Part shown: positions 1 to 64,000 of the stretch, piece after piece
How the letters are laid out: each line of letters begins with the position of its first letter
Position numbering within the stretch: the first letter of the stretch is position 1
Made by a program: the position numbers and the translations under genes
Notes under the pieces: generated by a model
What the model was told of the DNA's origin: nothing
Database searches by the model: none
What the model saw: only the letters and a program-made list of their open reading frames with translations
From: a virus
Taxonomy: Duplodnaviria; Caudoviricetes
Length of the DNA stretch: 64,000 nt
Direction: 5' to 3' (one strand)
IMG/VR virus record: IMGVR_UViG_3300049198_000021
Location: 112,505-176,504 of that record

Positions 1-3000
1 CGTGGTCAGGTCGGTCCTCTCGGAGGTCAGCTAGGTAATCTAGGCGGTCAAGCGCGTGGCGCTTCGCTCCAGATGATGGGCCTCCAGAACGCCTTTTCCG
101 GCACGTTCCAAGTTGGTTCTGTGCTGCGCTCGCTGCTGGGTTCGCTCACCATCGCAGAGCTTGGTCGTAGCTACTTCGAAGCAACCAACGGGGCTCTTGC
201 GTTCCAAGCACAGATGAGTGTCATCAGCAAGGAAGCTGGTTTCGCTAACGCTCAGCTTACCTATGTCAACGAGACTGCCAACAAGTTCGGGATCGACTCG
301 CTGGCGGCCGCACAAGGCTTTGCCAAGGTCTCTATCGCAGCCCACAAGTCGGGCCTGTCGGTTATGGACACGCGTCACGTCTTCGAAGGCTTCTCGACTT
401 CCATGGCCGTTCTGGGAACGACCACAGCAGGCCAGCAGGATGTCTGGCTCGCCCTGCAACAGGTCATGAACAAGGGCTACCTGTCGGCCGAAGAACTCAA
501 CCAGCAGCTTAACGAAAAGCTGCCGGGTGCGATGGCTTACGCCACCGAATATGCAAACAGCCTCGGCCTGTCGCTCGAAAAGGGTTTGAAGACTAAGGCT
601 CTGGATGCTGCCGGTGTTCTGGCTCACATCTCCAAGCGAATGAAGGAAGACTTCGGCCCGGCTGTCGAAGAAGCATTGAAGCGCCCTCAGAATCAGATGA
701 CGATTCTGCGGAACAACTTCCGCACCTTGTTCCAAGCCATTGGTGAAGCAGGCGGCAACGAGGCATTCGCAAGCCTGCTTAGCAACATCAACGACAAGAT
801 GACTCCAGAAGCCATCCAGCGTTATGCGCAAGCCCTTGCTGTTGGGCTCAAGCGGGCTGTGGATAGCGTCTCGGCGGCGTTCAACTGGCTTTATGAAAAC
901 TGGGATTCGATCAAAGGACCGCTGGCAACTACGCTGAGCCTGATCGGCAAGTTCATGATCGTGTCCTCGGCTCTTCAAATCGGTAACTTCATCGTAGCTC
1001 CGATGATCGCAGCAGGGCGAGCAGCACTTTTCGCTGCCCCGTTGATCATGCAGTTGGTCTACGCGAGCCGGGCTCTGGCAGCTACGAACCTTGCCGCTTA
1101 TTATGCTCAACTCGCCCTGATCACCAACCCTCGCGTCGTTGCTGGCGTGCAAGCACTGTCTGTTGCGATGGGGCGTCTCGGTGCAACTCGGATCGGGGCA
1201 GCCGCACTGAGCGGACTGGCCCGTGTTCCCGGATTGGCTCGTGCTGCCACCGTGGCTACCACAGGACTGGCAGCCGCTATCGGCGTCGGTCTGTCCGCCG
1301 CGTGGGGAATTGCTACCCAAGCCGCCGAGGATTCCACCGGTAAGACCATTCAGATCAACTACACTGCCGGTGAGATCATCTCGGGCATCTGGCAGACCAT
1401 GACTGAGTGGATCAGCGAGAAGTGGGACATCGCGATGACCTACGTCGATGCGGCTGCTAAGTGGCTGGGCGACCAGTTGGCGTTCAAGGTCGAAGGCATC
1501 GGCTCGATGTTCGCAAAGCTTGGCTTCGGCATTTACTATGCACTGACCAAGGCACTTGAAGGTGTCATGCGGGCCGCTATCGGCTTTGCGGCCGGTATGT
1601 ATCGCACTATCTCCAGCATTGGTGGGGCGCTTTCCGACCTCTTAGATGGTAACTTCTCAGGAGCAGCGGCGAAAGCTAAGGGCGCTGTTCTGGGTGAAGA
1701 CATGATGGCCGGCTTCAAGGGTGCATTCGGTGGAATGCAGTTGGGCGGCGCTGACTTTGAGGCTCAGTATGCTAAGGTCGGGCGCGGCGCTGGTGTCGTC
1801 GCTGATTGGATGAACAGCATGGGAGCTAAGGGCCGTGGCCCAGCAGCCCCGGCTAAGCCGACTCGTGCTGAAATGGATGCTGCCCAGATCGCGGCAATGC
1901 TGGGTCAACCACAGGCAACCGTCCCGGAAGAAGGTAAGGGCGGCGGCAGCGGCGGTAAGAAGGGTGGCGCGGCAGGCGACTTCGAACGAGACGCTAAGCG
2001 CGTTGAAGGCGCTGTTGACAGCCTCATGCAGAAGCTCCTCGAAAACGACCCGATCAAGGAGCTTAATCAGGAATATATTGAAACCCTGACGAAGCAGGCT
2101 CACACCCTGTTGAATGCTGATGGTTACAAGCAGTTCATTACGACACTCAAGTCTGAAAGCCAGCAAGGAAAGCTGTCTGTTGAGTCGTTAATCAGCGCCA
2201 TGAGCGATCCAAAGAACTTGGATTCCAAGGCGATCGAAGACCTTGCGGCTCGCTATGACGTTAGTGTTTCGCAGATCATCAGCCTTGCCCGCGAACAACA
2301 GACCGCGTTTGAGGAAATGAAAAAAGAAGCTGTCATCAAGCAGCTTGATAAAGATTTCCGGGGCCTTGCCAAGGGCATGGAACTGGTAGGGGATTCTGTG
2401 CCTGAAATCGCCGAGATGAAGGCGAACATTGATGACCTCACTGGCCTCGCCCGTCTTATCATGCCGGCCGATGAAGGTTTTGCCAAGTTCCTTACAGACG
2501 TGCGGACCGGGGCGATCTCGGCTGCCGACGCATTGGCGAAGCTGCGTGCGATCATGGCTGATCCGGCTCAGATGTCGGCTGAGGCTCGTCAGTTCTTGGC
2601 AAACTCGCCGACCAGTGGGGACGAGATCGCAGACGCCACAGCACGGAAGCTTGAAGCTTCTAAGGACGCAACCCGCGAAGCCAAGCTCGATCTTGAGTTT
2701 GGTGGCCGTCTGCTATCGCAGCGGAGCAATGAAATCAAGCTTCTGCAAATGTCTTCGCAGGAAGCAGAAGTTTACACCACCGTTATGGAGGAAGTGAACC
2801 GGGTCCGTGCCAAGGGTGTGATCGTCTCGCAGGAGCAGATCAACGGCTTGATGGGAGAAGTGCGGGCCCAGCAGCAGCTTGCGAATCAGATGCAGCGGAA
2901 CAAGGAGTTCTTCGAGAACAACGGCGTTCGCGGCTACATCAACGACATCAAGAGTGTCGGTGAGTCGATCAACGAACTGGATAAGAACGTCCTCCAGTCT

Positions 3001-3936
3001 CTGGAAGACCAATTGTTCAGTCTCGGGACCACCGGTAAGTTCAGCTTCCAAGCGATCTTCGACACCCTGCAACAGGGCTTGATCCGTTTCGCTTCGCAGA
3101 ACATCCTCAAGGAAGGTCTGGGTAAGCTCTTCGGTGGTGAACTGGAAGGTGGAACGCCGAGTCTTCTGGGCGGGCTGTTCAAGGCTTTCGGGATCGAACA
3201 TGCGGCAGGAACGACGAACCCTCTGGGATCATCGTTTACGAATCCGATGCACGTTGTCATCGATCCAACAACCGGAAACTTACTCTCCGGACTGGGAACA
3301 GTCAAGGTAGGGGAAGGGACTCCTGAGGAGCTAGTCGGGGCCGCTACGGATACCTTGACGAATGGTCTCCGGGAAGCTGGTAACCTCCTCAAGCTCGACC
3401 TTTCACAGGCTGGTAAGGGCCTTGCAGGGGCTCTCTCGCAGTTCATGAGCGGTATGGCTGGCGGCGGCGGCGGCGGCGGCGGCCTGTTAGGCGGCTTGCT
3501 TAACCTCGGCATGGGTCTTCTAGGCGGCGGCGCTGGTGGCATCACCGGTAGTGTGGTCTCCAGCCTGTCGGGCAGCGCGGCGGCTACGATCGCGGCAAAT
3601 CCGGGCATCTTCAAGGAAGGTGGTTTCCCCGGCTCCCCGGTGGCACGCACTTCGGTTCATCCGTCGGCGTTCACGAATGCTCCGCACTATGCGGAAGGCA
3701 CTCCGAATACCAGCGGTGGTCACCCAGCCATCCTGCATGACAACGAAGCGGTGATCCCGCTCAGCCGTGGCCGCAAGGTTGCTGTTGAGATGAACGGGGG
3801 AAGCCGTGGGCAGACGATCAACAACAACTTCATGATCTCTAGCCCCGATGCGAACTCGTTCCGCAAGAGCGAAACACAGATCGCGACCAAGATGCACATG
3901 CAGGCAGGTCGAGCCTTCCGCCGCAACCACGGCTAA
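1..3936 (+). CDS. Tail tape measure protein (5' end upstream of window)
   Basis: Frame is open from base 1. Ala/Gly-rich helical protein of more than 1287 aa with tape-measure motifs (QQVMNKGYLSAEELNQQLNEKLPGA) and a C-terminal FKEGG...HYAEG...PAILHDNEAVIPL motif. Lies upstream of GTA-like tail-tip genes. Confidence 0.92.
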   Translation, partial: RGQVGPLGGQLGNLGGQARGASLQMMGLQNAFSGTFQVGSVLRSLLGSLTIAELGRSYFEATNGALAFQAQMSVISKEAGFANAQLTYVNETANKFGIDSLAAAQGFAKVSIAAHKSGLSVMDTRHVFEGFSTSMAVLGTTTAGQQDVWLALQQVMNKGYLSAEELNQQLNEKLPGAMAYATEYANSLGLSLEKGLKTKALDAAGVLAHISKRMKEDFGPAVEEALKRPQNQMTILRNNFRTLFQAIGEAGGNEAFASLLSNINDKMTPEAIQRYAQALAVGLKRAVDSVSAAFNWLYENWDSIKGPLATTLSLIGKFMIVSSALQIGNFIVAPMIAAGRAALFAAPLIMQLVYASRALAATNLAAYYAQLALITNPRVVAGVQALSVAMGRLGATRIGAAALSGLARVPGLARAATVATTGLAAAIGVGLSAAWGIATQAAEDSTGKTIQINYTAGEIISGIWQTMTEWISEKWDIAMTYVDAAAKWLGDQLAFKVEGIGSMFAKLGFGIYYALTKALEGVMRAAIGFAAGMYRTISSIGGALSDLLDGNFSGAAAKAKGAVLGEDMMAGFKGAFGGMQLGGADFEAQYAKVGRGAGVVADWMNSMGAKGRGPAAPAKPTRAEMDAAQIAAMLGQPQATVPEEGKGGGSGGKKGGAAGDFERDAKRVEGAVDSLMQKLLENDPIKELNQEYIETLTKQAHTLLNADGYKQFITTLKSESQQGKLSVESLISAMSDPKNLDSKAIEDLAARYDVSVSQIISLAREQQTAFEEMKKEAVIKQLDKDFRGLAKGMELVGDSVPEIAEMKANIDDLTGLARLIMPADEGFAKFLTDVRTGAISAADALAKLRAIMADPAQMSAEARQFLANSPTSGDEIADATARKLEASKDATREAKLDLEFGGRLLSQRSNEIKLLQMSSQEAEVYTTVMEEVNRVRAKGVIVSQEQINGLMGEVRAQQQLANQMQRNKEFFENNGVRGYINDIKSVGESINELDKNVLQSLEDQLFSLGTTGKFSFQAIFDTLQQGLIRFASQNILKEGLGKLFGGELEGGTPSLLGGLFKAFGIEHAAGTTNPLGSSFTNPMHVVIDPTTGNLLSGLGTVKVGEGTPEELVGAATDTLTNGLREAGNLLKLDLSQAGKGLAGALSQFMSGMAGGGGGGGGLLGGLLNLGMGLLGGGAGGITGSVVSSLSGSAAATIAANPGIFKEGGFPGSPVARTSVHPSAFTNAPHYAEGTPNTSGGHPAILHDNEAVIPLSRGRKVAVEMNGGSRGQTINNNFMISSPDANSFRKSETQIATKMHMQAGRAFRRNHG

Positions 3937-3943
3937 TTTTCCC

Positions 3944-3982
3944 TTGACAGTCACCGCTATTTTGAATAGACGGTGACTGTCA
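3944..3982 (+). promoter_or_regulatory. Promoter-like TTGACA element embedded in a 17-bp inverted repeat
   Basis: TTGACA at 3944-3949. TGACAGTCACCGCTATT-TTG-AATAG(A)CGGTGACTGTCA forms a hairpin. Spacer resembles the CACCGCCATT promoter family. Confidence 0.55.
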
Positions 3983-3994
3983 GAAGGACCCCCT

Positions 3995-4597
3995 ATGGAA
4001 ATTGCAAACTTTCACGATGTCCGCTTCCCGGAGGACATTAGCTATGGCTCGTCTGGTGGGCCGGGCTTCAACACCAGCGTCATCGATCTGGCATCCGGCC
4101 ACGAACAGCGGAACATCAACTGGTCGTTGGCGCGGGCCAAATACGACGCTTCCTACGGTGTCAAGACCCGAGAGCAAATGGAGGAAGTCCTTGACTTCTT
4201 CTACGCTCGGCGCGGTAAGGCATTCGGTTTCCGCTTCAAGGATTGGATGGACTTCGTTCTTGAGCGTCAATCGATCGGCGCCGCTGGCGGGACCAACACC
4301 TTGCAAGTGTTCAAGCGCTATGAACCCCTGACCAGCTACTTCTACGACCGTCCGATCTTGAAGATCGTGCCGGGAACCGTTCAGGTCTGGACGAATGGAG
4401 TCGAACGCTCACCCCTGTTGGTCAACACGGGCACCGGTCTTGTAAACACGACCGGATATGCGGGCCAGACTATCGAAGTGGCTTGCGAGTTCGATGTCCC
4501 GGTCCGCTTTGACACCGACGAAATCAACATCACCCACGACGACTGGGAACTGATGTCGTGGCCCTCCATCCCCCTCATCGAACTGCGTCCGCGATAA
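3995..4597 (+). CDS. GTA-like distal tail protein (DUF2460/TIGR02217 type)
   Basis: FHDVRFPEDISYGSSGGPGFNT...GHEQRNINW...FRFKDWMDF...FDVPVRFDTD signature; directly after tape measure. Confidence 0.9.
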   Translation: MEIANFHDVRFPEDISYGSSGGPGFNTSVIDLASGHEQRNINWSLARAKYDASYGVKTREQMEEVLDFFYARRGKAFGFRFKDWMDFVLERQSIGAAGGTNTLQVFKRYEPLTSYFYDRPILKIVPGTVQVWTNGVERSPLLVNTGTGLVNTTGYAGQTIEVACEFDVPVRFDTDEINITHDDWELMSWPSIPLIELRPR

Positions 4598-4600
4598 GCC

Positions 4601-5455
4601 ATGAAGTCTATCAGCATTGAACTTTCAAACCATCTGGATGGCGAGGTCACCACCTTGGCGTCATGCTGGCGCGTTGTTCGGCGCGACGGCCGGGAGTTCT
4701 TCTTCACCGATCACGACCAAGACATCGTTTTCGAAGGAGACACCTACGAAGCGGAATCGAGCTACGACCGGACGGCCGTAGCAAACGGCTCAGACATGAG
4801 CGTCGATAACATGGATGTTTCCGGTATTCTCGATTCCGAGAAGATCAGTGAAGAGGACATGCGAAACGGTTTGTTCAATCGGGCCGATGTCTATATCTTC
4901 ATCGTCAACTGGCAACACCCAGAATATGGGCCGCTCAAGGTCCGGCGTGGTTGGTTTGGTGAGGTCACAATCACTGACACCGGGATGTTCACGACTGAAA
5001 TTCGCGGCCTTGCTCAAGCGCTTTCGCACAACTTCATTGAGGTCTATGCGGCGGAGTGTCGGGCTGACTTTGGTGATTTCCGCTGCAAGCTGAATATCGC
5101 TGATTACGAAATCCCGACCACTGTTTTGGTAGCATTTCAACGCGACTCTTTCGTCCTCCCCGTCGATTTTGTCCCACCGTCGCAGGGCCTCGCGCCGGGC
5201 ACTGTCCGCTTCGTTGACGGCCCGAACGCCGGCCGAACGGTCGAGATTACCGGATACAACCCCACAACGCGAACGGTCGAACTGTTTGAAAGCGTGGGCT
5301 ACGAAATCACCACCGGGACTCAGATCGTTGTTGCCCCCGGATGCGACGGTTCGCTTGAGCGGTGCAAGCTCTACAACAATGTCATCAACCGCCGTGCCGA
5401 GGATTACGTTCCCGGAAACGACGAACTCATGAAGTATCCCGATGCCCAACAGTGA
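4601..5455 (+). CDS. GTA-like baseplate hub protein (DUF2163/BR0599 type)
   Basis: TTLASCWRVVRRDG..FFTDHDQD N-terminus, CRADFGDFRC and GCDGSLERC cysteine motifs. Confidence 0.9.
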   Translation: MKSISIELSNHLDGEVTTLASCWRVVRRDGREFFFTDHDQDIVFEGDTYEAESSYDRTAVANGSDMSVDNMDVSGILDSEKISEEDMRNGLFNRADVYIFIVNWQHPEYGPLKVRRGWFGEVTITDTGMFTTEIRGLAQALSHNFIEVYAAECRADFGDFRCKLNIADYEIPTTVLVAFQRDSFVLPVDFVPPSQGLAPGTVRFVDGPNAGRTVEITGYNPTTRTVELFESVGYEITTGTQIVVAPGCDGSLERCKLYNNVINRRAEDYVPGNDELMKYPDAQQ

Positions 5456-5858
5456 TGACTTCATCGCAGCAGCCCGTTCTTATATGGGGGTGCGTTGGCG
5501 GCATCAGGGACGCAACCGGCTAGGGGTTGATTGTGTCGGCCTCGTGCTTTGCAGCCTGTCTGATATTGGTATCCCCGCACCGGACATGCAAGGCTACCGA
5601 CGGACGCCTGACCCGATCTTCGTCGAACACATTCGAAACAATTCGCTACCAGCCGAAGGCACACAGCCGGGAACCCTCGGAATTTTCCGAGACGGAACCC
5701 AGCCATGTCACGTAGGTATCTTTGCAACTATGCATGGACAAACTTCCTTGATCCACGCCTACGCAGGCACAGGGATCGTCATGGAAGAAGTCTTCATCCA
5801 CGATTGGCCGAAAAAGCTAGTCGAGGTCCGCGCATTCAAGGGACTTGAATACATCTAA
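5442..5858 (+). CDS. NlpC/P60 family tail-associated peptidase
   Basis: ARSYMGVRWRHQGR..GVDCVGLV catalytic Cys, HVGI and IHAY His motifs; canonical position in GTA-like tail module. Confidence 0.9.
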   Translation: MPNSDDFIAAARSYMGVRWRHQGRNRLGVDCVGLVLCSLSDIGIPAPDMQGYRRTPDPIFVEHIRNNSLPAEGTQPGTLGIFRDGTQPCHVGIFATMHGQTSLIHAYAGTGIVMEEVFIHDWPKKLVEVRAFKGLEYI

Positions 5859-8800
5859 TGGGACAACTCGCGACCACCATCGTCGGCGGCGTCGTCGGCT
5901 TCGCGATCGGCGGGCCCTTCGGGGCTCAGGTCGGGATGATGCTTGGCGGCATGATCGGTGCCACGCTGTTTGGTCCGACCGTTCACGGCCCGCGTCTGAA
6001 TGATCTCAAGGTCACAGCCTCGACCTACGGTGTTGCGATCCCTGAAATTTACGGGACCGTCCGGGTGGGTGGAAACATGATCTGGACCAGCGGCATTAAG
6101 GAGACCAAGAAGTCTTCACGCCCCGGTAAAGGCGGCCCGAAGCAAACGACCTATTCCTACGACGCCACTTTTGCTATGGCGTTGTGTAAGGGAGAGGTCG
6201 AAGAAATTCTTCGCATCTGGGCCGATAGCAAAATCATCTACGATAAGACTGGTGGAACGACTCGGGCACCGGCCCCCGCCGGCAGCGACGGCGTTTTCCA
6301 AACCTTGTTCTTGGAAATTCTTACCACCAAGAAGAAGAAGAAGACAATCAATGTCAGGCTTTATCGAGGCGACGAAAACCAACTCCCGGACTCTCTGATC
6401 GAAGCAGATAAGGGAGTGGGGAACGTTTCGGCTCACCGTGGGCTTTCTTATGTTGTGTTCGAGCGGTTGCAGTTGGAGAACTTCGGTAACCGCATCCCTC
6501 AAATGACCTTCGAAGTCACCAAGGCCCGGACCCGTGGTCTGGCGGCCTTACCCGTGCGTGACCGTAGTGGGGTCATCGAGAACACAGCGAACCGAGACTG
6601 GCTACCTGACTTCGCGTCGGGCCGGTTGCTCAGCTTTGATCGCAGTGGCGACGGCACCAAACTCTACAATATGGCGGACAACACGCTGATTGCAGAGGAC
6701 GAGACCATGAATTTTGATCTGACCGATAAGTCCTACAGTCTTATCGAAGGTCAGAACGCCTTACTGGTTGCCAATTTCCCAGCCGGCGTCGGTTTTTCCT
6801 ACTACAACACCGGTATTCTGACCAAGATCAACGAATACAACACGGCCAGCGGGACAACCAACATCTGGGACCCGGTGGCTAAGGAAATCACACTAGCTAC
6901 AAACGGAAAGATCGGACACGGACGGTTTGTCTCGGGTGTTTCAGGCAGCGTGCATGTCGTCCATACCGATGTGACCGGCACAACCTTCTTGATGGACAGT
7001 GAAGGGCGTCTCCTTAATGAGTTCGATGCCCCTTTCCAACCTGATGTTTTCCTAGAAGGACGACGCGACGCGTCAAACTCCCAGATCATCGGGTGGCGGT
7101 TTGCCAATGATCAACTCGAAATGTTCGAGGTCAAGACCGATTCGTCGGCGATCTATACGACGATCTTGGAAGCTGGCACTGAGACGTGGGTTCCCCAAAC
7201 TGACTTCGCAGTGAGAAGCATCAACCTTAAACCATACCCGGCTGAGAAATTCCAACCACTGGCTCTGGTTTATGACCCAACAGACGACCATTTCTTCTGT
7301 CTTGGTGTTGATCCAGATAAATACAATGACATCGACTCCTTCGGTAACGGGGGCGGAGTCATCGTATTCAAATACTCCTTGGAGACCAATTCCTACAAGT
7401 TCTTGGTGAAGCACGGCGGGACTCCCGTCCCTCGTGGTCTGACGCAAAACATGCGCGCCTCGCGTCTCGCTGGGGGCACGTTCGGGTGGATAGGTAAGCC
7501 AGCCGTCGGCGATCCAACGGTCAACCAAGTAAGCCTGCAAAATGGTAGTCTGGAAAACCTATTCGAAGCACAGGACGATTTCGGGTCTGGGCTCACAGGA
7601 GTCGGGGATCAGTATTGGGACGACGAGACGGACAGCATCTTCGCTGATCGTATCGTGGCCGGTGTAACTAACAGCTATCGCCTGCGAGTCAGCGATAGCA
7701 TAGCACAGGTAACGGTTCCGGCGATCGTTGAGGACATCTGCGTCCGGAGCGGCATCTTGGCGCTGGAAGACATCGACATCACAGAGTTGGATGCGTCACC
7801 ACTGGTGGGTTACTCCCTCGACCGAATGACAACTGCTCGGGATGCCTTGAAGCAGATGGCTACGGCGTTCCTCTTCGATGGCTATGAGAGCGATTACAAG
7901 CTCAAGTTCCGCTCGCGTGGTGGTGACACGATCGTCAACATCCCGGAAGACTGGATGGCCCGTGAAGGGGAAGATGGTGTCATCAAAGAGACCATCACGC
8001 AAGAGCTTGAGATGCCGGTCCGGATCAGCGTCAACTATTACGACATTGCCCGAGACCACCAGCAGAATAGCCAGACGGCGAAGCGCAAGGTTGCCCCCTA
8101 TCCGACCATGTGGACGGCCAAGGAAGACCTCATCGACCTGCCCATCACATGGGACGCGGACTCGGCCAAGCAGTGTGCGGACAAGCTGCTCAAGATGGCA
8201 TGGGCAAACCGTGTCGGACACCAGTTCAACTTACCGTGGCGTTATCTGAAATACGATCCGACGGATGTCATCACCATCACGATGGAAAATGAGACGACCT
8301 ACAACCTGCGCCTCACCGAAGCGAACATTGGGTCCAACTTCTCGATCGAAGCACAGGCGGTTAGCGAAGTCGCGACCGCTTATGTCTCGACCGCGACTGG
8401 TGCCCAAGCGCCGGCTCCCATCCAGACAGTTGAGGGTGATGGGACTGCCTTCCCGATCATCATGAATACGCCGTTGCTGCGTGATGTGGATTACGACACC
8501 ACCGGCTCTTCGATCTGCTATTTCTCGGCAGGGACCAACGAGATCAGCTTCAACGGAGCGGCGGTCTACATTGATGATGGTAGCGACTATCAGGCCGTGG
8601 GTGTCATCGATAACCAAACGACTACGGGATACGCTATTGATGCGCTCCCGAATACGAACAGCTACGAAGCCACTGACGAGACTACAGTCATTCGGGTGCG
8701 TTTGTCTGATCCAAGCATGGAGCTTGAATCGGTCACACAAGACGACATCCTGAACTTCGAAGCCAACTCGGCTTTGATCGGAAACGAGATCATCCAGTTC

Positions 8801-9460
8801 CGTGACGCAACCCTACTACCGACCGGTGAGTGGGCTCTGTCTGGTATTCTCCGCGCCCGGCGGGGCACGAACTATGCTGTGAAGGGACACCAACGAGGCG
8901 AGAACTTCCTGCTGGTCAACAGCCTCTCGACTGGTAAATTCTCCCGCCCGCCTGAGAGCTACGTCACTACCCGGTTGTTCAAGGCAGCCCCCCTGTCGGT
9001 CCCTCTGTCCGATGTGGTTCCGATTTCCGTGGACCTTATCCCGCGTGACCTTATGCCATACACCCCTGAGGCTGTTAAGGTGACCGACGACGCGACTGAT
9101 GTAGTCATAAGCGCCGAACGTCGTTCGCGTGTCACAGCGTCTCTCAGAGACGGTGTAAGCACCATTCACTACAAGGAAGGGGATATGCTCAGCGCCCGGA
9201 TCGAGACCAAGGTCTGGTTCGGAAAAGGATTGGCCGATGTCAACTCCGTCGGCGCGGCTGACCTGACACTGACGAGCTACCTCTTTGACGCGGCTGGGGT
9301 GGACATTCCGGTGGAAGCTACATTCCCTGTCGCTTCCATGGGAGCAGAAGATACGGTCCTGATCCAACTCGCTGAGATTGGCGAAGTGACGGGAACGCCC
9401 AAGTGGGTTCAAGCCACTCGCTACGGAACCGGACTGTGGGACCTTCTCGAATTGTATTGA
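5858..9460 (+). CDS. Tail tip / host-specificity protein (GTA g15-like), paralog 1
   Basis: GPRLNDLKV..STYG..IPEIYGTVRVGGNMIW, SAHRGLSYVVFE.LQLENFGNRIPQ, LRARRGT motifs; 1200 aa. Confidence 0.88.
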   Translation: MGQLATTIVGGVVGFAIGGPFGAQVGMMLGGMIGATLFGPTVHGPRLNDLKVTASTYGVAIPEIYGTVRVGGNMIWTSGIKETKKSSRPGKGGPKQTTYSYDATFAMALCKGEVEEILRIWADSKIIYDKTGGTTRAPAPAGSDGVFQTLFLEILTTKKKKKTINVRLYRGDENQLPDSLIEADKGVGNVSAHRGLSYVVFERLQLENFGNRIPQMTFEVTKARTRGLAALPVRDRSGVIENTANRDWLPDFASGRLLSFDRSGDGTKLYNMADNTLIAEDETMNFDLTDKSYSLIEGQNALLVANFPAGVGFSYYNTGILTKINEYNTASGTTNIWDPVAKEITLATNGKIGHGRFVSGVSGSVHVVHTDVTGTTFLMDSEGRLLNEFDAPFQPDVFLEGRRDASNSQIIGWRFANDQLEMFEVKTDSSAIYTTILEAGTETWVPQTDFAVRSINLKPYPAEKFQPLALVYDPTDDHFFCLGVDPDKYNDIDSFGNGGGVIVFKYSLETNSYKFLVKHGGTPVPRGLTQNMRASRLAGGTFGWIGKPAVGDPTVNQVSLQNGSLENLFEAQDDFGSGLTGVGDQYWDDETDSIFADRIVAGVTNSYRLRVSDSIAQVTVPAIVEDICVRSGILALEDIDITELDASPLVGYSLDRMTTARDALKQMATAFLFDGYESDYKLKFRSRGGDTIVNIPEDWMAREGEDGVIKETITQELEMPVRISVNYYDIARDHQQNSQTAKRKVAPYPTMWTAKEDLIDLPITWDADSAKQCADKLLKMAWANRVGHQFNLPWRYLKYDPTDVITITMENETTYNLRLTEANIGSNFSIEAQAVSEVATAYVSTATGAQAPAPIQTVEGDGTAFPIIMNTPLLRDVDYDTTGSSICYFSAGTNEISFNGAAVYIDDGSDYQAVGVIDNQTTTGYAIDALPNTNSYEATDETTVIRVRLSDPSMELESVTQDDILNFEANSALIGNEIIQFRDATLLPTGEWALSGILRARRGTNYAVKGHQRGENFLLVNSLSTGKFSRPPESYVTTRLFKAAPLSVPLSDVVPISVDLIPRDLMPYTPEAVKVTDDATDVVISAERRSRVTASLRDGVSTIHYKEGDMLSARIETKVWFGKGLADVNSVGAADLTLTSYLFDAAGVDIPVEATFPVASMGAEDTVLIQLAEIGEVTGTPKWVQATRYGTGLWDLLELY

Positions 9461-9485
9461 CAACCACCGCCATTTTCCCTATACA
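9457..9485 (+). promoter_or_regulatory. Sigma70-like promoter with conserved CACCGCCATT spacer
   Basis: TTGACA-N17-TATACA; near-identical copies at 13486 and 22130. Confidence 0.7.
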
Positions 9486-9507
9486 CTCTCCTCATTTAGG
9501 ATAGCCG

Positions 9508-9909
9508 ATGCCCAACACACCGCTCCTCAATATCCCGCAGGTTTCAGGCTCCCAGAACAACAAAGAAATCACGATTAACGATGCCGTTCTCGCGTTGGAA
9601 AACGCGATGAGCGCGAACCTCGTGGTTTCCTTGGCGAGCAGCAGCGACGTTACGCTGACCCAAACCCAAGCTACCCGTAACTTCATCTACACCGCCACTG
9701 GCGCAACAGTGGCAAGCATTCTGCGCTTCCCGAACACAATCGGTGCGGTCAACTTCAATCGGGTCATCTGTGTCCGCAACACCAGTGGAGCCCTGCTGAC
9801 TGTGCAATTCGCAACCGGTGCCGGAGCCTCTGTCGAAATCCCAGACGGACAGGCTCGATTGATTCTGGCTATCAACGGGCTGGACATGATTGCGGTTTCC
9901 GCTCCTTAA
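9508..9909 (+). CDS. Small tail protein; stand-alone copy of the N-terminal domain of the 13539 fibre
   Basis: MPNTPLLNIPQVSGSQNNKEITINDA.ALENA aligns over about 130 aa with MPTTPILGITQVSTSQNGKETTINDA.ALENA. Confidence 0.75.
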   Translation: MPNTPLLNIPQVSGSQNNKEITINDAVLALENAMSANLVVSLASSSDVTLTQTQATRNFIYTATGATVASILRFPNTIGAVNFNRVICVRNTSGALLTVQFATGAGASVEIPDGQARLILAINGLDMIAVSAP

Positions 9910-9928
9910 TATCAGATAGTCAAAACTC

Positions 9929-12900
9929 ATGGGTCAACTTGTTACCACCATCGTCGGCGGCGTCATCGGCTTCCTTATCGGGGGACCGATGGGTGCGTCT
10001 ATTGGTATGGCGCTGGGTGGAATGGTTGGTGCTACGCTGTTTGGTCCTACGATCAAGGGCCCGCGTCTCAATGACCTCAAGGTTTCTTCCTCGACCTACG
10101 GGATTGCGATCCCTGAAATCTACGGCACTGTCCGTCTCAGCACGAACCTGATCTGGACAACCGGGATCAAGGAAACCAAGAAGACGCGCCGCGCCGGCAA
10201 GGGCGGTCCCAAGGTCGAGACTTATTCCTACGATGCATCGTTTGCTTTGGGCCTTTGCAAGGGCCCGATCCGTGAGATTCTTCGCATCTGGGCGGACAGT
10301 AAACTAATTTACGATGTCAGCAACAACGGAACCCGTAACCCGCTGAACGCGGGTCAATCCGGTATTCTGGCCCCGGTCCTGCTGTCGTTCAGAACGGGAG
10401 GAACCAAGAAAAAGCGGGTAAACCTGCGTATCTATCTGGGGAACGAGGAGCAGCTACCGGATTCGCTTATTGAAGCAGATAAGGGCGTCGGGAATGTCTC
10501 GGCTCACCGGGGCTTGGCCTATGTGGTATTCGAACGCCTCCAGCTTGAAGACTTCGGGAATCGCATCCCTCAGTTCACCATGGAAGTTACCAAAGCACCG
10601 GCCGAAGCCTTCCCCTCGGTGGAGCAAAAAGAAGGACCGGCAGGCACTGTTGCACAACCGGATGCTAGAAACTGGTTCCCTGATTGGGAAAACGGCAAGG
10701 TTTACTCCAGCATTATTTCTAACGACGCGGAGGATGCTTACACGGAAGTGTTCGACCTCAATACTATGCAGAACATGCAGCGTTGGGATCGATCGAATAT
10801 GTGGTTCACTGGTCGATATGGTTTCGCGCCATGGGCTGGTATATTTATGCAAGACGATGGCGGGGGTAACTCCAGACCACTAGGGGTCTACAGTCTCAGC
10901 ACTGGGGCTCGTATCGGCTTGTATGGTCAAAGTTCGCGCTCCCTGTCAGGTTACTATGTAGAATCGGGCCCTGCCCGAGGTGCTTTGGCTGTGGCGGCCA
11001 ATTTTGGTAACCAAGCCACAGTGACACTGGATGGCAAGTATATCATGCTGGCCGGCTGGACCCGAGATAATTGGATTCTGACCAGAGGCGGAACACCGGT
11101 CGGATGGTATGAAGGCGCTTGGTCGCCTTTCCACCTGATGCCCGCTCTTGGGTCGGTGTGGGGATGGCGTAGCGGCAACAGCGGGTTGCAGATTGCGGAC
11201 TTCATCAGCGGCGGAATAGGACAATACTCGCTTGCTCCGCCCGACTCAAACGGAAACGTCTTTTGGAGACAGGGCGGTAGCCTTGCCTTCGACACCACTC
11301 TGCGCCCACTACCCGGTGAGACTTATGTTCCATCGATATGCCTGTTCGATCCCTCGGACGGTCATTTCTTTAGTATTGGGCGATCGAACAACGGCTCCAG
11401 ATCAATCCCGGTGGCTTTCAAATACAGCCCAATAACTGGGCTGTATAAATTCATCAATGCCGATCCAGAAATTCTGGTTCCAAATGGACCCATGCAATGG
11501 TCGCGCCTAAACGGAGGGACTTTCGGTTATATTGCCGACTCCTTAAATCGAAACGTCAAAGTAAACTTACAGCAAATCAACTTACAGAACGGGGAAATCG
11601 TAAGAGATTCGCGCTACGGAAGCACTTGGGGTGGCCCTATCTATGTAAGAGCGGACCAGCACTGGGATGATGTGAGTTCCAGTATTATTACAACCACCAA
11701 AGATACCTTCCGTCGCATCTGGTTCAACAGCAACGCTAAGGCAGTTCGTCTGTCTGATGTTGTGCGCGATATTGCTACAAAATCCAATGTCCTGACTGTC
11801 GATGAACTCGATACCACGAATTTATTCGATCAAGAGATTATTGGTTTCTCTATCGATAGGCAGTCGTCTGCGATGGATGCACTAAAGCTCCTAGCAACCG
11901 GATATATGTTTGACGCCTACGAGAGCGATTACAAGCTCAAGTTCCGGACGCGTGGGCGAGATTCGGAGGTGGTAATCCCGCAAGACTGGATCGCCCGGTC
12001 TTCCGATGAGTTTATCAAAGAGAACATTGTCCAAGAGCTTGAGATGCCTCTCAAGGTCACGGTGAACTACTATGACACAGCGCGTGATCACCAGCAAGGC
12101 TCGCAGTCGTCGCGCCGCAACGCCGGGCCTTTCCCGACCATGTGGACGGCCAAGGAAGATATTATCGATCTCCCGTTGGTCTGGACACCGGACATGGCTA
12201 AGCAATCAGCAGACAAGCTGCTCAAGATGGCGTGGGCAAATCGTGTCGGCCTGCAATTCACTCTACCTTGGCGCTACCTGAAATACGAACCGTCGGACAT
12301 TATCACGCTCACCACTGATACAGCGACCTATTTCACGCGCCTAACTGAGACCACGATCGGGCAAGATTTCTCGATCGAGGCTTCCGGGGTGACTGATAAA
12401 GCCAGTGCCTATGTATCGACCAAGGTCGGTAGTCGAGTGGATTCGCCGGAGCAGATTATCGAAGAAGGCTACCCAGCTTTCCCGATCGTGATCAACACCC
12501 CGTTGTTACGCGATGAAGACTATGACACCAGCGGAGCCTCTATTTGTTTCGTATCCGCCGGCACGAATGCCTTCACGTTCAGTGGAGCAGCTATCTATGT
12601 TTACGACGGAATTGAAGACCAACGGATCGGCTTTATTGGTGCTGACACCGTGCGTGGAAGAGTTATCAACGAACTTCCATATACGACCGCATACGAATCT
12701 ACCGACGAAACCACTGTGCTAAAAGTTGTCCTGAACAACCCCAACGACGAGCTTGAGTCAGTGACCCAACTCGATATGCTTAACTTCGACATGAACGCAG
12801 CTTTGGTGGGTGAGGAAGTTATCCAATTCCGGGATGCTGTGCAGCAACCCGACGGTGAGTGGTGGCTGACTGGTCTCCGCCGGGCCCGGCGCGGAACCAA

Positions 12901-13489
12901 CTATGCGTTACGGAACCACCAGCCGAACGAACTCTTCCTGCTGCTGGAACCTGAGGCGGTTACATCGTTCCCACGCCCGCCTGAGGCTTATGTGACAACA
13001 ACCGAGTTCTTGGCGGTCACACCGGGGCAGTTAATCACAGATGCAATCCCGGTTCTGGCGTCGCTCCAGCCCCGCGATCTCATGCCTTACACCCCTGAGG
13101 ACATCAAGATCGACGACGACGGATCGGATGTGACCATTACGGTCCAGCGCCGATCGCGTATCATCGCCCCACTCCGTGACGGAATCAGTAACATCCACTT
13201 CAAGGAAGGCGCGAAACAGACATCCAAGATCGCATGTCAGATTTGGCCGGGACGTGGCTTTGAGGTGGTAGATACAGCGCTACCGCCAACCTTGGTTGAG
13301 AATGTTTCGATCTTCGATGCTAATGGACAGGACCTACCATTAGAGATCATCTTCCCGCTTTCTACCTTAGGCGCATCAACCGTCTTCCTAGCCCGGATCA
13401 CAGAGCAGGGCGTGGTCGATGGTATTGCCAAGTGGATCAAGTTTGAACGGGTGGGCGCGGGACGTTGGAACCAGACCGAATTTTATTGA
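9929..13489 (+). CDS. Tail tip / host-specificity protein (GTA g15-like), paralog 2
   Basis: Same N- and C-terminal motifs as 5858..9460 with an unrelated-looking central region; 1186 aa. Confidence 0.88.
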   Translation: MGQLVTTIVGGVIGFLIGGPMGASIGMALGGMVGATLFGPTIKGPRLNDLKVSSSTYGIAIPEIYGTVRLSTNLIWTTGIKETKKTRRAGKGGPKVETYSYDASFALGLCKGPIREILRIWADSKLIYDVSNNGTRNPLNAGQSGILAPVLLSFRTGGTKKKRVNLRIYLGNEEQLPDSLIEADKGVGNVSAHRGLAYVVFERLQLEDFGNRIPQFTMEVTKAPAEAFPSVEQKEGPAGTVAQPDARNWFPDWENGKVYSSIISNDAEDAYTEVFDLNTMQNMQRWDRSNMWFTGRYGFAPWAGIFMQDDGGGNSRPLGVYSLSTGARIGLYGQSSRSLSGYYVESGPARGALAVAANFGNQATVTLDGKYIMLAGWTRDNWILTRGGTPVGWYEGAWSPFHLMPALGSVWGWRSGNSGLQIADFISGGIGQYSLAPPDSNGNVFWRQGGSLAFDTTLRPLPGETYVPSICLFDPSDGHFFSIGRSNNGSRSIPVAFKYSPITGLYKFINADPEILVPNGPMQWSRLNGGTFGYIADSLNRNVKVNLQQINLQNGEIVRDSRYGSTWGGPIYVRADQHWDDVSSSIITTTKDTFRRIWFNSNAKAVRLSDVVRDIATKSNVLTVDELDTTNLFDQEIIGFSIDRQSSAMDALKLLATGYMFDAYESDYKLKFRTRGRDSEVVIPQDWIARSSDEFIKENIVQELEMPLKVTVNYYDTARDHQQGSQSSRRNAGPFPTMWTAKEDIIDLPLVWTPDMAKQSADKLLKMAWANRVGLQFTLPWRYLKYEPSDIITLTTDTATYFTRLTETTIGQDFSIEASGVTDKASAYVSTKVGSRVDSPEQIIEEGYPAFPIVINTPLLRDEDYDTSGASICFVSAGTNAFTFSGAAIYVYDGIEDQRIGFIGADTVRGRVINELPYTTAYESTDETTVLKVVLNNPNDELESVTQLDMLNFDMNAALVGEEVIQFRDAVQQPDGEWWLTGLRRARRGTNYALRNHQPNELFLLLEPEAVTSFPRPPEAYVTTTEFLAVTPGQLITDAIPVLASLQPRDLMPYTPEDIKIDDDGSDVTITVQRRSRIIAPLRDGISNIHFKEGAKQTSKIACQIWPGRGFEVVDTALPPTLVENVSIFDANGQDLPLEIIFPLSTLGASTVFLARITEQGVVDGIAKWIKFERVGAGRWNQTEFY

Positions 13490-13514
13490 CAACCACTGCC
13501 ATTTTAGCTATACA
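13486..13514 (+). promoter_or_regulatory. Sigma70-like promoter with conserved spacer
   Basis: TTGACA-accactgccattttagc-TATACA. Confidence 0.7.
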
Positions 13515-13538
13515 CTGGCACCCGCATAGAGAGACTTA

Positions 13539-16500
13539 ATGCCAACCACCCCCATCCTCGGTATCACGCAGGTCTCGACTTCCCAAAACGGAAAAGAGAC
13601 CACGATCAACGACGCCATCGTGGCGTTGGAAAACGCGACCAACGCAAAGTTGGCCGTGTCGATGGCGGCTGGTAACGTCACGCTCAGCGTCCCGGAAGCA
13701 ACACGTAACTTCATTTTCACTGCTGCGGGCGCGACGGCGGCTCGCGAACTGATCTTCCCGACCGAAGTAAACGGGAACCCCTACGACCGAGTCATCGTGG
13801 TTCGCAACCTGAGTGGACACGGGCTGACGGTTCGGTTTGCTTCCGGCGGCGGTGATACAGTCACGATCCCCAATGGTGAATCGCGCTTGATCAGCGCCGC
13901 CGACGGCCTTGACATGAGCGTCGCGGCTGAGCCTCCGAGCGTCATCACGTTCCTGTCGTTGACAGATGCACCAGAGACCTACACCGGCCAGACCGGAAAG
14001 TTCCTGTCGGTCAACGACACCGAGACTGCACTGGAGTTCACAGATGCGGCGGTGTTCCCGACTCTTGTCGGTAACGCAAACCGATTCTTGCGGGTTAACG
14101 CAGGGGCAACCGGTGTTGAGTGGGCCGTCGTCGATTTCGCAGGCACCTTCACCGAACTGACTGATACCCCAGCGAGCTATGCTGGTCAGGGTGGAAAACT
14201 GGTTAGGGTTAATGACCTCGCAACCGGTCTGGAGTTTGTTGATGCAACCGATGCGGAAGCGGTAAACTTCCAACTCGCCAGCCGCTGGCGTCTGCTCTTG
14301 CTTGAGCCGGGTATCTGGCCTGAAAACCCTCCGGGTGTTGGGCCGGGCGATCCTGAGTTCATCGAGCAGACCGATCAGGTAGGTTTCGGAGAGATTGAGT
14401 TTCTGGACCAAGACGACGTTGATCTGACCGGCGGCGGGACTGCATCAGCTTCCAACTTCTTGACCGGCAACGAACCGAGTCGGGCATTCAACAACCTCAC
14501 CACACCTGCGGACGGGTGGCTGACGGAAGAAACCTTTGTCGGCGCGGTCTGGATCGAATATGACTTCGGGGCTCCGGTATCCCCGCGTCGCGTGCGGCTG
14601 TCTTCGATCAACACGTTCCCACAATATGGGCCTTCTCGTTTCCTGATTCAGTATTGGGACGGAAGCGCTTGGATCAGCTTGGGCGACCGCTCACCAGCGC
14701 CTTGGGCAACGACCACAACGCAGACTTTCAAGATCAACGGCATCCCGCTCGATGTTCTTGAAGAAGCACCTGCGAATGGTTCGCTGTATGGGCGTAAAGA
14801 TGGGGAGTGGTTCAAGATCAACTCGGAAGTCGTGTCGGACAACACGACTACCAGTAATCTGGATGCGACCCAGACTTTCCAATACCGTCGTTACATCAAC
14901 GCAGGCACCAAAATCCTCAACATCCGGGCCAACGTCGATCACCCGATGCCGGCCGATGGTGAGTGGTATATCTACAATGCCAACGGAGCCGCACTGACTA
15001 TCACACCCGCTGTGGGTGTGACTGTCAATGCACCGGCCGAAGGATCGCTGATTGTCCCGCTAAACGGAACGGTGCGGATCAAGCGGATCGCCGTGGATGT
15101 TTACGATGTGTTCGGCGACACCGTATCGTCGGGAGCAATTGGTGGTGAGGAAATCCCCAGCATCATTGGGAATGCCTCCAAAATCCTTGCCGTAAAGTCG
15201 GACGCGAGCGGACTGGAGTGGATCGCACAAGCAGTCCCATACTCCGATGAGAACGCCCGCGACGCGATCGCCGCCGCGCTGGTGGCCGGCACCAACGTTA
15301 CGATCACCAACAACGACGCTGCCAACACGATCACGATCTCGGCTGCCTCGATCGGCCTAAACGCTGAGGAAGTCCGAGACACTATCGGAGCAGCCCTTCG
15401 CGCCGGGACGAATATGTCTTGGTCGATCAACGACACCGGCGACACGATCACGGTCTCTACCAGTGCCTTGGATGCCGAAGGTGTCCGGGACACAATCGGT
15501 GCTGCCTTGGTGGCTGGTGCCAATATCGCAATCAGCGTCAACGATACCGCCAACACAATCGCGGTGGCGGCGACCATGGATCAGGAAGTGATCCGGGACA
15601 CTATCGCTGATGCCTTGGTGGCTGGCTCCAACATCATCATCACCCATGATGATGTCGCTAACACGATCACCATCGATTCGCTCGGTGGTGGTGGCGGCGG
15701 CGGTCTGGATGCGGAAGCTGTTCGCGATGTGGTTGGAGCGGCTTTGGTGGCTGGCTCGAACATCACAATCAACGTGAACGACGCGGCCGACACCATCACG
15801 ATCGACTCGGCGACCGACCCTGAGGTTGTTCGCGACACGATCGCGTCCGCACTGGTCGCAGGCTCCAACGTCACGATCACGAACAACGACGGGGCCAACA
15901 CCATCACCTTCGCGGTGACAATGGATCAGGAAGTCATCCGGGACACGATCGGCGCAACGCTGGTGGCCGGTGCCAACGTCACGATCACGGCCGACGACGC
16001 AGCCAATACGATCACTATCGCATCGACCGGCGGCGGTGGTGGCGGGACCGACCCGGAAGTCGTTCGTGATACTATCGCGGCGGCGCTGGTTGCTGGTGCC
16101 AACGTCACCATCACACCCAACGATCTGGGAGATACTATCACCATTGCCGCATCCGGCGGTCTGGATGCCGAGGCTGTTCGCGACACGATTGGGAGCGCGT
16201 TGGTGGCAGGCACCAATGTGACTATCGATGTTAACGACGCGGCCAACACGATTACGATCAACTCGGCGACGAACGCAGAAACGATCCGCGACACCATGGC
16301 AACGGCGCTGGTGGCCGGCTCCAACGTCACGATTACCCCTAACGATGCTGCTGACACAATCACCATTGCAGCGGCGACCGATCAGGAAGTGGTTCGCGAT
16401 ACGGTTGCAACTGCTCTCGTAGCGGGCCCAAACGTCACCATCACGGTCAACGATGCTGCTGATACGATCACCATTGAAGCAGAAAACGCGGCGAATGATC

Positions 16501-17918
16501 CAGAGTTCATCCGAGACACCATCGCTGATGCTCTGCTGGCTGGTGATAATGTCACGATCGTTCATAATGATTTTGATAACACGATTACGATCAGTTCGAC
16601 CGGAGGCGGCGGTGGCGGCGGTGGTGGCGGAGGCGTCGGCTTAATAACGCCTACAATCAGGACCACACCAACACCACTGTCGTTCAACTCCGCGTCACAA
16701 GTGGTCGATATACCACCCAGTGCTGTGGTGGGTGATGCTATGTTTCTTTTCTGTTCACACGGTTTTGAAGCAATCACCCCCACTGGATGGTTGGAACTTT
16801 TCCGAGACACCACGACACTACAGGTTCGGGGAGCGATCTTTCTTCGTATCCTGACCTCGGGGGATATTACGGCAGGGACTGTCACCGTAACCTTCGCTGG
16901 TTCTTTCAACGGGGTTATTCAACCTGTCGTTATTGAGGGAGATACGATTAGCTCGATTCGGGATATTCAGACGGTAGCATCAGGCACTGGCAGCACCACG
17001 ATGCCCCTGATTGCTTATCCGAACGAAACTGACTTGGTTCTGGGCTTTGCGGCCAACCGGGCTACGTCGAACAATACCCTAGACTCTCCGTGGGTAACCC
17101 TGCGAAGCTTAAACGCAGCATCAGCATCCTCAGTTTTCGGACGGATCAGCAACCCTGATTATGTCGTCACGACTCCAGCCACAGCGTCGTCGGCAGGATC
17201 GGGTTATTTTACCGCGACTGTTGTTCTGGGAGGGAAACAAACACGGACGACCGGCTTCTACGCGATCACGGAAATTGCTACTACCCTTTACGACTTAGAC
17301 ACGAACGACGCGGGAAGCTATCTCAGATTCACGGCGGCTACTGCCAAGACGATGAGTGTTCGTGCTGATGCGACACATGCACTTCTGGACGATAGTGAGT
17401 GGCATATCCGAAACGCAGGGGCCGGTAACCTGACACTCTCACCGGCCGGCGGTGTTACGATCACGCCCCCGGCAGGTGGATCACTGATCATCCCACCAGA
17501 TGGTGTCGCAACGCTCAAAAGAATTGCAGTGGATACCTTCGATTTGATGGGAACCACCGTGAGTGAAGCTGTCGGCGTCCCGTATGCCCTTCCTTTTGGG
17601 TTTGTCGCCAAGCCTCTTGGAAATGCTACAGTGCTTATCCACGTCTTCACTGAGGATGTTCTGTTTGCGGCTGACTTTGCTCTTTCTCGCGGAGGTGTTG
17701 CAACCAACCCTACTGCTACTGCTTCTCTTTCGATCCGAAAGAATGGAAGCGCCGTGGGTGGAATTGGCATTACCACCGGTGGGGTCGTTTCATTCTTCAC
17801 ATCCGGCGGGACTCCGGTGTCTTTCGTCGCTGGGGATGTGTTGACCGTGGTGGCTCAAGACCCGGCTGACCTCACCCTTGCTAATTCAGCTTTCACCCTA
17901 CGTGGAACGAGAACCTAA
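13539..17918 (+). CDS. Long tail fibre-like protein with discoidin-like domain and 12 tandem repeats of about 36 aa
   Basis: FTELTDTPASYAGQ-type fibre repeats, F5/8C-like segment (ASASNF..PSRAFN..W..VWIEYDFG), repeats of (D/N)xEVVRDTIAAALVAGANVTITxNDAADTITI. Confidence 0.75.
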   Translation: MPTTPILGITQVSTSQNGKETTINDAIVALENATNAKLAVSMAAGNVTLSVPEATRNFIFTAAGATAARELIFPTEVNGNPYDRVIVVRNLSGHGLTVRFASGGGDTVTIPNGESRLISAADGLDMSVAAEPPSVITFLSLTDAPETYTGQTGKFLSVNDTETALEFTDAAVFPTLVGNANRFLRVNAGATGVEWAVVDFAGTFTELTDTPASYAGQGGKLVRVNDLATGLEFVDATDAEAVNFQLASRWRLLLLEPGIWPENPPGVGPGDPEFIEQTDQVGFGEIEFLDQDDVDLTGGGTASASNFLTGNEPSRAFNNLTTPADGWLTEETFVGAVWIEYDFGAPVSPRRVRLSSINTFPQYGPSRFLIQYWDGSAWISLGDRSPAPWATTTTQTFKINGIPLDVLEEAPANGSLYGRKDGEWFKINSEVVSDNTTTSNLDATQTFQYRRYINAGTKILNIRANVDHPMPADGEWYIYNANGAALTITPAVGVTVNAPAEGSLIVPLNGTVRIKRIAVDVYDVFGDTVSSGAIGGEEIPSIIGNASKILAVKSDASGLEWIAQAVPYSDENARDAIAAALVAGTNVTITNNDAANTITISAASIGLNAEEVRDTIGAALRAGTNMSWSINDTGDTITVSTSALDAEGVRDTIGAALVAGANIAISVNDTANTIAVAATMDQEVIRDTIADALVAGSNIIITHDDVANTITIDSLGGGGGGGLDAEAVRDVVGAALVAGSNITINVNDAADTITIDSATDPEVVRDTIASALVAGSNVTITNNDGANTITFAVTMDQEVIRDTIGATLVAGANVTITADDAANTITIASTGGGGGGTDPEVVRDTIAAALVAGANVTITPNDLGDTITIAASGGLDAEAVRDTIGSALVAGTNVTIDVNDAANTITINSATNAETIRDTMATALVAGSNVTITPNDAADTITIAAATDQEVVRDTVATALVAGPNVTITVNDAADTITIEAENAANDPEFIRDTIADALLAGDNVTIVHNDFDNTITISSTGGGGGGGGGGGVGLITPTIRTTPTPLSFNSASQVVDIPPSAVVGDAMFLFCSHGFEAITPTGWLELFRDTTTLQVRGAIFLRILTSGDITAGTVTVTFAGSFNGVIQPVVIEGDTISSIRDIQTVASGTGSTTMPLIAYPNETDLVLGFAANRATSNNTLDSPWVTLRSLNAASASSVFGRISNPDYVVTTPATASSAGSGYFTATVVLGGKQTRTTGFYAITEIATTLYDLDTNDAGSYLRFTAATAKTMSVRADATHALLDDSEWHIRNAGAGNLTLSPAGGVTITPPAGGSLIIPPDGVATLKRIAVDTFDLMGTTVSEAVGVPYALPFGFVAKPLGNATVLIHVFTEDVLFAADFALSRGGVATNPTATASLSIRKNGSAVGGIGITTGGVVSFFTSGGTPVSFVAGDVLTVVAQDPADLTLANSAFTLRGTRT
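15248..16635 (+). repeat. Intragenic tandem repeat, 12 units of about 108 bp, with poly-Gly linkers
   Basis: Counted 12 RD(T/A/V)..ALVAG.N units in the translation; Gly runs after units 4, 7 and 12. Confidence 0.9.
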
Positions 17919-17919
17919 A

Positions 17920-18972
17920 ATGTCGCTACTTAACTATGAACACTTCGACCTATACGGAACTGTATTAGCTAACCTCGTTCTTCGGGGTTACGTAGCTGTT
18001 AGCGGCGCTATCGGAACCGGCACAGTCCGAACAGGCGGCGCTGTTTGGACAGTAGGGCAAGCCGGTGGGGCTAATGCTTCTTTGACATTCCCGTTACCGG
18101 GGGCAGCAAGAACCGTTTGCGGACAAGGCTGTGCGCTTCGTATTCAAAACGCAGTCAATACTGCGACCGATGCATCGAATAATCCGGGTATATATTTCGG
18201 GGACGCCGCTTCAATCTTTGCGATCCGCTGCATTGTGAATCAAAATAATACGATCACTGTCTATCAAGGGACTACATTGCGTGGGACAAGCGCACCCAAC
18301 GTTATTACTGCGGGGACGTGGTTTTGGATCGAAGGCAAGGTCATTACTGGTTCGGGTGTGGCGGGCGCTGGTTCGGTAGAGGTCCGTATCAATGGCGTAT
18401 CGATCCTGACCGTGACTGGTTTGACAATAGCCAGCAACATTACTCGTTGTGCCATCGGGACGGCTGGGGCAAATAGTGGTTGGTCCAATATGTTTGTTGA
18501 TGACTGGATCATCTGGGATACTGCTGGGAGCCAGAACAACGATTGGTTTGGTGATACGTTCGTTCTTGTCTCCGCGCCCGAATCGGACGGAGCAACAAGC
18601 GATTGGGTGCCATCCACAGGCACTACTCGTTGGCCCCTGATCGACGAAACAACCCCACTGGATACCGATTTCATTACCGGTAACGCAGTCAACGACACAC
18701 AGGAATGCAACACAGCCGCAGTCTCTTTGCCGGCCGGAGGCTCAGTTGTTGCGGTGGCGTCTCAGGCACGGGCTCTCAAGACGGACGCAGGTGCATCCTC
18801 GATTTCGTTGGGAGTAGCTAGTGTTGCATCAAATAACTCCGGACCAGACATAGCTCTCGGGACCGGCGCGTCAGTCCGTTCGCATATTGCTGAACTGAAC
18901 CCAGATGGTAACATCGCTTGGACGGTAAGCACAGCCCAAGCAGCCCGATTCAGAGTCCGTAGAACGGCATGA
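17920..18972 (+). CDS. Putative virion/tail protein with lectin-like beta-sandwich
   Basis: ATG at 17920 just after the fibre stop; beta-rich, WFWIEGKV..GSVEVRINGV..FVDDWIIWD. Confidence 0.55.
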   Translation: MSLLNYEHFDLYGTVLANLVLRGYVAVSGAIGTGTVRTGGAVWTVGQAGGANASLTFPLPGAARTVCGQGCALRIQNAVNTATDASNNPGIYFGDAASIFAIRCIVNQNNTITVYQGTTLRGTSAPNVITAGTWFWIEGKVITGSGVAGAGSVEVRINGVSILTVTGLTIASNITRCAIGTAGANSGWSNMFVDDWIIWDTAGSQNNDWFGDTFVLVSAPESDGATSDWVPSTGTTRWPLIDETTPLDTDFITGNAVNDTQECNTAAVSLPAGGSVVAVASQARALKTDAGASSISLGVASVASNNSGPDIALGTGASVRSHIAELNPDGNIAWTVSTAQAARFRVRRTA

Positions 18973-19190
18973 GCAATACTCGGGTAACCCAAGGCCATAA
19001 GGTTATCGTCGCTGCTGGCGGTCAAGCCCCAGCACGAGTTACCCAAGGCCATAAGATCATCGTCGCAGCCGGCGGGACATCCCCCGCTGTGGTGGCGCAA
19101 GCTTGCAAGGTTATTATCTTTTGCCCAAACCGACCCGAGCCGGACCCGGTGACACCGGCTGGGCAGAATTTCATGTCTTCTGTCCCTTAG
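18969..19190 (+). CDS. Small hypothetical protein with 3x (A/T)RVTQGHK-like repeats
   Basis: ATGA overlap with upstream stop; internal repeats. Confidence 0.55.
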   Translation: MSNTRVTQGHKVIVAAGGQAPARVTQGHKIIVAAGGTSPAVVAQACKVIIFCPNRPEPDPVTPAGQNFMSSVP

Positions 19191-19197
19191 GATAAAT

Positions 19198-20658
19198 ATG
19201 AACCCCGGTATTTTATCATCTCCAATCGTGTTTGGTCTGGTCAACGGGCAGGGTCTAATCCCTGATCCGGTAGCAATCGAATCGGTTTTCAGCGCGGAGA
19301 TTAACGCGACCAGCACAGGAACTCGGACGATTAACATCGGACCCGAGTTTGTGGGGCGCTTCTTCGTGGTTTCATGGTTTACTACCAGAGGTGTTGTTAC
19401 CGGACTCCCATCCGGTGAGGTTTTTCAAGTTAATGGTGTAGCACATCCTTTTACCAACGTCGGTGAAACTGCATATGGCTTCCAATACCATGCGCTCGTT
19501 GTTGCAGCCGGAACGTCCATGACTCTTCTTTTCAGTAGCTCCAGTGCTGATGTCAGGCGTTTTAATGTCTGGAAAATTGGAACTTCTGAAAATCCGGGAC
19601 AAATTGTTGAAGCAGCGACAGTAACCAGCGCCGCTATCACAACGAGTTTGGTAGCGCCCTTGCGCAGCAGTTTTATCACGCCTGACACAAAAGTCATCGC
19701 TGTGGCCGGGGCACGGCCACAGCTTTCAGGCACTACTTATGAAGGCTCTTGGTTAGTGCCTTCTACGGTAGATCAAGAGACCCACCGAGCAGAGTCCACA
19801 AGAGTTCAGGTCGCCGAAGGGACGGTCCCCGAGGGGGTAACCTCGTTTACGCTTCCAGATACTACACCAACGGCAAGAAGCAAAGCCGCTAGTTATTATC
19901 AAATAAGGCAAGCACCTCCCACAGAAGGTCCGTTCAATCTCAACGAACTTAACCTGAAATATCGGTTCAATGCTGACTTTGGCTGCTTCCGCGACTTGGA
20001 AGAAATCATTCCGTGCTACGACGGAGACGGAGTAGCGATTTGGAAAAACACTGGGACATCTGTTGACGCCAAGCAAACGATTAAGGCTCGCCGACCTACC
20101 TTAAAAACCGGAGGGGTCAACGGCCATAATTATATTGAGTGTCTTCGGGATAACCAACAACATTTTGAAGACCTCCTTGATCTTCCTCAAGCTAGTGGTC
20201 TTACGGGGTGGACTCCGTTGACGCTGACCATGGTGGTTCAGTTCTACAACTATGATCAAATGAATCCAATTATCAGCGACGGTGGTGATCTTTCATACAA
20301 GAGCGATTTCCACATTCGGACAACAGGAATAGCACGATTACACAAAGGGACTGACAATTGTCGATCTGTCCCGGCTAATCAGTTGGTAGTCTTATCAGCA
20401 CGTATTAGAAATAATACGAATGCTGATTATATGCTAAACGGAGTTGCAACCACATGCTCAATGGGTGGTAACTCACCATCAGCGGGTCAAACAGTTACCC
20501 AGTTCCTCCGCTCTACTGGTGTCCTCGGTCCGGGTTACTTCCACGGCCGTCTCTACGAGCTTATGATCTATCACGATACACCAGCGGTAGGGACACTAGG
20601 TTACGAATCTACGCAGCGTTACTTAATGCAAAAATATGGCATCCCCCTTACATATTGA
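19198..20658 (+). CDS. Putative tail fibre / receptor-binding protein (C-terminal ConA-like fold)
   Basis: DGDGVAIWKN..RPTLKTGGVNG..YFHGRLYELMIYH..YLMQKYGI pattern; visibly more AT-rich than neighbours. Confidence 0.55.
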   Translation: MNPGILSSPIVFGLVNGQGLIPDPVAIESVFSAEINATSTGTRTINIGPEFVGRFFVVSWFTTRGVVTGLPSGEVFQVNGVAHPFTNVGETAYGFQYHALVVAAGTSMTLLFSSSSADVRRFNVWKIGTSENPGQIVEAATVTSAAITTSLVAPLRSSFITPDTKVIAVAGARPQLSGTTYEGSWLVPSTVDQETHRAESTRVQVAEGTVPEGVTSFTLPDTTPTARSKAASYYQIRQAPPTEGPFNLNELNLKYRFNADFGCFRDLEEIIPCYDGDGVAIWKNTGTSVDAKQTIKARRPTLKTGGVNGHNYIECLRDNQQHFEDLLDLPQASGLTGWTPLTLTMVVQFYNYDQMNPIISDGGDLSYKSDFHIRTTGIARLHKGTDNCRSVPANQLVVLSARIRNNTNADYMLNGVATTCSMGGNSPSAGQTVTQFLRSTGVLGPGYFHGRLYELMIYHDTPAVGTLGYESTQRYLMQKYGIPLTY

Positions 20659-20665
20659 GGTAAAC

Positions 20666-21499
20666 ATGAAAGTAGTAAATCATCTTCTCGAAGGCGTCGC
20701 GGTCAAGCGATCGCCCAACATCTCTGGTATGATGACACCGACCGGCGCAATCATGCACTACACCGCCAGTGTGAATGCCGCTGGTGCGATCGCAACCTTG
20801 TGCAATCCATCCGCCAAGGTATCCGCCCATCTGGTGATCGACACCGACGGGACGATCACCCAGCTTGTTCCCTTCAACCGGGTTGCATGGCACGCCGGTC
20901 CATCGAAACTTGGCGGAAGGACGGGGTGTAACAACTTCACCATCGGTTTCGAGTTCGTCAATCCGGGCTTCTTCCGGATCGGTAAGGACGGGACGATCAT
21001 GGATTGGACCGGAAAGACCGCTGTGCCCAAGGCAACGCTGGAACGGTTTGATCTCAGCCTGCGAGCGCCCAACCGCAAGATCGGCGGCGGGACTTTCATC
21101 TGGCCGGGCTACAGCAAGGCCCAGATCAACGCCGGACTGGCAGCACTCCGCGCCATCAAGGAAGCCTACGGGATCACTCTGATCGCCGGCCACGAAGACA
21201 TCGACACGCGTGGTTGGAAGACTGATCCGGGCCCGGCCTTCCCCATGGGTGAGTTCAAGGCCGTCGTTCATGGCGGTGAGGATCGATCGGATGGCATGAA
21301 GCCTGTCAAGAGCCGCTTCCTCGTCAACACGCCGAAGCTCAACGTCCGAGCAGCCCCCAACGGCTCCGGCGCAATCCTGACCACTCTGTCAGGTGGCTCA
21401 GAGGTGGTTGTCATTGAAGACCTCGGCGCATGGAGCCATGTCGAATATGCACCGGGCAAGCGTGGTTATCTCGCCGACCAATTCCTCAAGAAAGGATAA
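20666..21499 (+). CDS. Endolysin: N-acetylmuramoyl-L-alanine amidase (Amidase_2) with C-terminal SH3
   Basis: IMHYTA, VSAHLVI, VAWHAG, GHEDI..KTDPGPAFP motifs; C-terminal LNVRAAP..W..V..GY SH3b; GAGG RBS before 20666. Confidence 0.9.
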   Translation: MKVVNHLLEGVAVKRSPNISGMMTPTGAIMHYTASVNAAGAIATLCNPSAKVSAHLVIDTDGTITQLVPFNRVAWHAGPSKLGGRTGCNNFTIGFEFVNPGFFRIGKDGTIMDWTGKTAVPKATLERFDLSLRAPNRKIGGGTFIWPGYSKAQINAGLAALRAIKEAYGITLIAGHEDIDTRGWKTDPGPAFPMGEFKAVVHGGEDRSDGMKPVKSRFLVNTPKLNVRAAPNGSGAILTTLSGGSEVVVIEDLGAWSHVEYAPGKRGYLADQFLKKG

Positions 21500-21502
21500 G
21501 AC

Positions 21503-21937
21503 ATGGTTCTTCCCGCATTACCCGCAATGGTTGGTATCAAGGCTTTTCTCGGAAGCAAGAAGTTCCTGATCCCAGTAGCCATCATCACCTTGCTTCTGGC
21601 GATTGGCGGCGGCACCTACTTCTACCTCAACCACCAGCAGAAGGAAGCCGTCACAGCAGCGGTGGAAGCGGCTGACAGCAACGCCACCATCCAGACCTAC
21701 GAGACCAAGGAAATCATCAACACCCGGACCATCGAAGTCGATCGCCGCTTCGAAGAACTCCAGCGTCAAACCATCGAGGATTACAACAATGTCCGCAACC
21801 AAATCAACAACGCTCCGCCGGCCGATCTTGCGTCGCCCGCTCCTCCTCTGCTCATTGATACTCTCAATGAGCTTGACCGCTTGCGCCAGCAGAGACGCAC
21901 GGGTGGAGTTCCTGACGCCGACGTTCCGGTCGGATGA
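21503..21937 (+). CDS. Inner-membrane spanin (Rz-like)
   Basis: Single N-terminal TM segment followed by coiled coil; follows endolysin; overlapped by a lipoprotein ORF. Confidence 0.75.
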   Translation: MVLPALPAMVGIKAFLGSKKFLIPVAIITLLLAIGGGTYFYLNHQQKEAVTAAVEAADSNATIQTYETKEIINTRTIEVDRRFEELQRQTIEDYNNVRNQINNAPPADLASPAPPLLIDTLNELDRLRQQRRTGGVPDADVPVG

Positions 21938-22133
21938 ACTGGTTTGCATGGATGCGCCTGCCGGGCAGCTTCCATCAGACACAGCGCTGGCGATCGCTAT
22001 CGAGCGGGTTGTCGGGATCGATGAAGCTGGTGAAGACTGCCGCCAGCGGCTCGATCGGGTGAAGACCAAGATCGAAATCTTCAACGAGGTGGTGGCGGCA
22101 ATCAACGCCGGTAAGGAACCGAAAAAGGATTGA
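21789..22133 (+). CDS. Outer-membrane lipoprotein spanin (Rz1-like)
   Basis: ATG at 21789 in an alternative frame; basic N-terminus, hydrophobic stretch and lipobox LTA-C. Confidence 0.75.
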   Translation: MSATKSTTLRRPILRRPLLLCSLILSMSLTACASRDARVEFLTPTFRSDELVCMDAPAGQLPSDTALAIAIERVVGIDEAGEDCRQRLDRVKTKIEIFNEVVAAINAGKEPKKD

Positions 22134-22158
22134 CAACCACCGCCATTCTGAATATACA
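22130..22158 (+). promoter_or_regulatory. Sigma70-like promoter upstream of thyX
   Basis: TTGACA-accaccgccattctgaa-TATACA. Confidence 0.7.
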
Positions 22159-22248
22159 GTCCGTCTTGCAAGAGCGAAAGGCGGGGGAACGTCACTCACC
22201 TTACGGGGTCACACGTCCCGCCAAGTAGCTCCCGTCCTAGGAACACCA

Positions 22249-23118
22249 ATGACCAAAGCAATTCTCTCGCCTCTGATCAGCGCGACCATTCTCGCCGACT
22301 CCATCTCGCCCGCCGGCGTCCGCTTGACCACCATGGAGTTGGTCTACCCGCGTTTCATTCACTCCGAACTGATGACCCACCGCGTGTTCTCCCGGAACGC
22401 TTCATCGAGCCGCGCTATCCCGACCAAGCGTGCGATCAAGATGATCCGGGAGAACCCGGCTGTCCCCGCCTCGTGGCGCATGAACCAGCCGGGTATGCAA
22501 GGCTACGAAGTGGCTTCCGAAGAAACCACGCTGGCTGCTCAGACGATCTGGCTTGCCGCGATGGAAGACGCGATTCGCCATGCCGAAGCCATGGACGAAC
22601 TTGGCATCCACAAGCAGGTGGTCAACCGCATCACCGAACCCTACGCCCACATCAAGGTCGTCCTCACGAGCGTCTACTGGGAAAACTGGGACGGCCTGCG
22701 CCGCCATGGCGCGGCTGACCCCACCATCTGCGCTCTGGCTGAGGCGATCCACGAGGCACGGACCAACTCGGAGCCCCGCGACCTCCCGATGGGTGAGTGG
22801 CATCTTCCCTACATCACCAAGGAAGAGCTTGCGATCCACGGCATCAATCTGTGCAAGAAGATCAGCACTGCCCGGTGTGCCCGCGTCAGCTACAACAACC
22901 ACGACGGCACCAAGACGACTCCGGAAGCCGACCTCAAGCTCCACGATATGCTGCTGGTCGATCAGCCAATCCATGCCAGCCCGGCCGAGCATCAGGCGAC
23001 CCCGGACCAGCGCCGGTTCACTGGCTGGGAAAAGCCCGCACTACACGGTAATCTCCCCGGTTGGATTCAATATCGAAAAACCCTGACCGGTGAAAACATG
23101 GACGCCAGTCTGGGTTAA
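22249..23118 (+). CDS. thyX: Flavin-dependent thymidylate synthase
   Basis: ELMTHRVFSRNASSSRAIP (ThyX motif variant), HKQVVNR, ARVSY, HASPAEH. Confidence 0.8.
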   Translation: MTKAILSPLISATILADSISPAGVRLTTMELVYPRFIHSELMTHRVFSRNASSSRAIPTKRAIKMIRENPAVPASWRMNQPGMQGYEVASEETTLAAQTIWLAAMEDAIRHAEAMDELGIHKQVVNRITEPYAHIKVVLTSVYWENWDGLRRHGAADPTICALAEAIHEARTNSEPRDLPMGEWHLPYITKEELAIHGINLCKKISTARCARVSYNNHDGTKTTPEADLKLHDMLLVDQPIHASPAEHQATPDQRRFTGWEKPALHGNLPGWIQYRKTLTGENMDASLG

Positions 23119-23190
23119 CCAGCGCGATTCTGGATTGACAGTAAGGCCCGTTCCCGTCATAGGGTGCGGGCCTTTCTAATTGGAGACTGA

Positions 23191-25316
<2,126 letters not shown>

Positions 25317-25317
<1 letters not shown>

Positions 25318-25676
25318 TGAGCAGAGCGATGAATTTTCGAGATGAAAGCTCGATTGGCGGGCGCATAACAATAGCGCGCCAGCGGTTGAATTTAACTCAG
25401 AAGGATGTTGCAGACAAACTCGGTGTCAGCCGCCCCGCCGTAGCAACTTGGGAAAACAACTACGTAGAACCCAAGAGAAAAATTGTGATTACCTTGGCAG
25501 AATTGCTGGATGTAAGCCCCTCATACTTGGTAGACGGGGACGGTGATCGCGGCGGTAATGTAACCCGCCCGTCGTTTGATCAAGCAGTAGCGACGATCAC
25601 AGGAAGAAAGTGGTCGGCTACCGAGGCGGCCGCCCTGAAAGCCCTTATCGACGTATCAACTCAGGTGGTGGCATGA
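25317..25676 (+). CDS. XRE-family HTH regulator
   Basis: RQRLNLTQKDVADKLGVSRPAVATWEN. Confidence 0.85.
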
Positions 25677-25827
25677 GATTTGGCGACATCGTGACGATCC
25701 CCAAGCACTCCGATCCCGAAGAACGCTTCGTGGTTCTCAACAGCTTCAACGGGGTGGTGCTGGTATCTTCTGAACGGAACACCTCGTTCTTCACTCGTGA
25801 GGACAACTGCATTCTGGAGGAAGTGGA

Positions 25828-26034
25828 ATGACCACTCTCGGTGACCGCATAGGAAACACGCGTGTATCTTTGGGTTTGACACAACACGCATTAGCGCAAA
25901 AAGTAGGCGTATTGCGGAGTAATGTATGTTCTTGGGAAAAGAATAGCTACGTCCCCAAAGAAGATATTTTAGTCGCCTTGGCTGAGGCTCTGGGCGTGAG
26001 TTTGTTATATCTGAAAAGCGGAGAAAAATCTTGA
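25828..26034 (+). CDS. XRE-family HTH regulator (Cro-like)
   Basis: LGLTQHALAQKVGVLRSNVCSWEK; paralog-like to 25317. Confidence 0.8.
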   Translation: MTTLGDRIGNTRVSLGLTQHALAQKVGVLRSNVCSWEKNSYVPKEDILVALAEALGVSLLYLKSGEKS

Positions 26035-26252
26035 CCTTCATTATCGGCTCCAAAGAAATCATGCCAACCTTCGTTGTGCGTGAGCCTGAGAAAGGCCCTC
26101 CGCTGTTTGTAGGCGATGTGTTCGACCACTCGACCTATACAGCGGTCGTGGTGGAGCAAATCGACATCGACTATCGGACGATGCCCGTTGAGCGCGTCGT
26201 TACCTATCGGGCCTGCACCCGGCAGGAACTCGAAGAGAACGGATACATCTGA
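26031..26252 (+). CDS. Hypothetical protein
   Basis: Overlapping start/stop with neighbours; GGAG RBS. Confidence 0.55.
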   Translation: MTFIIGSKEIMPTFVVREPEKGPPLFVGDVFDHSTYTAVVVEQIDIDYRTMPVERVVTYRACTRQELEENGYI

Positions 26253-26464
26253 TGGCACTCCCGCGCTGCTCCGCCGTCGTCAAGCGTAACCAAGCTGGTT
26301 ACGTCATGACCGTCCTTGCCATCTTCCCGACCTCAGAAGAGGCGTGGGAGTGGGCTGAGAATGCCAATGAGTGGTATGGTGCAGATCACCCGCTCACGCC
26401 GCTGACGGTGACCGATGACATCCTGTCAAGCCCGCCTAAGTTCCCTGTGGAAGCCATGCGGTGA
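26252..26464 (+). CDS. Hypothetical protein
   Basis: TGATG overlap; phage-like codon usage. Confidence 0.55.
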   Translation: MALPRCSAVVKRNQAGYVMTVLAIFPTSEEAWEWAENANEWYGADHPLTPLTVTDDILSSPPKFPVEAMR

Positions 26465-27126
26465 AGCCTGTCGGCTCTCCTCCCAAGGACCTCGGCCTGA
26501 TCGATCTCTCGCCTAGCGAGATGATGTTCTGGATGTATCTGCCTATTTCGGTGCCGGGGGATCACAGCTTCCACCTACCAGATAATCTCCGGCACTTCAT
26601 CCCGATCATCCGGGGAGCGCGCTGGGATGACCCTGAGCGGTTCTTGGACAACTACGTCTACCTGACCGCCAAGACGCTCTGGGTGGAGGGTGGTTATATT
26701 GGCAACCGGCCGGGCTGGCACATCGATGGCTACGGCACGGACGATCTGAACTACATCTGGCCTGACCGGGCTCCGACGGTGTTTCTCATCCAGCAGAACC
26801 GGTGGATGCTGTCCGAGGACTGCGACGAATCCCTCAAGCAGATGGCGAAGATCGGCCGGTATGCCGAAGCCTTTGACCACGCTGGGCTGCGCACCTATCC
26901 GGACAAGCACCTCCTGCGGCTGGACAACACTGTCCTTCACCGCTCGCCGACGGGCTTCGAATCCGGAATGCGGACCTTCGTGAAGGTCTCTCTCAGCAGC
27001 GATCGCTACAACCTCAAAGGCAATTCGGTGAACCACCTGCTGCCTGAGACACACTGGCCTCTCGTCGATCGACAAGAGGTCCGTAACCACCCGGCGTTCA
27101 AGAACTCCGACTTCATCAAGGATTGA
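26461..27126 (+). CDS. Putative 2OG-Fe(II) dioxygenase-like protein
   Basis: RPGWHIDG (HxD), distal VLHRSP His and RTFVK Arg pattern. Confidence 0.55.
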   Translation: MKPVGSPPKDLGLIDLSPSEMMFWMYLPISVPGDHSFHLPDNLRHFIPIIRGARWDDPERFLDNYVYLTAKTLWVEGGYIGNRPGWHIDGYGTDDLNYIWPDRAPTVFLIQQNRWMLSEDCDESLKQMAKIGRYAEAFDHAGLRTYPDKHLLRLDNTVLHRSPTGFESGMRTFVKVSLSSDRYNLKGNSVNHLLPETHWPLVDRQEVRNHPAFKNSDFIKD

Positions 27127-27749
27127 CGATGGGCTATATTATCCAGCAGGCCAACGAGGCGTTCCAGCGGAATCACTATGCGTCCGACGCGATCTTCTTC
27201 TTCGACTTCGATGGCGTCCTTGCCACGCAGTGTGAGGAGAAGATTTTCCGTATGGATGAGCGTCCCATGGAGCGCCGCCGGCTGGAAGAGAAGGCCCCGT
27301 TTGCAGCTATCGATGCTGCTCTATATCCCAGCACCAATTACCTACGCCACATGGTCTTCCAAGGCTATGCGTGGGGAAGCACCCCTGACTGCCACTGGGA
27401 AGCCACTGAGTTCGCTCGCTCGCTCTCTGACAGCGGTGACCCCTATTTCATCGTGACAGCACGGAGCGGCCTCTGGGCGGTCCGACGGATGCTGGATTTT
27501 ACCGAGCAACACCTGATCTACCCACAAGAGGTCTTCTGCCTCGGCCGGGCATCCAAGGCGCTGCTGCTGGCTGAGCTTCGGAAGGACTGGCCTGATCGCC
27601 AGTTCGTGTTCTTCGAGGACTCCGATCACCACATCGAAGCCTGCCGGGCTCTGGCCGATCCGCTGCTGGAGATCGTGAAGATCGAGTGGCCGACCTGCAC
27701 CAAGAATGCTGAGGCTCTTCGTGAGTGCTATCTTGGCCCGGTGATGTAG
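27123..27749 (+). CDS. HAD-superfamily hydrolase
   Basis: FFDFDGVL (motif I), IVTAR (motif II), K, FFEDS (motif IV). Confidence 0.7.
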   Translation: MTMGYIIQQANEAFQRNHYASDAIFFFDFDGVLATQCEEKIFRMDERPMERRRLEEKAPFAAIDAALYPSTNYLRHMVFQGYAWGSTPDCHWEATEFARSLSDSGDPYFIVTARSGLWAVRRMLDFTEQHLIYPQEVFCLGRASKALLLAELRKDWPDRQFVFFEDSDHHIEACRALADPLLEIVKIEWPTCTKNAEALRECYLGPVM

Positions 27750-27988
27750 TGGAGACGCTGGGATACCTGTGTCTTGGATACTTGGTAATAGGAGTGGCCC
27801 TGCTAGTAGCCGGCTACATCCTCACCCCACTTATCGAATACGACGGCGACAACGGAATCCTGTTTCGCCTAGGTGATTTCGCTGAGGATGCCATGGGACA
27901 GCTTACGGCCGGATACCTTCTTGCCCTGCCCATTATCATGGTCATCTGCTGCTACCTGACCGGCCGAGCCTTAGGAGAAATTGCGTGA
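27749..27988 (+). CDS. Small membrane protein
   Basis: Two hydrophobic segments; GTG start overlapping upstream stop. Confidence 0.5.
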   Translation: METLGYLCLGYLVIGVALLVAGYILTPLIEYDGDNGILFRLGDFAEDAMGQLTAGYLLALPIIMVICCYLTGRALGEIA

Positions 27989-28152
27989 AGCGCTATCTGA
28001 TCAACCTCTGGCGTCAGCACAAGGACCCGCTCTATTGCCGGAAGTGTGAGCGCTGGAACATGCGCTTGCCGTGGCGCGATGGGAACTGGGCTTGCGTTCG
28101 CTGTGAGCTTACCAACCCATGCCAATCGATCGATCACTACATGGCGAGATAA
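27985..28152 (+). CDS. Small zinc-ribbon protein (55 aa, not in ORF track)
   Basis: AGGAG RBS, GTG start; MKRYLINLWRQHKDPLYCRKC...CVRC. Confidence 0.5.
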   Translation: MKRYLINLWRQHKDPLYCRKCERWNMRLPWRDGNWACVRCELTNPCQSIDHYMAR

Positions 28153-28154
28153 CG

Positions 28155-28188
28155 AAAAAGGCCGCCGGATCACTCCGGCGGCCTTTCC
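28155..28188. terminator. Terminator-like hairpin between convergent gene blocks
   Basis: AAAGGCCGCCGGA-TCAC-TCCGGCGGCCTTT hairpin at the strand switch. Confidence 0.8.
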
Positions 28189-28207
28189 CATAGCGTGCCA
28201 ACGCTTA

Positions 28208-28963
28208 TTACTGGGGACGAAGCGTCGAGACGACAGCGCCCAAAATGTTGAGGTCCTTCGGGGCGACTTCCTGCTTGTCACCACGCGACCCTTCGACCAC
28301 GACCTTGTTCGACTTGGCGAACGACGGCGCGATCCGGATCACTTCCATCCCGCCATTGGCTTCGATCACGTAGGTATCGAACTCATTCGAGATCGACTGG
28401 ACGCTGGTGTCCACGAAAAGGCGAGTGTCCTGACGCAGGCCGAAGGCGTCGGCATTGTGACCGAGGACATATACCTTGAGCGAGCGAACGCTTTCCACGT
28501 AGCTTTCCGCCAGCGAGCGCGGCATCGCAAAGGTGCCGCTGGTGTAGTGACCATCCCGGCCGAAAGTGATCTCGTCCACGTTGACCGTGGATTCGGCCGC
28601 GTTCATATCGCCGACGGACTTGACACCATGCTCACCAAAGGCGAGGAACGAAGGCGAAACCTTGAGGACCTTCGCCAATGCTTCGATGATGGGGATCGGC
28701 GGCATGATCTTGTTGCGCTCGTAAGCGACGATGGTGCCACGGCACTTGTCGGCCGCTTCCGCAAGCTGTTCTTGCGTCACTTCCTCGCGGAGCCGGGCAT
28801 ATGCCAGCCGCCCGCCGAGCGAATTGAGATCGAGACCGTTGTCTGACCCGGCGAGGTCAGAACGACGTGCAATAGCCGGAACGGCCTGCATCTGAATTTT
28901 TGCCTTGGATTTCCCAGCGACACGGCCGCCGGGAGGCTTCGTAAGGGTTGCTTGAGCAGCCAT
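28208..28963 (-). CDS. XRE-family repressor-like protein with C-terminal S24-like domain
   Basis: GGAGGA RBS; RLREEVTQEQLAEAADKCRGTIVAYERNK HTH; C-terminal beta domain ending ILGAVV. Confidence 0.75.
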   Translation of the reverse strand: MAAQATLTKPPGGRVAGKSKAKIQMQAVPAIARRSDLAGSDNGLDLNSLGGRLAYARLREEVTQEQLAEAADKCRGTIVAYERNKIMPPIPIIEALAKVLKVSPSFLAFGEHGVKSVGDMNAAESTVNVDEITFGRDGHYTSGTFAMPRSLAESYVESVRSLKVYVLGHNADAFGLRQDTRLFVDTSVQSISNEFDTYVIEANGGMEVIRIAPSFAKSNKVVVEGSRGDKQEVAPKDLNILGAVVSTLRPQ

Positions 28964-28987
28964 GTCTAATTCCTCCAGTTGTTTCGG

Positions 28988-29025
28988 TGATTCGGTTATT
29001 AGTCGAAACAGCGATTCGGTGTCAA
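28988..29025 (-). promoter_or_regulatory. Promoter of repressor gene with two CGAATC(A/G) motifs
   Basis: Minus strand reads TTGACA-ccgaatcg...-TAATAA-ccgaatca. Confidence 0.6.
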
Positions 29026-29097
29026 GCGAAAATGCAGTCAAGATCATTCTTAATGATCTCAACTGCATTTTTCAAACACCCAACAGGAGAAATTGGA

Positions 29098-29361
29098 TCA
29101 GGATTCCAACACACTCCAGTCTTTGGATACATCGCTGTATCCACCAAGCCGCTGTCCAACAGGATCAGCAAGGCTGGCGTCATCCGGCATTAGAAAGACC
29201 TGAGGCACCGTATTTGTTCCGGTCTTCTGATAAAAATCCTGCCGGAGAGTGTCGTCGGTCAGATCGACTTCGGTGTAGTTATGACCCCGCTTCACAAGTT
29301 CCATCTTGAGGAGCGAGCAAAACGGGCAACCGAGCTTGGAGTAGACTACGATCTGCATCAC
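29098..29361 (-). CDS. Glutaredoxin
   Basis: CPFC, TVPQVF and LGGY motifs; adjacent to RNR genes. Confidence 0.92.
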   Translation of the reverse strand: MMQIVVYSKLGCPFCSLLKMELVKRGHNYTEVDLTDDTLRQDFYQKTGTNTVPQVFLMPDDASLADPVGQRLGGYSDVSKDWSVLES

Positions 29362-30368
29362 ACGTTATCCTCAAACTTGGAAACGAACTTCCACGGATCG
29401 TTGTCCCACCCGATCACACCACCCTTGGCATACTCGGTCGAGCGGCCCTCGAAGAAGTTGGTGTGGGTGTGAGCAGCCATCATCTCGTCGATCCACTCGA
29501 AGGGATTGTCCTTCTGCCGATAGATCGGCTTGAGGCCCAACTGAATCATGCGGCGGTCTGCCGTATAGCGGATGTAGGTCTTGGTATCAGCGGCTGTGAT
29601 GCCGGCGATCTCACCCATATCGAACATGAGGTCGATGAACCGGTCTTCGAGCTTCACCATTTCCTTGGCGATCTCGCGAATGGCGGCCTTGACATCATCG
29701 TTCCAGAGCTTCGGGTTCTCCTTGATCATGGTGTGGAACAGCTTGACCATGCACTCGACGTGGAGCGATTCGTCACGCAGCGACCACTCGACGATGGTGG
29801 ACATGCCCTTCATCAGGTTACGCCGCTTGAAGCTCAGCAGGACGGCGAAGCTGGAGAAAAGCTGCATACCTTCGCCGAAGGCCGAGAACACCGCCAGATC
29901 GAGCGCCAGACGCTCACGCGGGGTGAACCGGCGACCGTCTACGCCTTCGGTGCGATCGGCGAACATATACTCGTGCTTCTCAGCCATCTCGGCGTATTCT
30001 GCGAAGGCGCTGTAATCCGACTCCGGCATACCCACGGTGTCGATCAACTGGGAATACGAGTGGATGTGGTTGGCTTCCTGCGTCGCGATCGCCGAGAGCA
30101 TCATTCGAATCTCGGTCGGCTTGAACATCGGGATGTAAACATCGAGGTAGCCGTGCGTGATGTCTTCGTCACCCTTGGTGAAGAAGCGGAAAAGCTGGGT
30201 CAGCAGGTTCTTTTCTGATGGGGTCAGCTTCTGGTTCCAGTCGTGGACATCCTCTTGCAAGGGGACTTCGGAAGGAAGCCAGTGCATCTTCTGCAAAAGA
30301 TCGTAAGCCTCGAATGCCCATGGATATTGGAACGGCTTGTAGGCGGTGCTTTTCTTGAATACGGACAT
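29358..30368 (-). CDS. nrdB: Ribonucleotide reductase class Ia beta subunit
   Basis: EANHIHSY, FGEGMQLFSSF, RDESLH diiron ligands, NFFEGRSTEY tail. Confidence 0.95.
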   Translation of the reverse strand: MSVFKKSTAYKPFQYPWAFEAYDLLQKMHWLPSEVPLQEDVHDWNQKLTPSEKNLLTQLFRFFTKGDEDITHGYLDVYIPMFKPTEIRMMLSAIATQEANHIHSYSQLIDTVGMPESDYSAFAEYAEMAEKHEYMFADRTEGVDGRRFTPRERLALDLAVFSAFGEGMQLFSSFAVLLSFKRRNLMKGMSTIVEWSLRDESLHVECMVKLFHTMIKENPKLWNDDVKAAIREIAKEMVKLEDRFIDLMFDMGEIAGITAADTKTYIRYTADRRMIQLGLKPIYRQKDNPFEWIDEMMAAHTHTNFFEGRSTEYAKGGVIGWDNDPWKFVSKFEDNV

Positions 30369-30376
30369 CAGGTCTC

Positions 30377-30565
30377 TCAGCGATAGGTGTGGTAGCGGGC
30401 GATGATCCTGCGGGGCCAGACGGCAGTGTTGCCGCCGACGTGGAAGGAACCATCCGGGTTGATTAGGGTGACCTCATAGTCGCCAGCGGGGATGATGCAG
30501 TCAGGCTCATCCCCGAGCGTCACGATGTCACCGACGACCGGGAGGAAGTCGGGATCGATACCCAT
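30377..30565 (-). CDS. Hypothetical protein between RNR subunits
   Basis: Coupled start/stop with neighbour. Confidence 0.5.
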   Translation of the reverse strand: MGIDPDFLPVVGDIVTLGDEPDCIIPAGDYEVTLINPDGSFHVGGNTAVWPRRIIARYHTYR

Positions 30566-30825
30566 CAGTAGGTCTCTGGCATGACGGTGTGGATCATGTC
30601 AGCCGGGATGAAGAAATCATCACCGGTAGCGATACATCCCACACGAATCGTCTGGAAGCGGGGGTTGTGCTGTCGCACCCGCGCCCATACAGTTCGCTTC
30701 AAGCGAGGCTCCCGCCCCGGCTTGATGTGAACCGGAGCGGGCTGATGTGGGATTTCGAAGCCGACGATACGGCCGATCAGATTATCCTTCACAGGCAAGA
30801 CATCCTTCATCTTCGGGGACGACAA
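30565..30825 (-). CDS. Hypothetical protein between RNR subunits
   Basis: ORF overlapping nrdA 3' end. Confidence 0.5.
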   Translation of the reverse strand: MSSPKMKDVLPVKDNLIGRIVGFEIPHQPAPVHIKPGREPRLKRTVWARVRQHNPRFQTIRVGCIATGDDFFIPADMIHTVMPETY

Positions 30826-32548
30826 GCTCCATCTGTGCCACCTTGGTGTTCATGTTCTCGGCCTTCTTGGGGGCCTTGGAGCGAACGTAATACATCGACT
30901 TCGAACCACCGGCCCAAGCCATGAAGTGCAGTTCGAGAAGGTAATCGGCATCGACGTAAGCCGGGACCGAGATGTTGAGGCTCACGCCCTGATCGACGAA
31001 ACCGGCCCGGTCGTTTGCCATCTGGATGGTCAGGCGCTGATCGGTTTCGAAAGCAGTGGCGAACACAGCCTTCTCTTGGGCGGTCAGGAAGTCCAGTTGC
31101 TGGACGGAGCCTTCGTGGAGAAGGATGTCCTTCCAGACTTCCTTGGTGTTCTTGCCCTTGGTTTCGAGCAGACGCACCAGTGCCGGATTCTTGACGGTGT
31201 GCGAACCGGTGAGCGTCTTGTGGATGAAGATGTTCTCCGGCCACTGCTCGATCGAAGGCGAGATCGGACCCTGCGGAACGAAGATCGACGACGAAGCATT
31301 GGGAGCCACAGCCATACGGTGGGAGAAGCGGTGACCGGTCCCGGCCATGTCTGGCGCTTCGCCGCGCTCAGCACCCAGCTTGAGGGATGCCGCCGTGGTC
31401 TTCTTCGCCAAGTCCTCGAACATCATCACGTTGTAGGCGCGGGCGATCTCACTGCCCCAGACGATCCCGTGATCCTGCAAGTAAGTGTGGAGGCCCATGC
31501 CGCCCAGACCGACAGAGCGTTCCATCTTGGCCGAGTTGACCGCACGCCAGAGTTCCGGGGGAGCCTTCGCGATGAAGTCATCCAGCGTGTTGTCCAGCAT
31601 CCGCATCAAGTCTTCGATGAAGAGCGGGTCATCCTTCCACTCATCGTATGCAGCGAGGTTCGGGCTCGACAAGCAGCAGACCGCCGTGCGATCTTCGGCC
31701 GTCGGCAGCATGATCTCGGTGCAGAGATTGGAGTGATTGATCTTGAGGCCCTTATCCTTCAAGGGCTGCGGCAGGGCGCGGTTTGCTGTGTCCTTGAACA
31801 GGATGAACGGCTCGCCGGTCTGGTGACGCGTCTCGACGATCTTCCGCATCAAGGCACGGGCGTTGACCGTCTTCTTGATCTCGCCGGTCTTCGGGCTGCG
31901 GAAATGCCAGTCGGCATCTGCCATGCAGGCGTGCATGAAGTCGTCTGTAATGTTGATCGCGTGGTGGAGGTTCAGAGCCTTGCGGTTAGCGTCGCCGCCG
32001 GACGGCTTACGCATCTCAAGGAACTCATCGGTTTCCGGATGCGAGATGTCGAGATAGGCAGCATAGCTCCCGCGCCGGGTCTTACCCTGCGAGAAGGCCA
32101 GCATGTAGCGATCGAGGATGCAGACAAACGGAATGCCGCCTGACGATGCAGAACCCTTTGAGGTGTCTTCCGGGCCACGCACAGCAATGTATCCACCGAC
32201 GCCGCCGCCGAGGCTGGAGAGCCACGAGGTCTCTTCGTAGTGGGCGTTGATGCCCTTGCGGCTGTCTGCCATGTAGTTGAGGTAGCAGGAGATCGGCAGA
32301 CCGCGCTCTGTGCCGCCATTGGACAGAAGCGGGGTCGCGAACATGAACCAGCCCTTGGAGGCATAGTCGTAGAGTCGCTGTGCGTGAGCGGCGTCATCGG
32401 CGAAGGCAGCCGAGGCACGGGCAAAAGCATGTTGAGGGCTGGTCTCCCCTTCAACCATGTAGCGATCTTGGAGGGTTTCGATAGCGTGCGGGGCGAGCAG
32501 AGCGTCGCGCCCGAGGTCGATGATGACCTCGTTCGGGGAGACTGGCAT
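30782..32548 (-). CDS. nrdA: Ribonucleotide reductase class Ia alpha subunit (no ATP cone)
   Basis: ATPLLSN, PISCY, SNLCTEI, APNASS, SMYYVRS and C-terminal CLACEG. Confidence 0.95.
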   Translation of the reverse strand: MPVSPNEVIIDLGRDALLAPHAIETLQDRYMVEGETSPQHAFARASAAFADDAAHAQRLYDYASKGWFMFATPLLSNGGTERGLPISCYLNYMADSRKGINAHYEETSWLSSLGGGVGGYIAVRGPEDTSKGSASSGGIPFVCILDRYMLAFSQGKTRRGSYAAYLDISHPETDEFLEMRKPSGGDANRKALNLHHAINITDDFMHACMADADWHFRSPKTGEIKKTVNARALMRKIVETRHQTGEPFILFKDTANRALPQPLKDKGLKINHSNLCTEIMLPTAEDRTAVCCLSSPNLAAYDEWKDDPLFIEDLMRMLDNTLDDFIAKAPPELWRAVNSAKMERSVGLGGMGLHTYLQDHGIVWGSEIARAYNVMMFEDLAKKTTAASLKLGAERGEAPDMAGTGHRFSHRMAVAPNASSSIFVPQGPISPSIEQWPENIFIHKTLTGSHTVKNPALVRLLETKGKNTKEVWKDILLHEGSVQQLDFLTAQEKAVFATAFETDQRLTIQMANDRAGFVDQGVSLNISVPAYVDADYLLELHFMAWAGGSKSMYYVRSKAPKKAENMNTKVAQMELVVPEDEGCLACEG

Positions 32549-32659
32549 GAGTTTTGGGTGTCCGTAGATGAAGTGAAAACGGCCGCACAGTATAGCGAAA
32601 CTGTCGGTGGTGAGCAAGTGGTATATTTACTGCGCAGCAAATATACCGCTTGACACGAA

Positions 32660-33268
32660 TTAGTGCTGGAGGACGGTGGAGAGGCCCTTGGCTACGCTGA
32701 ACCGAGGAAGTGCCAGACCAGTCCCGTAGACCCAACGACCGAACTCCGGGTGGTCCCGTTCGCCGTAGGAGCCGATCTCAATTTCTGCCAGTTCGAGGTC
32801 GAAGCCGATGTCGGTCGCGACAATATCAGGATCGATCCCACTCAGGACTCCGACGACTTCGCGGGCGTCATGCATGACACGATCGACGGTCGCATCCGGC
32901 AATGTAACGAAGAGTTCGGCTTTCATGAAGCCAGTCTGGTAGAAGATGTTCTGGACCGGCTCGTGACGGAAGCAAGGCGTCACGCCGATGTATGCGCCGG
33001 GCTTGAGTCCCATGGACAGGAAGCCTTGCTCAGCCGAGCCTACGAGGTAGTGTGCTTCTTCGAAAGCATCGGTTCCGCCGATCCACTTACCTTCATGGTC
33101 ACGATGGTCAAACCGAGGACAGGCAACGTATGCCGGGAACTGCTGAGGCAGGGTGGCGCGGATCGGTGCCTCAGGAACAAGCCAAGGAACTTCCTTGTAG
33201 ACGTAGCCCCGCTTCTGATACTCCGTGACCGCCCGGCCGAGAAGCGCGTAGTCGATCATCGGTGTCAT
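32660..33268 (-). CDS. Stand-alone class II aminoacyl-tRNA synthetase-like (SerRS-like) catalytic domain
   Basis: LVGSAEQ, TPCFRHE (motif 2), FMKAELF, EIGSYG, GTGLALPR (motif 3); about 202 aa with no tRNA-binding arm. Confidence 0.65.
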   Translation of the reverse strand: MTPMIDYALLGRAVTEYQKRGYVYKEVPWLVPEAPIRATLPQQFPAYVACPRFDHRDHEGKWIGGTDAFEEAHYLVGSAEQGFLSMGLKPGAYIGVTPCFRHEPVQNIFYQTGFMKAELFVTLPDATVDRVMHDAREVVGVLSGIDPDIVATDIGFDLELAEIEIGSYGERDHPEFGRWVYGTGLALPRFSVAKGLSTVLQH

Positions 33269-33269
33269 A

Positions 33270-33506
33270 TCAGTCGTCATCCTCTTCATCACCGAAGTCG
33301 TCCGGTCCCATGATCCAGTCGCTGCACATCTCACAAAGCTGGGTGCATTCATCGACCCACGGACCGGTGTCACCACATTCCATGCATTCGTCAGGATCGG
33401 GAATCCGTTCGAGAACCTTGCCGTCCTTGTCAACGAGGAAGCGACCTTCGCCGGTCTCGACGATCTCAGGGTAGAACACTGGTTGGGCCTTGATCTCAGT
33501 CATCAC
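33270..33506 (-). CDS. Hypothetical CxxC protein
   Basis: CMEC...CEMC, acidic tail. Confidence 0.5.
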   Translation of the reverse strand: MMTEIKAQPVFYPEIVETGEGRFLVDKDGKVLERIPDPDECMECGDTGPWVDECTQLCEMCSDWIMGPDDFGDEEDDD

Positions 33507-33858
33507 AGTTCTCCTGCCTTACCATAAACTCCGGACAAAGCTCAGAGACCTTGCGGAATTGATCGTGTCGATAATCAGCCCACGGATCGTCTTCGCCACC
33601 AACAAGCCGGACAAAGCCGGTCTGTTCGTTGACGACACGCGCACGGGTGTAGCGTTCGCCTTGGCCGTCATCACGAAAGACGTGATAGTCAGGCGTTTCG
33701 ATCCCGGCGTCTTCCATCTCAACCAGCAAGGCTTCGAAGCGATGACGCCATTCCATTGGCATGACTTGCAAGGCGAGCTTGGGAAGCACCAAGTAGGGCG
33801 TCCGGGCGAGCCGCAAGTCAAACGGGCATTGGTGCATGACCATAGCCTCAGCCATCAC
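33496..33858 (-). CDS. Hypothetical protein
   Basis: In operon order with overlapping neighbours. Confidence 0.55.
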   Translation of the reverse strand: MMAEAMVMHQCPFDLRLARTPYLVLPKLALQVMPMEWRHRFEALLVEMEDAGIETPDYHVFRDDGQGERYTRARVVNEQTGFVRLVGGEDDPWADYRHDQFRKVSELCPEFMVRQENCDD

Positions 33859-34141
33859 GATTCTTCCGAGCGCCGGACTCGAAAGCCCGCTGAGTGACAG
33901 CCGACATCGCGGCGAGGTCTGAGAGGGTAACGGTCGGGTGATGCTTTGCCAGCCATCCCTCGATCGCGCCGATCACATCGGAGAGTTCGACTAGCGCCAT
34001 GATCTGAACGTTCTGGTCCAGTGCATCGGCGAACTCGTCGATCTCCTCGTAAATCTTGGAGTCTTCCCCGAAAACACCGCGTGCGATTACCGCCTTGTGG
34101 TATCCGAGGAGCGCTTCGGTTTCTGTTTCGGGTTCAGGCAC
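33848..34141 (-). CDS. MazG/NTP-PPase-like small protein
   Basis: KIYEEIDEFADA...VELSDVI acidic helical motif. Confidence 0.45.
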   Translation of the reverse strand: MPEPETETEALLGYHKAVIARGVFGEDSKIYEEIDEFADALDQNVQIMALVELSDVIGAIEGWLAKHHPTVTLSDLAAMSAVTQRAFESGARKNRDG

Positions 34142-34485
34142 GCTTCTTCATCCTCTTGCGGAACGCACGGTTCTCGACGGACATTGCCTTGCGGCGCTGG
34201 GCGCGATTGAGACCTTCGTAGCGGGTGTCGCGGACATTCTGCCAGCGAATATCAGAAGTGGTATCGTTCGGGTCAGAAACCAAAACGGTGCCGTCGGTTG
34301 TTTCGAAGTCTAGGGTCATGGTTCTCACATTCATTTCCCAACAACAACATCGATGATAAGCGCAACACCCACGGCACCAATCAGAAGGACAGCGGTGGCC
34401 TGAATCCAAGAAAGCTTTCTATCCATTTTCTTTCCCCTTCAAGCCACCGCATATCCAGAATGGCGGTGAGAGTCAAACGAAATCG

Positions 34486-34713
34486 TCAGGTGATGCGATG
34501 AACTCGGGCACCGGGCACAGAACGTTCGATCACCAGTGCGATTTCATCAGCATCCCCGACAAGATCGAGATTTGCTACCACCCCATGAGGAGCATAAGCA
34601 AGCAGCTTGGTCATAGTCGGCGCGTTGGGATCAGACAGGAGGGTGAAGAACAGACGACCGTCCAGATAGACCGGGCCTACATCCTTGTCTTCAAATCGAA
34701 GAAGGTCCATCAC
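34486..34713 (-). CDS. Hypothetical protein
   Basis: Operon context. Confidence 0.5.
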   Translation of the reverse strand: MMDLLRFEDKDVGPVYLDGRLFFTLLSDPNAPTMTKLLAYAPHGVVANLDLVGDADEIALVIERSVPGARVHRIT

Positions 34714-35027
34714 TTGTCCACTTCGAAGGTGCGCTCATACGTCTCGGCGGGATTTTCGTCGGCGTATTTGCGGGTGACAAACCGGCCAGTGATGGCCGAT
34801 ACGAAGCGCTTGAAGCGCCGGCGGAGATTGAAGCGGCTCATGCGATCATCGCCGGCATGAAGTGGAAGATGAAGTAGTAGATGCCGTAAACGATCATCCC
34901 CAAGAAGGCGAGCTTCGCGAGGAGGAGGATACAGCCGATCCCTGCCAAGATACCACCAACGGTGCCATCAACATTCGACATTGTGTTTTCCTTGTGATGT
35001 GCTGCCCGGCCGAAGCCGGGCAACGGG

Positions 35028-35600
35028 TTATGCCTTGTCGGCGCGGGCCTGTGCGTCGGCGTCGGTGTAGGTGAGGCCCGCGTAGCGGACGCTCAGCTTG
35101 GCGATGTTGGCAGCAAGCACGTCGTCCTGCTCGACACCAGTCATGTGACGGATCACCATCAGGGGGCCTTCCAGCTTCGCCAGAACAGCGATGAAAGCAT
35201 CGCGATCGACAGGCTTCTGGTATACCACCACCTTCTTGACCAAATCGAGGATGTCACCGCCGGCAACCGAGATGACAGCAGCCATCTCGATCGGTTCGGG
35301 TGAATACATGAAGGGGATGTCGGCTTCGATCACCTCATCACGGGCCACGCCGAGGTTGGTGCGAAGCTGCTGGAGATAGAACTCCATGTCGCCCAGTTCT
35401 TCGACCAGATTTTCCAGATCAAGCTCGCGGTTGTTGTGAAACTCCAGAAGAGCCAAGCAAATCTCGGACGCTTCGGTAGCAACGCCGGTCCCGGCGTGCC
35501 ACAGATCAGCAGTCTCGGCCGTCAATCCGCTGAGGATGTCGGCACCCGGCTTGACCAATGCGCGGACAAGCTCGGGATGGGTGATGGTTTGTTCAGTCAA
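35028..35600 (-). CDS. MazG-like nucleotide pyrophosphohydrolase with internal duplication
   Basis: TEASEI..EELGDMEFY..NIAKLSVRY; TTG start at 35600 with GAGGA RBS. Confidence 0.7.
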   Translation of the reverse strand: MTEQTITHPELVRALVKPGADILSGLTAETADLWHAGTGVATEASEICLALLEFHNNRELDLENLVEELGDMEFYLQQLRTNLGVARDEVIEADIPFMYSPEPIEMAAVISVAGGDILDLVKKVVVYQKPVDRDAFIAVLAKLEGPLMVIRHMTGVEQDDVLAANIAKLSVRYAGLTYTDADAQARADKA

Positions 35601-35610
35601 GGTGTGTTCC

Positions 35611-36111
35611 TCAGGCTGCGATCGTGGAAGGAGCGGAATCCGCATTGGCGATTTTCGCCGACCCATTCTGGGCAACGTATTCCTCAGCGAATTTCCAGAC
35701 CGCATTGCGGAAATCCACATCAGTGAGAAGGTAACGCATGTAAGTGCCGACCACCTGAGCAGTGGTAGGAAGGCTGTAGCCGGTCGGATCACCACCTTCG
35801 TTGTCCAGCGTGACGTTGTAGCGCCCGGTGGTCAGGTCCTTGTCGGTAAGGGAGATTGTCATCTTGGCCGGAGTTTCAGTCATCGGCATTTCCGGGTTGT
35901 CCCGCGTCATGCTGTCAATCAGGTCGCGACCGAATGCCACAACACCATTCGCAAAGTCCTCCGTGGCGATGATGGTGTTGAGGTAGAACGCTGTGAAATA
36001 CGCAGCGGTAGCCTGTCCGTCATCGATCTCGGTCCCAGATGCAGCAAAATCAACCTTGTAGGTCGCTGCTGCCAGATCGATGTCGCTGACAGTCAAGGTC
36101 ACAAATGCCAT
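35611..36111 (-). CDS. Hypothetical protein (two similar halves)
   Basis: GGAG RBS; TVSDIDL..TYKVD and SLTDKDL..RYNVT halves. Confidence 0.6.
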   Translation of the reverse strand: MAFVTLTVSDIDLAAATYKVDFAASGTEIDDGQATAAYFTAFYLNTIIATEDFANGVVAFGRDLIDSMTRDNPEMPMTETPAKMTISLTDKDLTTGRYNVTLDNEGGDPTGYSLPTTAQVVGTYMRYLLTDVDFRNAVWKFAEEYVAQNGSAKIANADSAPSTIAA

Positions 36112-36164
36112 AATAAGTTACTCCAGTTTCAGGCAAAATATCCTCCAGCAGGAGGACAGCCCTC

Positions 36165-36752
36165 CTACAGGAAACGTAGCTTGTCGAGAAAGCGCATCTG
36201 GAACTCTTGGATCGCGAAGGGTTCTTGCCCCGGCGCGGCCCGCCGATTGGTGATCTTTTGACTGGCTGGAAGCGAGGCAATGAGTTCGTCAATCAGAGCT
36301 TCGGATTCGTGTTCCCCCTCAATAGGCTTGATCCAGTCGGCCGTGATGCCGAAGCATACACCACCGGCTGCTTCAACAGCCTTCATTTCATTGGGGAAGC
36401 GCACATCAGTGATCACGGTTTCCCGCCCACTGGTGAGCCCAATCGCAGTGCTGATCCACAGATCATCCGCGATAAGTTGACGACCCCATTCAGTCCCCAA
36501 GGTCTGCATTGCAAACCGAGGGGTCTGTCCGGAAAGATAAGAAGTCGGCATCTCTTTGAGATCGCCTTCCACCATCCGTTCGACAGTGAGAGCATCCAAA
36601 CCGCGATAGGTCAAGAAACATCTCAGCATGTCTTTCAGAGCCCCCGCGAACTTGACGTTCTGGTAGCCCCGAGACAGCAGCACGAGAGCCGCTGTATCTT
36701 TGCCTGATCCCTTCCGGCCAAGGAGGCCGATGAGCTTCGGTGTCGATGTCAT
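36165..36752 (-). CDS. Deoxynucleoside monophosphate kinase
   Basis: GRKGSGKDT P-loop, FAGALK, PRFAMQTLGTEWGR, ITDVRFPNE, HESE. Confidence 0.9.
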   Translation of the reverse strand: MTSTPKLIGLLGRKGSGKDTAALVLLSRGYQNVKFAGALKDMLRCFLTYRGLDALTVERMVEGDLKEMPTSYLSGQTPRFAMQTLGTEWGRQLIADDLWISTAIGLTSGRETVITDVRFPNEMKAVEAAGGVCFGITADWIKPIEGEHESEALIDELIASLPASQKITNRRAAPGQEPFAIQEFQMRFLDKLRFL

Positions 36753-36860
36753 GCTTCTGAGACTTTCTTAATTTTGGCGCAAGTGCTTACGGTGAGGCGA
36801 GGCATACTTGCGGTGAGTTGACGCAACCTTATAGTCTAACTGGCCGTATTCTGCCGTTTA

Positions 36861-37316
36861 TCACGGGATAATGACCAGTCGTTCTCTCGTCTGCTTCATC
36901 CATCTTGCGATGGCTTCATGGTCTTCTGCTGTTCCGTCGTTCTTTAACCGATTCGCCCGATACGACATGACCACGATGTTGCCCTTGACGTAGCCTCGAT
37001 CGTTGTTGATACGATCTAAGGAATATGCATGGGGGTCTTGAGGCCCGGCAGAGACTCTTAGAGGCGTCCCGAACACCGGACAGTTGGTTGGTAAAGGTAG
37101 TAGGTCTTCGATTTCGAAGTCGAAAGCTAACCCAAGCTTAGCGGCCCTTGCTCGCGCCCTTCGCCACATACCAGCAGCCGGATTTTTTCGATAATGTATC
37201 TTGATCCATTCGTTAATACATGAACGACAGCGTGCTTGTGTTCCGTCGGTTGATCTCTTATCAGGTGGAAAATCTGATAAAGTCTTCTCCACCTGACAGG
37301 CCCGGCACATTTTCAT
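36861..37316 (-). CDS. Free-standing HNH-like (homing) endonuclease
   Basis: N-terminal CxxC/CxxC, CPVFG, SLDRINNDRGYVKGNIVVMSYRANRLKN; more AT-rich. Confidence 0.75.
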   Translation of the reverse strand: MKMCRACQVEKTLSDFPPDKRSTDGTQARCRSCINEWIKIHYRKNPAAGMWRRARARAAKLGLAFDFEIEDLLPLPTNCPVFGTPLRVSAGPQDPHAYSLDRINNDRGYVKGNIVVMSYRANRLKNDGTAEDHEAIARWMKQTRERLVIIP

Positions 37317-38641
37317 GCTACAATAACCAACCGCTCAGCCGCTCGTGTAATGGCAGTATAAAGCCACTTATCAGCATCCTCTCGGAACGAGCCGGAATCG
37401 TCGTGAACGATAACCTCATCCCATTGACTCCCTTGAGCTTTATGACAAGTTATCGCCCATCCGAAATCTAGCTGGTGATCATTGATTCGCGAACGGAAGG
37501 CACGGTCTTTGGTGGTGGTGGCGAAGTTCTTCACACGGCCAAAATGCTCTTCCAAGAGCCCTTGGTAACAGAACATCGAATATGCCTTACCCTCTTCATC
37601 GCGAATCTTGGCAAGGAACCGATCGGCCCCATCAGCAGCCATCCCGTGATCGTCAGCAGAATACACCTGAGTGCCGTTGACAAGGTTCGGGTAGGTGCGG
37701 CTGTTGCGGCACATGATCAGCGGCTCGCCCTTGTGGGGCAGTGTATCGAGGAAGCCACCTTCCTTGCGCATCTTGCTGGTCTGCTTCCAACGGTTCTTGT
37801 TGGTGCCGACAATGACCTGAGCATCGCGATCGAGGTCGAGGGTGTAGATGTCCTTCTTGGGAGGGACGATCAACACGCCGTTACCATAGTCACCATAGTC
37901 ACCGCGCTGGCCCTTGCGAACCAAAGTGGCGAGGTGGATGATCGGGTTGTCGGCCGCCTGCCGGTGGACTTCGGTAAGGAAGGCATCGGGCGAGCCGTTG
38001 AGGAAGCCGGGGTCTTCTCCAACCGGCGGAAGCTGGCCGGGATCGCCCATCACGAGGATGGGAATCTCGAAGTCCATGAGGTCTTCGGCCATCTGCTCAC
38101 CGACCATGGAGCCTTCGTCCACCACGATTAGGTGGATGTCAGACTGCACGAGACGCGAGTCGGGATTGAGTGAGAAGCGGAGATCGTTCAGATCGTAGGC
38201 GCGATCGAGGTCGCGGGTGAGGATGTGAATCTTCTTCTCGGCTTCGTGGAGATCAGCCTTCAAGTTGCCCGACGGCGGAGCTACACTACCAGCCTTGAGC
38301 ATGGTGACGAAGGTCTTCATCTCAGCCAGTTCGCGCTCCAGCGCCTCGGCCTTCTGCGGCTTGGGCGTGTAGATCAGCGAGTGGATTGTCGAAGGGTAGA
38401 CGTTAATGCCCTGAGCCCGGAGCTTGGTTCCCATGACCTTGGCGGCCTTACCAGTCGGCGCACAGAAGGCAACCTGTTCAGGATCAAGCCCAAGGGCGTC
38501 TAGGATGTCAGGCAGGATGGTGGACTTACCGGTGCCTGCGAATCCACACATCACGAACACCTGCTTCATGGCAGTGCTGTTCTTGAACCATTCGCGGATG
38601 CGGCGCACGGCGTCCCCCTGCTGTGGGGAAAGCTCGAACAT
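37313..38641 (-). CDS. SF1B (RecD/Dda-like) DNA helicase
   Basis: GFAGTGKST, APTGKAA, TIHS, VDEGSM, GDPGQLPPV, EVHRQ, AITCHKAQGSQW, YTAITRA. Confidence 0.93.
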   Translation of the reverse strand: MFELSPQQGDAVRRIREWFKNSTAMKQVFVMCGFAGTGKSTILPDILDALGLDPEQVAFCAPTGKAAKVMGTKLRAQGINVYPSTIHSLIYTPKPQKAEALERELAEMKTFVTMLKAGSVAPPSGNLKADLHEAEKKIHILTRDLDRAYDLNDLRFSLNPDSRLVQSDIHLIVVDEGSMVGEQMAEDLMDFEIPILVMGDPGQLPPVGEDPGFLNGSPDAFLTEVHRQAADNPIIHLATLVRKGQRGDYGDYGNGVLIVPPKKDIYTLDLDRDAQVIVGTNKNRWKQTSKMRKEGGFLDTLPHKGEPLIMCRNSRTYPNLVNGTQVYSADDHGMAADGADRFLAKIRDEEGKAYSMFCYQGLLEEHFGRVKNFATTTKDRAFRSRINDHQLDFGWAITCHKAQGSQWDEVIVHDDSGSFREDADKWLYTAITRAAERLVIVA

Positions 38642-38650
38642 TGGAGTTCC

Positions 38651-38932
38651 TTAGTCGAAGGTGACCTTGACTTTGTAATTGACATGCTCACCGTTTACCC
38701 GGTGAAGGGTGTAGGCAATCACAGTGAACATCATCATCAAGATGAAGGTCACAATGATCGATACCACCGTCACCGGGTAAGACAGGAGTCTGAGGATCAG
38801 CTTGAACGCGAACCGCCCCGCACCCTTGACTTTCTCAGGCTCGTTGATCCAGTAAAGGAGAGTCCCGGCAGACAGCGCGAGAACAGCGAGAGCGAGCATG
38901 AGGGTATAGAGAGAGGAGTCGGTCAGGATCAT
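38651..38932 (-). CDS. Membrane protein
   Basis: Two TM segments. Confidence 0.5.
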   Translation of the reverse strand: MILTDSSLYTLMLALAVLALSAGTLLYWINEPEKVKGAGRFAFKLILRLLSYPVTVVSIIVTFILMMMFTVIAYTLHRVNGEHVNYKVKVTFD

Positions 38933-38939
38933 AGCTTGA

Positions 38940-39257
38940 TCAGTCAGCCTTGCCGGGAGCCACGACGACTTCTTCCGGCTTGGAGGTCCGCATCTCGAAC
39001 AGGAAAAGACCTGACGCGAGGAGATCACGGAACTCCTGTTCGGCGATCACGAGCGCTCCACGACCACCGACGTTGACGGTGTAAGTCGTGACGGGCACGT
39101 TGGGGCCGAAGATCACTTCGATGAAGACGTTGCGGCCGGGCCCTTCGACCAAGGCGGCCTGAACGAAAACACCGGGGTGCTTCTCGTAAGGCTGCGTCAG
39201 GGTCGCGTCGGGGAGGCGCGCTAGATAGGCGTTGGAATCTGGGGTCTTGTCACCCAT
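38940..39257 (-). CDS. Hypothetical protein
   Basis: AGGAG RBS. Confidence 0.55.
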   Translation of the reverse strand: MGDKTPDSNAYLARLPDATLTQPYEKHPGVFVQAALVEGPGRNVFIEVIFGPNVPVTTYTVNVGGRGALVIAEQEFRDLLASGLFLFEMRTSKPEEVVVAPGKAD

Positions 39258-39320
39258 GTGTTGTCTCCTTGGAAGTCGGGCGTGATGGGGAGGACCGAAG
39301 GACAGCCCTCCCCATTAAGC

Positions 39321-40421
39321 TTAATCGAAGTTGCGGACCCGGCGACCACCGGCGGCAGCGCCACGACCACGACGCGGAGCGGGAGCTTCCTCCTCTTCCT
39401 CTTCCTCGGCCGGGGCAGGGGTGCGGCCACGGCGGGGTGCCGGTGCTTCTTCCTCTTCCTCTTCGACCGGGGCAGCAGCCTTGCGGCCACGACGCGGAGC
39501 GGGAGCTTCGGGCTCGTCTTCCTCTTCCTCTTCGACCGGGGCAGCAGCCTTACGGCCACGACGCGGAGCGGGAGCTTCTTCCTCCTCTTCCTCGACGGGA
39601 GCAGCGGCACGGCGGCCACGACGCGGAGCGGGAGCTTCCTCCTCTTCCTCTTCCTCGACCGGGACAGCGGCGCGACGACCACGGGCCGGGGCCGGTGCTT
39701 CATCTTCCTCTTCTTCCTCGGGCGGCGGAGCGATCGCCTTCTTCTTCTTGGCAGCCGGTGCCGGCTCTTCGAAGTCGTCTTCGTCGTCGAAGTCGCCATC
39801 ACCGGTGAGGCCGGCCAGTTCTTCGGCCGTCATCCAGCCAACGATCTTGAGGACCGGCGACCACTTGATCTTGCCGTGCTTCTTGACCTTCGGCACATAG
39901 GATTCCGCACCGAGTTCGATGATCGGAAACTCTCCGGGGTGCTGGGCGAACACGCGACCGTAAGCAGCCGAGAGCTTGCGAAGCTGGCGAACCTGACCAC
40001 CGGTCGAGGTCTTCCAGAGGAGCGGGGTGCCGACCGCTTCATCCTGATCGTCGGTGCCATAGCTCTCCAGAACGAGGCTGATGGAAGCGGCTTCGCGCCA
40101 GCCATCATCATCGTCATAGGGGCCATGATCTTCCAGTTCATGTTCCATCGGCGGCTTGCCGTCCACGACGGGAACGAGGATTTCTTCCTCGACCGCGCTT
40201 TCGACCCAGCACATCCAGCCGAACGCGAGGGTCCCCATATCACCGACGACGCGGCTCTTGGCGGGGAGGTCTTCGTCGTCCTGACCGAACGACCAGCGGC
40301 CGTCGTTGCCATTGAACTTGAGGTAGGCACCGTCTGCAACACCCTTGCCGGCTTCCGCCCAAGGGTTTGCACCGGTGGTAGCGACATCACGGCCGCCGGA
40401 CTGAGGAACAAGCTGTCCCAT
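39321..40421 (-). CDS. Putative ssDNA-binding protein with repetitive charged tail
   Basis: YLKFNGNDGRW..GWMCW..YVPKVKKHGKI..PVLKIVGW core typical of phage SSB-like proteins; GGAG RBS; located in replication arm. Confidence 0.6.
   Translation of the reverse strand: MGQLVPQSGGRDVATTGANPWAEAGKGVADGAYLKFNGNDGRWSFGQDDEDLPAKSRVVGDMGTLAFGWMCWVESAVEEEILVPVVDGKPPMEHELEDHGPYDDDDGWREAASISLVLESYGTDDQDEAVGTPLLWKTSTGGQVRQLRKLSAAYGRVFAQHPGEFPIIELGAESYVPKVKKHGKIKWSPVLKIVGWMTAEELAGLTGDGDFDDEDDFEEPAPAAKKKKAIAPPPEEEEEDEAPAPARGRRAAVPVEEEEEEEAPAPRRGRRAAAPVEEEEEEAPAPRRGRKAAAPVEEEEEDEPEAPAPRRGRKAAAPVEEEEEEAPAPRRGRTPAPAEEEEEEEAPAPRRGRGAAAGGRRVRNFD
39355..39722 (-). repeat. Six intragenic repeats of about 60 bp encoding E5-7-APAP-RRGR-AAAPV
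   Basis: Visible in DNA (CCACGACGCGGAGCGGGAGCTTC units) and in the translation. Confidence 0.9.
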
Positions 40422-40473
40422 AGTTACTCCATTCTTAGAGGGGGTTCCGGGCAACCCGCCCGGAGAGGGACGA

Positions 40474-40761
40474 TTACTTCGTCAGGACGTTCTTGAGGTT
40501 CGCGAGAACCTTGGCGGCAGCGACCGCTTCGGCGATTTCAGCGCGGACTTCGGCGGCCTTCAACTCGGCCTGCTCGCGGATGCGAGTGACCTCATCTTCG
40601 GCGTCGGCGAACAGGTCTTCGACCTGCTCTTCGAGGTTGTTCACCCGATCGTCATTCTGGGCGAGGAAGATGTCGAGCTTGGCATCGAGAGCGATGACGA
40701 AAGCGACGAGGGAATTGCTGCTACGCGCAATGAAACGCAGCAAGAAGGAATTGAGGTTCAT
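40474..40761 (-). CDS. Hypothetical coiled-coil protein
   Basis: First gene after the 40837 promoter. Confidence 0.55.
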   Translation of the reverse strand: MNLNSFLLRFIARSSNSLVAFVIALDAKLDIFLAQNDDRVNNLEEQVEDLFADAEDEVTRIREQAELKAAEVRAEIAEAVAAAKVLANLKNVLTK

Positions 40762-40813
40762 GTCGGGAAAACCTTTCGGGAGGTGATTCGGTAGTGGTTG
40801 TTCTGAGACATTC

Positions 40814-40857
40814 TAGCTACACACCGGTAAGGTTAATGTCAAGCCAAAATGTCGGTG
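40814..40857 (-). promoter_or_regulatory. Promoter with upstream CACCGACATT box
   Basis: 21-mer TGTCAAGCCAAAATGTCGGTG identical to 44643-44663. Confidence 0.7.
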
Positions 40858-40879
40858 GCGGGTAATTAAGCGACGAGGA

Positions 40880-41938
40880 TCAATCCTTGAGCTTGACGGT
40901 CAGGCGCTCGTATCCGTTGCCTTCGCGTTGGTAGTCGTCGATGCTCTTCCCCAAGTCTTGGAGGTCAGCAGCGAGCGAGAGAGTGTCGAGCGACTTCTTG
41001 CCCGAACACCACGAGTTGCTGATGGTGAACCGGTCATCACCAACACCCTTGGTATCGTGTTCACGAAGAATTTCCTTGATCTCGGCTTCGATCACCTTCT
41101 TCTCGTGTTCGGCATCCTTGGCGGTCGCCGCAAATTCCTTCTGCCGGCCAGCCAGCAGCGCCAGACGATCAAGGATCGCCGGGTCTTCGATCTTGCGCTT
41201 GGCCTTCGGGAAGTTCTCACCGGTGGTGTAGGCACACTCCTGCGTGAACTCGCACAGATTGCACTCGCCGCTGATCTTGCCCTCAGCCATCAGGTCAGCC
41301 GGGTTCTCAGCAGCGAAGATCATCTTGGCGCGCTGCTTGGCAGCCTCGTAGATTTTCGGATCGCGCTTGACGACGTAGGGACGGATGTCTGAAAGCCACG
41401 ACGCGTTGAAGTAGACGATCACCGCATACTCCGGCCGGAACTCGGTGAGTTCGTGGATGAGGCCCATCTGGACCTGCACCTGCCCGACGTGGATTTCCTT
41501 GGCTTCCTTGATGTTGGCGCGAGGATCGAACGACTTGTATTCGATCACCAAGTCCTCGGACAGGATGTCATCGATACCAAGCTGAGCGAGGGCGTCCGGA
41601 TCGAGCCCGGTTGCCAGACCGTCCGGCGTTGCCGAGAGACGCCCCTTGCGAAGGGTCTCCTGTTCATCACCAGCGTAGAGCAGTTCGGCCCCTTCGGTCA
41701 TGATCGCCTGCGTCGCCGGGACAGCGAAGAAGTTTTCGATGATGTCCCCGCGCTTGGCAGCGCCCCAGTCCTGTTCGTGATCGTCGTCAGCGTCATACTG
41801 GAACTTCTTGAAGTGGACCTTCCTCAAGCAGGAGAAAGCTTCGGAAGCACCGACCGATGCGTTGCGGTCATACTTCCATTCCTTCTCGTTGGAATCGGAG
41901 AAGGCTTGGAACATGCCGTCGAAATTGAGTGCAGCCAT
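40880..41938 (-). CDS. PD-(D/E)xK exonuclease (Cas4/lambda-exo-like)
   Basis: ASEAFSCLRK, LSATPDG, IEYKS, QVQVQMG, C-terminal CNLCEFTQEC. Confidence 0.8.
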   Translation of the reverse strand: MAALNFDGMFQAFSDSNEKEWKYDRNASVGASEAFSCLRKVHFKKFQYDADDDHEQDWGAAKRGDIIENFFAVPATQAIMTEGAELLYAGDEQETLRKGRLSATPDGLATGLDPDALAQLGIDDILSEDLVIEYKSFDPRANIKEAKEIHVGQVQVQMGLIHELTEFRPEYAVIVYFNASWLSDIRPYVVKRDPKIYEAAKQRAKMIFAAENPADLMAEGKISGECNLCEFTQECAYTTGENFPKAKRKIEDPAILDRLALLAGRQKEFAATAKDAEHEKKVIEAEIKEILREHDTKGVGDDRFTISNSWCSGKKSLDTLSLAADLQDLGKSIDDYQREGNGYERLTVKLKD

Positions 41939-42528
41939 TAGTTGATACTCGCGTCTGGGGCCATGCGGGCAGCAAGGCCATACTTCTCGGAAGTCTTGTT
42001 GAACTTCGCAGCCACAGCGGCGCGTAGATCGATGTTGAACTTCACGCCGATTGCCTGAGAGAACATCAGAGCGGTCCGAAGGGACTCGCTAAGATTGTTC
42101 ACTGTGAGGTGGTTTGGGAAAGTGGCTGGAATGTTATCACCCCAGTAAGCTTTCTCGGTCTCCACCATTTCGACACAACCCATGACCTGCCCGATCGCCC
42201 GGCCGAACGAGACCGCGAGTGCATCTGCCTCGTAACTGGTCCAGTCATCAGCGGTGTCGTAACGCTTGATCTCCGGGAGATCGTAGGCGATGGCGAGCAG
42301 ATCGAGACAGATGACGGCATCAGCCAGTTCGTCGCTCAGGTCCTGCATGGTAGCCCGCGAGCCGACCATGCCCAGCCGCTCGCGCTCCAGCTTCTTGACG
42401 ACGTTCAGCAGTTCACCTGCCTCGCCGAAAAGCTCGATCGCGTAGAACAGCGGGCCGTCTTTGGCTCCATTGGACCATTCAATGCCGCGCTGGACATTGG
42501 CTTCACGCATGTTGGAGTATTGCATCAC
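41938..42528 (-). CDS. MazG-like nucleotide pyrophosphohydrolase
   Basis: ELFGEAGELLNVVKK..DELADAVI..KFNKTS. Confidence 0.75.
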   Translation of the reverse strand: MMQYSNMREANVQRGIEWSNGAKDGPLFYAIELFGEAGELLNVVKKLERERLGMVGSRATMQDLSDELADAVICLDLLAIAYDLPEIKRYDTADDWTSYEADALAVSFGRAIGQVMGCVEMVETEKAYWGDNIPATFPNHLTVNNLSESLRTALMFSQAIGVKFNIDLRAAVAAKFNKTSEKYGLAARMAPDASIN

Positions 42529-43031
42529 TCGTCCTCGTCCTCTTCGTCCTCATCGTCATCGACACCGTGGCCGAACATCATCTCCTCGTGCTGGGCACGG
42601 AAGGTGGCGAAGTCCTTGAACAGTTCGAGGAGCGGGATGAAATTCTGGATCACGTCCATCGACTTGTCGGCATCGACCATGGACTCGGCGTGGTAGCGTT
42701 CGGTGACATCACATTCACCGTCTTGAAAGATCACAAGAACTGGCTCGTCCTCATCACCTTCATTGACGGTTTCCGAAATGGTGAAATAGATGACGCCATC
42801 CGACACATCGAGATCATCTTCGTCGCCGATTTCGAAGTGGATCATCACGAGGACGAATACCTCGGAGAACGCGTGATGGCTGTGGAAGCTATCGTTGCCT
42901 TCTTGGATGTAGTCCACGTCACCGGCGAAGGCGATTTCCCAATCGCCATTTTCGTAGATGACCACCACCGGTGTGCCCGGCTTGTCAGCGGCTGGAATTG
43001 TCGTGTTGAGCGTGAGCAGTGATGCGGTCAT
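42525..43031 (-). CDS. Highly acidic hypothetical protein
   Basis: Asp/Glu-rich 168 aa; overlaps neighbours. Confidence 0.6.
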   Translation of the reverse strand: MTASLLTLNTTIPAADKPGTPVVVIYENGDWEIAFAGDVDYIQEGNDSFHSHHAFSEVFVLVMIHFEIGDEDDLDVSDGVIYFTISETVNEGDEDEPVLVIFQDGECDVTERYHAESMVDADKSMDVIQNFIPLLELFKDFATFRAQHEEMMFGHGVDDDEDEEDEDE

Positions 43032-43405
43032 TAGAGGACTCCCATCCCCTTGGCAGTGCTGAGAACAATGGTGCGGAACAACCGATCCTTGAACTGCTGC
43101 TCGGGCGGTAGTTCTTCAAACGGAACCATGCAGGGGTGCGTCTTGGCTTCCGGGTCCTTGACCTCGCCGTAGACCCAGCCCTCGGTGACCTTCTCACGCA
43201 TCCACGATTCATGGCTTGCGCTGTCACCGGCTTCGGGATTGCCGACCACGAAGCGCACGCCTGCGATAGCGGAATCCTGCTGCCACTTGGGCGCATCTTC
43301 CCACGCCGGCTGGCTGGTGTCGCCGTTGTATTCGCACCAGACACGATTGACTTCATGACATACCCGTGCGAGATTGACAGCAGCGGTGCCGGAGATGTAA
43401 CCCAT
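43031..43405 (-). CDS. RyR-domain protein
   Basis: HESWMREK..GWVYG..KTHPCMVPFEELPPEQQFKD. Confidence 0.8.
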   Translation of the reverse strand: MGYISGTAAVNLARVCHEVNRVWCEYNGDTSQPAWEDAPKWQQDSAIAGVRFVVGNPEAGDSASHESWMREKVTEGWVYGEVKDPEAKTHPCMVPFEELPPEQQFKDRLFRTIVLSTAKGMGVL

Positions 43406-43618
43406 TGAGATGACCTTATTGTTGGGGTTGACTACGCGCCGTCGTCGTCGCGGAGTAGATGGAAAGCCGCCTGATCAGGCGTCTTGAACGGCCCGCGCAT
43501 GTTGTGGTTGAACATGCTACGGAAATAGAAGGTGCCGCGCTGGTGACCATTGTATTGGTCGGGAACCTCGAACACCTGCCCGATCGGGAAGTGGAGTTCT
43601 GGTTCGATGCGGAGAAGG

Positions 43619-43870
43619 TTATTCGACACGGAGCATGTCCCAGTCATCGTAGCCGAGAACGGCTGGTATAATACGAACAGTCTGCAAGGCTGCATCGACT
43701 GCCGAACGAAGAGCCTGACCGTGGAAGCTGTAGCTCTGAGTCACAGTCTCAATAGCTACTTGGGCGATCGCCTCGGCTTCGGCTTCGTCTGTGGTTATGC
43801 CTAGGCATTTCCAGCCCTCCCCGTTGGGGTTTCGGCACATCACAGCCCAGACGCTTTCTTGGACGATCAT
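43619..43870 (-). CDS. Hypothetical protein
   Basis: Coupled to upstream stop. Confidence 0.5.
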   Translation of the reverse strand: MIVQESVWAVMCRNPNGEGWKCLGITTDEAEAEAIAQVAIETVTQSYSFHGQALRSAVDAALQTVRIIPAVLGYDDWDMLRVE

Positions 43871-44592
43871 CAGGCAGCCTCACCCACCGCCATGAACTCC
43901 TCATAGAGAGCGGGTGTGATTTTCCCGGCGCGCTCCAGTCGGCGGACTTCCTTGTCGAAGGCACCAAGCGCGACCAGTTCGTGGAAGACCTTGCGGGTCC
44001 ACGAAATATCGACGATAGCGGAGTGGGCATTCTCCATCTCGACCCCGAAGAAGAAGGGCACGGCTTCTTCCAGCTTGGGCCACTTGTAGTTGGTGCTTCC
44101 GACCCGGACGACACCCTTCTTGGGAATCTTACAGATCGGTGTGGCCGTCTTCATCGTGCAGAGGAAGGGCGAGCCGGCGAAGACATCACTCGGAGTCTTG
44201 TGGTTCGGCCGCAGGCGCTGATATTCCCCTTCCATCACCTTCGTATCGAACGCGGTGTTGTGGCAGACAATCAGATCGGCATGTTCCGCCGCGATGATGA
44301 ACATCTCGACCGCATCAGCGATCGGGATACCCTGCTCTTCGCACATCTCGGGCGTGATGCCAGTGACTTCCATCGCCTTGTGTGAGATGATCGACGGCGG
44401 GAGTTCACCGGTGGGGTCTTCGTGGAGATACCAGTTGTCGGGCTTGATAAGCGCGTCGAGCGTGATGACATCAACGCCGTGGCGTTCGAGGATGAAGCCA
44501 AGCTGGGTGATGTTCGGCTGGTGGGTCTCACCAGTCTCGGGGTCCTTCCGGGGGAGGCCGGTGGATTCCACGTCGAAGAAGAGGATGTTCAT
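43870..44592 (-). CDS. DEDDh 3'-5' exonuclease (DnaQ-like)
   Basis: FFDVESTG, CHNTAFD, LCTM, WPKLEE, AHSAIVDI. Confidence 0.9.
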   Translation of the reverse strand: MNILFFDVESTGLPRKDPETGETHQPNITQLGFILERHGVDVITLDALIKPDNWYLHEDPTGELPPSIISHKAMEVTGITPEMCEEQGIPIADAVEMFIIAAEHADLIVCHNTAFDTKVMEGEYQRLRPNHKTPSDVFAGSPFLCTMKTATPICKIPKKGVVRVGSTNYKWPKLEEAVPFFFGVEMENAHSAIVDISWTRKVFHELVALGAFDKEVRRLERAGKITPALYEEFMAVGEAA

Positions 44593-44619
44593 GTCGGGAG
44601 GTGCCTTATTCTGTGAGCA

Positions 44620-44663
44620 GCGTTAACCTAAACAAGTCAATGTGTCAAGCCAAAATGTCGGTG
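44620..44663 (-). promoter_or_regulatory. Promoter with upstream CACCGACATT box
   Basis: Same 21-mer as 40837-40857. Confidence 0.65.
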
Positions 44664-44664
44664 A

Positions 44665-44946
44665 TCATTTGTTCAGGTGGACGCCGCCGTGCGGAATAAC
44701 TGGGCTGGCACCGGGACACAGAAACTCGATCAAGGTCTTCTGAGCGTTGAGTTCCTTGAGGCGTTTGATCCCATCGACCACGGCGTCAGCTTGCTCCGGT
44801 GTGAGCGCCAGACATCCGACGGTCTGACCTTCTGCAATGGAACGGATTTCGAACAGCCCGGAGCCCTCGCAGTTGGGGGTGAGTTGGATACAGTCGCCGC
44901 TCACGTTGTCGAAGATGCGGATGCTATATTCAGTGGTCAGTTTCAT
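44665..44946 (-). CDS. Hypothetical protein
   Basis: GGAGG RBS, overlap with upstream stop. Confidence 0.55.
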   Translation of the reverse strand: MKLTTEYSIRIFDNVSGDCIQLTPNCEGSGLFEIRSIAEGQTVGCLALTPEQADAVVDGIKRLKELNAQKTLIEFLCPGASPVIPHGGVHLNK

Positions 44947-45134
44947 ACGATGCCCTCCAGAAGAATGATGCCGATGCCTAGAATGATTGCGATGATAAGC
45001 GCCGTGGCCTTGTTGGGCTTATCATCAGCGAAGCGCGGAAAGGTCCGCCAATGGTGGGGATCGGTGACACTCAGGCGGTAGAAGAGATAGGCGACCAACA
45101 GACCGATGAACGCCTCGACAAAAGTTACTTGCAT
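44943..45134 (-). CDS. Small membrane protein
   Basis: Two hydrophobic segments; AAGGA RBS. Confidence 0.5.
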   Translation of the reverse strand: MQVTFVEAFIGLLVAYLFYRLSVTDPHHWRTFPRFADDKPNKATALIIAIILGIGIILLEGIV

Positions 45135-45144
45135 GTTGTGTTCC

Positions 45145-47460
45145 TTAGTGAGTTTCGTGCCAAGCATAACCATTCGAGGAAGATGCATCGACAGGGAGTG
45201 CGAAGTTGAGATATTCACCAGCCCGAGCAGCAGCCGCGACGCAGATCGCCTCGACCTTCTCTTCCAGTCCTTCACGGCAAGCGATCTGAACTTCGTCGTG
45301 GACCCAAGCGCAGAACACGAAGTCTCCGTCCCAGCCGTAAGTCAGGCCCTCGTCGTAGAGCATGTCTTCGATGAAGATCAGCCACCAGTTGGCGATCGTC
45401 GCACCCATCCCTTGCAGGTCGGTGTTGAGCGCCGCGTGCTTCGAACGAACGAACAGGCGGCGGCCGTCCAGACCTTCGAGGAACTTGCGACCAGCTTGAC
45501 GCTGGATGTCTCGGATGACCTTATTCAATGCGGGCAAGTTCTTGAGGAACTTCTGCTTGAGTTCCTTACCAATCTTGGCCTGCTGCACTGGGCTGGATAG
45601 CGGTGAGATGATCTTCCCGATCTTCTCGTCACCAGCCCCGTAGAGGAATGCGTAGATAAAGGTCTTTGCCGTATCGCGCATATCCAGACCAGCGAGACGC
45701 TGGTTTTCGGAGTGGATGTCGCCTTCGAGAAGCACCTGCCCGTAAGCACCACCATCATACTTCGCCATTTCGTGAGCAAGGCAGCGAAGTTCGATACCAG
45801 CCAAGTCGGACCCGACCAGCTTGAAGCCTTCATAGACCGTGAACAGCGAGCGACATTCATAGCCCCAGCCGCCCTTGAGGCCGAGAATGACCACTTCGAC
45901 GATCAGGTCACCAGCATCATCACGCTTGAAGAACGGATCGCCATTCTCGTCAACGGACTCAGCAAGTTCTTGCCAGTTATCGCAGCGGACGCCCTTGTGC
46001 ATCACAAGCACCGGCCCACCCTTGAAGATAGCATTCGGGCGAATGATACCTCGGGGCTTTTCGATTGGCTTGAGCGCTGAGATTTTTGGCTTCTTCTTGC
46101 GGACGGCCGGCACCTGAGCGAGGTTCGGGAAAGCGTGCGTCGCACGGGTGGTGACCGCGCCGCAGGGATTGACGTAAGCGTGGATGCAACCTGTGGTCGG
46201 ATTGTAGACCTTGAGCCAAGCCTGCTTACCGTCGGCCAACTGGCCCATCAGCTTGCGGATCGCGAGCAGATCGGCGAGGTCTTCTGCGACTGGGAACCGT
46301 TCGACGATACGCCGAAGGATCACGTCGTTCGCTTTGACGTTACCCTTCTCGGTGTAGTCCTCATCCTCAGGTTCCCAACCAAGCTCTTGCAAGCGGTCGG
46401 TAATCTGGGGGCGTGATGTCGGCTTGAACTCCTGCCAGACGATCGGCGTGAAGTGAGCCCCAGCGCTGTAGCGAGCGCGGAGCGGGTCCTTGAAGTTCAG
46501 CGCATCCTTAGGCTTGGTCTCAGGGTAGCCATACCAGCGGCGGTCAGGAACCAGTTCGTCCATCTCGGCGCGCTGCTTGGCAATAGCTTCGCTGGCCGTC
46601 AGGTTGGAATCGAACTTGATGTCAGCGGTTCCCCAGAAGTCAGGGAAGTCTCCGCCATTGACATTTCGGCCGATCGGCGCTGTGTCCATCCGCTTCTTGG
46701 GGATGAAACGTCCGGGGAAGGAAATTGCCAGCTTGGCTTCGAGATTGGCTTGCTCGATCGTCAGTTCGCCGGCGAGCAACTTGGCGCGTGATGCGTCGAA
46801 CGGGAATCCGTTCTCCTGCTGCCGGGCCATGAGGTCACCAAGGCGGTGCTGCACATAGACAGCATCAGGCGAAGCCTCACGGCTCTCGATCATCTTGACG
46901 AGGAGCGAGGTAACGTCAACGTCGTTCGAGCAGTAGTCTTCAAGCTCCTGAGTCCATGTGCCCCAGACCCAGCGGCGCATTTCCTCGGAGTCCTTAGCAT
47001 AGCCGCGCTCAAGACCGATCGCTTCCTTGATCGCCTTGTAGTCGCCCTTATACATGCCGAGACGCTGACCCCAGCTATCGAGCGTGTGCTTGCCGATCAG
47101 CTTGCCTTCAAGCTTCCCACCTTCGAACAGCCGGAAGTCCTTGTCCTTCTGGTCGGGGAACATCAGACGGGCGAGGATCAGGGTGTCGCGGATGCGCGCC
47201 TGAGGCTGCCAGCCGAACAGAATCTCCAGCATCGGAATATCATATGCAACAATGTTGTGACCCCAGATTTCCTCAGCGTCGTCCAATAGTGCGAACAGCT
47301 TCTCGATCGTGTCTTCGCGCTTGTTCTTGCGGAACACAAAACGCTGTCCAGAGTCGTAGTCCCGAACCACAACGCAATGACACACCGTAACCTGATCGAG
47401 CAGGCCATCGGTTTCCGCGTCGAATACGAGACGACGATATTTTTTCGGCTTGAGCTTCAA
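45145..47460 (-). CDS. T7-like family A DNA polymerase with 3'-5' exonuclease
   Basis: FDAETDGL, GHNIVAYD, YCSNDV (Exo I-III); TTRATHAFPNLAQVP, DLAGIELRCLAH, RDTAKTFIYAFLYGAG, WVHDEVQ. Confidence 0.95.
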   Translation of the reverse strand: MKLKPKKYRRLVFDAETDGLLDQVTVCHCVVVRDYDSGQRFVFRKNKREDTIEKLFALLDDAEEIWGHNIVAYDIPMLEILFGWQPQARIRDTLILARLMFPDQKDKDFRLFEGGKLEGKLIGKHTLDSWGQRLGMYKGDYKAIKEAIGLERGYAKDSEEMRRWVWGTWTQELEDYCSNDVDVTSLLVKMIESREASPDAVYVQHRLGDLMARQQENGFPFDASRAKLLAGELTIEQANLEAKLAISFPGRFIPKKRMDTAPIGRNVNGGDFPDFWGTADIKFDSNLTASEAIAKQRAEMDELVPDRRWYGYPETKPKDALNFKDPLRARYSAGAHFTPIVWQEFKPTSRPQITDRLQELGWEPEDEDYTEKGNVKANDVILRRIVERFPVAEDLADLLAIRKLMGQLADGKQAWLKVYNPTTGCIHAYVNPCGAVTTRATHAFPNLAQVPAVRKKKPKISALKPIEKPRGIIRPNAIFKGGPVLVMHKGVRCDNWQELAESVDENGDPFFKRDDAGDLIVEVVILGLKGGWGYECRSLFTVYEGFKLVGSDLAGIELRCLAHEMAKYDGGAYGQVLLEGDIHSENQRLAGLDMRDTAKTFIYAFLYGAGDEKIGKIISPLSSPVQQAKIGKELKQKFLKNLPALNKVIRDIQRQAGRKFLEGLDGRRLFVRSKHAALNTDLQGMGATIANWWLIFIEDMLYDEGLTYGWDGDFVFCAWVHDEVQIACREGLEEKVEAICVAAAARAGEYLNFALPVDASSSNGYAWHETH

Positions 47461-47917
47461 GGGGACTACCTATCGGAGGAGGGTTTTGTTAACCACAAAA
47501 CACTGGCAATGTCAACCTAGAATGGCGGTGATCAGAACGACACCACCAACAGTCAGACAGGCAACCAGTCCGTGGGCGAGGCTATAGCGTAGCCACTCTT
47601 TGGCTTGCTCGCTCATCCGTCCGGGCCGATCCCACGAACACCGCAGACAGTGCAGGTCATACCATCGAGACAAGGCCCACAAGGGGGCGATATGTGGCAG
47701 TAGCATCCCTCGGGCTCATATACCAAGGTTCCCTGACAGGGACCAATGCCGTCGTCGTAATCGCGATTACAATCGTCGCCTTCTTCATATCCAATTTCAG
47801 GTGAGTCCGTCTGGGTCATCATCATTTCCATTCAGGTAGGACAAGATAAGGAAGGAACAGACAATGATGGCGACCCACGTCATGGCTGTGAACATTTGTT
47901 CGATCAGGCGGTAAATA

Positions 47918-48457
47918 TCAAATGTCGAGGGCAAGTTGGCCTCCATCAGTAAAATCGTGGACTTCTTCATCGTAGGGGTCATCGTATTTGATGTATCCCG
48001 CGTCGATCGACATCTCGCGGCCGATCTGTTCGAAGAATCCGTGGTATCCGTAGTCGTGGCAGACCACCTGTCCATTCAACATACCAAAGTTGGCGAAGTG
48101 AATGTCGTGGAGGACGGCAGGAATTACGCCGCCCCGCGTCCGGGTCAAAGCTGCCTTGAACTCACGGTCGGTCTTGAAGGGCTCAGTCCGCTTCTGGATC
48201 AACACGTTCCCGTAAGGATCGATGTCGATGCAAGGGGCGAACCAATCTGAGATCGGCCAGTCTTTCATCTCCTGCCACACCAGCCATTCGGTTTGGTTGT
48301 GAAAGGTTCGTGCGGTGGTCTCGACCTTCATCACAATCGACGGGTCATGAACCACTTCGTAGACTTCTCGGGATGCGCCTGATCCTATGCACTTACCCAA
48401 GAACATCGTCAGGATGGAGTTCTTGAGCGGGTCCACGTAATTCCAAGGATTGCTCAT
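47918..48457 (-). CDS. Protein-kinase-like fold protein
   Basis: IGSGASREVY Gly loop, VMKVE, HDIHFANFG catalytic loop, HDYG. Confidence 0.65.
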   Translation of the reverse strand: MSNPWNYVDPLKNSILTMFLGKCIGSGASREVYEVVHDPSIVMKVETTARTFHNQTEWLVWQEMKDWPISDWFAPCIDIDPYGNVLIQKRTEPFKTDREFKAALTRTRGGVIPAVLHDIHFANFGMLNGQVVCHDYGYHGFFEQIGREMSIDAGYIKYDDPYDEEVHDFTDGGQLALDI

Positions 48458-48783
48458 CGGTCTCTTTCGAAACGAAGCACGGTGATCGGGGCGGACCACA
48501 TGATGCCGGGGTGGAAATAAAGCATGGACTGGCGGGCCGCTTCGGCGTCTTCGTATCCGGCAAGGATCGCGTCGTAGTCACTCAGATCACGAAATGTCGT
48601 GTTGATGACTCGATCGATATAGACTGGGACGGGACGGAAGTTACCACTGGTAGAATGAAAGACCAGACGCCCCGGCGACACGGCTCTCTCACCGATACGC
48701 AAGTTGGCTTTCATACTTCCTCGGACTAACCGGTGGAAGAACCGGTCGTCGAGGAGGAGCGTCTGGTCATCTTCGTAGATCAC
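48454..48783 (-). CDS. ASCH/PUA-like domain protein
   Basis: GSMKANLRIG..FRDLSDYDAILAGY pattern. Confidence 0.5.
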   Translation of the reverse strand: MIYEDDQTLLLDDRFFHRLVRGSMKANLRIGERAVSPGRLVFHSTSGNFRPVPVYIDRVINTTFRDLSDYDAILAGYEDAEAARQSMLYFHPGIMWSAPITVLRFERDR

Positions 48784-50414
48784 GCGTGGAATCTTCCCTT
48801 GTTGAGCGTGATGATCGTGCGCTTACCGTTCGGGTAAGTGATGATGTGGCTGTGCGACCACGACGACGGGCCCTTGTTGTAACCCATGTCGAGATTACCC
48901 GAGACACCACCAACGTAAGCCCCGTCCCGGATCGCCGGGCTGTGGGTGTGACCGGTGTTCGACTTGCGGCCGGAGCGGCTGATCGCCAGCGGCGAACCAC
49001 GCGAACCGTTGGGGCCAAGGTGGCCGTGCATCCCGCATTCGATGTCGCCGCAGATGATGAACGACTGATCTTCGTTGCAGAACACAACGTCCTCAGGAGT
49101 CCCCATCTCACGCATGACTTGTTGGAACACGTCAGGCGAGCCGTTGCCGGATTTCATCTGCATGTAGAGCCACTTCTGGCAACTCAGGAAGAACAGAGCG
49201 TTCTCCGGATCGTCCCGGTAGTCAGCCGTCTTGAGCCACTTGAGCAGAGCCTGATCGTGGTTGGATTCCACGATGACCGAAGTGCATTCGTCCCGGTGGA
49301 CCTGCTTGATGAACTCAGCACATCCCTTCAACGCCAACTCGACGTTGTTGTTCTGCCCGCCCCGTGTGTGAGCCGCAAAGCGGAAGTGGTGATCCTTGAT
49401 GTTGTGGTGATTGCGCGGCGAGAAGTCGCTGAGGTCGTGGTAGAACTCATACTTCGGACGCAGCCGGTGGATCAACGGCAGCGGGCGGGGATCGTGCGGG
49501 TCTTGGAAATTCTCGATGTCCCAAGCTTCTTGCGACGGGACATCATATCCCCACGTCAGCATCGCGACTTGGAAGTCCAGCTTCTCGTGGTGGATGTCGC
49601 CGTAGCTGATAGCTTCGACCCGGTGATTGGTGGTCACCCCTTGGCTGGTCACATACCGATCGAGATCGTAGAACGAGCCATTCTCCAGATCAGTCGTCAG
49701 CAGGTGCCGGCAATAGGTCGCGCCGTCCGGAGTCATCTCGACCAGAACAGCACCGATCTGGTGGTGGAAGGTTGCCTTGATCCCGGCCTTCTTGCGGACG
49801 TAATTCGGCAGAGTGACAGAGCCGGTGGTCATCAACTGCTTGGCCCGCTCGTGCTTCATGGTCGCCACCGATTCCAACTGGACCTTCGGGTGCGGGAAGA
49901 CGCCCCAGCGAGCGCGGGTGTAGGTAGCGAACCCGGACAACGGGGTGACCGCCGTCGGGAGTGTGTTCATCTCGCCGCAGAAGTCCACTTCGTCTCCCAG
50001 CCGAACCCGATCGTGAACGATGAAGTCATCGACCGAAGGGTGGAAACCAACCTTGGGCGAACGGGTGTCGTGATCCTCGAACAGCTTCTTGCTGTAGGTG
50101 AACCCTGAGACGATGATCTCACACTCACCCAGCCAGTGGGCGTAGACGTTGAGAGCGTTCCAGAAGTCCTCGTGGATGTCCGAACAATCCTGTGCCGAAG
50201 TCAGGATGAAGTAGCGGGTGTGATCCAGCGGTTCATAGACAGTCGGCCGCAGCGGACGGTTCGAAGAGAAGACGAACTCGATCTGCTCTCCGAGGTCTTC
50301 CTGCACTGCGATGTTTCGCTTCATGCGGTAACGTAGCGTGGACTCAGCGATGTTGAGGGCGCGGGCAGCCGGGCGGATGCCGCCGTGCTGGGCGACCAGT
50401 TCAAGATATTCCAT
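48780..50414 (-). CDS. HTH + metallophosphoesterase-like protein
   Basis: N-terminal IRPAARALNIAESTLRYR HTH; GDIH, HD, SNHD, MHGH, GHTHS motifs. Confidence 0.7.
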   Translation of the reverse strand: MEYLELVAQHGGIRPAARALNIAESTLRYRMKRNIAVQEDLGEQIEFVFSSNRPLRPTVYEPLDHTRYFILTSAQDCSDIHEDFWNALNVYAHWLGECEIIVSGFTYSKKLFEDHDTRSPKVGFHPSVDDFIVHDRVRLGDEVDFCGEMNTLPTAVTPLSGFATYTRARWGVFPHPKVQLESVATMKHERAKQLMTTGSVTLPNYVRKKAGIKATFHHQIGAVLVEMTPDGATYCRHLLTTDLENGSFYDLDRYVTSQGVTTNHRVEAISYGDIHHEKLDFQVAMLTWGYDVPSQEAWDIENFQDPHDPRPLPLIHRLRPKYEFYHDLSDFSPRNHHNIKDHHFRFAAHTRGGQNNNVELALKGCAEFIKQVHRDECTSVIVESNHDQALLKWLKTADYRDDPENALFFLSCQKWLYMQMKSGNGSPDVFQQVMREMGTPEDVVFCNEDQSFIICGDIECGMHGHLGPNGSRGSPLAISRSGRKSNTGHTHSPAIRDGAYVGGVSGNLDMGYNKGPSSWSHSHIITYPNGKRTIITLNKGRFHA

Positions 50415-50420
50415 GGGACC

Positions 50421-51209
50421 TCAGTTCAGAACGAGCGGGCCGGACTTCGGCTGGCCGGGCTTGGGTGCAAAATCAGGGTGTGCGTAGGCGATGCCAGCGG
50501 CACCGGCCTTGTGACGCCAGTCCCAGACGAACCACGAGTAATTATGGCGGGGCGAGCCCGTGGAGCCGGCGACCCAGCGGGGGCGCTTCGAGACGACGAT
50601 CTTCTTGTGGAAGGGCGGGAGTCCGAACAGCGGCATACGCCCCTTCGAACAGTCGTATTCATTCCGCAGGAACATCGCGACCTGACCCTTGACAGGCTGC
50701 ATCAGCTTGAGAGCGTGCTTGATGAACTCTTCCGGGAGATCACCGGCGTAGGGTGGGTTGGAAACGATAGCCTTGATCGACGGATCAGGGAGCTTATCCA
50801 TCTTGAGGAAGTCACCGATGGTGAAGCGATCTTCGTAACCATAATCGATGATGTCGCTCGACCAGACAGTGTGTCCGAAGTCCGTCAGGCGCTGCGAGAT
50901 GTCGCCCTTACCGGCCGCGCACTCCCAGACGTTGGGGTGGATGTTGACGTGCTGGAGAAGGCAGTCCACATTCTCCGGCGGCGTGCAGTAATGGTCTGCC
51001 TCGATCCGCTCGTATCCGGAGTCGCCCAGCATGGCGGCGTCCTTCTTGGTGAGTTCTTTGAGCCGTTGAGCAGTCAGTTCAGCCAACGCCTCTGCCTCCT
51101 CCGACGGGGCCGGAATGAAGTTCAGTTCTTCGAGGAACGGGTTCGCTGATAGTCCAGCGATTTCCTCAGGAGTGGCTTCACCCCAGTTGATTTCAGGTAG
51201 CGATGGCAT
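50421..51209 (-). CDS. Amino-DNA methyltransferase (N6A/N4C)
   Basis: DHYCTP, WECAAGKG (motif I), DFL, VSNPPY (motif IV), YSWFVW. Confidence 0.85.
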   Translation of the reverse strand: MPSLPEINWGEATPEEIAGLSANPFLEELNFIPAPSEEAEALAELTAQRLKELTKKDAAMLGDSGYERIEADHYCTPPENVDCLLQHVNIHPNVWECAAGKGDISQRLTDFGHTVWSSDIIDYGYEDRFTIGDFLKMDKLPDPSIKAIVSNPPYAGDLPEEFIKHALKLMQPVKGQVAMFLRNEYDCSKGRMPLFGLPPFHKKIVVSKRPRWVAGSTGSPRHNYSWFVWDWRHKAGAAGIAYAHPDFAPKPGQPKSGPLVLN

Positions 51210-51210
51210 G

Positions 51211-51738
51211 TTATTCCTCGGAACTCAGCGTGGTCATCATGACACCCGCTTCTTGAAAAATGGCGCGTGTCGCGGCGAGGCTGGTGCCCCACCGTTCAAG
51301 CTGTTCGGGCGTGGGTTCAGGACTCACGACGCGGGTGATCCCTGCCTGAACCACAAAGACGGCGCACCGGTCGCAGGGAGTGAACGTGCAATAGAGAGTG
51401 CAGTTGTCCACAGGACCATGGGCATTCAGAATGGCGTTCATTTCCGCGTGGACGATGCGGCTGTATTTGGTTTCCCGGTCCTCGTAGAGAGATGGGTGAT
51501 CTGACATACCACGGGGAAACCCGTTGTAGCCGACGCTGATGACCGTGTTGTTCGGGCGGACGATGACCGCACCGACTTTGGTGGAGGGGTCCTTGCTGGC
51601 TGTGGCGATGTATTGCGCCATGCCGAGATAGAACTGATCCCACTTATCGATGCGCCCGGCGCGCTGCCGGATTTCATCTTCCAGATCGAAGCGAGGATCG
51701 ATGTCGCTCCGGCCGATCGGCGGCGGGCAGCAGTTCAT
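51211..51738 (-). CDS. dCMP deaminase
   Basis: SKDPSTKVGAVI, GYNGFPRG, HAEMNA, PCDRC. Confidence 0.93.
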   Translation of the reverse strand: MNCCPPPIGRSDIDPRFDLEDEIRQRAGRIDKWDQFYLGMAQYIATASKDPSTKVGAVIVRPNNTVISVGYNGFPRGMSDHPSLYEDRETKYSRIVHAEMNAILNAHGPVDNCTLYCTFTPCDRCAVFVVQAGITRVVSPEPTPEQLERWGTSLAATRAIFQEAGVMMTTLSSEE

Positions 51739-51989
51739 CGCTTTGCCTTGTTCGCAATGTCCAGCTTCACTTCTGGCGGCAGTCCGTCCGTGATCGCCTT
51801 CATCATAAGCGCCACGCGTCCTTCGAGCAGCCGAAGCGCAGACGTAGGGACCCGCGACTTGTCGGCTTCCTCAAAGACCTTGAGGATGGCTTCGGACAGC
51901 ATGGTGAGATCATCGGTGCGGCTGATGTCGGCGGTGATGACAGCGCCTTCCGGGAGAATGGGTTCTGCAAGACGAATGTTGATGTTCAC
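51735..51989 (-). CDS. Hypothetical protein
   Basis: Overlapping neighbours; GAGG RBS. Confidence 0.5.
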   Translation of the reverse strand: MNINIRLAEPILPEGAVITADISRTDDLTMLSEAILKVFEEADKSRVPTSALRLLEGRVALMMKAITDGLPPEVKLDIANKAKR

Positions 51990-52753
51990 AGGCGGAAACC
52001 TCTCTTGGTGTATTCCAAAGGCTCGTAGTTGCCTTCGGTTTCTATGATGGTCTGGTAGCGGCGAATGAAGCGGTCTTTGGCTTCCTTGGCCGACCAGACG
52101 CGGAACTCGGGAACCACATCGTGAATGGAGATGCGGGGGTGGTCTTGTTCGTTGCTGTAAGGCACCACTGGTGGGCCCATCAGTTCGTCGCGTTCGAGGA
52201 ACACCATCATGTTATCCACACGACGGACGCATTCCCGGATTGCTTGATCCACCGGGCAACGGAGTTCTTCGATGATATGCTCCATCAGGGCATCTTCACC
52301 GTCCTTGTATCCGTTGACCGAATATTTGACCGGGCGCACCAGATCAGCGAACCCATATCCTTCGGGAGCGTCGTGGATCAGGCCATAGAGAGCCGGAGAA
52401 CCAGACAGTGACCAATCCCACTTGGGGACCAGCTTCTTGCGGTTCAGGGCGCAAATGTCAGCGACGTGAACCGAGTGTTGGGCAACCGAGTAGCGGACAG
52501 GATCACCGTAGCGATCGGCAGTCTGACCGCCCCAGCGGGGCATCACAGCCAACGTGTGTGCGATCGTCTCGATGTCGATCTCGTTGCCCGGATGCTTCGG
52601 CTGGAGCGGCCAGAAGTAGCGCCCCTTGTAGATTTGGATCGCCCCTTCGAGGCTCGAAACCTTGGCGACTGCCCGGTTGCGATTGATCCGGGCTTGCCAC
52701 TGACTGTCAGACAGACAGACAGATGGCTTAGCCTGCGTCGGGTGATTGAGCAT
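51986..52753 (-). CDS. HD-domain 5'-deoxynucleotidase-like protein
   Basis: IAHTLA..RWGG..YSVAQHS..LIHDAPEGY..D...P.K. Confidence 0.8.
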   Translation of the reverse strand: MLNHPTQAKPSVCLSDSQWQARINRNRAVAKVSSLEGAIQIYKGRYFWPLQPKHPGNEIDIETIAHTLAVMPRWGGQTADRYGDPVRYSVAQHSVHVADICALNRKKLVPKWDWSLSGSPALYGLIHDAPEGYGFADLVRPVKYSVNGYKDGEDALMEHIIEELRCPVDQAIRECVRRVDNMMVFLERDELMGPPVVPYSNEQDHPRISIHDVVPEFRVWSAKEAKDRFIRRYQTIIETEGNYEPLEYTKRGFRL

Positions 52754-52805
52754 GTGGGGCTTTCCTTGGTCGGGATGAACACTGTTAAGCATAACCGCCG
52801 GTCAG

Positions 52806-52826
52806 TGTCAAGCGATAATGTCGGTG
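52806..52826 (-). promoter_or_regulatory. Promoter -35 with upstream CACCGACATT box
   Basis: TGTCAAGCGATAATGTCGGTG, a variant of the 40837/44643 21-mer. Confidence 0.6.
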
Positions 52827-53114
52827 TCAGCCGAAGATCATCTTTCTATATGCTGAGTTGTTTCCTCGGAAAACATACCCACTGGCACCACCGGCGGCAT
52901 GAGCTTCGTAGGAATCCCGGATGTGTTCCGGCAGGCTCTGGAATGGGAATCCGTGGCTGCCGTGGTGTGCTTCATAAAGCCCCTGTCCCTTTGTAGGAAC
53001 CCCGCGCATGTTGGCTCGGCATCGAAGTTGTTTGAGACGCAAGCGCTCAAGCTTTTCGAACCGGTTATCGGTGGTGGCGAGCATCCGCCAGAGGCTTTTG
53101 AATTTCAGGAACAT
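52827..53114 (-). CDS. Hypothetical protein
   Basis: Coupled start/stop. Confidence 0.45.
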   Translation of the reverse strand: MFLKFKSLWRMLATTDNRFEKLERLRLKQLRCRANMRGVPTKGQGLYEAHHGSHGFPFQSLPEHIRDSYEAHAAGGASGYVFRGNNSAYRKMIFG

Positions 53115-53437
53115 CAGTAGCCCGGAGCCGGGGTGTGCAGCAGACCATCCACATAGAGACGCGGAGTCTCAACATCGACCGACAGCACAGCGAACGAATT
53201 GTCGAGAGCCGAGGACGACATCGCGCACGGAGTCACGTTGTCTGTGATGTAGGTGATGGTCGCGATCGCGGCCCGTCCGGTGTATTGACCGTTCCGGGGA
53301 TCGAACTCGCGGAGCAACATCCGATCGCCGACGGCGTAATCCCGGTCACGCTTGTCTCGCATGTCGTGCTTCTTGCGTCCCACGATCATCTCACCGAAGA
53401 ACCACGGCCACGACTTCACTTCGTAATCATATTCCAT
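53114..53437 (-). CDS. DUF3850/ASCH-like domain protein
   Basis: VKSWPWFF..GRKKHDMR..DRDYAVGDRMLLREF..YTGR..ITYI. Confidence 0.75.
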   Translation of the reverse strand: MEYDYEVKSWPWFFGEMIVGRKKHDMRDKRDRDYAVGDRMLLREFDPRNGQYTGRAAIATITYITDNVTPCAMSSSALDNSFAVLSVDVETPRLYVDGLLHTPAPGY

Positions 53438-53625
53438 GTCATTTCCCTTCTTATTCGTAGTCTGCAATGATCTTGGCGATCTCATCTTCATTGTAGATGA
53501 CTTCGCATTCACACCCGCACTCCGGGCAGAAGCCTAGGTCCATCGGCATCGGCCGGGTGGGGTGTTCATTCAACTCGGTCAGGGGACCAATCCAACCACA
53601 CTGACCACATTCGGTGAACATCATG

Positions 53626-55434
53626 TCATCTTCCCATCTTCATTGTTGGTTCGATTCCATCCACACCTTCTTGGATCATCGAGATGCGATCGACGAGGGT
53701 CTGGATCGTCAAGGCGTCGATGGTGCCATCAACAACCAAGAAGTGAATCAGAACGTTGTGTTCGAGGCCGATCCGGTGGGCCCGGTCCTCGCATTGTTCC
53801 ATGTCTCCCGGCACCGACCACATCTCCACGAATACGACGACGGTGGCTTCCGTCAGAGTGTGACCGACGCCGCCGGCCTTGAGGTTGCACAGGATGACAT
53901 TGCATTCGGGATCGGGCTCGATCCTTGCATCCTTGTCACCTTGGAATCGTAGCTTCTCAGCTTCGACTTTCTTGGCACCCATCCCGCCGACGATCCGGGC
54001 GGCTGTGGGGAACTTGGCGTGAAGCTCCGAGATCACGTCCTTGTGGATCGCGAACACGATGACCTTCTCACCGGCGTCTACGAGCCGCTGGATGTGTTCG
54101 GCCGCCATCGGCACCTTGGACAGCGCGAGATCGCGGCGAGCCTCAGAGTAGGCCGCAAAGCCCGGCGCAAGCTCACCTACGTCGAGGTCGTCGATCTCAG
54201 GCGCATCGAAGCCTTGCGGCAGGATGGTAGCCATCGTGTCGAGGATGAGGGCCGGGTCAACTTCTTCGAGGACCAGCTTCTTGTTGTATTCGATCCCGGT
54301 GTTGGCCGCGTCGAGCATGGCGAGCGCATCGGTGAACTTGTCGCGCTCGGTCTTGATGGTTTTCTTCAAGCCCTCAGGTGGGAAGACGATCACCTGTCTC
54401 GTCTTGCTGGGTAGGTCTTTCAGAACGTTGCTCTTGAGGCGGCGGATCATGAACGCCCGGCGAAGCTTCTCGTTGAGTTCGGACAGGTTCGAACCACCGG
54501 TGGCTTGCAAGCCGAACGGAGACATCACACCATCGCAATACGTCATGGCGAAGTCTTCCCAGCACTTCCCCAGACCCTCAGGATCGAAGTCGCGGATCAT
54601 CGTCCACATATCCTTCGGCTGCTTCATCATCGGAGTCCCGGTGAGCATCAGCCGAATGTTCGCTGGCAGGCAAGGCAGCTTTCGGGTGCTTCCGGCTCGT
54701 TGCTTCATCCGCTCATATTTGCGCTGCCACTTCTGCGTCTTGGGATTGAAGAACCAAGTCCCAAAGATGGATTGGGTTCTCTTGGAGTTTCCGTTGGAGA
54801 GATACTGGGCTTCGTCACAAACCAAGATGTCCCAATGCTCTGCCCACAGCTTCTCCCGGTTCTTGTGGAGAATGTCGTAGTTGATGATGACGAAATCGGT
54901 ATCCGGAACATCAGAGCCGGCGGCGACGCCTACGGTGAGGTCCTTGTCCACCAGCCACTTCAACATCTCCTTGAGCCAGTTCAGCTTCAAGGTCGAGGGA
55001 CACACGATGATCCCGTTGGTCAGCCCGAGGTGGTTGATCAGGCCGATCGCTTGGATCGTCTTACCGAGGCCCGGACTATCTCCGATCAGTGTGTCATCAC
55101 GCTCAGCGGCATAGAGAATACCGGCCTTCTGGTAAGGTAAATAATCCAGCACATCCCCTTTGTGATTGACCAGATGCGGCCGGGCGATGTCCGCTTCGGC
55201 GAACATGGAATAAGAGGCGTTCATAGCCTCTTCCAGTTCGGTCAGCTTCGCATCCAGATCATCCCACAACTCATCCGAGTCAGCCCAGTCGATATACTCG
55301 GCCGCCTTGCGCCAGTCCGTGGTCGTATAGAACCGGTTGCGCCGATCAAATATCCAGCCGGCATCACGAAACTCAGCCCAGCGAGACTCGCGGGCAGTGA
55401 TGATGTAGCGATCGTGGGACTGAGAAAGTTGCAC
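53626..55434 (-). CDS. SNF2-like SF2 helicase / annealing helicase
   Basis: YQKAG, DSPGLGKTIQA, CDEAQ, LTGTP, MIRRLK, GVGHTLT, QCEDRAHRIG. Confidence 0.9.
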   Translation of the reverse strand: MQLSQSHDRYIITARESRWAEFRDAGWIFDRRNRFYTTTDWRKAAEYIDWADSDELWDDLDAKLTELEEAMNASYSMFAEADIARPHLVNHKGDVLDYLPYQKAGILYAAERDDTLIGDSPGLGKTIQAIGLINHLGLTNGIIVCPSTLKLNWLKEMLKWLVDKDLTVGVAAGSDVPDTDFVIINYDILHKNREKLWAEHWDILVCDEAQYLSNGNSKRTQSIFGTWFFNPKTQKWQRKYERMKQRAGSTRKLPCLPANIRLMLTGTPMMKQPKDMWTMIRDFDPEGLGKCWEDFAMTYCDGVMSPFGLQATGGSNLSELNEKLRRAFMIRRLKSNVLKDLPSKTRQVIVFPPEGLKKTIKTERDKFTDALAMLDAANTGIEYNKKLVLEEVDPALILDTMATILPQGFDAPEIDDLDVGELAPGFAAYSEARRDLALSKVPMAAEHIQRLVDAGEKVIVFAIHKDVISELHAKFPTAARIVGGMGAKKVEAEKLRFQGDKDARIEPDPECNVILCNLKAGGVGHTLTEATVVVFVEMWSVPGDMEQCEDRAHRIGLEHNVLIHFLVVDGTIDALTIQTLVDRISMIQEGVDGIEPTMKMGR

Positions 55435-55598
55435 AGATTATCCAGCGATATGGAAACGATGCTCTTCGAGAGAACCTTCCCATGTTGTGCTGATGCCCAC
55501 ACATTCCGGCATGATCATCGCATAGATACGATCAACCAAAGCTACCGCCGCCGGGTTGTCCGGGTCGTGACGGAGCGTGATGGTGTGATATGGGACGC

Positions 55599-56087
55599 TC
55601 ATCGTCCGGCTCGCAGACTCATCTCATACAAGACGTTGAGATCGAGATCGAGATCGAGAACTTCCACAAGCTCGTCGTTGATACACCACTTGGTGTGGAA
55701 AAAGTCGCCGATGTTGTTTGTGATGTATCGCGTGTCTTCCACTGACAATGCGCCAGCGTCGGCCAGCATGTCCAGAATCATAATCAGGAGTGATGTCTTG
55801 CCTGACATCTTGTCGGCCGAAACAGCAATGCTGAGACCGACCATCCGTGGCTCCCGAGCATTCAGCAGTTGCGCTTTTGTGGGAAACGGGCTGGCGTGCG
55901 GTGGGAAGTCATCGGCCTTGTTGGCATCAGTCATCTCCTCTTCGATCTCCATCCAGAACGGCTCGTAGTAGGCCCGCTCACGAGCGGCGAAGCGCTGAGC
56001 CCGGAGATCGTCTCGCATCTTGTCGCCGTAGGGCTTTCCCCGGCAGAGGTCTTCGATGTCCTGATCGGTTAAAGAAGCGATGTCCAT
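55599..56087 (-). CDS. Hypothetical protein
   Basis: AGGAG RBS before 56087; first gene of leftward arm. Confidence 0.55.
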   Translation of the reverse strand: MDIASLTDQDIEDLCRGKPYGDKMRDDLRAQRFAARERAYYEPFWMEIEEEMTDANKADDFPPHASPFPTKAQLLNAREPRMVGLSIAVSADKMSGKTSLLIMILDMLADAGALSVEDTRYITNNIGDFFHTKWCINDELVEVLDLDLDLNVLYEMSLRAGR

Positions 56088-56181
56088 AAGTTCTCCTGAT
56101 TCGGACACCAGCTAGACGATTTAGCTTGCACTGTCAATCTAAAATTGCTATGGAGATATTCATAATGTCGGTGAGCTATCA

Positions 56182-56400
56182 ATGAAGATCGTAAAAGGCA
56201 AGGTCCTGTCCTCCAGCCCCATCCTCACGGACTGGGATGAAGACACCTGCCTGTGTCAGGGCAAGGTCCCGGAAGACAAGCGGATCGATGTGGTAGAGCG
56301 CATCTACGACGAAAAGCGCGATAAGCACCGATGGAAGGTCTACGTCCGCTACCACCAAGACTGTCCCGTTCACGGGTGCCACCGCAAGGAGACTGCGTAA
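56182..56400 (+). CDS. Hypothetical Cys/His-rich protein
   Basis: CLC..HQDCPVHG; first gene after divergence point. Confidence 0.55.
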   Translation: MKIVKGKVLSSSPILTDWDEDTCLCQGKVPEDKRIDVVERIYDEKRDKHRWKVYVRYHQDCPVHGCHRKETA

Positions 56401-56573
56401 TGCCACGAGGTTTGAGCCCCACCAAGTGCAATGACATCGAGCGTGATGGGATCATCCCTGATGAATGTCGCTTTCTGAATCCGTCGCTGCACTTCTGCCC
56501 GAATTGGCAAGGTGCCCTCATCGATTCTTCCGATCCCGAATTTGAGCGTTGCGAATGTCCCAAGGCCAAGTGA
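56400..56573 (+). CDS. Small Cys-rich protein
   Basis: TAATG overlap, AAGGAG RBS; HFCPNW..CEC. Confidence 0.5.
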   Translation: MPRGLSPTKCNDIERDGIIPDECRFLNPSLHFCPNWQGALIDSSDPEFERCECPKAK

Positions 56574-56941
56574 TGACCTTAGAAGAAATCCATGACGCGT
56601 TGATCACCGATCACCGTGCGAATGGACCCGACGGTTGTTCGAACATCGATCGAATCAGATTTATCGGTGAGACCATGCAGCCTGAGGTGATCGACCTCAC
56701 GGTGGATTATGACTTCACCTTGGTGGTAGAGGAAGACAGCCCGATCTTGGTAGCTGCTGTGAAGCACCTAGCCCTACTGAAACTGGATTACATCAACCGG
56801 CTCTATGATCATTGCCACATGATGAAAGAGGTGTATGACGCTGAGGCAGCCAAGCTGATCCTCGCCGTGCGCCGCATCGACCACCACCTTTCCTATCTGG
56901 AAGACGGTCTCCCCACTCCTCCGTTCTCGGTCTTCTCCTAG
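56570..56941 (+). CDS. Hypothetical protein
   Basis: GTGA overlap. Confidence 0.5.
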   Translation: MMTLEEIHDALITDHRANGPDGCSNIDRIRFIGETMQPEVIDLTVDYDFTLVVEEDSPILVAAVKHLALLKLDYINRLYDHCHMMKEVYDAEAAKLILAVRRIDHHLSYLEDGLPTPPFSVFS

Positions 56942-57028
56942 TCTATTAGTTTTTCCACTTCTTTGTTGACAGTGGTCGCGAATCGTCTTAACTCGCGATT
57001 ACCGAAAGCAACAAAGGAGTGAAACACT

Positions 57029-57655
57029 ATGGCTATCAAGCGTGCCAAGACCTTCGATGAGAAGCAGTTCAAGCGCCTGCTTGCCCACATCGAAGCACAC
57101 AGCGTTATGCCGGTTCGCGATAAGCTGATCGTGGCTCTGTCATTCAAGGCTGGGCTGCGTGTCGGTGAGATCGCCAAGATCAAGCTGAGCGCGATGACCG
57201 ATGTCGAGGGTAATGTCGCCAAGACCATCAACATCTTTTCCGACGTTGGTAAGAAGCAGCGGATGCGTGACATCCCGATGAACCCGCTCATCAAGACCAG
57301 TCTGGAAGAGTTCCGCAAGGAATATCCGAACGCCAAGTTCGTCGCGATTTCCTCGCAGCCGTTCCGCTGGATTCTGGCACGGGGTCGTCCGATCCCGAAA
57401 GATGCTGAGTTCAATCAGATGTCCCCGGAAGCCTTGAAGACTTACTATCTCAAGATGCTCAAGTCGTTCGGCTTCGAGGGCGCATCCACTCACTCGGGTC
57501 GCCGAACTTTTGGCACCCAGCTTGCCCGAACAGCTAACGCTCACCACTGCTCGCTGCGCGACGTTCAGCAGTTGATGGGTCACGCCCGGATGGAAACTAC
57601 CGAAGCGTATATCGAACTCACCGAAGATGCTTCTTCACTGGTGATGGCCCTTTAA
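57029..57655 (+). CDS. Tyrosine recombinase (catalytic domain only)
   Basis: GLRVGE, K, HSGRR, MGH and Y catalytic residues; 208 aa; own TTGACA promoter at 56966. Confidence 0.92.
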   Translation: MAIKRAKTFDEKQFKRLLAHIEAHSVMPVRDKLIVALSFKAGLRVGEIAKIKLSAMTDVEGNVAKTINIFSDVGKKQRMRDIPMNPLIKTSLEEFRKEYPNAKFVAISSQPFRWILARGRPIPKDAEFNQMSPEALKTYYLKMLKSFGFEGASTHSGRRTFGTQLARTANAHHCSLRDVQQLMGHARMETTEAYIELTEDASSLVMAL

Positions 57656-57729
57656 CAAACTTTTTTCTTGACCAACTAGGTGGAGCGTCTTAGAGAACGA
57701 ATCACCGACAACAACTGGAGGATACAGAC

Positions 57730-58296
57730 ATGAAGAATGCAGTGAAAACCCCCACCCGTGGGCGTAACAAGATCGATCAGGCAGCCCTCGACGCTGCGAA
57801 CGAAGCCTCCAAGGCACTGAGCGAGAAGCAGCAGCAGGCCGCTTCCAAGCCCCGTGCCAAGGCGGCTCCCAAGACCAGCGCCAAGGCGACCACTGGTCTG
57901 GGCAATCAGAAGCAGACCGGTGCAGACGCGCCGGCGATGGAAAAGCAGGGCGCTTCGGCTTCCGGTAAGTCCGGTCCGGCCGAAGAGCTTCGCGGCGGTT
58001 CCAAGCAGGTGCTGATCACCGAAGCTGTGATGGTCGGACGTTCCGGCCGCCCGGCTGGTGTCGAGGAATACCCGTTCGGCGAGCTTCCGCCCGCCTACAA
58101 GGATGAGAACGGCCAGATCGTTGGTCTTTCGTTCTTCATCCCGATGACCGACAAGGCTGAGGGCAAGCTTGCTGCTGCCCGCAAGCGCCACAAGGGTCTG
58201 TTCTGGAGCCGCACGGTTTTCGAGCAGGTCAACGGCAAGGGCCCGAAGGTTGAAGGTCTTCGCATCTGGCGCGGCACGCCTGACATCAAGGCGTAA
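57730..58296 (+). CDS. Basic Ala/Lys-rich protein, possibly DNA-binding
   Basis: GGAGG RBS; YPFGEL..SFFIP..GLRIWR C-terminal domain. Confidence 0.6.
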   Translation: MKNAVKTPTRGRNKIDQAALDAANEASKALSEKQQQAASKPRAKAAPKTSAKATTGLGNQKQTGADAPAMEKQGASASGKSGPAEELRGGSKQVLITEAVMVGRSGRPAGVEEYPFGELPPAYKDENGQIVGLSFFIPMTDKAEGKLAAARKRHKGLFWSRTVFEQVNGKGPKVEGLRIWRGTPDIKA

Positions 58297-58305
58297 CGCT
58301 TCAAA

Positions 58306-58341
58306 CGGAAGGGCCGTCACGCAAGTGGCGGCCCTTTCCTT
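58306..58341 (+). terminator. Intrinsic terminator
   Basis: AAGGGCCGTCAC-GCAA-GTGGCGGCCCTT followed by TCCTT. Confidence 0.75.
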
Positions 58342-58409
58342 ATAGTGAGAGCCGAATTATTTTCGCTGACTGTCATTTTTATGTTGACATGGACAGCGAG
58401 AATCAGTAG

Positions 58410-58650
58410 TTCGGCCCTTCAACGTCAGTCCCATGGTTTCCCGAGGGGCAGGAACAGCCGGAGTCACTCTGACCCCGCAGCGTCGAACTTGGGCGCGAGC
58501 GAGTTATTGGCCGGTCTGGTGCGGATACGTTTCGTGTAAAGGGCGGGTAGAACGGGGGAAGCCCCGAGATCACCAGCCCCCAAACGATAGGCCAATCCAG
58601 CGCAAGTGGTCCTGTCACGCGGTAAGTCATGGAATATCTCGACGAGGTGC
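58410..58650 (+). ncRNA. Unassigned structured RNA candidate
   Basis: TTGACA at 58384; nested helices CCATGGTTT/AAGTCATGG, CAGGA/TCCTG, TTGGCC/GGCCAA, CTGGTG/CACCAG; no credible ORF. Confidence 0.45.
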
Positions 58651-58697
58651 TTCGATTAAGTGTTGACACGAATCGAATCACCTAATAGAGAGACGGA

Positions 58698-59535
58698 ACG
58701 CCAGCCTGATGGCGATAGTGTGGGGCAACTCACATAAAGGGGGTAAGGTCACATAACCCCGCCCGAAAGGGTCAATTCAGGCAAGTGCAGTCAGGTCCGC
58801 GAGGATCGCTTCTGGTAACAGGAGATAGACTGGAATGGGGCAGGGGCGCGTGAAGCGCACAGGGAGGGGCCGACGGTGCCTCCTAACGCCGGAGTAGAAC
58901 CCGGAGCCTGTATCTAACCCAAACCAACTCGATGATAAAGCACAAGGTCACGGGTTCGAGGCTTAGCGGCTGAGGGCGGTGGTCAATCTTGCAGGGTTCA
59001 CGTCCTGTCTGATGGTCTTGGTAGCTCTTAGCGGAGTGACGGATATGAGGCGACTAGCATTCCTTCGGCGGAAACGTCATGGGAACTAGGTGATAGCTCG
59101 TCTCGGTGGCTTGCACAATCTAGCTCAGTGGTAGAGCATCGGACGCTTAATCCGACGGTCGAAGGTTCAATCCCTTTGGTTGTTATCAAACGCAAAGATT
59201 GTCACGACTGCATGTGAAAGACGCCTAATGCCGTAGGGTTTACCCAATGCGGCCCGACCTGATCTCGCAAGGTGATGGTTGGTTGGTGGAAGAAGTTTCG
59301 TTGGGCCCGCAAGCCCTTAATGGCTGGAGACAGTCAGCGGAATCGAAACTGCCGAATATCATGCAGTGTCGTCGCTAATGCCAGCGACCCCGTGAGAACC
59401 GGGAAAAATAGGCGGCGTTGATCTGGGACCAGACTACCGCAAGGGGTTTGGTGGATAAGCCGGGAAAGTGACTCGCAAGGTCACCATAATCTGTGCGAAC
59501 GACGGATCGTGAAAGGCGTAGTCTCAGCCTGACAT
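58698..59535 (+). ncRNA. GOLLD-like giant structured RNA (about 840 nt) with embedded tRNA
   Basis: ORF-free; many GNRA-capped hairpins (GAAA, GCAA, GTAA, GCGA); internal tRNA; 3' end AAAGGCGTAGTCTCAGCC resembles my recollection of the GOLLD 3' domain; next to phage tRNA cluster; promoter TTGACA at 58663. Boundaries approximate. Confidence 0.65.
59114..59185 (+). tRNA. tRNA-Lys(CTT)-like, embedded in the GOLLD-like RNA
   Basis: TAGCTCAGTGGTAGAGC D arm, TCGGA-CGCTTAA-TCCGA anticodon arm (G33), GGTTCAATCC T arm; no encoded CCA. Confidence 0.7.
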
Positions 59536-59622
59536 ACATTGACTGGGGTGGTATGTAGCTCTTCGGAGTGAGGACCGGGATACCCCGCAGGCAACACCTG
59601 CCAATGTTTTTTTTTTTCGATT

Positions 59623-59792
59623 TCTATATTGGCCCAGCAAAGAAGGTTAGCTACCTTCTCCTCGGTGCCCGCAGGTCACACGATCCCAGCAATACTCGAA
59701 TGCAGACGGATCGTTCAAGCGCCAAAGCCCAGTAAGTCGAGCCGTGGCTTGTCGCATTGGGAGTCGCTGCAAACCCGCTGGGTCATTATAGA
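59623..59792 (+). ncRNA. Unassigned structured RNA A
   Basis: Closing stem TCTATATTGGCCCAGC/GCTGGGTCATTATAGA plus internal helices. Confidence 0.5.
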
Positions 59793-59810
59793 CATCGATT
59801 AGTTTTGGTT

Positions 59811-59952
59811 GGGATCACCCCGAGAAGGATACGGCCCCTAGGAGCCCTTCCTTATTTCGGTCAGGGTGTTTAGGTGATGGAATTGTTTGCGAGCCGGGTT
59901 GATCACCGAGTAGCTTTCCGTTTCAGGGGTTCGATTCCCCTCCTGATCTCCA
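59811..59952 (+). ncRNA. tRNA-like RNA B (T arm and CCA, expanded core)
   Basis: GGGATCA/TGATCTC closing stem, AGGGG-TTCGATT-CCCCT T arm, ends CCA; no recognisable D or anticodon arm. Confidence 0.5.
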
Positions 59953-59955
59953 GCT

Positions 59956-60091
59956 TCACTCGTAATGAAGCTTCTCAGCGGAATGTCGGCGGTCACGCGA
60001 CCTAACCGGCGATCCGTGTGTTTACACTGAACAGGCAGAAGGAAGGGCGTAGTGACCCCGGCCGAGCTTCGAGAGGCCCCATTACGAGTGA
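59956..60091 (+). ncRNA. Unassigned structured RNA C
   Basis: Perfect 12-bp closing stem TCACTCGTAATG/CATTACGAGTGA. Confidence 0.5.
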
Positions 60092-60093
60092 TC

Positions 60094-60209
60094 CATTTGT
60101 GATCGGGCTGGCGGCACCAGATAGGTATATGAAGCCGAGGTCGTCAGGCCCGGATAAAAACCGTGTATGGGTGTTGCTAGTGCTTTGGCCGCCGGCCTGA
60201 TCACAGATG
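60094..60209 (+). ncRNA. Unassigned structured RNA D
   Basis: 22-bp contiguous closing stem with three G-U pairs. Confidence 0.55.
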
Positions 60210-60211
60210 CT

Positions 60212-60343
60212 TCACTTGCAACAAGGACGACGGCTACGTTCTGATTATAGATGGTGGAGCCTTCACGGGCTAGGAAGCCATCAGCGATTGATCAGGATGG
60301 TGCTACCGGTGCTTTAAGTCGCCGTCTTCCTTGTTGCGAGTGA
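60212..60343 (+). ncRNA. Unassigned rod-like RNA E
   Basis: 16-bp closing stem, then GACGGC/GCCGTC, TCTGATT/GATCAGG, GATGGT/GCCATC and AGCC/GGCT helices separated by internal loops. Confidence 0.55.
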
Positions 60344-60435
60344 TGTTCGAATTGTTAGCGCCGCTCTGTCCGCAGGGCTGACCCGGCAGGTAACCAAGGG
60401 TCGTTCGAATATCCTCGCATTAAGTTCCTTCGGGA

Positions 60436-60650
60436 ACGCCGATTTATCAGCCGCGAAAGCTCAAGGGACACCTTGGGGGAGTTCGCTCAGTGGCTTTCAC
60501 CATGCACTTAACCGGGGTTGTGCCCGGAGCGGTGCTAGATTGAGAGCCGGGAGTGGGACAAGTAACGGACCAACTGATCCATACCCTACCGCCGGGCGCT
60601 TCTAATTCGGTGAGAATGGTGCGAAATGTAGTGGTTCGCACAATCGGTGT
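60436..60650 (+). ncRNA. Unassigned structured RNA F
   Basis: ACGCCGATT/AATCGGTGT closing stem followed by a T run; several internal hairpins. Confidence 0.4.
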
Positions 60651-60660
60651 AATTTTTTAG

Positions 60661-60689
60661 TTGACATTCGAATCGGATGTCGTTACACT
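60661..60689 (+). promoter_or_regulatory. Sigma70-like promoter of tRNA operon 1
   Basis: TTGACA-N17-TACACT. Confidence 0.85.
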
Positions 60690-60741
60690 TCGAGCTTCAA
60701 GACCGGGACGCCCCGGCTCACAAGGATTTTAGAGTTCCATC

Positions 60742-60834
60742 ATGTTCAACGTAGTCGCCATGAATAACCCAGCAGCACCGGCCATTATGGTCCCGGTCGT
60801 TGTGGCGTGCGTTGATGGAGGAACGAAGGTCTAA
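60742..60834 (+). CDS. Attenuator leader peptide 1 (MFNVVAMNNPAAPAIMVPVVVACVDGGTKV)
   Basis: 30-codon ORF between promoter and terminator; codons 3-22 are all N/V/A/M/P/I, the isotypes of the downstream tRNAs. Confidence 0.8.
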   Translation: MFNVVAMNNPAAPAIMVPVVVACVDGGTKV

Positions 60835-60864
60835 GACCTCCTCAGTATCAAGCAAGTCATTCCG

Positions 60865-60901
60865 ATCGGGGGCCATGGAAACATGGCCCCCGATTTCGTT
60901 T
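60865..60901 (+). terminator. Attenuator terminator 1
   Basis: Perfect 13-bp stem ATCGGGGGCCATG-GAAA-CATGGCCCCCGAT with a TTTCGTTT tract, ending 1 nt before tRNA-Pro. Confidence 0.85.
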
Positions 60902-60977
60902 CTAGGTGTGGGAAAGTTGGTAATCCGCCTGATTTGGGATCAGGAGACCGTAGGTTCGAACCCTACCACTTAGACCA
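60902..60977 (+). tRNA. tRNA-Pro(TGG)
   Basis: Cloverleaf, CCTGA-TTTGGGA-TCAGG, CCA. Confidence 0.92.
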
Positions 60978-60983
60978 GTTAAT

Positions 60984-61062
60984 CAGGCGGTAGGGGAGTC
61001 TGGCCGTCCCTACCTCCCTCGGACGGAGGGGATCGCAGGTTCGAATCCTGCCCGCCTGACCA
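60984..61062 (+). tRNA. tRNA-Pro(CGG)
   Basis: CCTCC-CTCGGAC-GGAGG, GGTTCGAATCC, CCA. Confidence 0.92.
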
Positions 61063-61068
61063 AGTTAT

Positions 61069-61139
61069 AGCAGAGCCTCAGTGGGGGCGGGGCCTCATAA
61101 GCCTTTGACCCGGTGGCGCACATCCACCCTTTGCTACCA
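61069..61139 (+). tRNA. Atypical tRNA-Met(CAT)
   Basis: AGCAGAG/CTTTGCT acceptor, CTCATAA loop, CCA; reduced D arm; T loop CGCACAT. Confidence 0.65.
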
Positions 61140-61277
61140 GATAGGTGACCCAGCCACCTCCTCGTCGATCGCCGAGATCGTCAGGTGCCCCGCACGATCA
61201 GCGGAGCTAGTAAAACCACTGGGACGTTTCGAACCGTCTCGTTGAGACGCGTCTAAGCCGGAGTAATTAACCGGCGT

Positions 61278-61388
61278 ATGCGGGGCGGTTGTAGAACGAG
61301 GAGGACGCCGGTTCGAATCCGGCCACCGGGGCAAGGCTCCGGTGTAGCTCAGGTGGTTAGAGCGCCTTGTTGGTTTCGTCCCCGGCAT
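61278..61388 (+). ncRNA. YrlA-type Y RNA-like circularly permuted tRNA mimic
   Basis: Order is T arm (GCCGG-TTCGAAT-CCGGC), loop-closed acceptor stem (CACCGGGGC-AAG-GCTCCGGTG), D arm (TAGCTCAGGTGGTTAGAGC); anticodon stem AACGAGG/CCTTGTT continues into a terminal stem. Confidence 0.75.
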
Positions 61389-61417
61389 CCGTCAAATCGG
61401 ATGGGACAAGAGTTTGT

Positions 61418-61493
61418 TGGTGATTAGCTCATTCAGGAGAGCGCTGGTGTCACATACCAGAGGCGGCAGGGGCAGAGCCTGCATCACCAACCA
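61418..61493 (+). tRNA. tRNA-Val(CAC)
   Basis: CTGGT-GTCACAT-ACCAG, CCA; T loop GGCAGAG. Confidence 0.8.
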
Positions 61494-61494
61494 T

Positions 61495-61572
61495 CCACGG
61501 ATAGCTCAGTTGGTAGAGCGGCCGACCGATAATCGGCGTCTTGCGGTGGTTCGAGCCCACCTCTGTGGACCA
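61495..61572 (+). tRNA. tRNA-Ile(GAT)
   Basis: GCCGA-CCGATAA-TCGGC (C33), CCA. Confidence 0.85.
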
Positions 61573-61622
61573 GTTTGAATAGGCTGTAACAGCCGAAACT
61601 CAGGGGTTAGTCTCCCTGTAAG

Positions 61623-61711
61623 AGTGAGACCAATAGACCGAACATTCGGCCGGCGGATGAGTTGACGACTCGCACTCCCGGCGCGATCAGTAGGTTGAGG
61701 TCTCGCTACCA
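61623..61711 (+). ncRNA. CCA-ended tRNA-like RNA, unassigned
   Basis: AGTGAGACC/GGTCTCGCT stem followed by ACCA, internal hairpins, no canonical T loop. Confidence 0.4.
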
Positions 61712-61717
61712 GTTTAT

Positions 61718-61792
61718 TTCGTAGTAGCTCAATGGTGGAGCAGCCCGCTGTTAACGGGAAGGTTGTAGGTTCGAGCCCTACCTACGGAGCCA
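61718..61792 (+). tRNA. tRNA-Asn(GTT)
   Basis: CTGTTAA loop, G73, CCA. Confidence 0.92.
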
Positions 61793-61806
61793 GATAGGAG
61801 AAGTGA

Positions 61807-62115
61807 GTGGAACGCTACAACATCAGCTACGACAGCCCCGGACGGAAACTCCGGGAGACTGATCCGGGACCGTCTGACACCACATGGAAAGGTGTCCGGG
61901 AACATTGGTCGAAGTCGTATGATGGGCAGTTCCTCTCGGATTATGAAGAAGGCGTTCAGCTTGCTATCGCTGATCTGGAAGCTGGTGGTCGAGAGAATCG
62001 CGATGCGCTTCTGGCGGTCGAAGCAACCCAACGCAATCACAGTTGGAATGCTCAGAAGGACGGTTACCTCGATACGATCGGCGAGGGAAAATATATCGGT
62101 CAACTTAATTTCTGA
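61807..62115 (+). CDS. Hypothetical protein inside tRNA operon 1
   Basis: AGGAG RBS, GTG start, 102 aa. Confidence 0.6.
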   Translation: MERYNISYDSPGRKLRETDPGPSDTTWKGVREHWSKSYDGQFLSDYEEGVQLAIADLEAGGRENRDALLAVEATQRNHSWNAQKDGYLDTIGEGKYIGQLNF

Positions 62116-62118
62116 TTT

Positions 62119-62190
62119 GATCCTGTAGCTCAATGGTAGAGCCAGCCCCTCATAAGGGCCGGGTTATAGGTTCAAGTCCTATCAGGATTA
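62119..62190 (+). tRNA. tRNA-Met or Ile2 (CAT)
   Basis: CTCATAA loop; C4-G69/C5-G68 is compatible with a TilS substrate; CCA not encoded. Confidence 0.85.
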
Positions 62191-62191
62191 C

Positions 62192-62267
62192 GCTTCGTTA
62201 GCTCAGTTAGGAGAGCGCTGCTGTGACATGGCAGAGGCCGTAGGGGCAGGACCTACACGAAGCACCA
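62192..62267 (+). tRNA. tRNA-Val(GAC)
   Basis: CTGCT-GTGACAT-GGCAG, CCA; T loop GGCAGGA. Confidence 0.8.
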
Positions 62268-62277
62268 TTTACCCAGT

Positions 62278-62354
62278 GGGGACGCATGTTCTAAGGGTAG
62301 CGAGGACCCCTTGCAAGGCTCCTGATGTCGGTTCGATTCCGACCGTCTCCACCA
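62278..62354 (+). tRNA. tRNA-Ala(TGC)
   Basis: GGGGACG/CGTCTCC with G3-U70, A73, loop CTTGCAA, CCA. Confidence 0.85.
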
Positions 62355-62382
62355 ACTATTTTCGCTGTCTGTGATTTTTTGT

Positions 62383-62411
62383 TTGACATCACAAACCGAA
62401 TCACATATAGT
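62383..62411 (+). promoter_or_regulatory. Sigma70-like promoter of tRNA operon 2
   Basis: TTGACA-N17-TATAGT. Confidence 0.85.
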
Positions 62412-62466
62412 TCGGCTTCAACAACGGGACACGGTGTCCCACAAACAGGATTTTAGAGTGAACGCT

Positions 62467-62529
62467 ATGACCACCCGGTTCGGAAAACGAGATCGCCGAG
62501 AAGGCGATGAACGAGGTTTTACCTCGTAA
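62467..62529 (+). CDS. Attenuator leader peptide 2 (MTTRFGKRDRREGDERGFTS)
   Basis: 20-codon ORF (in-frame GTG at 62458 also possible); codons 4-18 are all R/F/G/K/D/E; same AGGATTTTAGAG upstream element as leader 1. Confidence 0.8.
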   Translation: MTTRFGKRDRREGDERGFTS

Positions 62530-62565
62530 CCCGGTAGTGCGTGTTGCTGCCGGTGTTGTCCTGAC

Positions 62566-62642
62566 GGACCGGTAGCTCAGTAGGTTAGAGCAGGGGATTC
62601 TTAATCCCAAGGTCGAGAGTTCAAATCTCTCCCGGTCATCCA
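62566..62642 (+). tRNA. tRNA-Lys(CTT) inside attenuator 2
   Basis: TTCTTAA loop, GAGAG-TTCAAAT-CTCTC; G1-A72 mismatch and U73; CCA. Confidence 0.8.
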
Positions 62643-62659
62643 AGACAACATCGGTTTTC

Positions 62660-62698
62660 AAAACGCCCTACCGGTCGCCCGGTGGGGCGTTTTCGTTT
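62660..62698 (+). terminator. Attenuator terminator 2
   Basis: AAAACGCCCTACCGG-TCGC-CCGGTGGGGCGTTTT followed by CGTTT. Confidence 0.85.
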
Positions 62699-62726
62699 GC
62701 CCTTTCTCGGCCGGCTCCCTTGGAAT

Positions 62727-62802
62727 GGACCGGTAGCTCAGTAGGCAGAGCGCGGGACTTTTAATCTTGAGGTCGTGGGTTCGAACCCCACTCGGTCTAC
62801 CA
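62727..62802 (+). tRNA. tRNA-Lys(TTT)
   Basis: CTTTTAA loop, CCA. Confidence 0.92.
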
Positions 62803-62828
62803 AGGAGTTCAATAGGTTACGACTAGAT

Positions 62829-62903
62829 GCGGGTGTAGCTCAGTGGTAGAGCACCTGCTTGCCAAGTAGAAGGTCGCGGGTTCGATCCCCGCTACCCGCT
62901 CCA
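62829..62903 (+). tRNA. tRNA-Gly(GCC)
   Basis: GCGGGTG acceptor, TTGCCAA loop, U73, CCA. Confidence 0.93.
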
Positions 62904-62931
62904 GTCGAAGTTGTTAGTGATGAGTGATGAT

Positions 62932-63006
62932 GCGTCCGTAGCCAAGCGGAAAGGCAGTGGGTTTCCACCCCGCGATGCGCGAGTTCGATCCTCGCCGGAC
63001 GCTCCA
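62932..63006 (+). tRNA. tRNA-Gly(TCC)
   Basis: TTTCCAC loop, U73, CCA. Confidence 0.92.
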
Positions 63007-63018
63007 TCACTTATCATT

Positions 63019-63093
63019 GGCCGTGAAGCCCAACGGTTGGGCAGCGGATTGTCTATCCGAAGGTTGCGGGTTCGAATCCCGTCACGGTCGCCA
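63019..63093 (+). tRNA. tRNA-Asp(GTC)
   Basis: TTGTCTA loop, G73, CCA. Confidence 0.9.
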
Positions 63094-63096
63094 GTT

Positions 63097-63206
63097 TGCA
63101 GTATCGTCTAATCCCCGACAACGGGGACAGAGTGTCATGACCTCTGGGACTAGGATAGCCGGGCGAAGAACCGGAGGATGTCGGTTCGATCCCGGCTGCT
63201 GCGCCA
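63097..63206 (+). ncRNA. tRNA-like RNA with two extra hairpins in the D loop
   Basis: TGCAGTA/TGCTGCG stem, canonical T arm, CCA; inserted TCCCCG/CGGGGA and CAGAG/CTCTG hairpins; 8-nt loop GCGAAGAA. Confidence 0.6.
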
Positions 63207-63213
63207 AGTTTAT

Positions 63214-63292
63214 ACCGTCGTCGCGGAAGTGACACGCCCGATTGATCGATCGGCCCGGCAGGGTGTGGGTGAAAGACCCACCGACGGTTCCA
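63214..63292 (+). ncRNA. tRNA-like RNA of undetermined isotype
   Basis: ACCGTCG/CGACGGT followed by TCCA, short variable arm, T loop TGAAAGA, 6-nt anticodon loop TGATCG. Confidence 0.55.
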
Positions 63293-63299
63293 AATTCAC

Positions 63300-63373
63300 G
63301 GCCCCATCCTCTATGGGTAAGAGGCCGCCTTCTCATGGCGGTAAACCGGGTTCGAGCCCCGGTGGGGCTACCA
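63300..63373 (+). tRNA. tRNA-Glu(CTC)
   Basis: CCGCC-TTCTCAT-GGCGG, CCA. Confidence 0.9.
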
Positions 63374-63387
63374 AGTTTGCGAATTAA

Positions 63388-63463
63388 GGTCTGGAAGATC
63401 AACTGGAAGATCAACTGATTACGAATCAGAAGGGTGTGGGTTCGAATCCCACGCAGACCACCA
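63388..63463 (+). tRNA. tRNA-Arg(ACG)
   Basis: TTACGAA loop, CCA. Confidence 0.88.
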
Positions 63464-63470
63464 AGTTAAT

Positions 63471-63544
63471 GGCCCCATCCTCTATGGGTAAGAGTCCGCC
63501 CTTTCAAGGCGAGAAACCGGGTTCGAGCCCCGGTGGGGTCACCA
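63471..63544 (+). tRNA. tRNA-Glu(TTC)
   Basis: CTTTCAA loop, CCA; paralog of 63300. Confidence 0.9.
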
Positions 63545-63556
63545 GAATATATCAGT

Positions 63557-63632
63557 GCCGCTTTAGCTCAACTGGATAGAGCGCGGGCGTCCGAAGCCCA
63601 AGACTGGGGTTCGAGTCCCTGAGGCGGCACCA
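63557..63632 (+). tRNA. tRNA-Arg(CCG)
   Basis: GTCCGAA loop, CCA. Confidence 0.9.
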
Positions 63633-63633
63633 C

Positions 63634-63708
63634 GGATAGGTAGCTCAGTGGTAGAGCGCCGGCTTGAAACCCCGGAAGTCGAAGGTTCAATTCCTTCTCT
63701 ATCCACCA
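63634..63708 (+). tRNA. tRNA-Phe(GAA)
   Basis: TTGAAAC loop, CCA. Confidence 0.9.
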
Positions 63709-63714
63709 TACTCT

Positions 63715-63784
63715 GCCCCCGCCGAGGTGGGCCATGAGCCTTCTAAGCTCTAGGGCGTCGGTTCGATTCCGGCCGGGGGCTCCA
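63715..63784 (+). tRNA. Atypical tRNA-Arg(TCT) with reduced D arm
   Basis: GCCCCCG/CGGGGGC, CTTCTAA loop, canonical T arm, CCA; only 70 nt. Confidence 0.75.
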
Positions 63785-63785
63785 T

Positions 63786-63873
63786 ACTTCCCGAGCGGGA
63801 AGATTTGCTCCCGATCGGGATCAGAACGACCAGAAACTTCCCGATCGGGAAGATATGCTCCCGAGCGGGATCA
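63786..63873. repeat. Four palindromic TCCCGA(G/T)CGGGA boxes in a 50-bp-period direct repeat
   Basis: Boxes start at 63789, 63809, 63839 and 63859. Confidence 0.9.
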
Positions 63874-63903
63874 AAAAAAAAACACCGACATTGAAAATAA
63901 GTG

Positions 63904-63932
63904 TTGACTCCTGTAGGTTCCTTCCATATACT
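63904..63932 (+). promoter_or_regulatory. Sigma70-like promoter of predicted tRNA operon 3
   Basis: TTGACT-N17-TATACT; A-tract and CACCGACATT box upstream. Confidence 0.8.
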
Positions 63933-63939
63933 TCGCAGC

Positions 63940-64000
63940 ATGTTCACACAGACCGCCTTGCAATGCCTTACGGGCACCACGCTATATTGGCATAGCCAGT
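63940..64000 (+). CDS. Predicted leaderless leader peptide 3 (MFTQTALQCLTGTTLYWHSQ..., truncated by window)
   Basis: Only 7 nt separate the -10 box from the ATG; 16 of codons 3-20 are T/Q/L/C/Y/W/H/S. Confidence 0.7.
   Translation, partial: MFTQTALQCLTGTTLYWHSQ

What the first reader, a model, noticed from the sequence alone, without database searches (positions are those of the whole stretch)
59537..60650. Train of at least six back-to-back, self-enclosed structured RNAs of unknown family
Seen: about 1.1 kb with no credible ORF, tiled by 115-215 nt units each closed by a terminal stem (59623-59792, 59811-59952, 59956-60091, 60094-60209, 60212-60343, 60436-60650). Units B to E are separated by only 2-3 nt. 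G-U pairs in the stems favour RNA structure on the + strand. Units C and E share flanks (GCTTCACT...CGAGTGAT). Inference: a polycistronic array of small RNAs released by processing, possibly decoys or sponges for host defence or RNA-binding proteins.
Basis: partly seen in the sequence, partly recalled or inferred. Interest (0 to 1): 0.78.

Follow-up and report, generated by a model that had tools for sequence, protein, structure and literature searches.

The report
Phage train of structured RNA cassettes
Between a giant GOLLD RNA and a block of tRNA genes, this large sphingomonad-type phage carries about seven back-to-back, separately folded non-coding RNA modules that evolution keeps folded and swaps like cassettes; none matches a catalogued RNA family, one is also present in two cultured phages, and what they do is unknown.

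Summary
The window is the last 64 kb of a 176.5-kb phage record. The region's folding z-score is -5.9, and it holds 4 large, well-closed domains against 1.1 in shuffles. There is no conserved ORF and no Rfam match.

Relatives keep the stems through compensatory changes in every unit. Units are gained, lost, resized or re-ordered at their closing stems, so they behave as separate modules.

Unit C (136 nt) defines a new family: 9 distinct members, 12 of 27 pairs covarying, 0 of 500 shuffles as high. It occurs in Erythrobacter phage XM05 and Sphingobium phage Lacusarx. It nearly always sits beside a tRNA-like RNA or a phage tmRNA. It was found in 1 of 151 Sphingomonadaceae genomes, at a locus with a tRNA array and tmRNA that looks phage-derived. 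Unit B is a decayed tRNA-like element, not a stem-closed unit.

The train belongs to a roughly 9-kb RNA island: GOLLD, the train, about 27 tRNAs and a tmRNA, with RtcB nearby. My best reading is a set of RNAs co-transcribed with GOLLD and then processed. Processing and the decoy or sponge role are untested. Earlier notes of this scan describe similar cassette strings in other phages.

The parts
59047..59530 (+). Context: conserved 3' domain of a GOLLD RNA with an embedded tRNA-Lys(CTT) at 59114-59185. The conserved 5' part reaches back to about 58300.
   Evidence: Rfam RF02032 at 156.7 bits, model positions 1-416 of 416; ARAGORN; blastn conservation from 58307 to 59531 in L007 and XM05.
59536..59617 (+). 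Spacer peculiar to this phage: two small hairpins, then a weak terminator-like hairpin (59587-59601) and a run of 11 T (59607-59617).
   Evidence: Absent from L003, where unit A follows GOLLD directly.
59617..59798 (+). Unit A, a branched RNA of 170-182 nt closed by a helix of about 15-20 bp.
   Evidence: z = -4.3. In 4 sequences, 13 of 49 pairs changed on both sides, 5 of them in the closing helix; 0 of 500 shuffles were as high.
59811..59858 (+). Unit B, 5' hairpin.
   Evidence: MFE fold; conserved in L007.
59859..59952 (+). Unit B, tRNA-like element. It has a 7-bp acceptor stem (59859-59865 with 59942-59948), a canonical T arm (59925-59941), discriminator T and an encoded CCA (59950-59952). 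It has no proper D arm or anticodon arm.
   Evidence: Found by ARAGORN only at relaxed thresholds; no Rfam tRNA hit. The T stem covaries (GGGG/CCCC, GTGG/CCAC, GAGG/CCTC) and acceptor pair 3:70 changes from T-A to G-C in L007.
59956..60091 (+). Unit C, founding member of a new conserved RNA family of 113-136 nt. It has P1 and P2 closing helices, a variable P3, a P4 hairpin with an invariant ACACU loop, a P5 hairpin with an invariant GUAGUG loop, and an invariant GAGCUU junction.
   Evidence: z = -4.9. Across 9 distinct sequences, 97% of cells are paired and 12 of 27 pairs changed on both sides; 0 of 500 shuffles were as high, and slid controls gave 1-4 pairs. Covariance model R1 hits score 71-155 bits.
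60094..60209 (+). Unit D, closed by a 22-bp helix. Its interior varies in length; relatives carry a 16-19 nt extra hairpin.
   Evidence: z = -6.4; + strand -59.3 vs - strand -41.5 kcal/mol. The closing helix has 2 compensatory pairs and several G-U/G-C/A-U transitions in L136.
60212..60343 (+). Unit E, closed by a helix of about 22 bp whose base has the same sequence as unit C's P1 (UCACUYG/CRAGUGA).
   Evidence: z = -7.0. Six interior pairs are compensated between the window and L007. Short 86-88 nt forms in L003 and L136 keep the closing stem.
60344..60411 (+).
   Evidence: Closing stem TTCGAA/TTCGAA becomes TTTGAG/CTCAAA in L007. It is not significant by energy alone (z = +0.6).
60412..60437 (+). 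Conserved single-stranded 13-mer (ATATCCTCGCATT, 60412-60424), followed by a UUCG-capped hairpin (60424-60437).
   Evidence: Identical in the window, L003, L007 and L136; hairpin.
60436..60658 (+). Unit F, a branched RNA of about 215 nt closed by 9 bp. It is followed directly by AATTTTTT (60651-60658), the likely end of the transcription unit.
   Evidence: z = -2.6. In 3 sequences, 12 of 65 pairs changed on both sides, including one in the closing helix. The next promoter, TTGACA-17-TACACT, lies at 60661-60689.

Best explanation
The stretch is a non-coding RNA operon inside a phage 'RNA island'. It is transcribed on the + strand, most likely by read-through from the GOLLD gene just upstream, and ends at the U-tract after unit F. 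The transcript folds co-transcriptionally into about seven autonomous domains.

Each domain's 5' and 3' ends are clamped by a long helix. I infer that host endonucleases cut in or next to these helices and in the few single-stranded linkers. RNase III is a candidate for the 20-22 bp stems of A, D and E. RNase E is a candidate at the AU-rich linkers. RNase P and 3' trimming are candidates at the tRNA-like unit B. This would release exonuclease-resistant small RNAs of 70-215 nt.

The units are separate genes in evolutionary terms: related phages gain, lose, resize and re-order them as cassettes.

Unit C is the conserved core cassette. It has about 35-40 invariant loop and junction nucleotides, a possible loop-loop contact (CACU with AGUG), and a sequence-conserved P1 helix. 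It behaves as a partner of tRNA-like RNAs or tmRNA.

Given the constant company (tRNA arrays, tmRNA, GOLLD, RtcB ligase), the RNAs most likely act on the translation or RNA-repair machinery during infection. That last step is inference only.
For: Shown: the domain tiling and folding excess on the + strand.

Shown: compensatory changes in every unit.
- C: 12 of 27 pairs, 0 of 500 shuffles as high.
- A: 13 of 49 pairs.
- F: 12 of 65 pairs.
- D: 2 pairs in the closing helix.
- E: 6 interior pairs.
- G: 2 pairs in the closing helix.

Shown: no conserved ORF and no Rfam match.

Shown: modularity.
- XM05 shares only unit C, with its edges at the closing stem.
- L136 lacks B and has a tRNA-like unit after C.
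- L007 has three extra stem-closed units.
- L003 and L136 have short forms of E.
- L137 has only a weak C-like unit between GOLLD and the tRNA leader.

Shown: C family members lie next to a tRNA-like unit or a permuted tmRNA in Lacusarx, L140 and the Sphingobium sp. MK2 contig. C was found in only 1 of 151 sampled Sphingomonadaceae genomes.

Supporting co-transcription: in L003 unit A begins about 10 nt after GOLLD. Between GOLLD and 60661 the consensus scan finds no promoter. A U-tract follows F.

Context: the island continues at the start of the record with 9 more tRNAs and a tmRNA, and the phage encodes RtcB.
Against: - No expression or end-mapping data exist, so discrete RNAs are not shown.
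- In this phage a hairpin plus T11 lies between GOLLD and unit A. It could stop read-through, and I found no promoter for the train.
- Spacers of 0-3 nt between helices are unusually tight for ordinary endonucleolytic processing. They would also fit one long, coaxially stacked RNA.
- The phage has no RNase III of its own, so processing must rely on the host.
- Only C is conserved beyond the close relatives. A, D, E, F and G rest on 3-4 sequences.
- The link to translation is guilt by association.
Confidence: 0.55

Rival explanations
1. The train is one long multi-domain RNA of about 1.0-1.1 kb, possibly a 3' extension of the GOLLD transcript. It works as a whole, and the stem-closed domains are arms of a single ornate RNA rather than separate products.
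For: Spacers of 0-3 nt between units C, D, E and G. The order A-(B)-C-D-E-G-F is kept in the four close relatives. There is no internal promoter or terminator. GOLLD itself is a large multi-domain RNA with a variable part and an embedded tRNA.
Against: Units occur singly and in other contexts: C alone in XM05, L135 and L137, and C next to tmRNA in Lacusarx, L140 and L147. Whole units are inserted or deleted between relatives with no sign of long-range pairing between units. The Rfam GOLLD model is matched in full and ends at 59530.
Confidence: 0.2
2. The units have no function of their own as RNAs. They are cis-acting processing, insulating or stabilising structures that protect or set the ends of GOLLD and the tRNA-like or tmRNA transcripts. 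Some may be decaying remains of tRNA-like genes.
For: Long terminal helices are classical RNase III sites and exonuclease blocks (established knowledge of rRNA operon stalks and T7 early RNA). Unit B is clearly a decayed tRNA-like gene: it has no D or anticodon arm, and better-preserved homologues exist in Lacusarx and L140. C always abuts a tRNA-like RNA or tmRNA.
Against: A simple processing stem does not need conserved, covarying branched interiors. Nor does it need the 35-40 invariant loop and junction nucleotides seen in C, or the 53-nt stretch of D that is identical in the window, L003 and L007. Seven different elaborate structures in a row are more than insulation requires.
Confidence: 0.15
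3. The inverted repeats act at the DNA level, as a replication origin, recombination sites or miniature mobile elements with terminal inverted repeats.
For: The region is ORF-free and rich in inverted repeats. A tyrosine recombinase gene lies 2 kb upstream. Units behave as cassettes. C and E share terminal inverted repeats.
Against: The + strand folds much better than the - strand because of G-U pairs. Compensatory changes preserve pairing, including G-U intermediates. The shared terminal motif is not dispersed in the window: counts match chance outside the island. There are no target-site duplications. The flanking genes (GOLLD, tRNAs) are RNA genes on the same strand.
Confidence: 0.04

Closest known systems
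Stable 'species 1' and 'species 2' RNAs (rnaC, rnaD) of the phage T4 tRNA gene cluster (from my own knowledge of the T4 literature; not checked here)
   Same: They are non-tRNA structured small RNAs encoded beside phage tRNA genes. They are co-transcribed with the tRNAs and released by host processing. Their function is still unknown.
   Different: T4 has two such RNAs. Here there are about seven, packed 0-3 nt apart, next to GOLLD, with cassette-like turnover. I could not test sequence or structure similarity because no T4 comparison was run.
GOLLD (RF02032) and ROOL large ornate phage RNAs
   Same: They share the genomic habitat: phages and prophages, beside tRNA islands (PMC12286853). They are elaborate covarying structures with no known function. 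GOLLD is the immediate upstream neighbour here.
   Different: The train lies outside the complete GOLLD model match, which ends at 59530. Its units are small (70-215 nt), separable and individually dispensable among relatives.
Strings of swappable structured-RNA cassettes next to phage tRNA genes, noted earlier in this scan (e1-149605, e1-1997608)
   Same: An ORF-free stretch of about 1.1-1.4 kb by phage tRNA genes resolves into separate conserved RNA cassettes.
   Different: Those strings contained tmRNA-like tag RNAs and a hammerhead ribozyme. This train has no tag-like reading frame and no ribozyme or tmRNA match. Its cassettes belong to other families, and the hosts are different.
tRNA, and tRNA-like modules of tmRNA and YrlA (Y RNA-like) RNAs
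   Same: Unit B has a 7-bp acceptor stem, a canonical T arm and CCA. A sub-threshold YrlA-like element (61282-61385) and a permuted tmRNA occur in the same island.
   Different: B lacks D and anticodon arms and fails the tRNA, tmRNA and YrlA models. The phage has no Ro/TROVE protein. Units A and C-G are not tRNA-like.
RNase III processing stalks of rRNA operons and T7 early transcripts (established knowledge)
   Same: Long helices formed by sequences flanking a functional RNA bring its two ends together and could be cut to release it.
   Different: Cleavage has not been shown here. The stems of C, F and G (9-12 bp) are shorter than typical RNase III substrates.

Membership tests
Any Rfam 15 family | A covariance-model match at or near the family's gathering score | tested here: not met
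   The only matches inside 59537-60650 at E up to 10 are chance-level fragments of 12.7-18.1 bits: SNORD31 (- strand), PhotoRC-I, and the T arm matching beta_tmRNA. The Lacusarx copy of C plus the tRNA-like unit gave only a 16.6-bit tRNA-Sec match at E = 4.3.
GOLLD RNA (RF02032) | The sequence lies within the conserved GOLLD fold | tested here: not met
   The GOLLD model is matched end to end (positions 1-416 of 416) at 59047-59530. The train starts downstream of it.
tRNA (unit B) | 7-bp acceptor stem, T arm with a TTCRANY-type loop, and a 3' CCA or discriminator | tested here: met
   GGTCAGG pairs with CCTGATC. The T arm is AGGGG-TTCGATT-CCCCT, followed by T and CCA. The T stem and acceptor pair 3:70 covary.
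tRNA (unit B) | A D arm, a 5-bp anticodon stem with a 7-nt loop and U33, and an overall model score above threshold | tested here: not met
   No hit with default ARAGORN or with Rfam tRNA at E up to 10. The relaxed ARAGORN drawing has a 3-bp D stem, a mismatched anticodon stem and an unpaired extra region of about 22 nt.
tmRNA, including the pieces of two-piece (permuted) tmRNA | A tag reading frame ending in a hydrophobic ...AA-type tail, pseudoknots, and a match to the tmRNA models | tested here: not met
   No + strand frame in the train ends in AA, AV, LA or VA before a stop. There is no tmRNA model match in the train. The phage's real permuted tmRNA is elsewhere, at G000:C1:2849-3280.
Y RNA / YrlA | A Ro(Rsr)-binding terminal helix plus a tRNA-like domain, with a Ro/TROVE protein encoded by the phage or host operon | tested here: not met
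   No YrlA match inside the train; the only sub-threshold hit is at 61282-61385. There is no TROVE domain in the 176.5-kb genome. A host Ro protein could not be examined.
Unit C family (defined here, model R1) | P1 of UCACUCGYAAU with AUURCNAGUGA, P2, a P4 hairpin with an ACACU loop, a P5 hairpin with a GUAGUG loop, and a GAGCUU junction | tested here: met
   Window copy scores 155 bits. Eight further distinct members score 71-153 bits. Covariation is, and the motif table is.
Miniature inverted-repeat or REP-like mobile DNA | Many dispersed copies with terminal inverted repeats and target-site duplications | tested here: not met
   In the 64-kb window, the terminal motifs of C and E occur outside the island only at chance frequency. 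The own genome holds a single C copy.
RNase III-processed stalk | Cleavage of the closing helix in vivo or in vitro | not testable with these tools
   Only helix lengths are known: D 22 bp, E about 22 bp, A about 20 bp with mismatches, C 12+7 bp, F and G 9 bp.

The most novel reading that the evidence does not exclude
Unit C is a new class of functional RNA that works on or with tRNA-shaped RNAs. It could be a self-processing ribozyme or a specific RNA/protein-binding module that sets the ends of, or escorts, tRNA-like RNAs and phage tmRNA. The whole train would then be a set of client or accessory RNAs delivered together with the GOLLD nanocage RNA. The evidence allows this: there are many invariant loop and junction nucleotides, a sequence-conserved P1, constant adjacency to tRNA-like RNAs or tmRNA in either order, and 2-8 nt junctions. 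Nothing tests it.
Probability: 0.12. Interest if true: 0.85.

Novelty: new variant of a known kind. Interest (0 to 1): 0.66.

Why it matters
Phage tRNA islands are known to hold enigmatic RNAs such as GOLLD, ROOL and the T4 species 1 and 2 RNAs. The functions of these RNAs have been open for up to fifty years.

This locus shows that such an island can hold a dense array of further, uncatalogued structured RNAs that evolve as exchangeable cassettes. It also yields one well-supported new family, unit C. That family is present, unannotated, in two cultivable phage-host pairs: Sphingobium phage Lacusarx with Sphingobium sp. IP1, and Erythrobacter phage XM05 with Erythrobacter sp. JL475.

This makes the question of what RNAs in phage tRNA/GOLLD islands do directly testable by deletion, RNA-seq and pull-down. 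It also gives GOLLD researchers candidate co-transcribed partner RNAs.

Tried and rejected
1. Metagenome scan with an 18-nt motif from unit C (16 specified bases). It returned 120 stretches, but none showed any similarity to the region by blastn. The two viral-only hits to the same motif, L008 and L010, failed model R1.
2. Genome-collection scan with a stricter pattern. Of 7 hits, only the Sphingobium sp. MK2 contig was real by model R1.
3. Further viral-contig patterns returned only contigs already known.
5. tmRNA-like cassette idea, prompted by earlier scan notes: no tag-like frame was found.
6. Unit B as the acceptor piece of a two-piece tmRNA: rejected. Its own upstream strand completes the acceptor stem with a compensatory change in L007, and the phage has a complete permuted tmRNA elsewhere.
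7. Y RNA reading of the closing helices: no TROVE protein and no YrlA match.
8. Aligning the tRNA-like units of seven phages: only the T arm aligned reliably, so no family model was built for B.
9. Coding potential: one 101-codon stop-to-stop frame on the - strand is partly kept in L003 but splits in L007, so it was rejected.
10. Phage-encoded RNase III and CCA-adding enzyme: none found.

Full report
**Setting.** The window is the last 64 kb of a 176.5-kb IMG/VR phage record. Rfam places a complete GOLLD RNA at 59047-59530 (+) with an embedded tRNA-Lys. ARAGORN finds 17 further tRNA genes from 60902 to the window's end. The finding (59537-60650) is the ORF-free stretch between them. The start of the record continues the same island with 9 more tRNAs and a permuted alpha-proteobacterial tmRNA at 2849-3280. 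An RtcB RNA ligase gene follows at 7686-8927. The phage has no Ro/TROVE protein, CCA-adding enzyme or RNase III.

- 59617-59798 (A)
- 59807-59955 (B)
- 59956-60091 (C)
- 60094-60209 (D)
- 60212-60343 (E)
- 60344-60411 (G)
- a 14-nt hairpin
- 60438-60648 (F)

The region folds 68 kcal/mol better than dinucleotide shuffles (z = -5.9). It has four domains of at least 80 nt closed by at least 9 bp; shuffles average 1.1 with a maximum of 2. Single-unit z-scores are -4.3 (A), -4.9 (C), -6.4 (D), -7.0 (E) and -2.6 (F). The + strand folds better than the - strand (-451 vs -400.5 overall; D -59.3 vs -41.5; E -65.3 vs -48.3). This matches the G-U argument and the orientation of the neighbouring RNA genes. 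ORFs with a start codon reach at most 64 aa. Open frames are not conserved between relatives. No Rfam family matches the units even at E up to 10.

**Relatives.** A neighbouring protein and conserved GOLLD and leader motifs brought in related phage sequences:
- four near-identical contigs (L003-L006)
- L007
- L136
- L135
- L137 and L140, which come from one 151-kb contig
- Erythrobacter phage XM05 (PV416404, L002)
- Sphingobium phage Lacusarx (NC_041927, which is L139)
- a 126.6-kb contig in the Sphingobium sp. MK2 assembly (L147)

**Structure is under selection.**
- Unit C: nine distinct sequences keep 97% of cells paired. Twelve of 27 pairs changed on both sides. No shuffle in 500 reached the observed values, and slid controls gave 1-4 pairs.
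- Unit A: 13 of 49 pairs, 5 of them in the closing helix.
- Unit F: 12 of 65 pairs.
- Unit D: two compensatory pairs and several G-U intermediates in the closing helix once L136 is added.
- Unit E: six compensated interior pairs between only two sequences. Its closing helix does not vary.
- Unit G: closing stem TTCGAA/TTCGAA becomes TTTGAG/CTCAAA in L007.

The caveat is that A, D, E, F and G rest on 3-4 related sequences.

**Modularity.** Differences between relatives fall at unit borders.
- XM05 shares only unit C. The blastn match runs 59954-60092, within 2 nt of C's closing stem.
- L136 lacks B, has a tRNA-like unit after C, and has an extra unit before A.
- L007 has three extra stem-closed units (8891-9027, 9031-9193, 9536-9656).
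- L003 and L136 carry 86-88 nt forms of E with the same closing stem.
- D has a 16-19 nt extra hairpin in three relatives.
- L137 has only a weak C-like unit (21 bits) between GOLLD and the tRNA leader.

The units are therefore units of evolution. This argues for separate RNAs over a single fold, although it does not prove processing.

**Unit C family.** Model R1 finds the following:
- 153, 153 and 140 bits in L003, L007 and XM05
- 93 and 89 bits in L136 and L135
- 77, 72 and 71 bits in L147, L140 and Lacusarx

Members are 113-136 nt long. P1 is conserved in sequence (UCACUCGYAAU with AUURCNAGUGA). P2 and P4 covary freely. P3 varies in length or is minimal. The P4 loop (ACACU), the P5 loop (GUAGUG) and the GAGCUU junction do not vary. 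The two loops could pair (CACUR with UAGUG). Because both are invariant, this is inference only.

In six phages C lies just after GOLLD. In Lacusarx, L140 and L147 it lies 18-640 nt upstream of the phage's permuted tmRNA. In L147 the tmRNA follows directly. In the window and in six other relatives (L003, L007, L136, XM05, Lacusarx, L140), a tRNA-like unit with a T arm and acceptor helix sits immediately before or after C. No such neighbour was identified in L135. C was found in 1 of 151 sampled Sphingomonadaceae genomes. That one genome is the MK2 assembly, where the hit lies beside a tRNA array and a permuted tmRNA and is probably phage-derived. The own genome has one copy. In Lacusarx, C and its tRNA-like neighbour lie in an unannotated gap between gp193 and an HNH endonuclease gene.

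**Unit B.** Bases 59859-59952 form a tRNA-like element. It has the acceptor stem GGTCAGG/CCTGATC, a canonical T arm, discriminator T and CCA, but no proper D or anticodon arm. The T stem covaries, and acceptor pair 3:70 changes from T-A to G-C in L007. The Lacusarx and L140 homologues keep a class-II-like D arm. The window copy therefore looks like a trimmed derivative. It fails the tRNA, tmRNA and YrlA models.

**Transcription (inferred).** The consensus scan finds no promoter between GOLLD and 60661. In L003 unit A begins about 10 nt after GOLLD, so read-through from GOLLD is the simplest source. In the window a weak hairpin plus T11 (59587-59617) intervenes and may attenuate that read-through. 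Unit F's closing helix is followed by AATTTTTT. Then comes a strong promoter (60661-60689) for the leader and tRNA unit described in earlier notes.

**Mechanism.** My best reading (0.55) is a co-transcribed array whose clamped domains are released by host nucleases as stable small RNAs. These would act during infection on translation or RNA-repair functions. The rivals are:
- one long multi-domain RNA (0.2)
- cis-acting processing or stability structures and tRNA-like debris (0.15)
- DNA-level elements (0.04)

**Comparison and novelty.** The closest known things are the T4 tRNA-cluster stable RNAs (from my own knowledge), GOLLD and ROOL as co-resident orphan RNAs (PMC12286853), and cassette strings noted earlier by this scan in other phages. 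Those strings held tmRNA-like and hammerhead cassettes, which I looked for here and did not find. The kind of thing is therefore not new. The families, their density beside GOLLD, and the pairing of C with tRNA-like RNAs are new.

Noticed in passing
G000:C1:1-8927 (locus L152), just past the window's end if the genome is circularly permuted: The RNA island continues with 9 more tRNA genes (261-2167) and a permuted alpha-proteobacterial tmRNA (2849-3280). An RtcB RNA ligase gene lies at 7686-8927. No Ro/TROVE protein, CCA-adding enzyme or RNase III was found in the phage.
   Followed up: partly
Sphingobium phage Lacusarx NC_041927, record 74037-74303 (L139:4897-5163): A unit C family member and a tRNA-like unit lie unannotated between gp193 and the HNH endonuclease gene gp192, upstream of ssrA. 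This gives a cultivable system in which to test the family.
   Followed up: partly
L147 (Sphingobium sp. MK2, NZ_JAZDXA010000011.1, a 126.6-kb contig): The contig carries a tRNA array, a permuted tmRNA and a unit C copy 18 nt upstream of the tmRNA. It is probably a Lacusarx-like phage genome sitting in a bacterial assembly.
   Followed up: no
window 60412-60424: A single-stranded 13-mer, ATATCCTCGCATT, between units G and F is identical in all four close relatives. Its role is unknown.
   Followed up: no
window 61282-61385: A sub-threshold YrlA (Y RNA-like) match scores 37.2 bits against a gathering score of 69, between tRNA-Pro and tRNA-Ile. The phage has no Ro protein but does have RtcB.
   Followed up: partly
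L003-L006, around 8088-8100: These four near-identical contigs lack the equivalent of window 58812-59110 and give no GOLLD hit at the gathering score. Their GOLLD may be truncated, yet the train is kept.
   Followed up: no
L007:8891-9027, 9031-9193 and 9536-9656; L136:920-1084: These are extra stem-closed units that the window lacks. One (L007:8891-9027) again starts TTCACT and ends AGTGAA, like units C and E.
   Followed up: partly
window 57029-57655: A 208-aa tyrosine recombinase (Pfam Phage_integrase, E = 1.6e-21) sits 1.3 kb upstream of the GOLLD region. It is syntenic with the gene annotated as 'integrase' in XM05.
   Followed up: no

Follow-up and report, generated by a model that had tools for sequence, protein, structure and literature searches.

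The window analysed here, a stretch of 64,000 nucleotides, is the final 64 kb of a single-contig phage genome of 176,504 bp whose two contig ends overlap. The host group of this phage is Erythrobacter-type bacteria; its nearest cultured relatives are the Erythrobacter phages XM05 (PV416404) and vB_EliS-L02 (OL955261), with the Sphingobium phage Lacusarx farther off. The candidate leader that we call attenuator 1, or leader 1, is flanked on one side by the GOLLD RNA (59047-59530) together with structured RNA and on the other by a long tRNA array, which begins at 60902 and runs on across the contig junction. All the features described below lie on the plus strand unless otherwise indicated.

Transcription of this leader probably starts at about position 60696, downstream of a sigma-70-type promoter (60661-60689; TTGACA, 17 nt, TACACT) with 10 of 12 matches to the consensus. 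Only three strong promoter matches were detected between 57000 and 64000, each of them directly 5' of one of three leaders, and a search for a repeated promoter class with the leader-1 promoter pattern returned this one copy only. The transcript is predicted to begin with a small hairpin (ACCGGG/CCCGG, 60701-60719), which has an equivalent in leader 2, followed by AGGAUUUUAGAG (60723-60734), a presumed ribosome-binding region located 7 nt 5' of an AUG codon; on the plus strand of the whole genome this exact 12-mer was found only here and 8 nt 5' of the AUG of leader 2. The distance from its Shine-Dalgarno-like AGGA to the AUG is 14 nt, which is far for a canonical site. The leader ORF that starts at this AUG (60742-60834) has 30 codons, encoding MFNVVAMNNPAAPAIMVPVVVACVDGGTKV before the stop; it is thus a short, promoter-proximal ORF with a plausible translation start, of predicted translation and atypical Shine-Dalgarno spacing. 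Its stop codon, UAA (60832-60834), is located in the loop of a second small hairpin (AGGUC/GACCU, 60827-60839). Between this ORF and the first gene that it would regulate there is an intrinsic terminator with a GC-rich stem of 14 bp (60864-60895), a GAAA loop and the tail UUUCGUUU, extending to 60901 and with a predicted energy of -29.4 kcal/mol; the U-rich tail ends one base before tRNA-Pro. As a whole, the 206-nt leader folded with a z score of -5.0 relative to 200 shuffles. No Rfam family matched within 60696-60901 at E <= 1, and none at the gathering score; among the known leader families of Rfam (Trp, His, Thr, Leu, Phe and similar) no covariance model matched.

The first tRNA block (60902-62354) comprises Pro(UGG), Pro(CGG), Val(CAC), Ile(GAU), Asn(GUU), Met(CAU), Val(GAC) and Ala(UGC), as identified by ARAGORN, Rfam and inspection; tRNA-Pro(UGG) begins at 60902 and the next promoter, that of block 2, at 62383. 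ARAGORN called the two Pro genes together with Ile, Asn, Met and Ala. Rfam added a tRNA at 62192-62264, which by inspection corresponds to Val with the anticodon GAC, and inspection also identified the gene at 61418-61491 as Val with the anticodon CAC; both have an unusual T loop. Codons 3 to 22 of the leader ORF read N V V A M N N P A A P A I M V P V V V A and contain no amino acids other than N, V, A, M, P and I. This set is identical to that of the downstream tRNA block, and the putative regulatory codons are cognate to what the operon supplies. The F at codon 2, outside this set, belongs to an AUGUUC start common to leader 3 and to the leaders of Lacusarx. This composition is exceptional in the genome, where the six amino acids account for 33% of the phage codons: in a six-frame scan of 199,597 stop-free windows of 21 residues over the 176.5 kb, only the leader ORF reached at least 18 residues from {P,V,I,N,M,A}, its best window having 20 of 21 and the runner-up in the scan 17.

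Pattern scans and BLAST led us to identify seven distinct leaders: those of the window, of XM05 and of vB_EliS-L02, those of three IMG/VR variants (the L004 group, the truncated L005, and L011) and that of the metagenome contig L018. They come from the two cultured Erythrobacter phages and five metagenomic variants, and six of them are complete. L018 was the only new variant found in metagenomes with a degenerate pattern based on the peptide, which in viral contigs returned known loci only. A gap-free pattern, lacking the ATG or the optional codon, had no matches in bacterial genomes; a looser pattern produced 59 loci, which were rejected as they were all chance P-A-I-M-V-P matches within proteins. 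A search for divergent homologs through a neighbouring protein led back to the same contigs. The first tRNA block of Lacusarx is preceded by a promoter and a structured RNA but not by an ORF rich in the six amino acids; this phage has leaders 2 and 3 and lacks leader 1 before the equivalent block.

All seven homologs contain the promoter, the small 5' hairpin, the presumed ribosome-binding motif, the ORF and the terminator, and a tRNA-Pro(UGG) is located directly 3' of the terminator in every homolog that reaches that far, so that the placement of the terminator between the ORF and the first tRNA gene is also kept. The promoter retained TTGACA, 17 nt and TAnnnT in seven of seven homologs with different spacer sequences; the stem of the 5' hairpin differed on both sides (CCGGG/CCCGG, GCGGG/CCCGC and GCGG/CCGC); and the ribosome-binding motif, AGGAUUU(U/C)AGAG, was present in all seven. 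The hairpin around the stop codon was kept with four different stems (AGGUC/GACCU, GAGAC/GUCUC, GGUGGC/GCCAC and AGCU(U)/(A)AGCU), and three terminator sequences, GGGGGCCAUGG, GGGGCCGUGG and GGGACCCAAGCC, always stand directly 5' of tRNA-Pro.

The leader ORF is open and homologous in the seven variants, its length ranging from 28 to 31 codons; none of its indels shifts the frame, and variation is tolerated in the C-terminal third. All alignment columns from 4 to 21 but one remain within N, V, A, M, P and I, the substitutions being V to I, A to V and M to I, and the sole out-of-set column is an extra F of XM05. The amino acid set of block 1 is likewise identical in the homologs. On neither strand was any other ORF conserved among the homologs; a minus-strand ORF of 52 codons (60718-60876) was rejected since neither its frame nor its presence is kept.

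Three regions of this leader can pair in mutually exclusive ways. Region 1 (60746-60784), delimited by the folds and by the footprint scan described below, is the 5' half of a protector. Region 2 (60785-60822; duplexes and folds) has two alternative partners: region 1, for which it is used as far as 60815, and region 3 (60842-60877; duplexes and RNAalifold), the 3' strand of an antiterminator rod whose last 14 nt (60864-60877) are the 5' arm of the terminator. The protector joins 60746-60784 with 60785-60815 through the helices UCAACGUA/UGCGUUGA, CGCC/GGCG and GCAGC/GUUGU and an inner one, ACCGGCCA/UGG..CCGGU. An earlier note on this DNA had drawn a leader hairpin from ACCGG (60777-81) and CCGGT (60793-97), flanked by CGCCATG (60756-62) with TGTGGCG (60801-07) and by TCAACGTA (60746-53) with TGCGTTGA (60808-15); every string lies at these positions, and the hairpin is part of the minimum-free-energy fold. 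That note also paired the strand enclosed in the hairpin, ATGGTCCCGGTCG (60787-60799, codons 16-20), with CGATCGGGGGCCAT (60863-60876) over 13 bp with one bulge. RNAduplex reproduced this pairing (-18.8 kcal/mol), and the antiterminator proved to be actually longer: a rod of roughly 30 bp between 60785-60822 and 60842-60877, with -36.5 kcal/mol as a duplex and the hairpin around the stop codon at its apex. The 5' arm of the terminator is wholly contained in the antiterminator; nucleotides 60785-60815 are shared by the protector and the antiterminator, and 60864-60877 by the antiterminator and the terminator. The mutual exclusion of the three folds, also put forward in the note, is borne out by these shared nucleotides and by the six complete homologs, which retain all three folds despite three different terminator sequences.

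For the window on its own, the antiterminator pairing exceeded chance only marginally, which we attribute to the G-rich terminator arm: among dinucleotide-shuffled leaders, 56 of 1000 and 30 of 500 paired as well with this arm. Across homologs the pairing between leader and terminator arm is well above chance. In 6/6 complete homologs the best duplex was located at the same UUAUGGUCCCGG site, and its energy was matched by 30 of 500 shuffles for the window and then by 1, 6, 0, 1 and 0 of 500 for the others. In XM05, both antiterminator strands have changed (CCGUGGAG with CUUCACGG, and CGUG with CACG). Its own two strands, regions 2 and 3, pair at -41.2 kcal/mol, whereas its region 2 reaches only -25.8 to -34.1 with the region 3 of the other phages; the region 2 of other phages pairs with the XM05 region 3 at -23 to -28 kcal/mol, and pairings among the five non-XM05 phages range from -33 to -40 kcal/mol. 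The antiterminator strands of XM05 therefore fit each other far better than they fit the strands of other phages, as expected from co-evolution. When RNAalifold was applied to regions 2 and 3 alone, the antiterminator was the consensus, with 19 pairs, and 93.8% of its alignment cells were paired, compared with 31-47% when the partners were slid.

The earlier note had made covariation among homologs a test of the pairing, and on this point the outcome is divided: the XM05 strands are matched to each other, but the column-wise covariation of the antiterminator was not significant, as 131 of 500 shuffles reached its score and one pair of the MAFFT alignment changed on both sides. The weakness of the column statistics is due to the sequences being few and close, to the invariant core of region 2 and to MAFFT misplacing part of XM05; we regard the column count as uninformative and relied instead on per-sequence duplexes and cross-pairing. 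An antiterminator sharing a strand with the terminator is predicted, with weak column covariation. As for the protector, it was present in the minimum-free-energy fold of every homolog and was retained by RNAalifold, with double-sided changes at two pairs; these changes are both in XM05, where the outer helix uses a different downstream partner. The XM05 region 1 paired with its own region 2 at -41.8 kcal/mol and with that of other phages at -27.0 to -33.1; the reverse comparison does not discriminate.

The consequences of a stalled ribosome were explored in silico by a moving-footprint scan, in which 28 nt (from -12 to +15 of the P site) were masked and the transcript was cut just 5' of the 3' arm of the terminator. 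With the A site on codons 6 to 11, 13 of the 14 nucleotides of the terminator arm were held by region 2; from codon 12 to 14 the hold on this arm decreased, and stalls at codons 15 to 23 (I15 to C23) masked region 2 itself. The modelled productive stall window therefore spans codons 6 to 12 (GCC ATG AAT AAC CCA GCA GCA, 60757-60777), and it recurs unchanged in all six homologs, where its last codon is the first Ala following Pro-10. In these computed folds the protector overlaps the ORF, with the codons placed so that a stalled ribosome would free region 2. The idea of the earlier note that a ribosome stalled on the early N, V, A, M and P codons opens the protector and releases the antiterminator, in the 1:2, 2:3, 3:4 logic of classical attenuators, is thus supported in silico for codons 6 to 11. 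By contrast, stalls on I15 to C23 would be expected to favour termination. As I15, M16, V17 and P18 are within region 2, positive sensing would not extend to all six amino acids. The stall window is rich in codons that the phage seldom uses, namely CCA (0.13), GCA (0.16, present twice) and AAT (0.23), and CCA and GCA are the exact Watson-Crick cognates of the block tRNAs Pro(UGG) and Ala(UGC). Among the homologs, codon 10 is CCA or CCC and the next Ala codon is GCA or GCG, so the exact codon choice is not fixed.

The behaviour of the transcript without a ribosome was followed as an energy path by transcript length. The protector was the best structure from 60804 to 60868, hence for 65 nt before region 3 exists; the antiterminator was ahead, by 1.6-4 kcal/mol, only between about 60872 and 60888, and from 60892 on the best structure was the protector plus the terminator. 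For a transcript cut before the 3' arm of the terminator, the antiterminator had -62.1 kcal/mol versus -58.8 for the protector; for the full transcript, the protector plus terminator had -83.4 versus -70.8 for the antiterminator state, and in classical attenuators the former likewise beats the antiterminator in the full transcript. As a pre-formed protector would gain only marginally by unfolding, and would have to do so while about 20 nt are transcribed, termination is a plausible default; in this model the protector wins only kinetically, and the default would rest on kinetics. The path of a ribosome that completes the ORF deserves comment. The stop codon (60832) is located 17 nt past the part of region 2 used by the protector, in the apical loop of the rod, so that a ribosome finishing the ORF does not cover region 2, unlike in trp. 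Such a ribosome would sit inside the rod and melt its apex, and regions 1 and 2 would re-pair behind it. The mask-only model lets the basal helix form around this ribosome, which seems sterically unrealistic.

Considering the computed parts and their conservation, the mutually exclusive folds, the stall window and the match between codons and tRNAs, we think it likely that attenuator 1 is a ribosome-mediated leader-peptide transcription attenuator gating the first tRNA block of the phage, on the general principle described for leader-peptide attenuation (PMC1183508). From these features we infer that the ORF would be translated, that stalling on it would depend on the supply of tRNAs, that read-through would be regulated accordingly by the ribosome and that this regulation would have a physiological purpose. 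In the proposed sequence of events, the host-type promoter would start transcription and the nascent RNA would bear the 30-codon ORF. If codons 6 to 12 (A M N N P A A) were read fast, or if no ribosome were present, the protector would form first and leave the 5' arm of the terminator free, the 14-bp terminator would then fold, and transcription would stop at about 60901, one base before tRNA-Pro. If the cognate charged tRNAs were scarce, a ribosome would linger on codons 6 to 12 and occupy region 1; region 2 would remain single-stranded and zip with 60842-60877, the resulting rod would take in the 5' arm of the terminator, and RNA polymerase would enter the Pro, Pro, Val, Ile, Asn, Met, Val and Ala tRNA genes. 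Since the leader is written in exactly the six amino acids of the block, this arrangement would constitute a negative feedback on the supply of the tRNAs that it controls.

Attenuator 1 is not alone in this genome. Attenuator 2 (62383-62698) and attenuator 3 (from 63904 onward, continuing at the genome start) are of the same build: each combines a promoter and a terminator with a short ORF whose codons are those for the amino acids of its own block. The leader 2 peptide, MTTRFGKRDRREGDERGFTS, precedes the Lys, Lys, Gly, Gly, Asp, Glu, Arg, Glu, Arg, Phe and Arg tRNAs, and the leader 3 peptide, which begins MFTQTALQCLTGTTLYWHSQ, precedes the Ser, Leu, Thr, His, Gln, Gln, Thr, Cys and Trp tRNAs. 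Leaders 1 and 2 share the 5' hairpin and the AGGAUUUUAGAG motif at about the same distance from the AUG, and leaders 1 and 3 the AUGUUC start; their amino acid sets differ, that of leader 2 being K, G, D, E, R and F and that of leader 3 being S, L, T, H, Q, C, W and Y. Together, the three leaders split a near-complete set of tRNA specificities (19 of 20 amino acids called) among three blocks.

These sister leaders bear on the question of what is being sensed. Attenuator 1 might be a true attenuator that reports the general translational state or amino acid starvation rather than the abundance of six tRNAs; any slowing, such as that caused by host shut-off or by the stringent response, would then open the gate, and the tRNA match would be a by-product of the common descent of the leaders. 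Classical attenuators do sense charged tRNA, which depends on the amino acid as well as on the tRNA, and the outcome of our footprint scan depends only on the position of the ribosome and not on which codon delays it. Against this, each of the three leaders has an amino acid set that fits its own block but neither of the others, and the substitutions among homologs stay within the set, something that a general sensor would not need; we therefore consider this explanation unlikely. Rather less probable still is a constitutively leaky terminator behind a structured leader that involves no sensing by ribosomes, with folds that serve RNA stability or the processing of the tRNA precursor by RNase P/E and an ORF that is a side effect of a conserved RNA. 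The core CCGGCCAUUAUGGUCCCGG is indeed invariant in nucleotides, as expected of an RNA element, the variable sites of the ORF are not strongly concentrated at third positions (6, 8 and 10 at codon positions 1, 2 and 3), and the Shine-Dalgarno spacing is unusual. Yet the indels are in frame, the ORF stays open in seven variants while its tail diverges, and nowhere else in the genome is the composition so biased towards precisely the amino acids of the downstream tRNAs; moreover, the sequestration and release of the terminator arm would have no obvious use if expression were constitutive.

The leader might also be a gene in its own right, coding for a functional small hydrophobic peptide or giving a terminated transcript of about 200 nt that acts in trans as a small RNA, with a terminator that just ends the gene. 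The peptide is hydrophobic, and in Sinorhizobium the attenuator RNA rnTrpL and the leader peptide peTrpL are known to have functions in trans (PMC7968998, PMC7298713). Nevertheless, the 30-residue leader peptide had no match in Pfam or PHROG and its C-terminal third is not conserved, while a role in trans would supplement attenuation, not replace it; as a replacement, this explanation appears very improbable. In any case, the terminator abuts the first tRNA gene and no promoter separates the two; expression of the tRNAs therefore requires read-through. None of these explanations accounts for the set-specific composition together with the sharing of strands.

Taking leader-peptide attenuation as the preferred reading, we are somewhat inclined to a broader proposal, namely that the phage operates a closed-loop controller of tRNA supply, in which a near-complete set of tRNAs is divided into three units, each gated by a matching multivalent leader; attenuator 1 would serve as its module for P, V, I, N, M and A and as the first example of tRNA genes controlled through leader-peptide attenuation. 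Each block would be made only when ribosomes slow on its codons, whether by a host pool poor in those tRNAs, by host shut-off or by tRNA-cleaving defence systems. If the proposal holds, the phage would measure decoding speed codon family by codon family and top up only the shortages, the principle of trp, his and ilv attenuation would be extended from amino acid synthesis to tRNA supply, and the leader would represent a six-valent natural sensor of translation speed, reusable as a reporter. This would be relevant to the debate on why phages carry tRNA genes, for which codon compensation, survival of the decay of host tRNAs and escape from tRNA-cleaving defences have been put forward (PMC10264068, PMC11464382). 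A search of the full-text literature on leader peptides, attenuation, phages and tRNA genes, arrays, operons or clusters returned no attenuators before tRNA genes, with partial journal coverage that makes this absence no proof; the genome papers on vB_EliS-L02 and Lacusarx make no mention of leaders or attenuation.

The trp and his leaders are the mechanistic archetypes of leader-peptide attenuation, and multivalent versions are found in the enterobacterial attenuators of ilvGMEDA (ilvL, with Leu, Val and Ile) and thr (thrL, with Thr and Ile). As in attenuator 1, the latter two have a short promoter-proximal ORF rich in regulatory codons and an intrinsic terminator immediately 5' of the first gene; their antiterminator has strands in common with the terminator and with the protector (1:2, 2:3, 3:4), and their codons are placed so that a stall frees region 2, with several amino acids sensed together. 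Attenuator 1 differs from them in that it would regulate tRNA genes instead of biosynthetic enzymes or synthetases, with six amino acids represented, and in that its stop codon is located past region 2, in the apical loop of a rod of about 30 bp. It is, in addition, phage-borne, one of three sister leaders and without a match to the leader families of Rfam. A further relative in function is the pheST attenuator of E. coli, where a leader with Phe codons precedes the phenylalanyl-tRNA synthetase genes; there too, leader-peptide control is exerted on a component of the translation apparatus and not on a biosynthetic pathway, although pheST controls a synthetase protein and senses one amino acid, whereas the product of attenuator 1 would be the tRNA itself. 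T-box riboswitches also couple the state of a specific tRNA to the choice between antiterminator and terminator 5' of translation-related genes. We rejected a T-box identity for attenuator 1, in which a specifier loop, a T-box sequence and an Rfam match are all lacking; T-boxes function without an ORF and bind the uncharged tRNA itself, whereas attenuator 1 has a conserved ORF through which the translating ribosome would read the supply of tRNAs.

A small hairpin at 60827-60839 carries the stop codon of leader 1, the short ORF preceding the first tRNA block, in or at its loop, and this was always the case in the homologs. Among these, the stem of the hairpin occurs in four completely different versions; it represents the clearest compensatory change within the attenuator 1 element. 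Candidate roles for this hairpin are the apex of the rod (the long antiterminator pairing that competes with the terminator), a pause, or ribosome release.

Leader 1 and its sister leader 2 have a cassette in common (60701-60734 and 62425-62458, respectively), in which a 5'-terminal hairpin is followed by AGGAUUUUAGAG, 7-8 nt and the AUG. On the + strand of the 176-kb genome this 12-mer is found only in leaders 1 and 2, and the shared cassette suggests a common origin of both leaders and a special translation start.

Block 1, the tRNA genes downstream of leader 1, contains tRNA-Val(CAC) at 61418-61491 and tRNA-Val(GAC) at 62192-62264. In these genes and their counterparts in the homologs L002 (5291-5362), L003 (2897-2969 and 3163-3235), L013 (14376-14447) and L017 (14819-14891), all with anticodons CAC or GAC, the T loop is non-canonical but conserved, reading GGGGCAG(G/C)A instead of the usual GGUUCGAAU type. 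None of them, in the window or in the homologs, was called by ARAGORN. The Rfam tRNA model identified them with scores of 43-50 bits, except for the gene at 61418-61491, where it gave no match and which was recognized by inspection alone. The stretch between tRNA-Pro(CGG) and this tRNA-Val(CAC) (61063-61417) holds tRNA-like pieces. A weak, sub-threshold match to Rfam YrlA (61282-61385, 37 bits), a weak match to Rfam tmRNA (61222-61328) and an acceptor- and T-arm-like sequence near 61300-61340 were also observed there. Between the Asn and Met tRNA genes lies a 326-nt gap (61793-62118), where an ORF of 102 codons on the + strand overlaps one of 134 codons on the - strand; the gap may be an inserted gene, e.g. 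for a homing endonuclease, or non-coding.

Near the tRNA array, a GOLLD RNA (Rfam RF02032, 156.7 bits) was found at 59047-59530, with a tRNA-Lys(CUU) gene at 59114-59185 inside the match, an arrangement likewise present in L017 and in the metagenome contig L018. The end of the contig (window 63800-64000) repeats genome positions 1-200, that is, about 200 bases that match except for a single additional A within a run of A. The assembly is circular or terminally redundant; therefore, the tRNA array and leader 3, the third sister leader, cross the contig junction.

Leader 1 is absent from Sphingobium phage Lacusarx. This phage has homologs of both sister leaders, neither of them annotated: one of leader 2 (...MFTRFGKRDRREGERGFSL) precedes its Lys block and one of leader 3 (MFTQTTLLTQCHYWQLLSSSSL) its Ser block (7321-7425 and 8693-8761). 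Since Lacusarx carries both homologs, the codon-matched design, in which the leader ORF is written in the amino acids of the following tRNA block, is older than the split of these phage genera.

What the first reader, a model, noticed from the sequence alone, without database searches (positions are those of the whole stretch)
62467..62698. Attenuator 2 has a whole tRNA-Lys(CTT) built into the antiterminator loop
Seen: CCGGTAGTGCGT (62531-62542), starting 2 nt after the leader stop, pairs 11 of 12 with ACGCCCTACCGG (62663-62674), the terminator 5' arm. Between them a 12-bp helix (62549-60/62644-55) carries the tRNA at its apex and brings the strands together. This tRNA lies before the terminator, has a G1-A72 mismatch and U73, and its codon AAG is absent from leader 2. 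Its 5' end GACCGGTAG is also complementary to the terminator arm. Inference: a ribosome at the stop codon masks the antiterminator. The embedded tRNA is either made constitutively or acts as a structural, decoy or cleavage-sensing part of the switch.
Basis: partly seen in the sequence, partly recalled or inferred. Interest (0 to 1): 0.85.

Follow-up and report, generated by a model that had tools for sequence, protein, structure and literature searches.

The report
tRNA gene nested inside phage attenuator
In a large phage of sphingomonad bacteria, a complete lysine tRNA gene sits inside the RNA switch (short test gene, anti-stop helix, stop hairpin) that gates ten further tRNA genes; 11 related sequences keep this layout, and I found no published description of it.

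Summary
Promoter (62383-62411), 20-codon leader ORF (62467-62529), segment R2 (62531-62542), a 12-bp stalk (62549-60/62644-55) carrying tRNA-Lys(CUU) (62566-62642), and an intrinsic terminator (62660-62698) are all present. R2 pairs 11 of 12 with the terminator 5' arm; 6 of 20,000 shuffles do as well.

Eleven further homologs (Lacusarx-like phages, metagenomes, a Sphingobium assembly) keep the whole layout. Their stop codon lies 0-1 nt before R2, and the R2-to-R3 distance is 119-125 nt. Compensatory changes occur in R2:R3 (2 pairs, one three-way with R4), the stalk (6 pairs) and the tRNA stems (12 pairs).

Folding with a modelled ribosome footprint gives R2:R3 probability 0.8-0.99, but 0-0.24 when the stop codon is in the A site.

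The G1-A72 mismatch is private to this genome. U73 is not tied to the switch. The complementarity between the tRNA 5' end and the terminator is not conserved.

Best reading: a leader-peptide attenuator of a phage tRNA operon. Its antiterminator loop holds a real tRNA gene, transcribed on every initiation, which may also serve as a spacer. Unit 3 repeats the design with tRNA-Ser(CGA).

This scan has noted codon-matched attenuators before phage tRNA genes in other genomes. The nested tRNA is the new element. No expression data exist.

The parts
62383..62411 (+). Promoter of unit 2: TTGACA, 17-bp spacer, TATAGT (11 of 12 consensus matches)
   Evidence: A TTGAC -35, a 17-bp spacer and a TA...T -10 are present in the homologs whose upstream sequence is held.
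62426..62440 (+). 5'-UTR stem-loop (GGGACA/TGTCCC)
   Evidence: Folded. A hairpin of different sequence sits at the same place in the homologs (read by eye; not counted formally).
62467..62529 (+). Leader ORF, 20 codons plus TAA (MTTRFGKRDRREGDERGFTS). Codons 4-18 use only K, G, D, E, R and F, the amino acids of the tRNAs of this unit.
   Evidence: The frame, start and stop are conserved in 12 homologs. All indels inside the ORF are 3 nt long. Substitutions are synonymous or stay within the set (GAT/GAC, CGA/CGG, D/E, E/R).
62492..62526 (+). Two small, almost invariant hairpins inside the leader: ATCGCC/GGCGAT at 62492-62508 and CGAGG/CCTCG at 62512-62526. Role unknown.
   Evidence: They show no covariation, so the structures are unproven.
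62531..62542 (+). R2, the 5' arm of the antiterminator, one base after the stop codon
   Evidence: It is the best upstream partner of R3 in 12 of 12 homologs (-13 to -19 kcal/mol).
62549..62560 (+). 5' strand of the 12-bp stalk that carries the tRNA
   Evidence: Six of 12 pairs show compensatory changes.
62566..62642 (+). tRNA-Lys(CUU) gene with encoded CCA, U73, and a genome-private G1.A72
   Evidence: Compensatory changes occur in 5 of 7 acceptor pairs, 4 of 5 anticodon-stem pairs and 3 of 5 T-stem pairs.
62644..62655 (+). 3' strand of the stalk
62660..62674 (+). Terminator 5' arm. Positions 62663-62674 are R3, shared by the antiterminator and the terminator.
62679..62698 (+). Terminator 3' arm (R4, 62679-62693) and its T run
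   Evidence: R4 changes together with R2 and R3 in L003, L007 and L084.
62727..63784 (+). The gated genes: tRNA-Lys(UUU), Gly(GCC), Gly(UCC), Asp, Glu(CUC), Arg(ACG), Glu(UUC), Arg(CCG), Phe and Arg(UCU). No promoter-like site lies between them and the terminator.

Best explanation
Unit 2 is a ribosome-dependent (leader-peptide) transcription attenuator of a phage tRNA operon. A complete tRNA-Lys(CUU) gene lies inside its antiterminator loop.

Proposed mechanism. Transcription from the promoter makes the leader, then R2, then a 12-bp stalk bearing the tRNA, then R3 and R4.
- If ribosomes stall in the leader on codons read by Lys(UUU), Gly, Asp, Glu, Arg or Phe tRNAs, or if no ribosome arrives, R2 stays free. 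The folded stalk and tRNA bring R2 next to R3, R2:R3 forms, the terminator cannot form, and RNA polymerase reads into the ten downstream tRNA genes.
- If ribosomes run through to the stop codon, their footprint covers R2. R3 then pairs with R4 and transcription stops.

Because the tRNA lies before the terminator, it is transcribed on every initiation whatever the decision. It reads AAG, which is 84% of the phage's Lys codons and which no leader uses.

Its roughly 120 nt also delay the decision by the time the polymerase needs to transcribe them. I infer that this gives ribosomes time to start and finish the 20 codons.

Shown: the anatomy, its conservation, the covariation, and the footprint geometry in silico. 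Inferred: translation of the leader, the direction of the response, the constitutive supply, and the timing role.
For: Anatomy and significance
- R2:R3 pairs 11 of 12; 6 of 20,000 shuffles match this.

Conservation
- Twelve homologs share the layout. The stop codon is 0-1 nt before R2 and the R2-to-R3 distance is 119-125 nt.
- ARAGORN calls tRNA-Lys(CTT) in the 11 sequences scanned. In L144 I read the tRNA from the sequence.

Covariation
- R2:R3 is 88.6% paired, with A-U to G-C in L007 and C-G to U-A in L003, L007 and L084. The second change is matched in R4.
- Six stalk pairs and 12 tRNA-stem pairs show compensatory changes.
- Sliding the partners by 1-3 columns drops pairing to 31-55%.
- R2 is the best upstream partner of R3 in 12 of 12 homologs.

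Footprint geometry
- For 10 of the homologs (L115 and L144 were not modelled), the probability of R2:R3 in transcripts ending at R3 is 0.80-0.99 with no ribosome or a ribosome at internal codons.
- It is 0.00-0.24 with the stop codon in the A site.

Evidence that the leader is coding
- Indels inside the ORF are 3 nt only.
- Changes are synonymous or stay within the amino-acid set.
- The start and stop codons are conserved.
- Fifteen consecutive codons use only the six amino acids of the unit's tRNAs.

Other support
- No promoter-like site lies between the terminator and the next ten tRNAs.
- AAG is 1200 of 1429 Lys codons in the phage. The leader instead uses the rare AAA, CGA, GGA and TTT.
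- The design recurs in unit 3. tRNA-Ser(CGA), which reads the commonest Ser codon, lies between the leader stop and the terminator in four phages.
Against: - There are no RNA data of any kind.
- Only two R2:R3 pairs covary, probably reflecting two or three evolutionary events, and the 12 sequences form a narrow group.
- R2 and R4 are near-copies, which a duplication could also produce.
- In L144 the pairing is weaker (-13 kcal/mol, with the register partly shifted).
- I found no protector (1:2) hairpin or pause signal. At equilibrium R2:R3 forms without any ribosome. Termination would therefore need ribosomes near the stop codon for the 2-3 s I estimate for transcribing 120 nt, which is a demanding requirement.
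- The Shine-Dalgarno sequence is weak or distant in most homologs.
- GAG and AGA are also absent from this leader although their tRNAs lie downstream. The absence of AAG is therefore weak evidence.
- In Lacusarx, leader 3 does contain TCG, the codon read by the nested tRNA-Ser(CGA) of that unit. That counts against the rule that a leader avoids the nested tRNA's codon.
Confidence: 0.6

Rival explanations
1. Processing stalk rather than switch. R2:R3 plus the 12-bp stalk form a long interrupted duplex around the tRNA that serves precursor processing or stability, like the long-range helices that enclose rRNAs in rRNA operons. Under this reading the terminator is simply a leaky, unregulated stop, and the leader ORF is a small gene or is not translated.
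For: - The two helices stack into a roughly 23-bp interrupted duplex that encloses a tRNA.
- Only two pairs covary in R2:R3.
- No protector hairpin or pause signal was found.
Against: - R3 is shared with the terminator, and R2, R3 and R4 change together.
- R2 abuts the stop codon in 12 of 12 homologs.
- The leader's composition matches the downstream tRNAs, and its indels keep the frame.
- Ten tRNA genes depend on read-through of this terminator.
Confidence: 0.15
2. The nested tRNA is an active sensing part of the switch, as a decoy or cleavage sensor. Cleavage by RNase P or by an anticodon nuclease, or binding of a tRNA-recognising factor to the nascent tRNA, would decide whether R2 reaches R3.
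For: - The tRNA sits exactly between the two antiterminator arms in all homologs.
- Lysine tRNAs are known targets of anticodon nucleases (from my own knowledge).
- Related phages carry an RtcB tRNA-repair ligase (PMC5648845, read).
Against: - The stalk of 10-15 bp would hold the two halves together after either cleavage (inference).
- The 'odd' tRNA features are not conserved.
- The tRNA evolves like an ordinary tRNA, with compensatory stem changes and a conserved anticodon loop.
- Unit 3 nests a different tRNA, Ser(CGA).
Confidence: 0.07
3. Neutral passenger. The attenuator works as in the best explanation, but the tRNA is there only because a loop closed by a stable stalk tolerates any insert. 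It gives no benefit through constitutive supply or timing.
For: - Hairpin loops tolerate insertions.
- Unit 1 works without a nested tRNA.
- The constant spacing simply follows from the fixed length of a tRNA.
Against: - The arrangement is kept in all 12 homologs, and arose or is kept in a second unit with a different tRNA.
- Both nested tRNAs read the most used codon of their amino acid.
- AAG is never used in the 12 leaders.
Confidence: 0.15

Closest known systems
Leader-peptide transcription attenuators of enterobacterial amino-acid operons (trpL, hisL, and the multivalent thr and ilvGMEDA leaders) and of pheST (pheM); from my own knowledge
   Same: A promoter is followed by a short ORF rich in regulatory codons. 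An antiterminator helix shares one strand with an intrinsic terminator. The stop codon sits next to region 2, so a ribosome that finishes the ORF masks it. As in thr and ilv, several amino acids are sensed.
   Different: - The gated genes are tRNAs, so the sensor reads the supply of the very products it controls.
- No 1:2 protector hairpin was found, so an untranslated transcript is predicted to read through.
- The antiterminator loop is about 120 nt and is itself a gene.
- No Rfam leader family matches.
rnTrpL of Sinorhizobium meliloti, the terminated trp attenuator RNA that acts as a small RNA (abstract of PMC6614838, listed)
   Same: The product of premature termination is itself a functional RNA and not waste.
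   Different: There the attenuator hairpins themselves act as a base-pairing sRNA. Here a separate, complete tRNA gene is nested in the attenuator and would be released by normal tRNA processing.
T-box riboswitches (Rfam RF00230)
   Same: A terminator/antiterminator decision reports on tRNA charging and controls genes of the translation apparatus.
   Different: T-boxes bind a free tRNA in trans and need no ribosome. This element has no T-box match and has a translated leader. Earlier notes of this scan describe tRNA-Ala genes nested inside leuS T-box leaders. That is the nearest parallel for a nested tRNA, but it is unpublished and I did not check it.
Spacer tRNAs enclosed by long-range processing helices in rRNA operons; GOLLD RNAs with an internal tRNA
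   Same: A tRNA sits at the tip of a helix formed by distant flanking sequences. The same phage also has a tRNA-Lys(CTT) inside its GOLLD RNA.
   Different: In those cases the enclosing helix is not the alternative partner of a terminator arm, and no leader ORF is involved.

Membership tests
Ribosome-mediated (leader-peptide) transcription attenuator | Short translatable ORF between promoter and terminator | tested here: met
   The ORF runs 62467-62529. Frame, start and stop are conserved in 12 homologs, ORF indels are 3 nt only, and substitutions are synonymous or stay within the amino-acid set. Translation itself has not been shown.
Ribosome-mediated (leader-peptide) transcription attenuator | Regulatory codons cognate to the regulated product | tested here: met
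   Codons 4-18 use only K, G, D, E, R and F. Their codons are read by 8 of the unit's 11 tRNAs.
Ribosome-mediated (leader-peptide) transcription attenuator | Intrinsic terminator ahead of the regulated genes | tested here: met
   A 15-bp stem plus T run at 62660-62698 is 91% paired across 11 sequences. No promoter-like site lies downstream of it.
Ribosome-mediated (leader-peptide) transcription attenuator | Antiterminator helix mutually exclusive with the terminator | tested here: met
   R2:R3 pairs 11 of 12; 6 of 20,000 shuffles match this. Two pairs covary, one of them three-way with R4. R2 is the best upstream partner of R3 in 12 of 12 homologs.
Ribosome-mediated (leader-peptide) transcription attenuator | Ribosome position selects the fold | tested here: inconclusive
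   Footprint modelling on 10 homologs fits: R2:R3 probability is 0.8-0.99 with ribosomes at internal codons and 0-0.24 at the stop codon. This is geometry only, with no kinetics or experiment.
Ribosome-mediated (leader-peptide) transcription attenuator | Protector (1:2) hairpin and pause site that couple translation to transcription | tested here: not met
   Without a ribosome R2:R3 still forms with probability 0.8-0.99. Candidate partners for R2 within the leader differ between homologs. This feature belongs to the trp type and is not required of every attenuator.
Ribosome-mediated (leader-peptide) transcription attenuator | Read-through responds to the supply of charged tRNA | not testable with these tools
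   This needs infected cells or a coupled in vitro system.
Functional tRNA gene (tRNA-Lys, anticodon CUU) | Cloverleaf kept by compensatory changes, with a conserved anticodon loop | tested here: met
   ARAGORN calls it in the 11 sequences scanned, and Rfam gives 60.8 bits for the window's copy. Twelve stem pairs show compensatory changes and the D stem is invariant.
Functional tRNA gene (tRNA-Lys, anticodon CUU) | Intact acceptor end (1-72 pair, discriminator, CCA) | tested here: inconclusive
   CCA is encoded in all 12. The window has G1.A72 while the other 11 have G1-C72. The discriminator is U73 in 10 and A73 in 2. From memory, the bacterial norm for tRNA-Lys is A73. Charging was not testable.
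T-box riboswitch | Stem I specifier and the T-box antiterminator bulge | tested here: not met
   Rfam gave no match at gathering threshold or at E up to 1 over 60600-62720.

The most novel reading that the evidence does not exclude
Nesting a tRNA gene inside the attenuator is a deliberate two-tier design used by these phages. One 'pilot' tRNA for the most used codon (Lys AAG in unit 2, Ser UCG in unit 3) is made on every initiation. At the same time it acts as a folded, fixed-length delay line that replaces the polymerase pause of classical attenuators. The rest of the tRNA set is made only when ribosomes report a shortage. If so, these phages regulate their tRNA supply codon by codon through homeostatic feedback.
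Probability: 0.4. Interest if true: 0.85.

Novelty: new variant of a known kind. Interest (0 to 1): 0.75.

Why it matters
Phage tRNA genes are usually discussed only as codon-usage supplements or as replacements for host tRNAs lost to shut-off or defence. How their expression is controlled is largely unknown.

This locus points to feedback control by the ribosome itself. It adds an architectural feature I found no publication on: a gene for a stable RNA placed inside the decision loop of an attenuator. One promoter would then give one unconditional product and ten conditional ones.

It is directly testable with cultured phage-host pairs: Lacusarx with Sphingobium sp. IP1, and vB_EliS-L02 or XM05 with Erythrobacter.

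It would also give a natural example of a long structured insert acting as a kinetic spacer in a co-transcriptional switch, which is useful for thinking about and designing RNA switches.

Tried and rejected
- **Metagenome scan with the leader core.** Of 88 hits, nearly all were GC-rich coding DNA. Only L057, L058, L084 and L104 were real.
- **Viral scan with an R2...R3 pattern.** Of 35 hits, only L115 and its copies were new.
- **Protector hairpin.** Candidate partners for R2 inside the leader (for example ACGCAC in L001 and L006, GGACACA in L084) are not shared by all homologs and do not compete thermodynamically. I dropped this as a general feature.
- **tRNA 5' end pairing with the terminator.** True in the window, but not conserved. 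I rejected it as part of the mechanism.
- **More distant phages.** In DSS3_MAL1 I read two gaps in its tRNA array and saw no equivalent unit in front of tRNA-Lys. For CcrRogue only the annotation table was fetched, and its sequence was not read.
- **Unit 3 antiterminator.** The 7-nt loop CTGACGC against GCGTCAG is conserved in 3 of 4 phages and is 6 of 7 in Lacusarx. Minimum-energy folding misfolds the long-arm tRNA-Ser and cannot model a loop-to-strand contact. Only the nested position of that tRNA is claimed, not its switch.
- **Literature.** Six searches and two phage genome papers gave no description of attenuation at tRNA genes. My vague memory of attenuator-like leaders at E. coli pheU/pheV could not be confirmed.

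Full report
**Context**

The window is the last 64 kb of a 176,504-bp virus record. The record's first 203 bases repeat the window's end.

The stretch from 58.7 to 64 kb is a tRNA array. ARAGORN finds 18 genes and Rfam adds one more. A GOLLD RNA precedes the array.

The nearest cultured relatives are Erythrobacter phages vB_EliS-L02 and XM05 and Sphingobium phage Lacusarx. A contig in a Sphingobium sp. MK2 assembly carries the same unit. The host is therefore probably a sphingomonad.

**The observation**

- A near-consensus promoter lies at 62383-62411.
- It is followed by a 5' hairpin and a 20-codon ORF at 62467-62529.
- One base after the TAA stop comes R2 (62531-62542).
- Next is a 12-pair stalk (62549-60 with 62644-55). 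At its tip is tRNA-Lys(CUU), 62566-62642.
- Last is a 15-bp terminator at 62660-62693 with a T run.

R2 pairs 11 of 12 with R3 (62663-62674), the terminator's 5' arm. A match this good anywhere in the 148 nt upstream of the tRNA arose in 6 of 20,000 dinucleotide shuffles.

**Comparative evidence**

Pattern scans of viral, metagenome and genome collections, plus the three phage records, gave 11 further distinct homologs. All have the following:
- the promoter;
- a leader of 18-20 codons with the core K-R-D-R-R-E/R-G-(D/E)-E-R-G-F;
- a stop codon 0-1 nt before R2;
- an R2-to-R3 distance of 119-125 nt, a stalk of 10-15 bp, a tRNA-Lys(CUU) with encoded CCA, and the terminator.

Pairs were counted on the 11-sequence alignment A2.
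- R2:R3 is 88.6% paired. Two pairs changed on both sides: A-U to G-C in L007, and C-G to U-A in L003, L007 and L084. The second change is accompanied by the matching change in R4, making it three-way.
- A U.C or U.U mismatch in the middle of the helix is conserved.
- The stalk has six compensatory pairs.
- The tRNA has compensatory changes in 5 of 7 acceptor pairs, 4 of 5 anticodon-stem pairs and 3 of 5 T-stem pairs.
- Sliding the 3' partners by 1-3 columns drops pairing to 31-55%.

In every one of the 12 sequences, the segment at stop+1 to stop+4 is the best upstream partner of R3. Its energy is -13 to -19 kcal/mol, against -8 to -15.5 for the runner-up.

The spacers on either side of R2 and R3 vary freely and have 1-2-nt indels. 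Indels inside the ORF are 3 nt only.

**What it is**

The leader's codons 4-18 use only Lys, Gly, Asp, Glu, Arg and Phe. The unit encodes exactly these tRNAs. The individual codons AAA, CGA, CGC, CGG, GAU, GAA, GGC, GGU, GGA, UUC and UUU are read by 8 of the unit's 11 tRNAs.

Substitutions among homologs stay within the set (D/E, E/R) or are synonymous.

No promoter-like site separates the terminator from the next ten tRNA genes, so their expression needs read-through.

Together with the shared-strand R2/R3/R4 arrangement, this is the anatomy of a leader-peptide attenuator. Here it gates tRNA genes.

Units 1 and 3 of the same array have the same logic with other amino-acid sets. Earlier notes of this scan describe similar codon-matched attenuators before tRNA genes in unrelated phages. 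I did not check those.

**How the switch probably works**

I folded transcripts ending at R3, for 10 homologs, with a ribosome footprint imposed from 15 nt upstream to 12 nt downstream of the first base of the A-site codon.
- With no ribosome, or a ribosome at any internal codon, R2:R3 forms with probability 0.80-0.99.
- With the stop codon in the A site, the probability falls to 0.00-0.24.

So stalling, or no translation at all, should give read-through. Ribosomes reaching the stop codon should give termination.

Unlike trp, no protector hairpin competes for R2. The default state is therefore predicted to be ON.

In the full transcript the two constrained states are nearly isoenergetic, at -121.1 and -122.2 kcal/mol.

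One weak point is timing. About 120 nt must be transcribed between R2 and R3, so R2 must stay covered for roughly 2-3 s. That figure is my estimate from textbook elongation rates. Successive ribosomes on the leader could achieve this, but it is untested.

**The role of the nested tRNA**

It is a real, evolving tRNA gene.

Because it lies upstream of the terminator, it is transcribed on every initiation.

The phage uses AAG for 1200 of 1429 Lys codons in 107 long ORFs. The leader instead uses the rare AAA, CGA, GGA and TTT. None of the 12 leaders contains AAG.

The same design appears in unit 3. tRNA-Ser(CGA), which reads the commonest Ser codon, lies between the leader stop and the terminator. 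This holds in this phage (L112), L121, vB_EliS-L02 and Lacusarx.

I therefore favour a two-tier reading: one unconditional tRNA and a conditional remainder. The folded tRNA and stalk also hold R2 and R3 close together and add a fixed delay. The delay role is inference.

I found no evidence for the decoy or cleavage-sensing ideas.
- G1.A72 is private to this genome.
- U73 is replaced by A73 in two homologs, and it also occurs in a roseophage tRNA-Lys(CUU) with no attenuator.
- The complementarity between the tRNA 5' end and the terminator is lost in four homologs.
- The stalk would keep the strands together after cleavage.

**Comparison with known systems and novelty**

Rfam has no matching leader family.

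Six literature searches and the Lacusarx and vB_EliS-L02 genome papers gave no description of attenuation at tRNA genes or of a tRNA nested in an attenuator.

The mechanism class is classical: leader-peptide attenuation, multivalent as in thr and ilv. The regulated product (tRNAs), the predicted default-ON logic and the gene-bearing antiterminator loop are new variants.

The nearest parallels for the nesting are:
- terminated attenuator RNAs with a second function, such as rnTrpL (PMC6614838);
- this scan's unpublished notes on tRNA-Ala genes nested inside leuS T-boxes.

**Limits**

There are no RNA or expression data. The sequence group is narrow, with few independent covariation events in R2:R3. 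The leader's translation, the direction of the response and the timing role are all inferred.

Noticed in passing
window 59047-59530: A GOLLD RNA (Rfam RF02032, 156.7 bits, full length) has a second tRNA-Lys(CTT) inside it at 59114-59185. That tRNA appears to have a mismatched 1-72 pair and no encoded CCA. XM05 also has a tRNA-Lys(CTT) upstream of its Pro tRNAs (L002:1319-1392). Both Lys(CUU) genes of this phage therefore sit inside larger structured RNAs.
   Followed up: partly
window 63904-64000, continuing in L112:109-410 (G000:C1:1-410): Attenuator 3 has a promoter and a 34-codon leader rich in T, Q, L, C, Y, W, H and S. A hairpin starting at the stop codon presents CTGACGC in its loop. 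Then come tRNA-Ser(CGA), GCGTCAG and a terminator. The same layout is found in L121, L001 and L003. It is the second case of a tRNA nested between a leader and its terminator.
   Followed up: partly
window 62192-62264 and about 61414-61490: Two tRNA-like genes with non-standard T loops. The first scores 46 bits with Rfam and is not called by ARAGORN. The second I saw only by eye.
   Followed up: no
window 61282-61385: A weak match to YrlA (Y RNA-like, RF02553), at 37.2 bits against a gathering score of 69, lies inside the tRNA array.
   Followed up: no
window 63786-63876: Two pairs of short palindromes (CTTCCCGAGCGGGAAG and CTCCCGATCGGGATC, then the same with the inner halves swapped) lie just upstream of an A run and promoter 3. 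They may be terminators or an operator.
   Followed up: no
window 63797-64000 = G000:C1:1-203: The virus record ends in a direct terminal repeat of about 203 bp, so the tRNA array runs on at the record's start (tRNAs Ser, Leu, Thr, His, Gln, Gln, Thr, Cys, Trp).
   Followed up: yes
L144 (NZ_JAZDXA010000011.1, Sphingobium sp. MK2, contig of 126,565 bp): A bacterial assembly holds a phage-sized, high-coverage contig with the same unit 2. This is a likely host link, or a co-purified or carried phage.
   Followed up: no
window 60743-60835 (leader 1): The penultimate codon of leader 1 is AAG. The last sense codon of leader 2 is TCG in 8 of the 12 homologs. These are the codons read by the two tRNAs nested in units 2 and 3, and they sit where a stalled ribosome would still cover the region after the stop codon. 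This may be coincidence.
   Followed up: no

Follow-up and report, generated by a model that had tools for sequence, protein, structure and literature searches.

Results

Organization of the locus

The window, 64,000 nt in length, forms the final part (bases 112505 to 176504) of a 176,504-bp virus contig, rated complete by CheckV; the source is an Erythrobacter-type, Lacusarx-like phage of Sphingomonadales. The final 204 bases of the window (63797 to 64000) are the same as contig bases 1 to 203, save for A10 versus A9 in one homopolymer. Since the contig ends overlap, the assembly closes on itself, and the contig start (L006; the window-equivalent position is L006 + 63797) supplies the DNA beyond base 64000. 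The join is not an artefact, since in relatives with a 98% identical primase the same junction, tRNA-Arg(tct)-promoter-ORF-tRNA-Ser, lies inside uninterrupted contigs. The A10/A9 terminal overlap probably explains why the record is classified as linear, and it may be either a genuine terminal repeat or an overlap left by the assembly of a permuted genome. Across this junction, we found the following features, referred to below as unit 3:

63786..63870, no strand assigned: double palindrome in two tandem copies (CTTCCCGAKCGGGAAG then CTCCCGAKCGGGATC), from sequence
63870..63903, plus strand: A-rich tract (A10) and AAAATA box upstream of the -35 element, possible UP-like element
63904..63932 (L006 107-135), plus strand: strong sigma-70-type promoter, TTGACT, 17-nt spacer, TATACT (10 of 12 matches)
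63940..64000, then L006 204-226, plus strand: putatively leaderless leader ORF of 27 codons, stop codon TAG at L006 224-226
63964..63976, plus strand: hairpin A, within the ORF (codons 9-13), 4-bp stem, UUACG loop
63981..64000, completed by L006 204-208, plus strand: hairpin B (codons 14-22), 11 pairs
L006 226-251: hairpin C, 9 bp, loop CCTGACGC, abutting the leader stop
L006 261-358: tRNA-Ser(cga), called by ARAGORN
L006 370-410: intrinsic terminator, 14 bp (9 GC; stem 370-400) plus TTTTCGTTTC, before the other block-3 tRNAs
L006 423-514: tRNA-Tyr(GTA)-like gene, non-canonical, identified by eye

The order of the unit is hence ORF, covarying hairpin C, tRNA-Ser(CGA), terminator, and 12 further tRNAs. 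The double palindrome lies between tRNA-Arg(tct) and the promoter, is GC-rich, and contains CGATCG/GATC; the terminal overlap begins within it, at 63797. It is absent, reduced, or largely missing in relatives. One of the palindromes scores as terminator-like in a minus-strand scan (63786-63870).

Relatives were found by way of the primase encoded beside the tRNA island, which is 90% identical in Erythrobacter phage XM05, 70% in vB_EliS-L02, and 65% in Sphingobium phage Lacusarx; the RtcB ligase gene adjoins the primase gene in relatives. The cultured hosts are Erythrobacter sp. JL475 (XM05), Erythrobacter litoralis (vB_EliS-L02), and Sphingobium sp. IP1 (Lacusarx). Six more lineages came from IMG/VR and metagenome contigs, giving ten lineages in all. 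Where contigs of relatives span the island, the tRNAs are split into the same three blocks, and all ten lineages have unit 3 whole, with promoter, ORF, hairpin C, tRNA-Ser(cga or tga), terminator, and Tyr plus the remaining tRNAs. In Citromicrobium phage RXM (53% primase identity), a tRNA island is missing from this place, and the phage therefore does not provide a further outgroup. A loose gapped pattern scan of viral contigs gave almost only chance matches among the matches listed, and a tighter scan returned only the known relatives.

Promoter and start of the leader ORF

An earlier note, made from the window alone, had read TTGACT-N17-TATACT with an ATG at the expected +1. Both hexamers (-35 at 63904-63909, -10 at 63927-63932) and the ATG are present as described. 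Taken alone, promoter matches are not above chance (3 found compared to 1.7 ± 1.1 in shuffled sequence). In the gap-free alignment of the ten lineages, TTGAC, TAT..T, and CATG are invariant, and the 17-nt spacer and the 7 nt between the -10 element and the ATG keep their lengths in every lineage while both intervening sequences vary. We therefore accept the promoter on phylogenetic footprinting over ten lineages, which is decisive where the match score is not. The ATG at 63940 follows the -10 element by 7 nt in a C|A context, which would place the 5′ end of the RNA at, or 1 to 2 bases from, the ATG and would make the start leaderless; a Shine-Dalgarno sequence is not found at this ORF. An A-run and an AAAATA-like box recur 5′ of the -35 element in most relatives, and a function as an UP-like element is possible.

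Two other reading frames in this region were discarded. A longer ORF starting from GTG 63901 overlaps the promoter and is not conserved, and a minus-strand ORF (63750-63998) overlaps tRNA-Arg on the opposite strand.

The tRNAs beyond the window

The expectation had been that canonical tRNAs for Thr, Gln, Leu, Cys, Tyr, Trp, His, and Ser, none of which were seen in the window, would follow base 64000, together with a stop codon and a terminator. Indeed, ARAGORN finds 18 tRNAs in the window, only for Lys, Pro, Ile, Asn, Met, Ala, Gly, Asp, Glu, Arg, and Phe, and confirms that those for the eight amino acids are absent from it. The tRNA search past base 64000 recovered all eight predicted isotypes in block 3, and no other isotype was detected in this block. 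The array thus exists, although its Tyr(GTA) gene is non-canonical in this phage and was read by eye. The terminator exists as well, but does not directly follow the ORF: a hairpin and tRNA-Ser(CGA) intervene.

After the Tyr-like gene, the block continues with Leu(cag), Leu(gag), Leu(taa), Thr(tgt), His, Gln(ctg), and Gln(ttg) and ends with Thr(ggt), Ser(gct), Ser(gga), Cys, and Trp. At its standard threshold, ARAGORN called Ser, Leu, Thr, His, Gln, Gln, Thr, Cys, and Trp; relaxing the threshold added Leu(cag), Ser(gct), and Ser(gga), and Leu(taa) was assigned from an Rfam score of 29.3 bits (gathering cut-off, 29 bits) and reading of the sequence. The Tyr-like gene at L006 423-514 was missed by both ARAGORN and Rfam. 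It lacks a normal D arm, and CUUCCCCC in it pairs with the GGGGGA of the variable region; the Tyr-like gene of one relative (L145) has matching changes, CUUCCUCC with GGAGG. Five relatives have an ARAGORN call of Tyr(gta) in this position; the call in vB_EliS-L02 passes the standard threshold, and those in the other four pass only the relaxed one. The strong terminator is kept in all ten lineages, and a search for T-boxes gave no Rfam match at E ≤ 0.1 (window 59500-64000 and L006 1-4000).

An open frame of 111 codons lies between block-3 tRNA genes (L006 1843-2178). Block 3 is followed by a two-piece permuted alphaproteobacterial tmRNA (L006 2849-3280; RF01849, 88.4 bits; RF04321, 82.6 bits), and a tmRNA is annotated at the same place in Lacusarx.

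Composition of the leader ORF

The first 61 nt of the leader ORF lie in the window, where the frame is open to base 64000, as had been read before; past this base, it ends at the predicted stop codon after 27 codons instead of continuing into a long protein. Amino-acid sets were defined from the three tRNA blocks, and each leader was compared with each set. Ser, Tyr, Leu, Thr, His, Gln, Cys, and Trp account for 22 of the 26 residues after Met. In a ranking of all 918 ATG ORFs of 15 to 45 codons in the six frames of the whole genome, the leader is first for its own set (binomial, 3e-6). The in-set codon fraction is 0.77 to 0.91 in frame 0 across the lineages and 0.24 to 0.54 in the other frames. 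A near-complete phage tRNA set alone would predict that the missing isotypes lie downstream, and hence the independent evidence is the match between composition and block. This match exceeds a mere complement of the full tRNA set.

The ORF is kept in the ten lineages, down to 65% primase identity, with a length of 22 to 27 codons. All seven indels within it are multiples of three, and 30 of the 34 alternative residues remain in the eight-amino-acid set, compared to a fraction of 0.37 expected from random non-synonymous single-base changes (P about 6e-10). The N terminus MFTQT is nearly constant, and positions 8 to 22 vary freely inside the set. Judged from the alignment, selection acts on which tRNAs are used, that is, on composition, and not on the protein sequence. 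It is hardly credible that the ORF encodes a small protein acting in its own right: its conservation in ten lineages and the nearly constant N terminus would fit such a role, but the free exchange of residues within the set, the variable length, and a selection on composition that coincides with the neighboring tRNA set speak against it.

The match holds at the level of amino acids. In the seven lineages tested, the leader has one or more codons for each anticodon encoded past the terminator (13/13, 13/13, 14/14, 12/12, 9/9, 11/11, and 11/11), a coverage that is weak per lineage (P = 0.2 to 0.5), and the lineages are related. Leader codons fit the block anticodons no better than a random synonymous choice (P = 0.44 to 0.92), and therefore codon-exact tuning was dropped in favor of a match at the amino-acid level with coverage of the block. 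Codons for the Ser tRNA that precedes the terminator are missing from five of the seven unit-3 leaders tested, and by eye TCG is absent from eight of the ten aligned leaders.

Two sister units

The other two blocks are headed by units of similar build:

60661..60900, plus strand: unit 1, promoter, 30-codon leader (60742-60834), and terminator (60864-60900)
62383..62697, plus strand: unit 2, promoter, 20-codon leader (62467-62529), tRNA-Lys(ctt) (62566-62642), and terminator (about 62663-62697)

In leader 1, 22 of 29 residues belong to the set Pro/Ile/Asn/Met/Val/Ala, which ranks it first among the 918 ORFs, and the unit is kept in five lineages. Leader 2 has 15 of 19 residues in Lys/Gly/Asp/Glu/Arg/Phe, ranks first by fraction and second by binomial score, and belongs to a unit that is kept in seven lineages. 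When each leader is compared with each block, the diagonal of the matrix reads 22/29, 15/19, and 22/26, and the off-diagonal counts are 0 to 5.

Units 2 and 3 share their layout, with one tRNA before the terminator. The strand after the stop codon of leader 2 (CCGGTAG...) repeats the 5′ strand of tRNA-Lys(ctt). In Lacusarx, this strand and both terminator arms of unit 2 have changed together (by eye; GUGU/ACAC/GUGU versus GCGU/ACGC/GCGU). The sole Lys codon of leader 2 is AAA in all seven lineages and never AAG, which is read by the pre-terminator tRNA-Lys(ctt) (by eye). A general rule that the pre-terminator tRNA is never sensed was rejected, as it holds in seven of seven lineages for unit 2 and in only five of seven for unit 3.

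Leaders 1 and 3 start with ATGTTCA, and Lacusarx leader 2 starts with ATGTTCAC (Met-Phe). Phe tRNA is found only in block 2, and only leader 3 is putatively leaderless; the common Met-Phe may reflect a shared constraint on the start.

Further elements were noted in and around the island. A GOLLD RNA (RF02032, 156.7 bits; gathering cut-off, 150) lies just upstream of it at window 59047-59530 and contains a tRNA-Lys(ctt)-like gene (59114-59185). Block 1 has a YrlA (Y RNA-like) match at 61282-61385 with 37.2 bits, below the gathering cut-off of 69, and an open frame of 102 codons between its tRNA genes (window 61807-62115).

Covarying RNA structures

The stem of hairpin A changes on both sides between lineages (TGCC/GGCA, CTGC/GCAG, and CAGC/GCTG), with only 62% of the cells paired in a fixed alignment register. 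Pairing amounts to 93.5% with five compensatory pairs for hairpin B, 100% with two for hairpin C, and 94.6% with four for the terminator. The local structure exceeded 500 of 500 shuffles in the percentage paired, in both counts of two-sided changes, and in the covariation score; on further pair types, it was matched by 4 of 500 shuffles, and all shifted registers were beaten. The out-of-set Gly and Pro codons of the leader sit in helices, and parts of the ORF are shaped by RNA pairing as well.

We also considered that the region might be a structured 5′ leader of the pre-tRNA, serving processing, stability, or pausing, with the reading frame as a by-product. The three covarying hairpins fill most of the region, some amino-acid changes track the covariation of the stems (for example, codon 9 with codon 12), and the lack of a Shine-Dalgarno sequence also fits. 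However, the composition bias is specific to one frame, the indels keep that frame, and replacements stay in the set; the ATG is fixed 7 nt from the -10 element in all ten lineages although those 7 nt vary; each of the two sister ORFs shows an equally good match to its own block; and the start ATGTTCA is common with leader 1, as is the ATGTTCAC start with Lacusarx leader 2. We regard this explanation as improbable.

The G of the TAG stop codon is the first base of hairpin C. An alternative to this hairpin, hairpin D, is predicted in all ten lineages, with the 3′ arm of hairpin C on one side and the spacer plus nucleotides 1 to 10 of tRNA-Ser on the other. The predicted energies are −12 to −19 kcal/mol for hairpin D and −14 to −18 kcal/mol for hairpin C. 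The spacer helices of hairpin D differ compensatorily by lineage (UCU/AGA, CAC/GUG, CGG/CCG, and CCG/CGG), and the alternative between the two predicted hairpins is supported. Furthermore, in nine of ten minimum-energy folds the last four to five codons pair with the 5′ strand of tRNA-Ser and extend hairpin C to a rod, a pairing that is only marginally better than in shuffled sequences (P = 0.04 to 0.3).

The 8-nt loop of hairpin C is invariant while its stems vary. The loop sequence CUGACGC copies the 3′ arm of the terminator and complements its 5′ arm. Consistent with a role as antiterminator, the best duplex of upstream RNA with the 5′ arm of the terminator is formed by the 5′ arm and loop of hairpin C in ten of ten lineages (−16 to −22 kcal/mol), better than in shuffled sequences at P ≤ 0.03 in six of seven lineages. 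The 7-nt core of this candidate antiterminator pairs in 97% of the cells; it is invariant on both sides, and covariation can therefore not test it. When terminator arms were exchanged between lineages, cognate pairs did no better than others (P = 0.43). With ribosome masks placed at different codons, equilibrium folding gave no consistent switch: the value dropped from 0.90 to 0.36 in XM05 with the ribosome at the stop codon and stayed at 0.25 throughout in this phage.

Discussion

In sum, a short ORF, a codon match, a terminator, and candidate alternative pairings were found, and thus the parts of an attenuator are present. The ORF likely senses decoding in some way. From its sequence, unit 3 is probably a ribosome-mediated (leader-peptide) transcription attenuator that heads the third tRNA operon. 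In our model, where the ribosome stands on the ORF, or how long it takes to cross it, would decide between two folds. In the first, hairpin C would form, often extended by the last codons and the first 12 nt of tRNA-Ser; tRNA-Ser would fold, the terminator would form, and transcription would stop after tRNA-Ser. In the second, the 3′ arm of hairpin C would pair with the 5′ strand of tRNA-Ser (hairpin D), and the invariant loop CUGACGC would be freed to pair with the 5′ arm of the terminator, so that RNA polymerase would read on. Slow decoding of block-3 codons would then raise read-through, and the tRNA block would be made when those tRNAs are short.

The direction of control is the least secure step of the model. 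By analogy, slow decoding most likely raises read-through: we prefer shortage-induced read-through because the codon match would otherwise be without purpose and because of the analogy with amino-acid operons. Geometry alone can yield either direction. Kinetic reasoning suggests that an early stall on the ORF lets hairpin C form and favors termination, the opposite of the expected logic.

It is imaginable that the ORF is translated and senses decoding, with an output other than shortage-induced read-through. In one variant, efficient translation would open the operon, as a ribosome at the end of the ORF would mask the 5′ arm of hairpin C and thereby lead to hairpin D and the antiterminator; in another, the switch would mainly act on how tRNA-Ser(CGA) folds and is processed. 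One base is common to the stop codon and hairpin C, and a terminating ribosome must therefore melt the 5′ arm of this hairpin. Furthermore, hairpin D and the rod of the last codons sequester nucleotides 1 to 12 of tRNA-Ser in nearly all lineages, and our folding trials gave no consistent stall-dependent release of the terminator arm. However, a switch coupled to translation needs no codon match, which is the best-supported feature of the unit; a positive feedback on tRNA supply has no evident benefit; and a strong terminator is conserved in ten lineages. We therefore consider this output rather unlikely and retain the shortage-responsive attenuator as the preferred reading.

Still more specifically, and only tentatively, the unit may be a transit-time sensor for the whole tRNA block, in which the ORF samples every isoacceptor encoded after the terminator and tRNA-Ser(CGA) acts as a delay line. 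The frequency with which the polymerase passes the terminator would be set by the total decoding delay along ~26 codons. Under such a mechanism, tRNA-Ser(CGA) would also supply one of the strands of the switch, given that its 5′ acceptor strand is mimicked by the 5′ arm of hairpin C.

Leader-peptide attenuators are known from the amino-acid operons of enterobacteria, with the leaders thrL, those of ilvGMEDA and ilvBN, trpL, hisL, leuL, and pheL. Like these, unit 3 has a short ORF near the promoter in which regulatory codons of several amino acids are enriched, followed by an intrinsic terminator before the regulated genes, and predicted alternative pairings beside the ORF. Unlike them, it is phage-borne and putatively leaderless and would regulate tRNAs instead of biosynthetic enzymes; it samples eight amino acids, with every isoacceptor read once or a few times and not in runs; and a tRNA gene lies between the ORF and the terminator and would contribute to the alternative folds. 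In the pheST operon (phenylalanyl-tRNA synthetase), the pheM leader senses one amino acid and controls a synthetase, and T-box leaders bind uncharged tRNA directly, without a ribosome. Unit 3 would resemble both in that a component of the translation apparatus is controlled by the state of its own tRNA pool, but it differs from T-boxes in having no Rfam match to them.

In mycobacteria, leaderless polycysteine short ORFs act as cysteine-responsive attenuators (Canestrari et al., doi 10.1101/834739). As proposed for unit 3, the sensory ORF is located at the 5′ end of the transcript, and codon-specific pausing controls the downstream genes. The mycobacterial ORFs sense one amino acid and unmask a ribosome-binding site for translational control of protein genes, whereas unit 3 has an intrinsic terminator, tRNA genes, and eight amino acids. 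In the literature, we found no description of leader-peptide control of tRNA genes, and the publications on Lacusarx and vB_EliS-L02 do not mention the leader-tRNA unit. Discussions of phage tRNA genes usually turn on codon usage or on evasion of host defenses that cleave tRNAs; to our knowledge, the control of their expression is almost unexplored.

As unit 3 is present in three cultured phages with known hosts, the idea is directly testable. If it holds true, decoding speed would give feedback control of tRNA supply, and classical attenuation, which acts on enzymes and senses one or three amino acids, would come to include tRNAs and eight amino acids. In the more tentative transit-time reading, unit 3 and sister units 1 and 2 would divide all 20 amino acids among them and provide the phage with a demand-driven tRNA supply, for example, when the tRNAs of the host are depleted.
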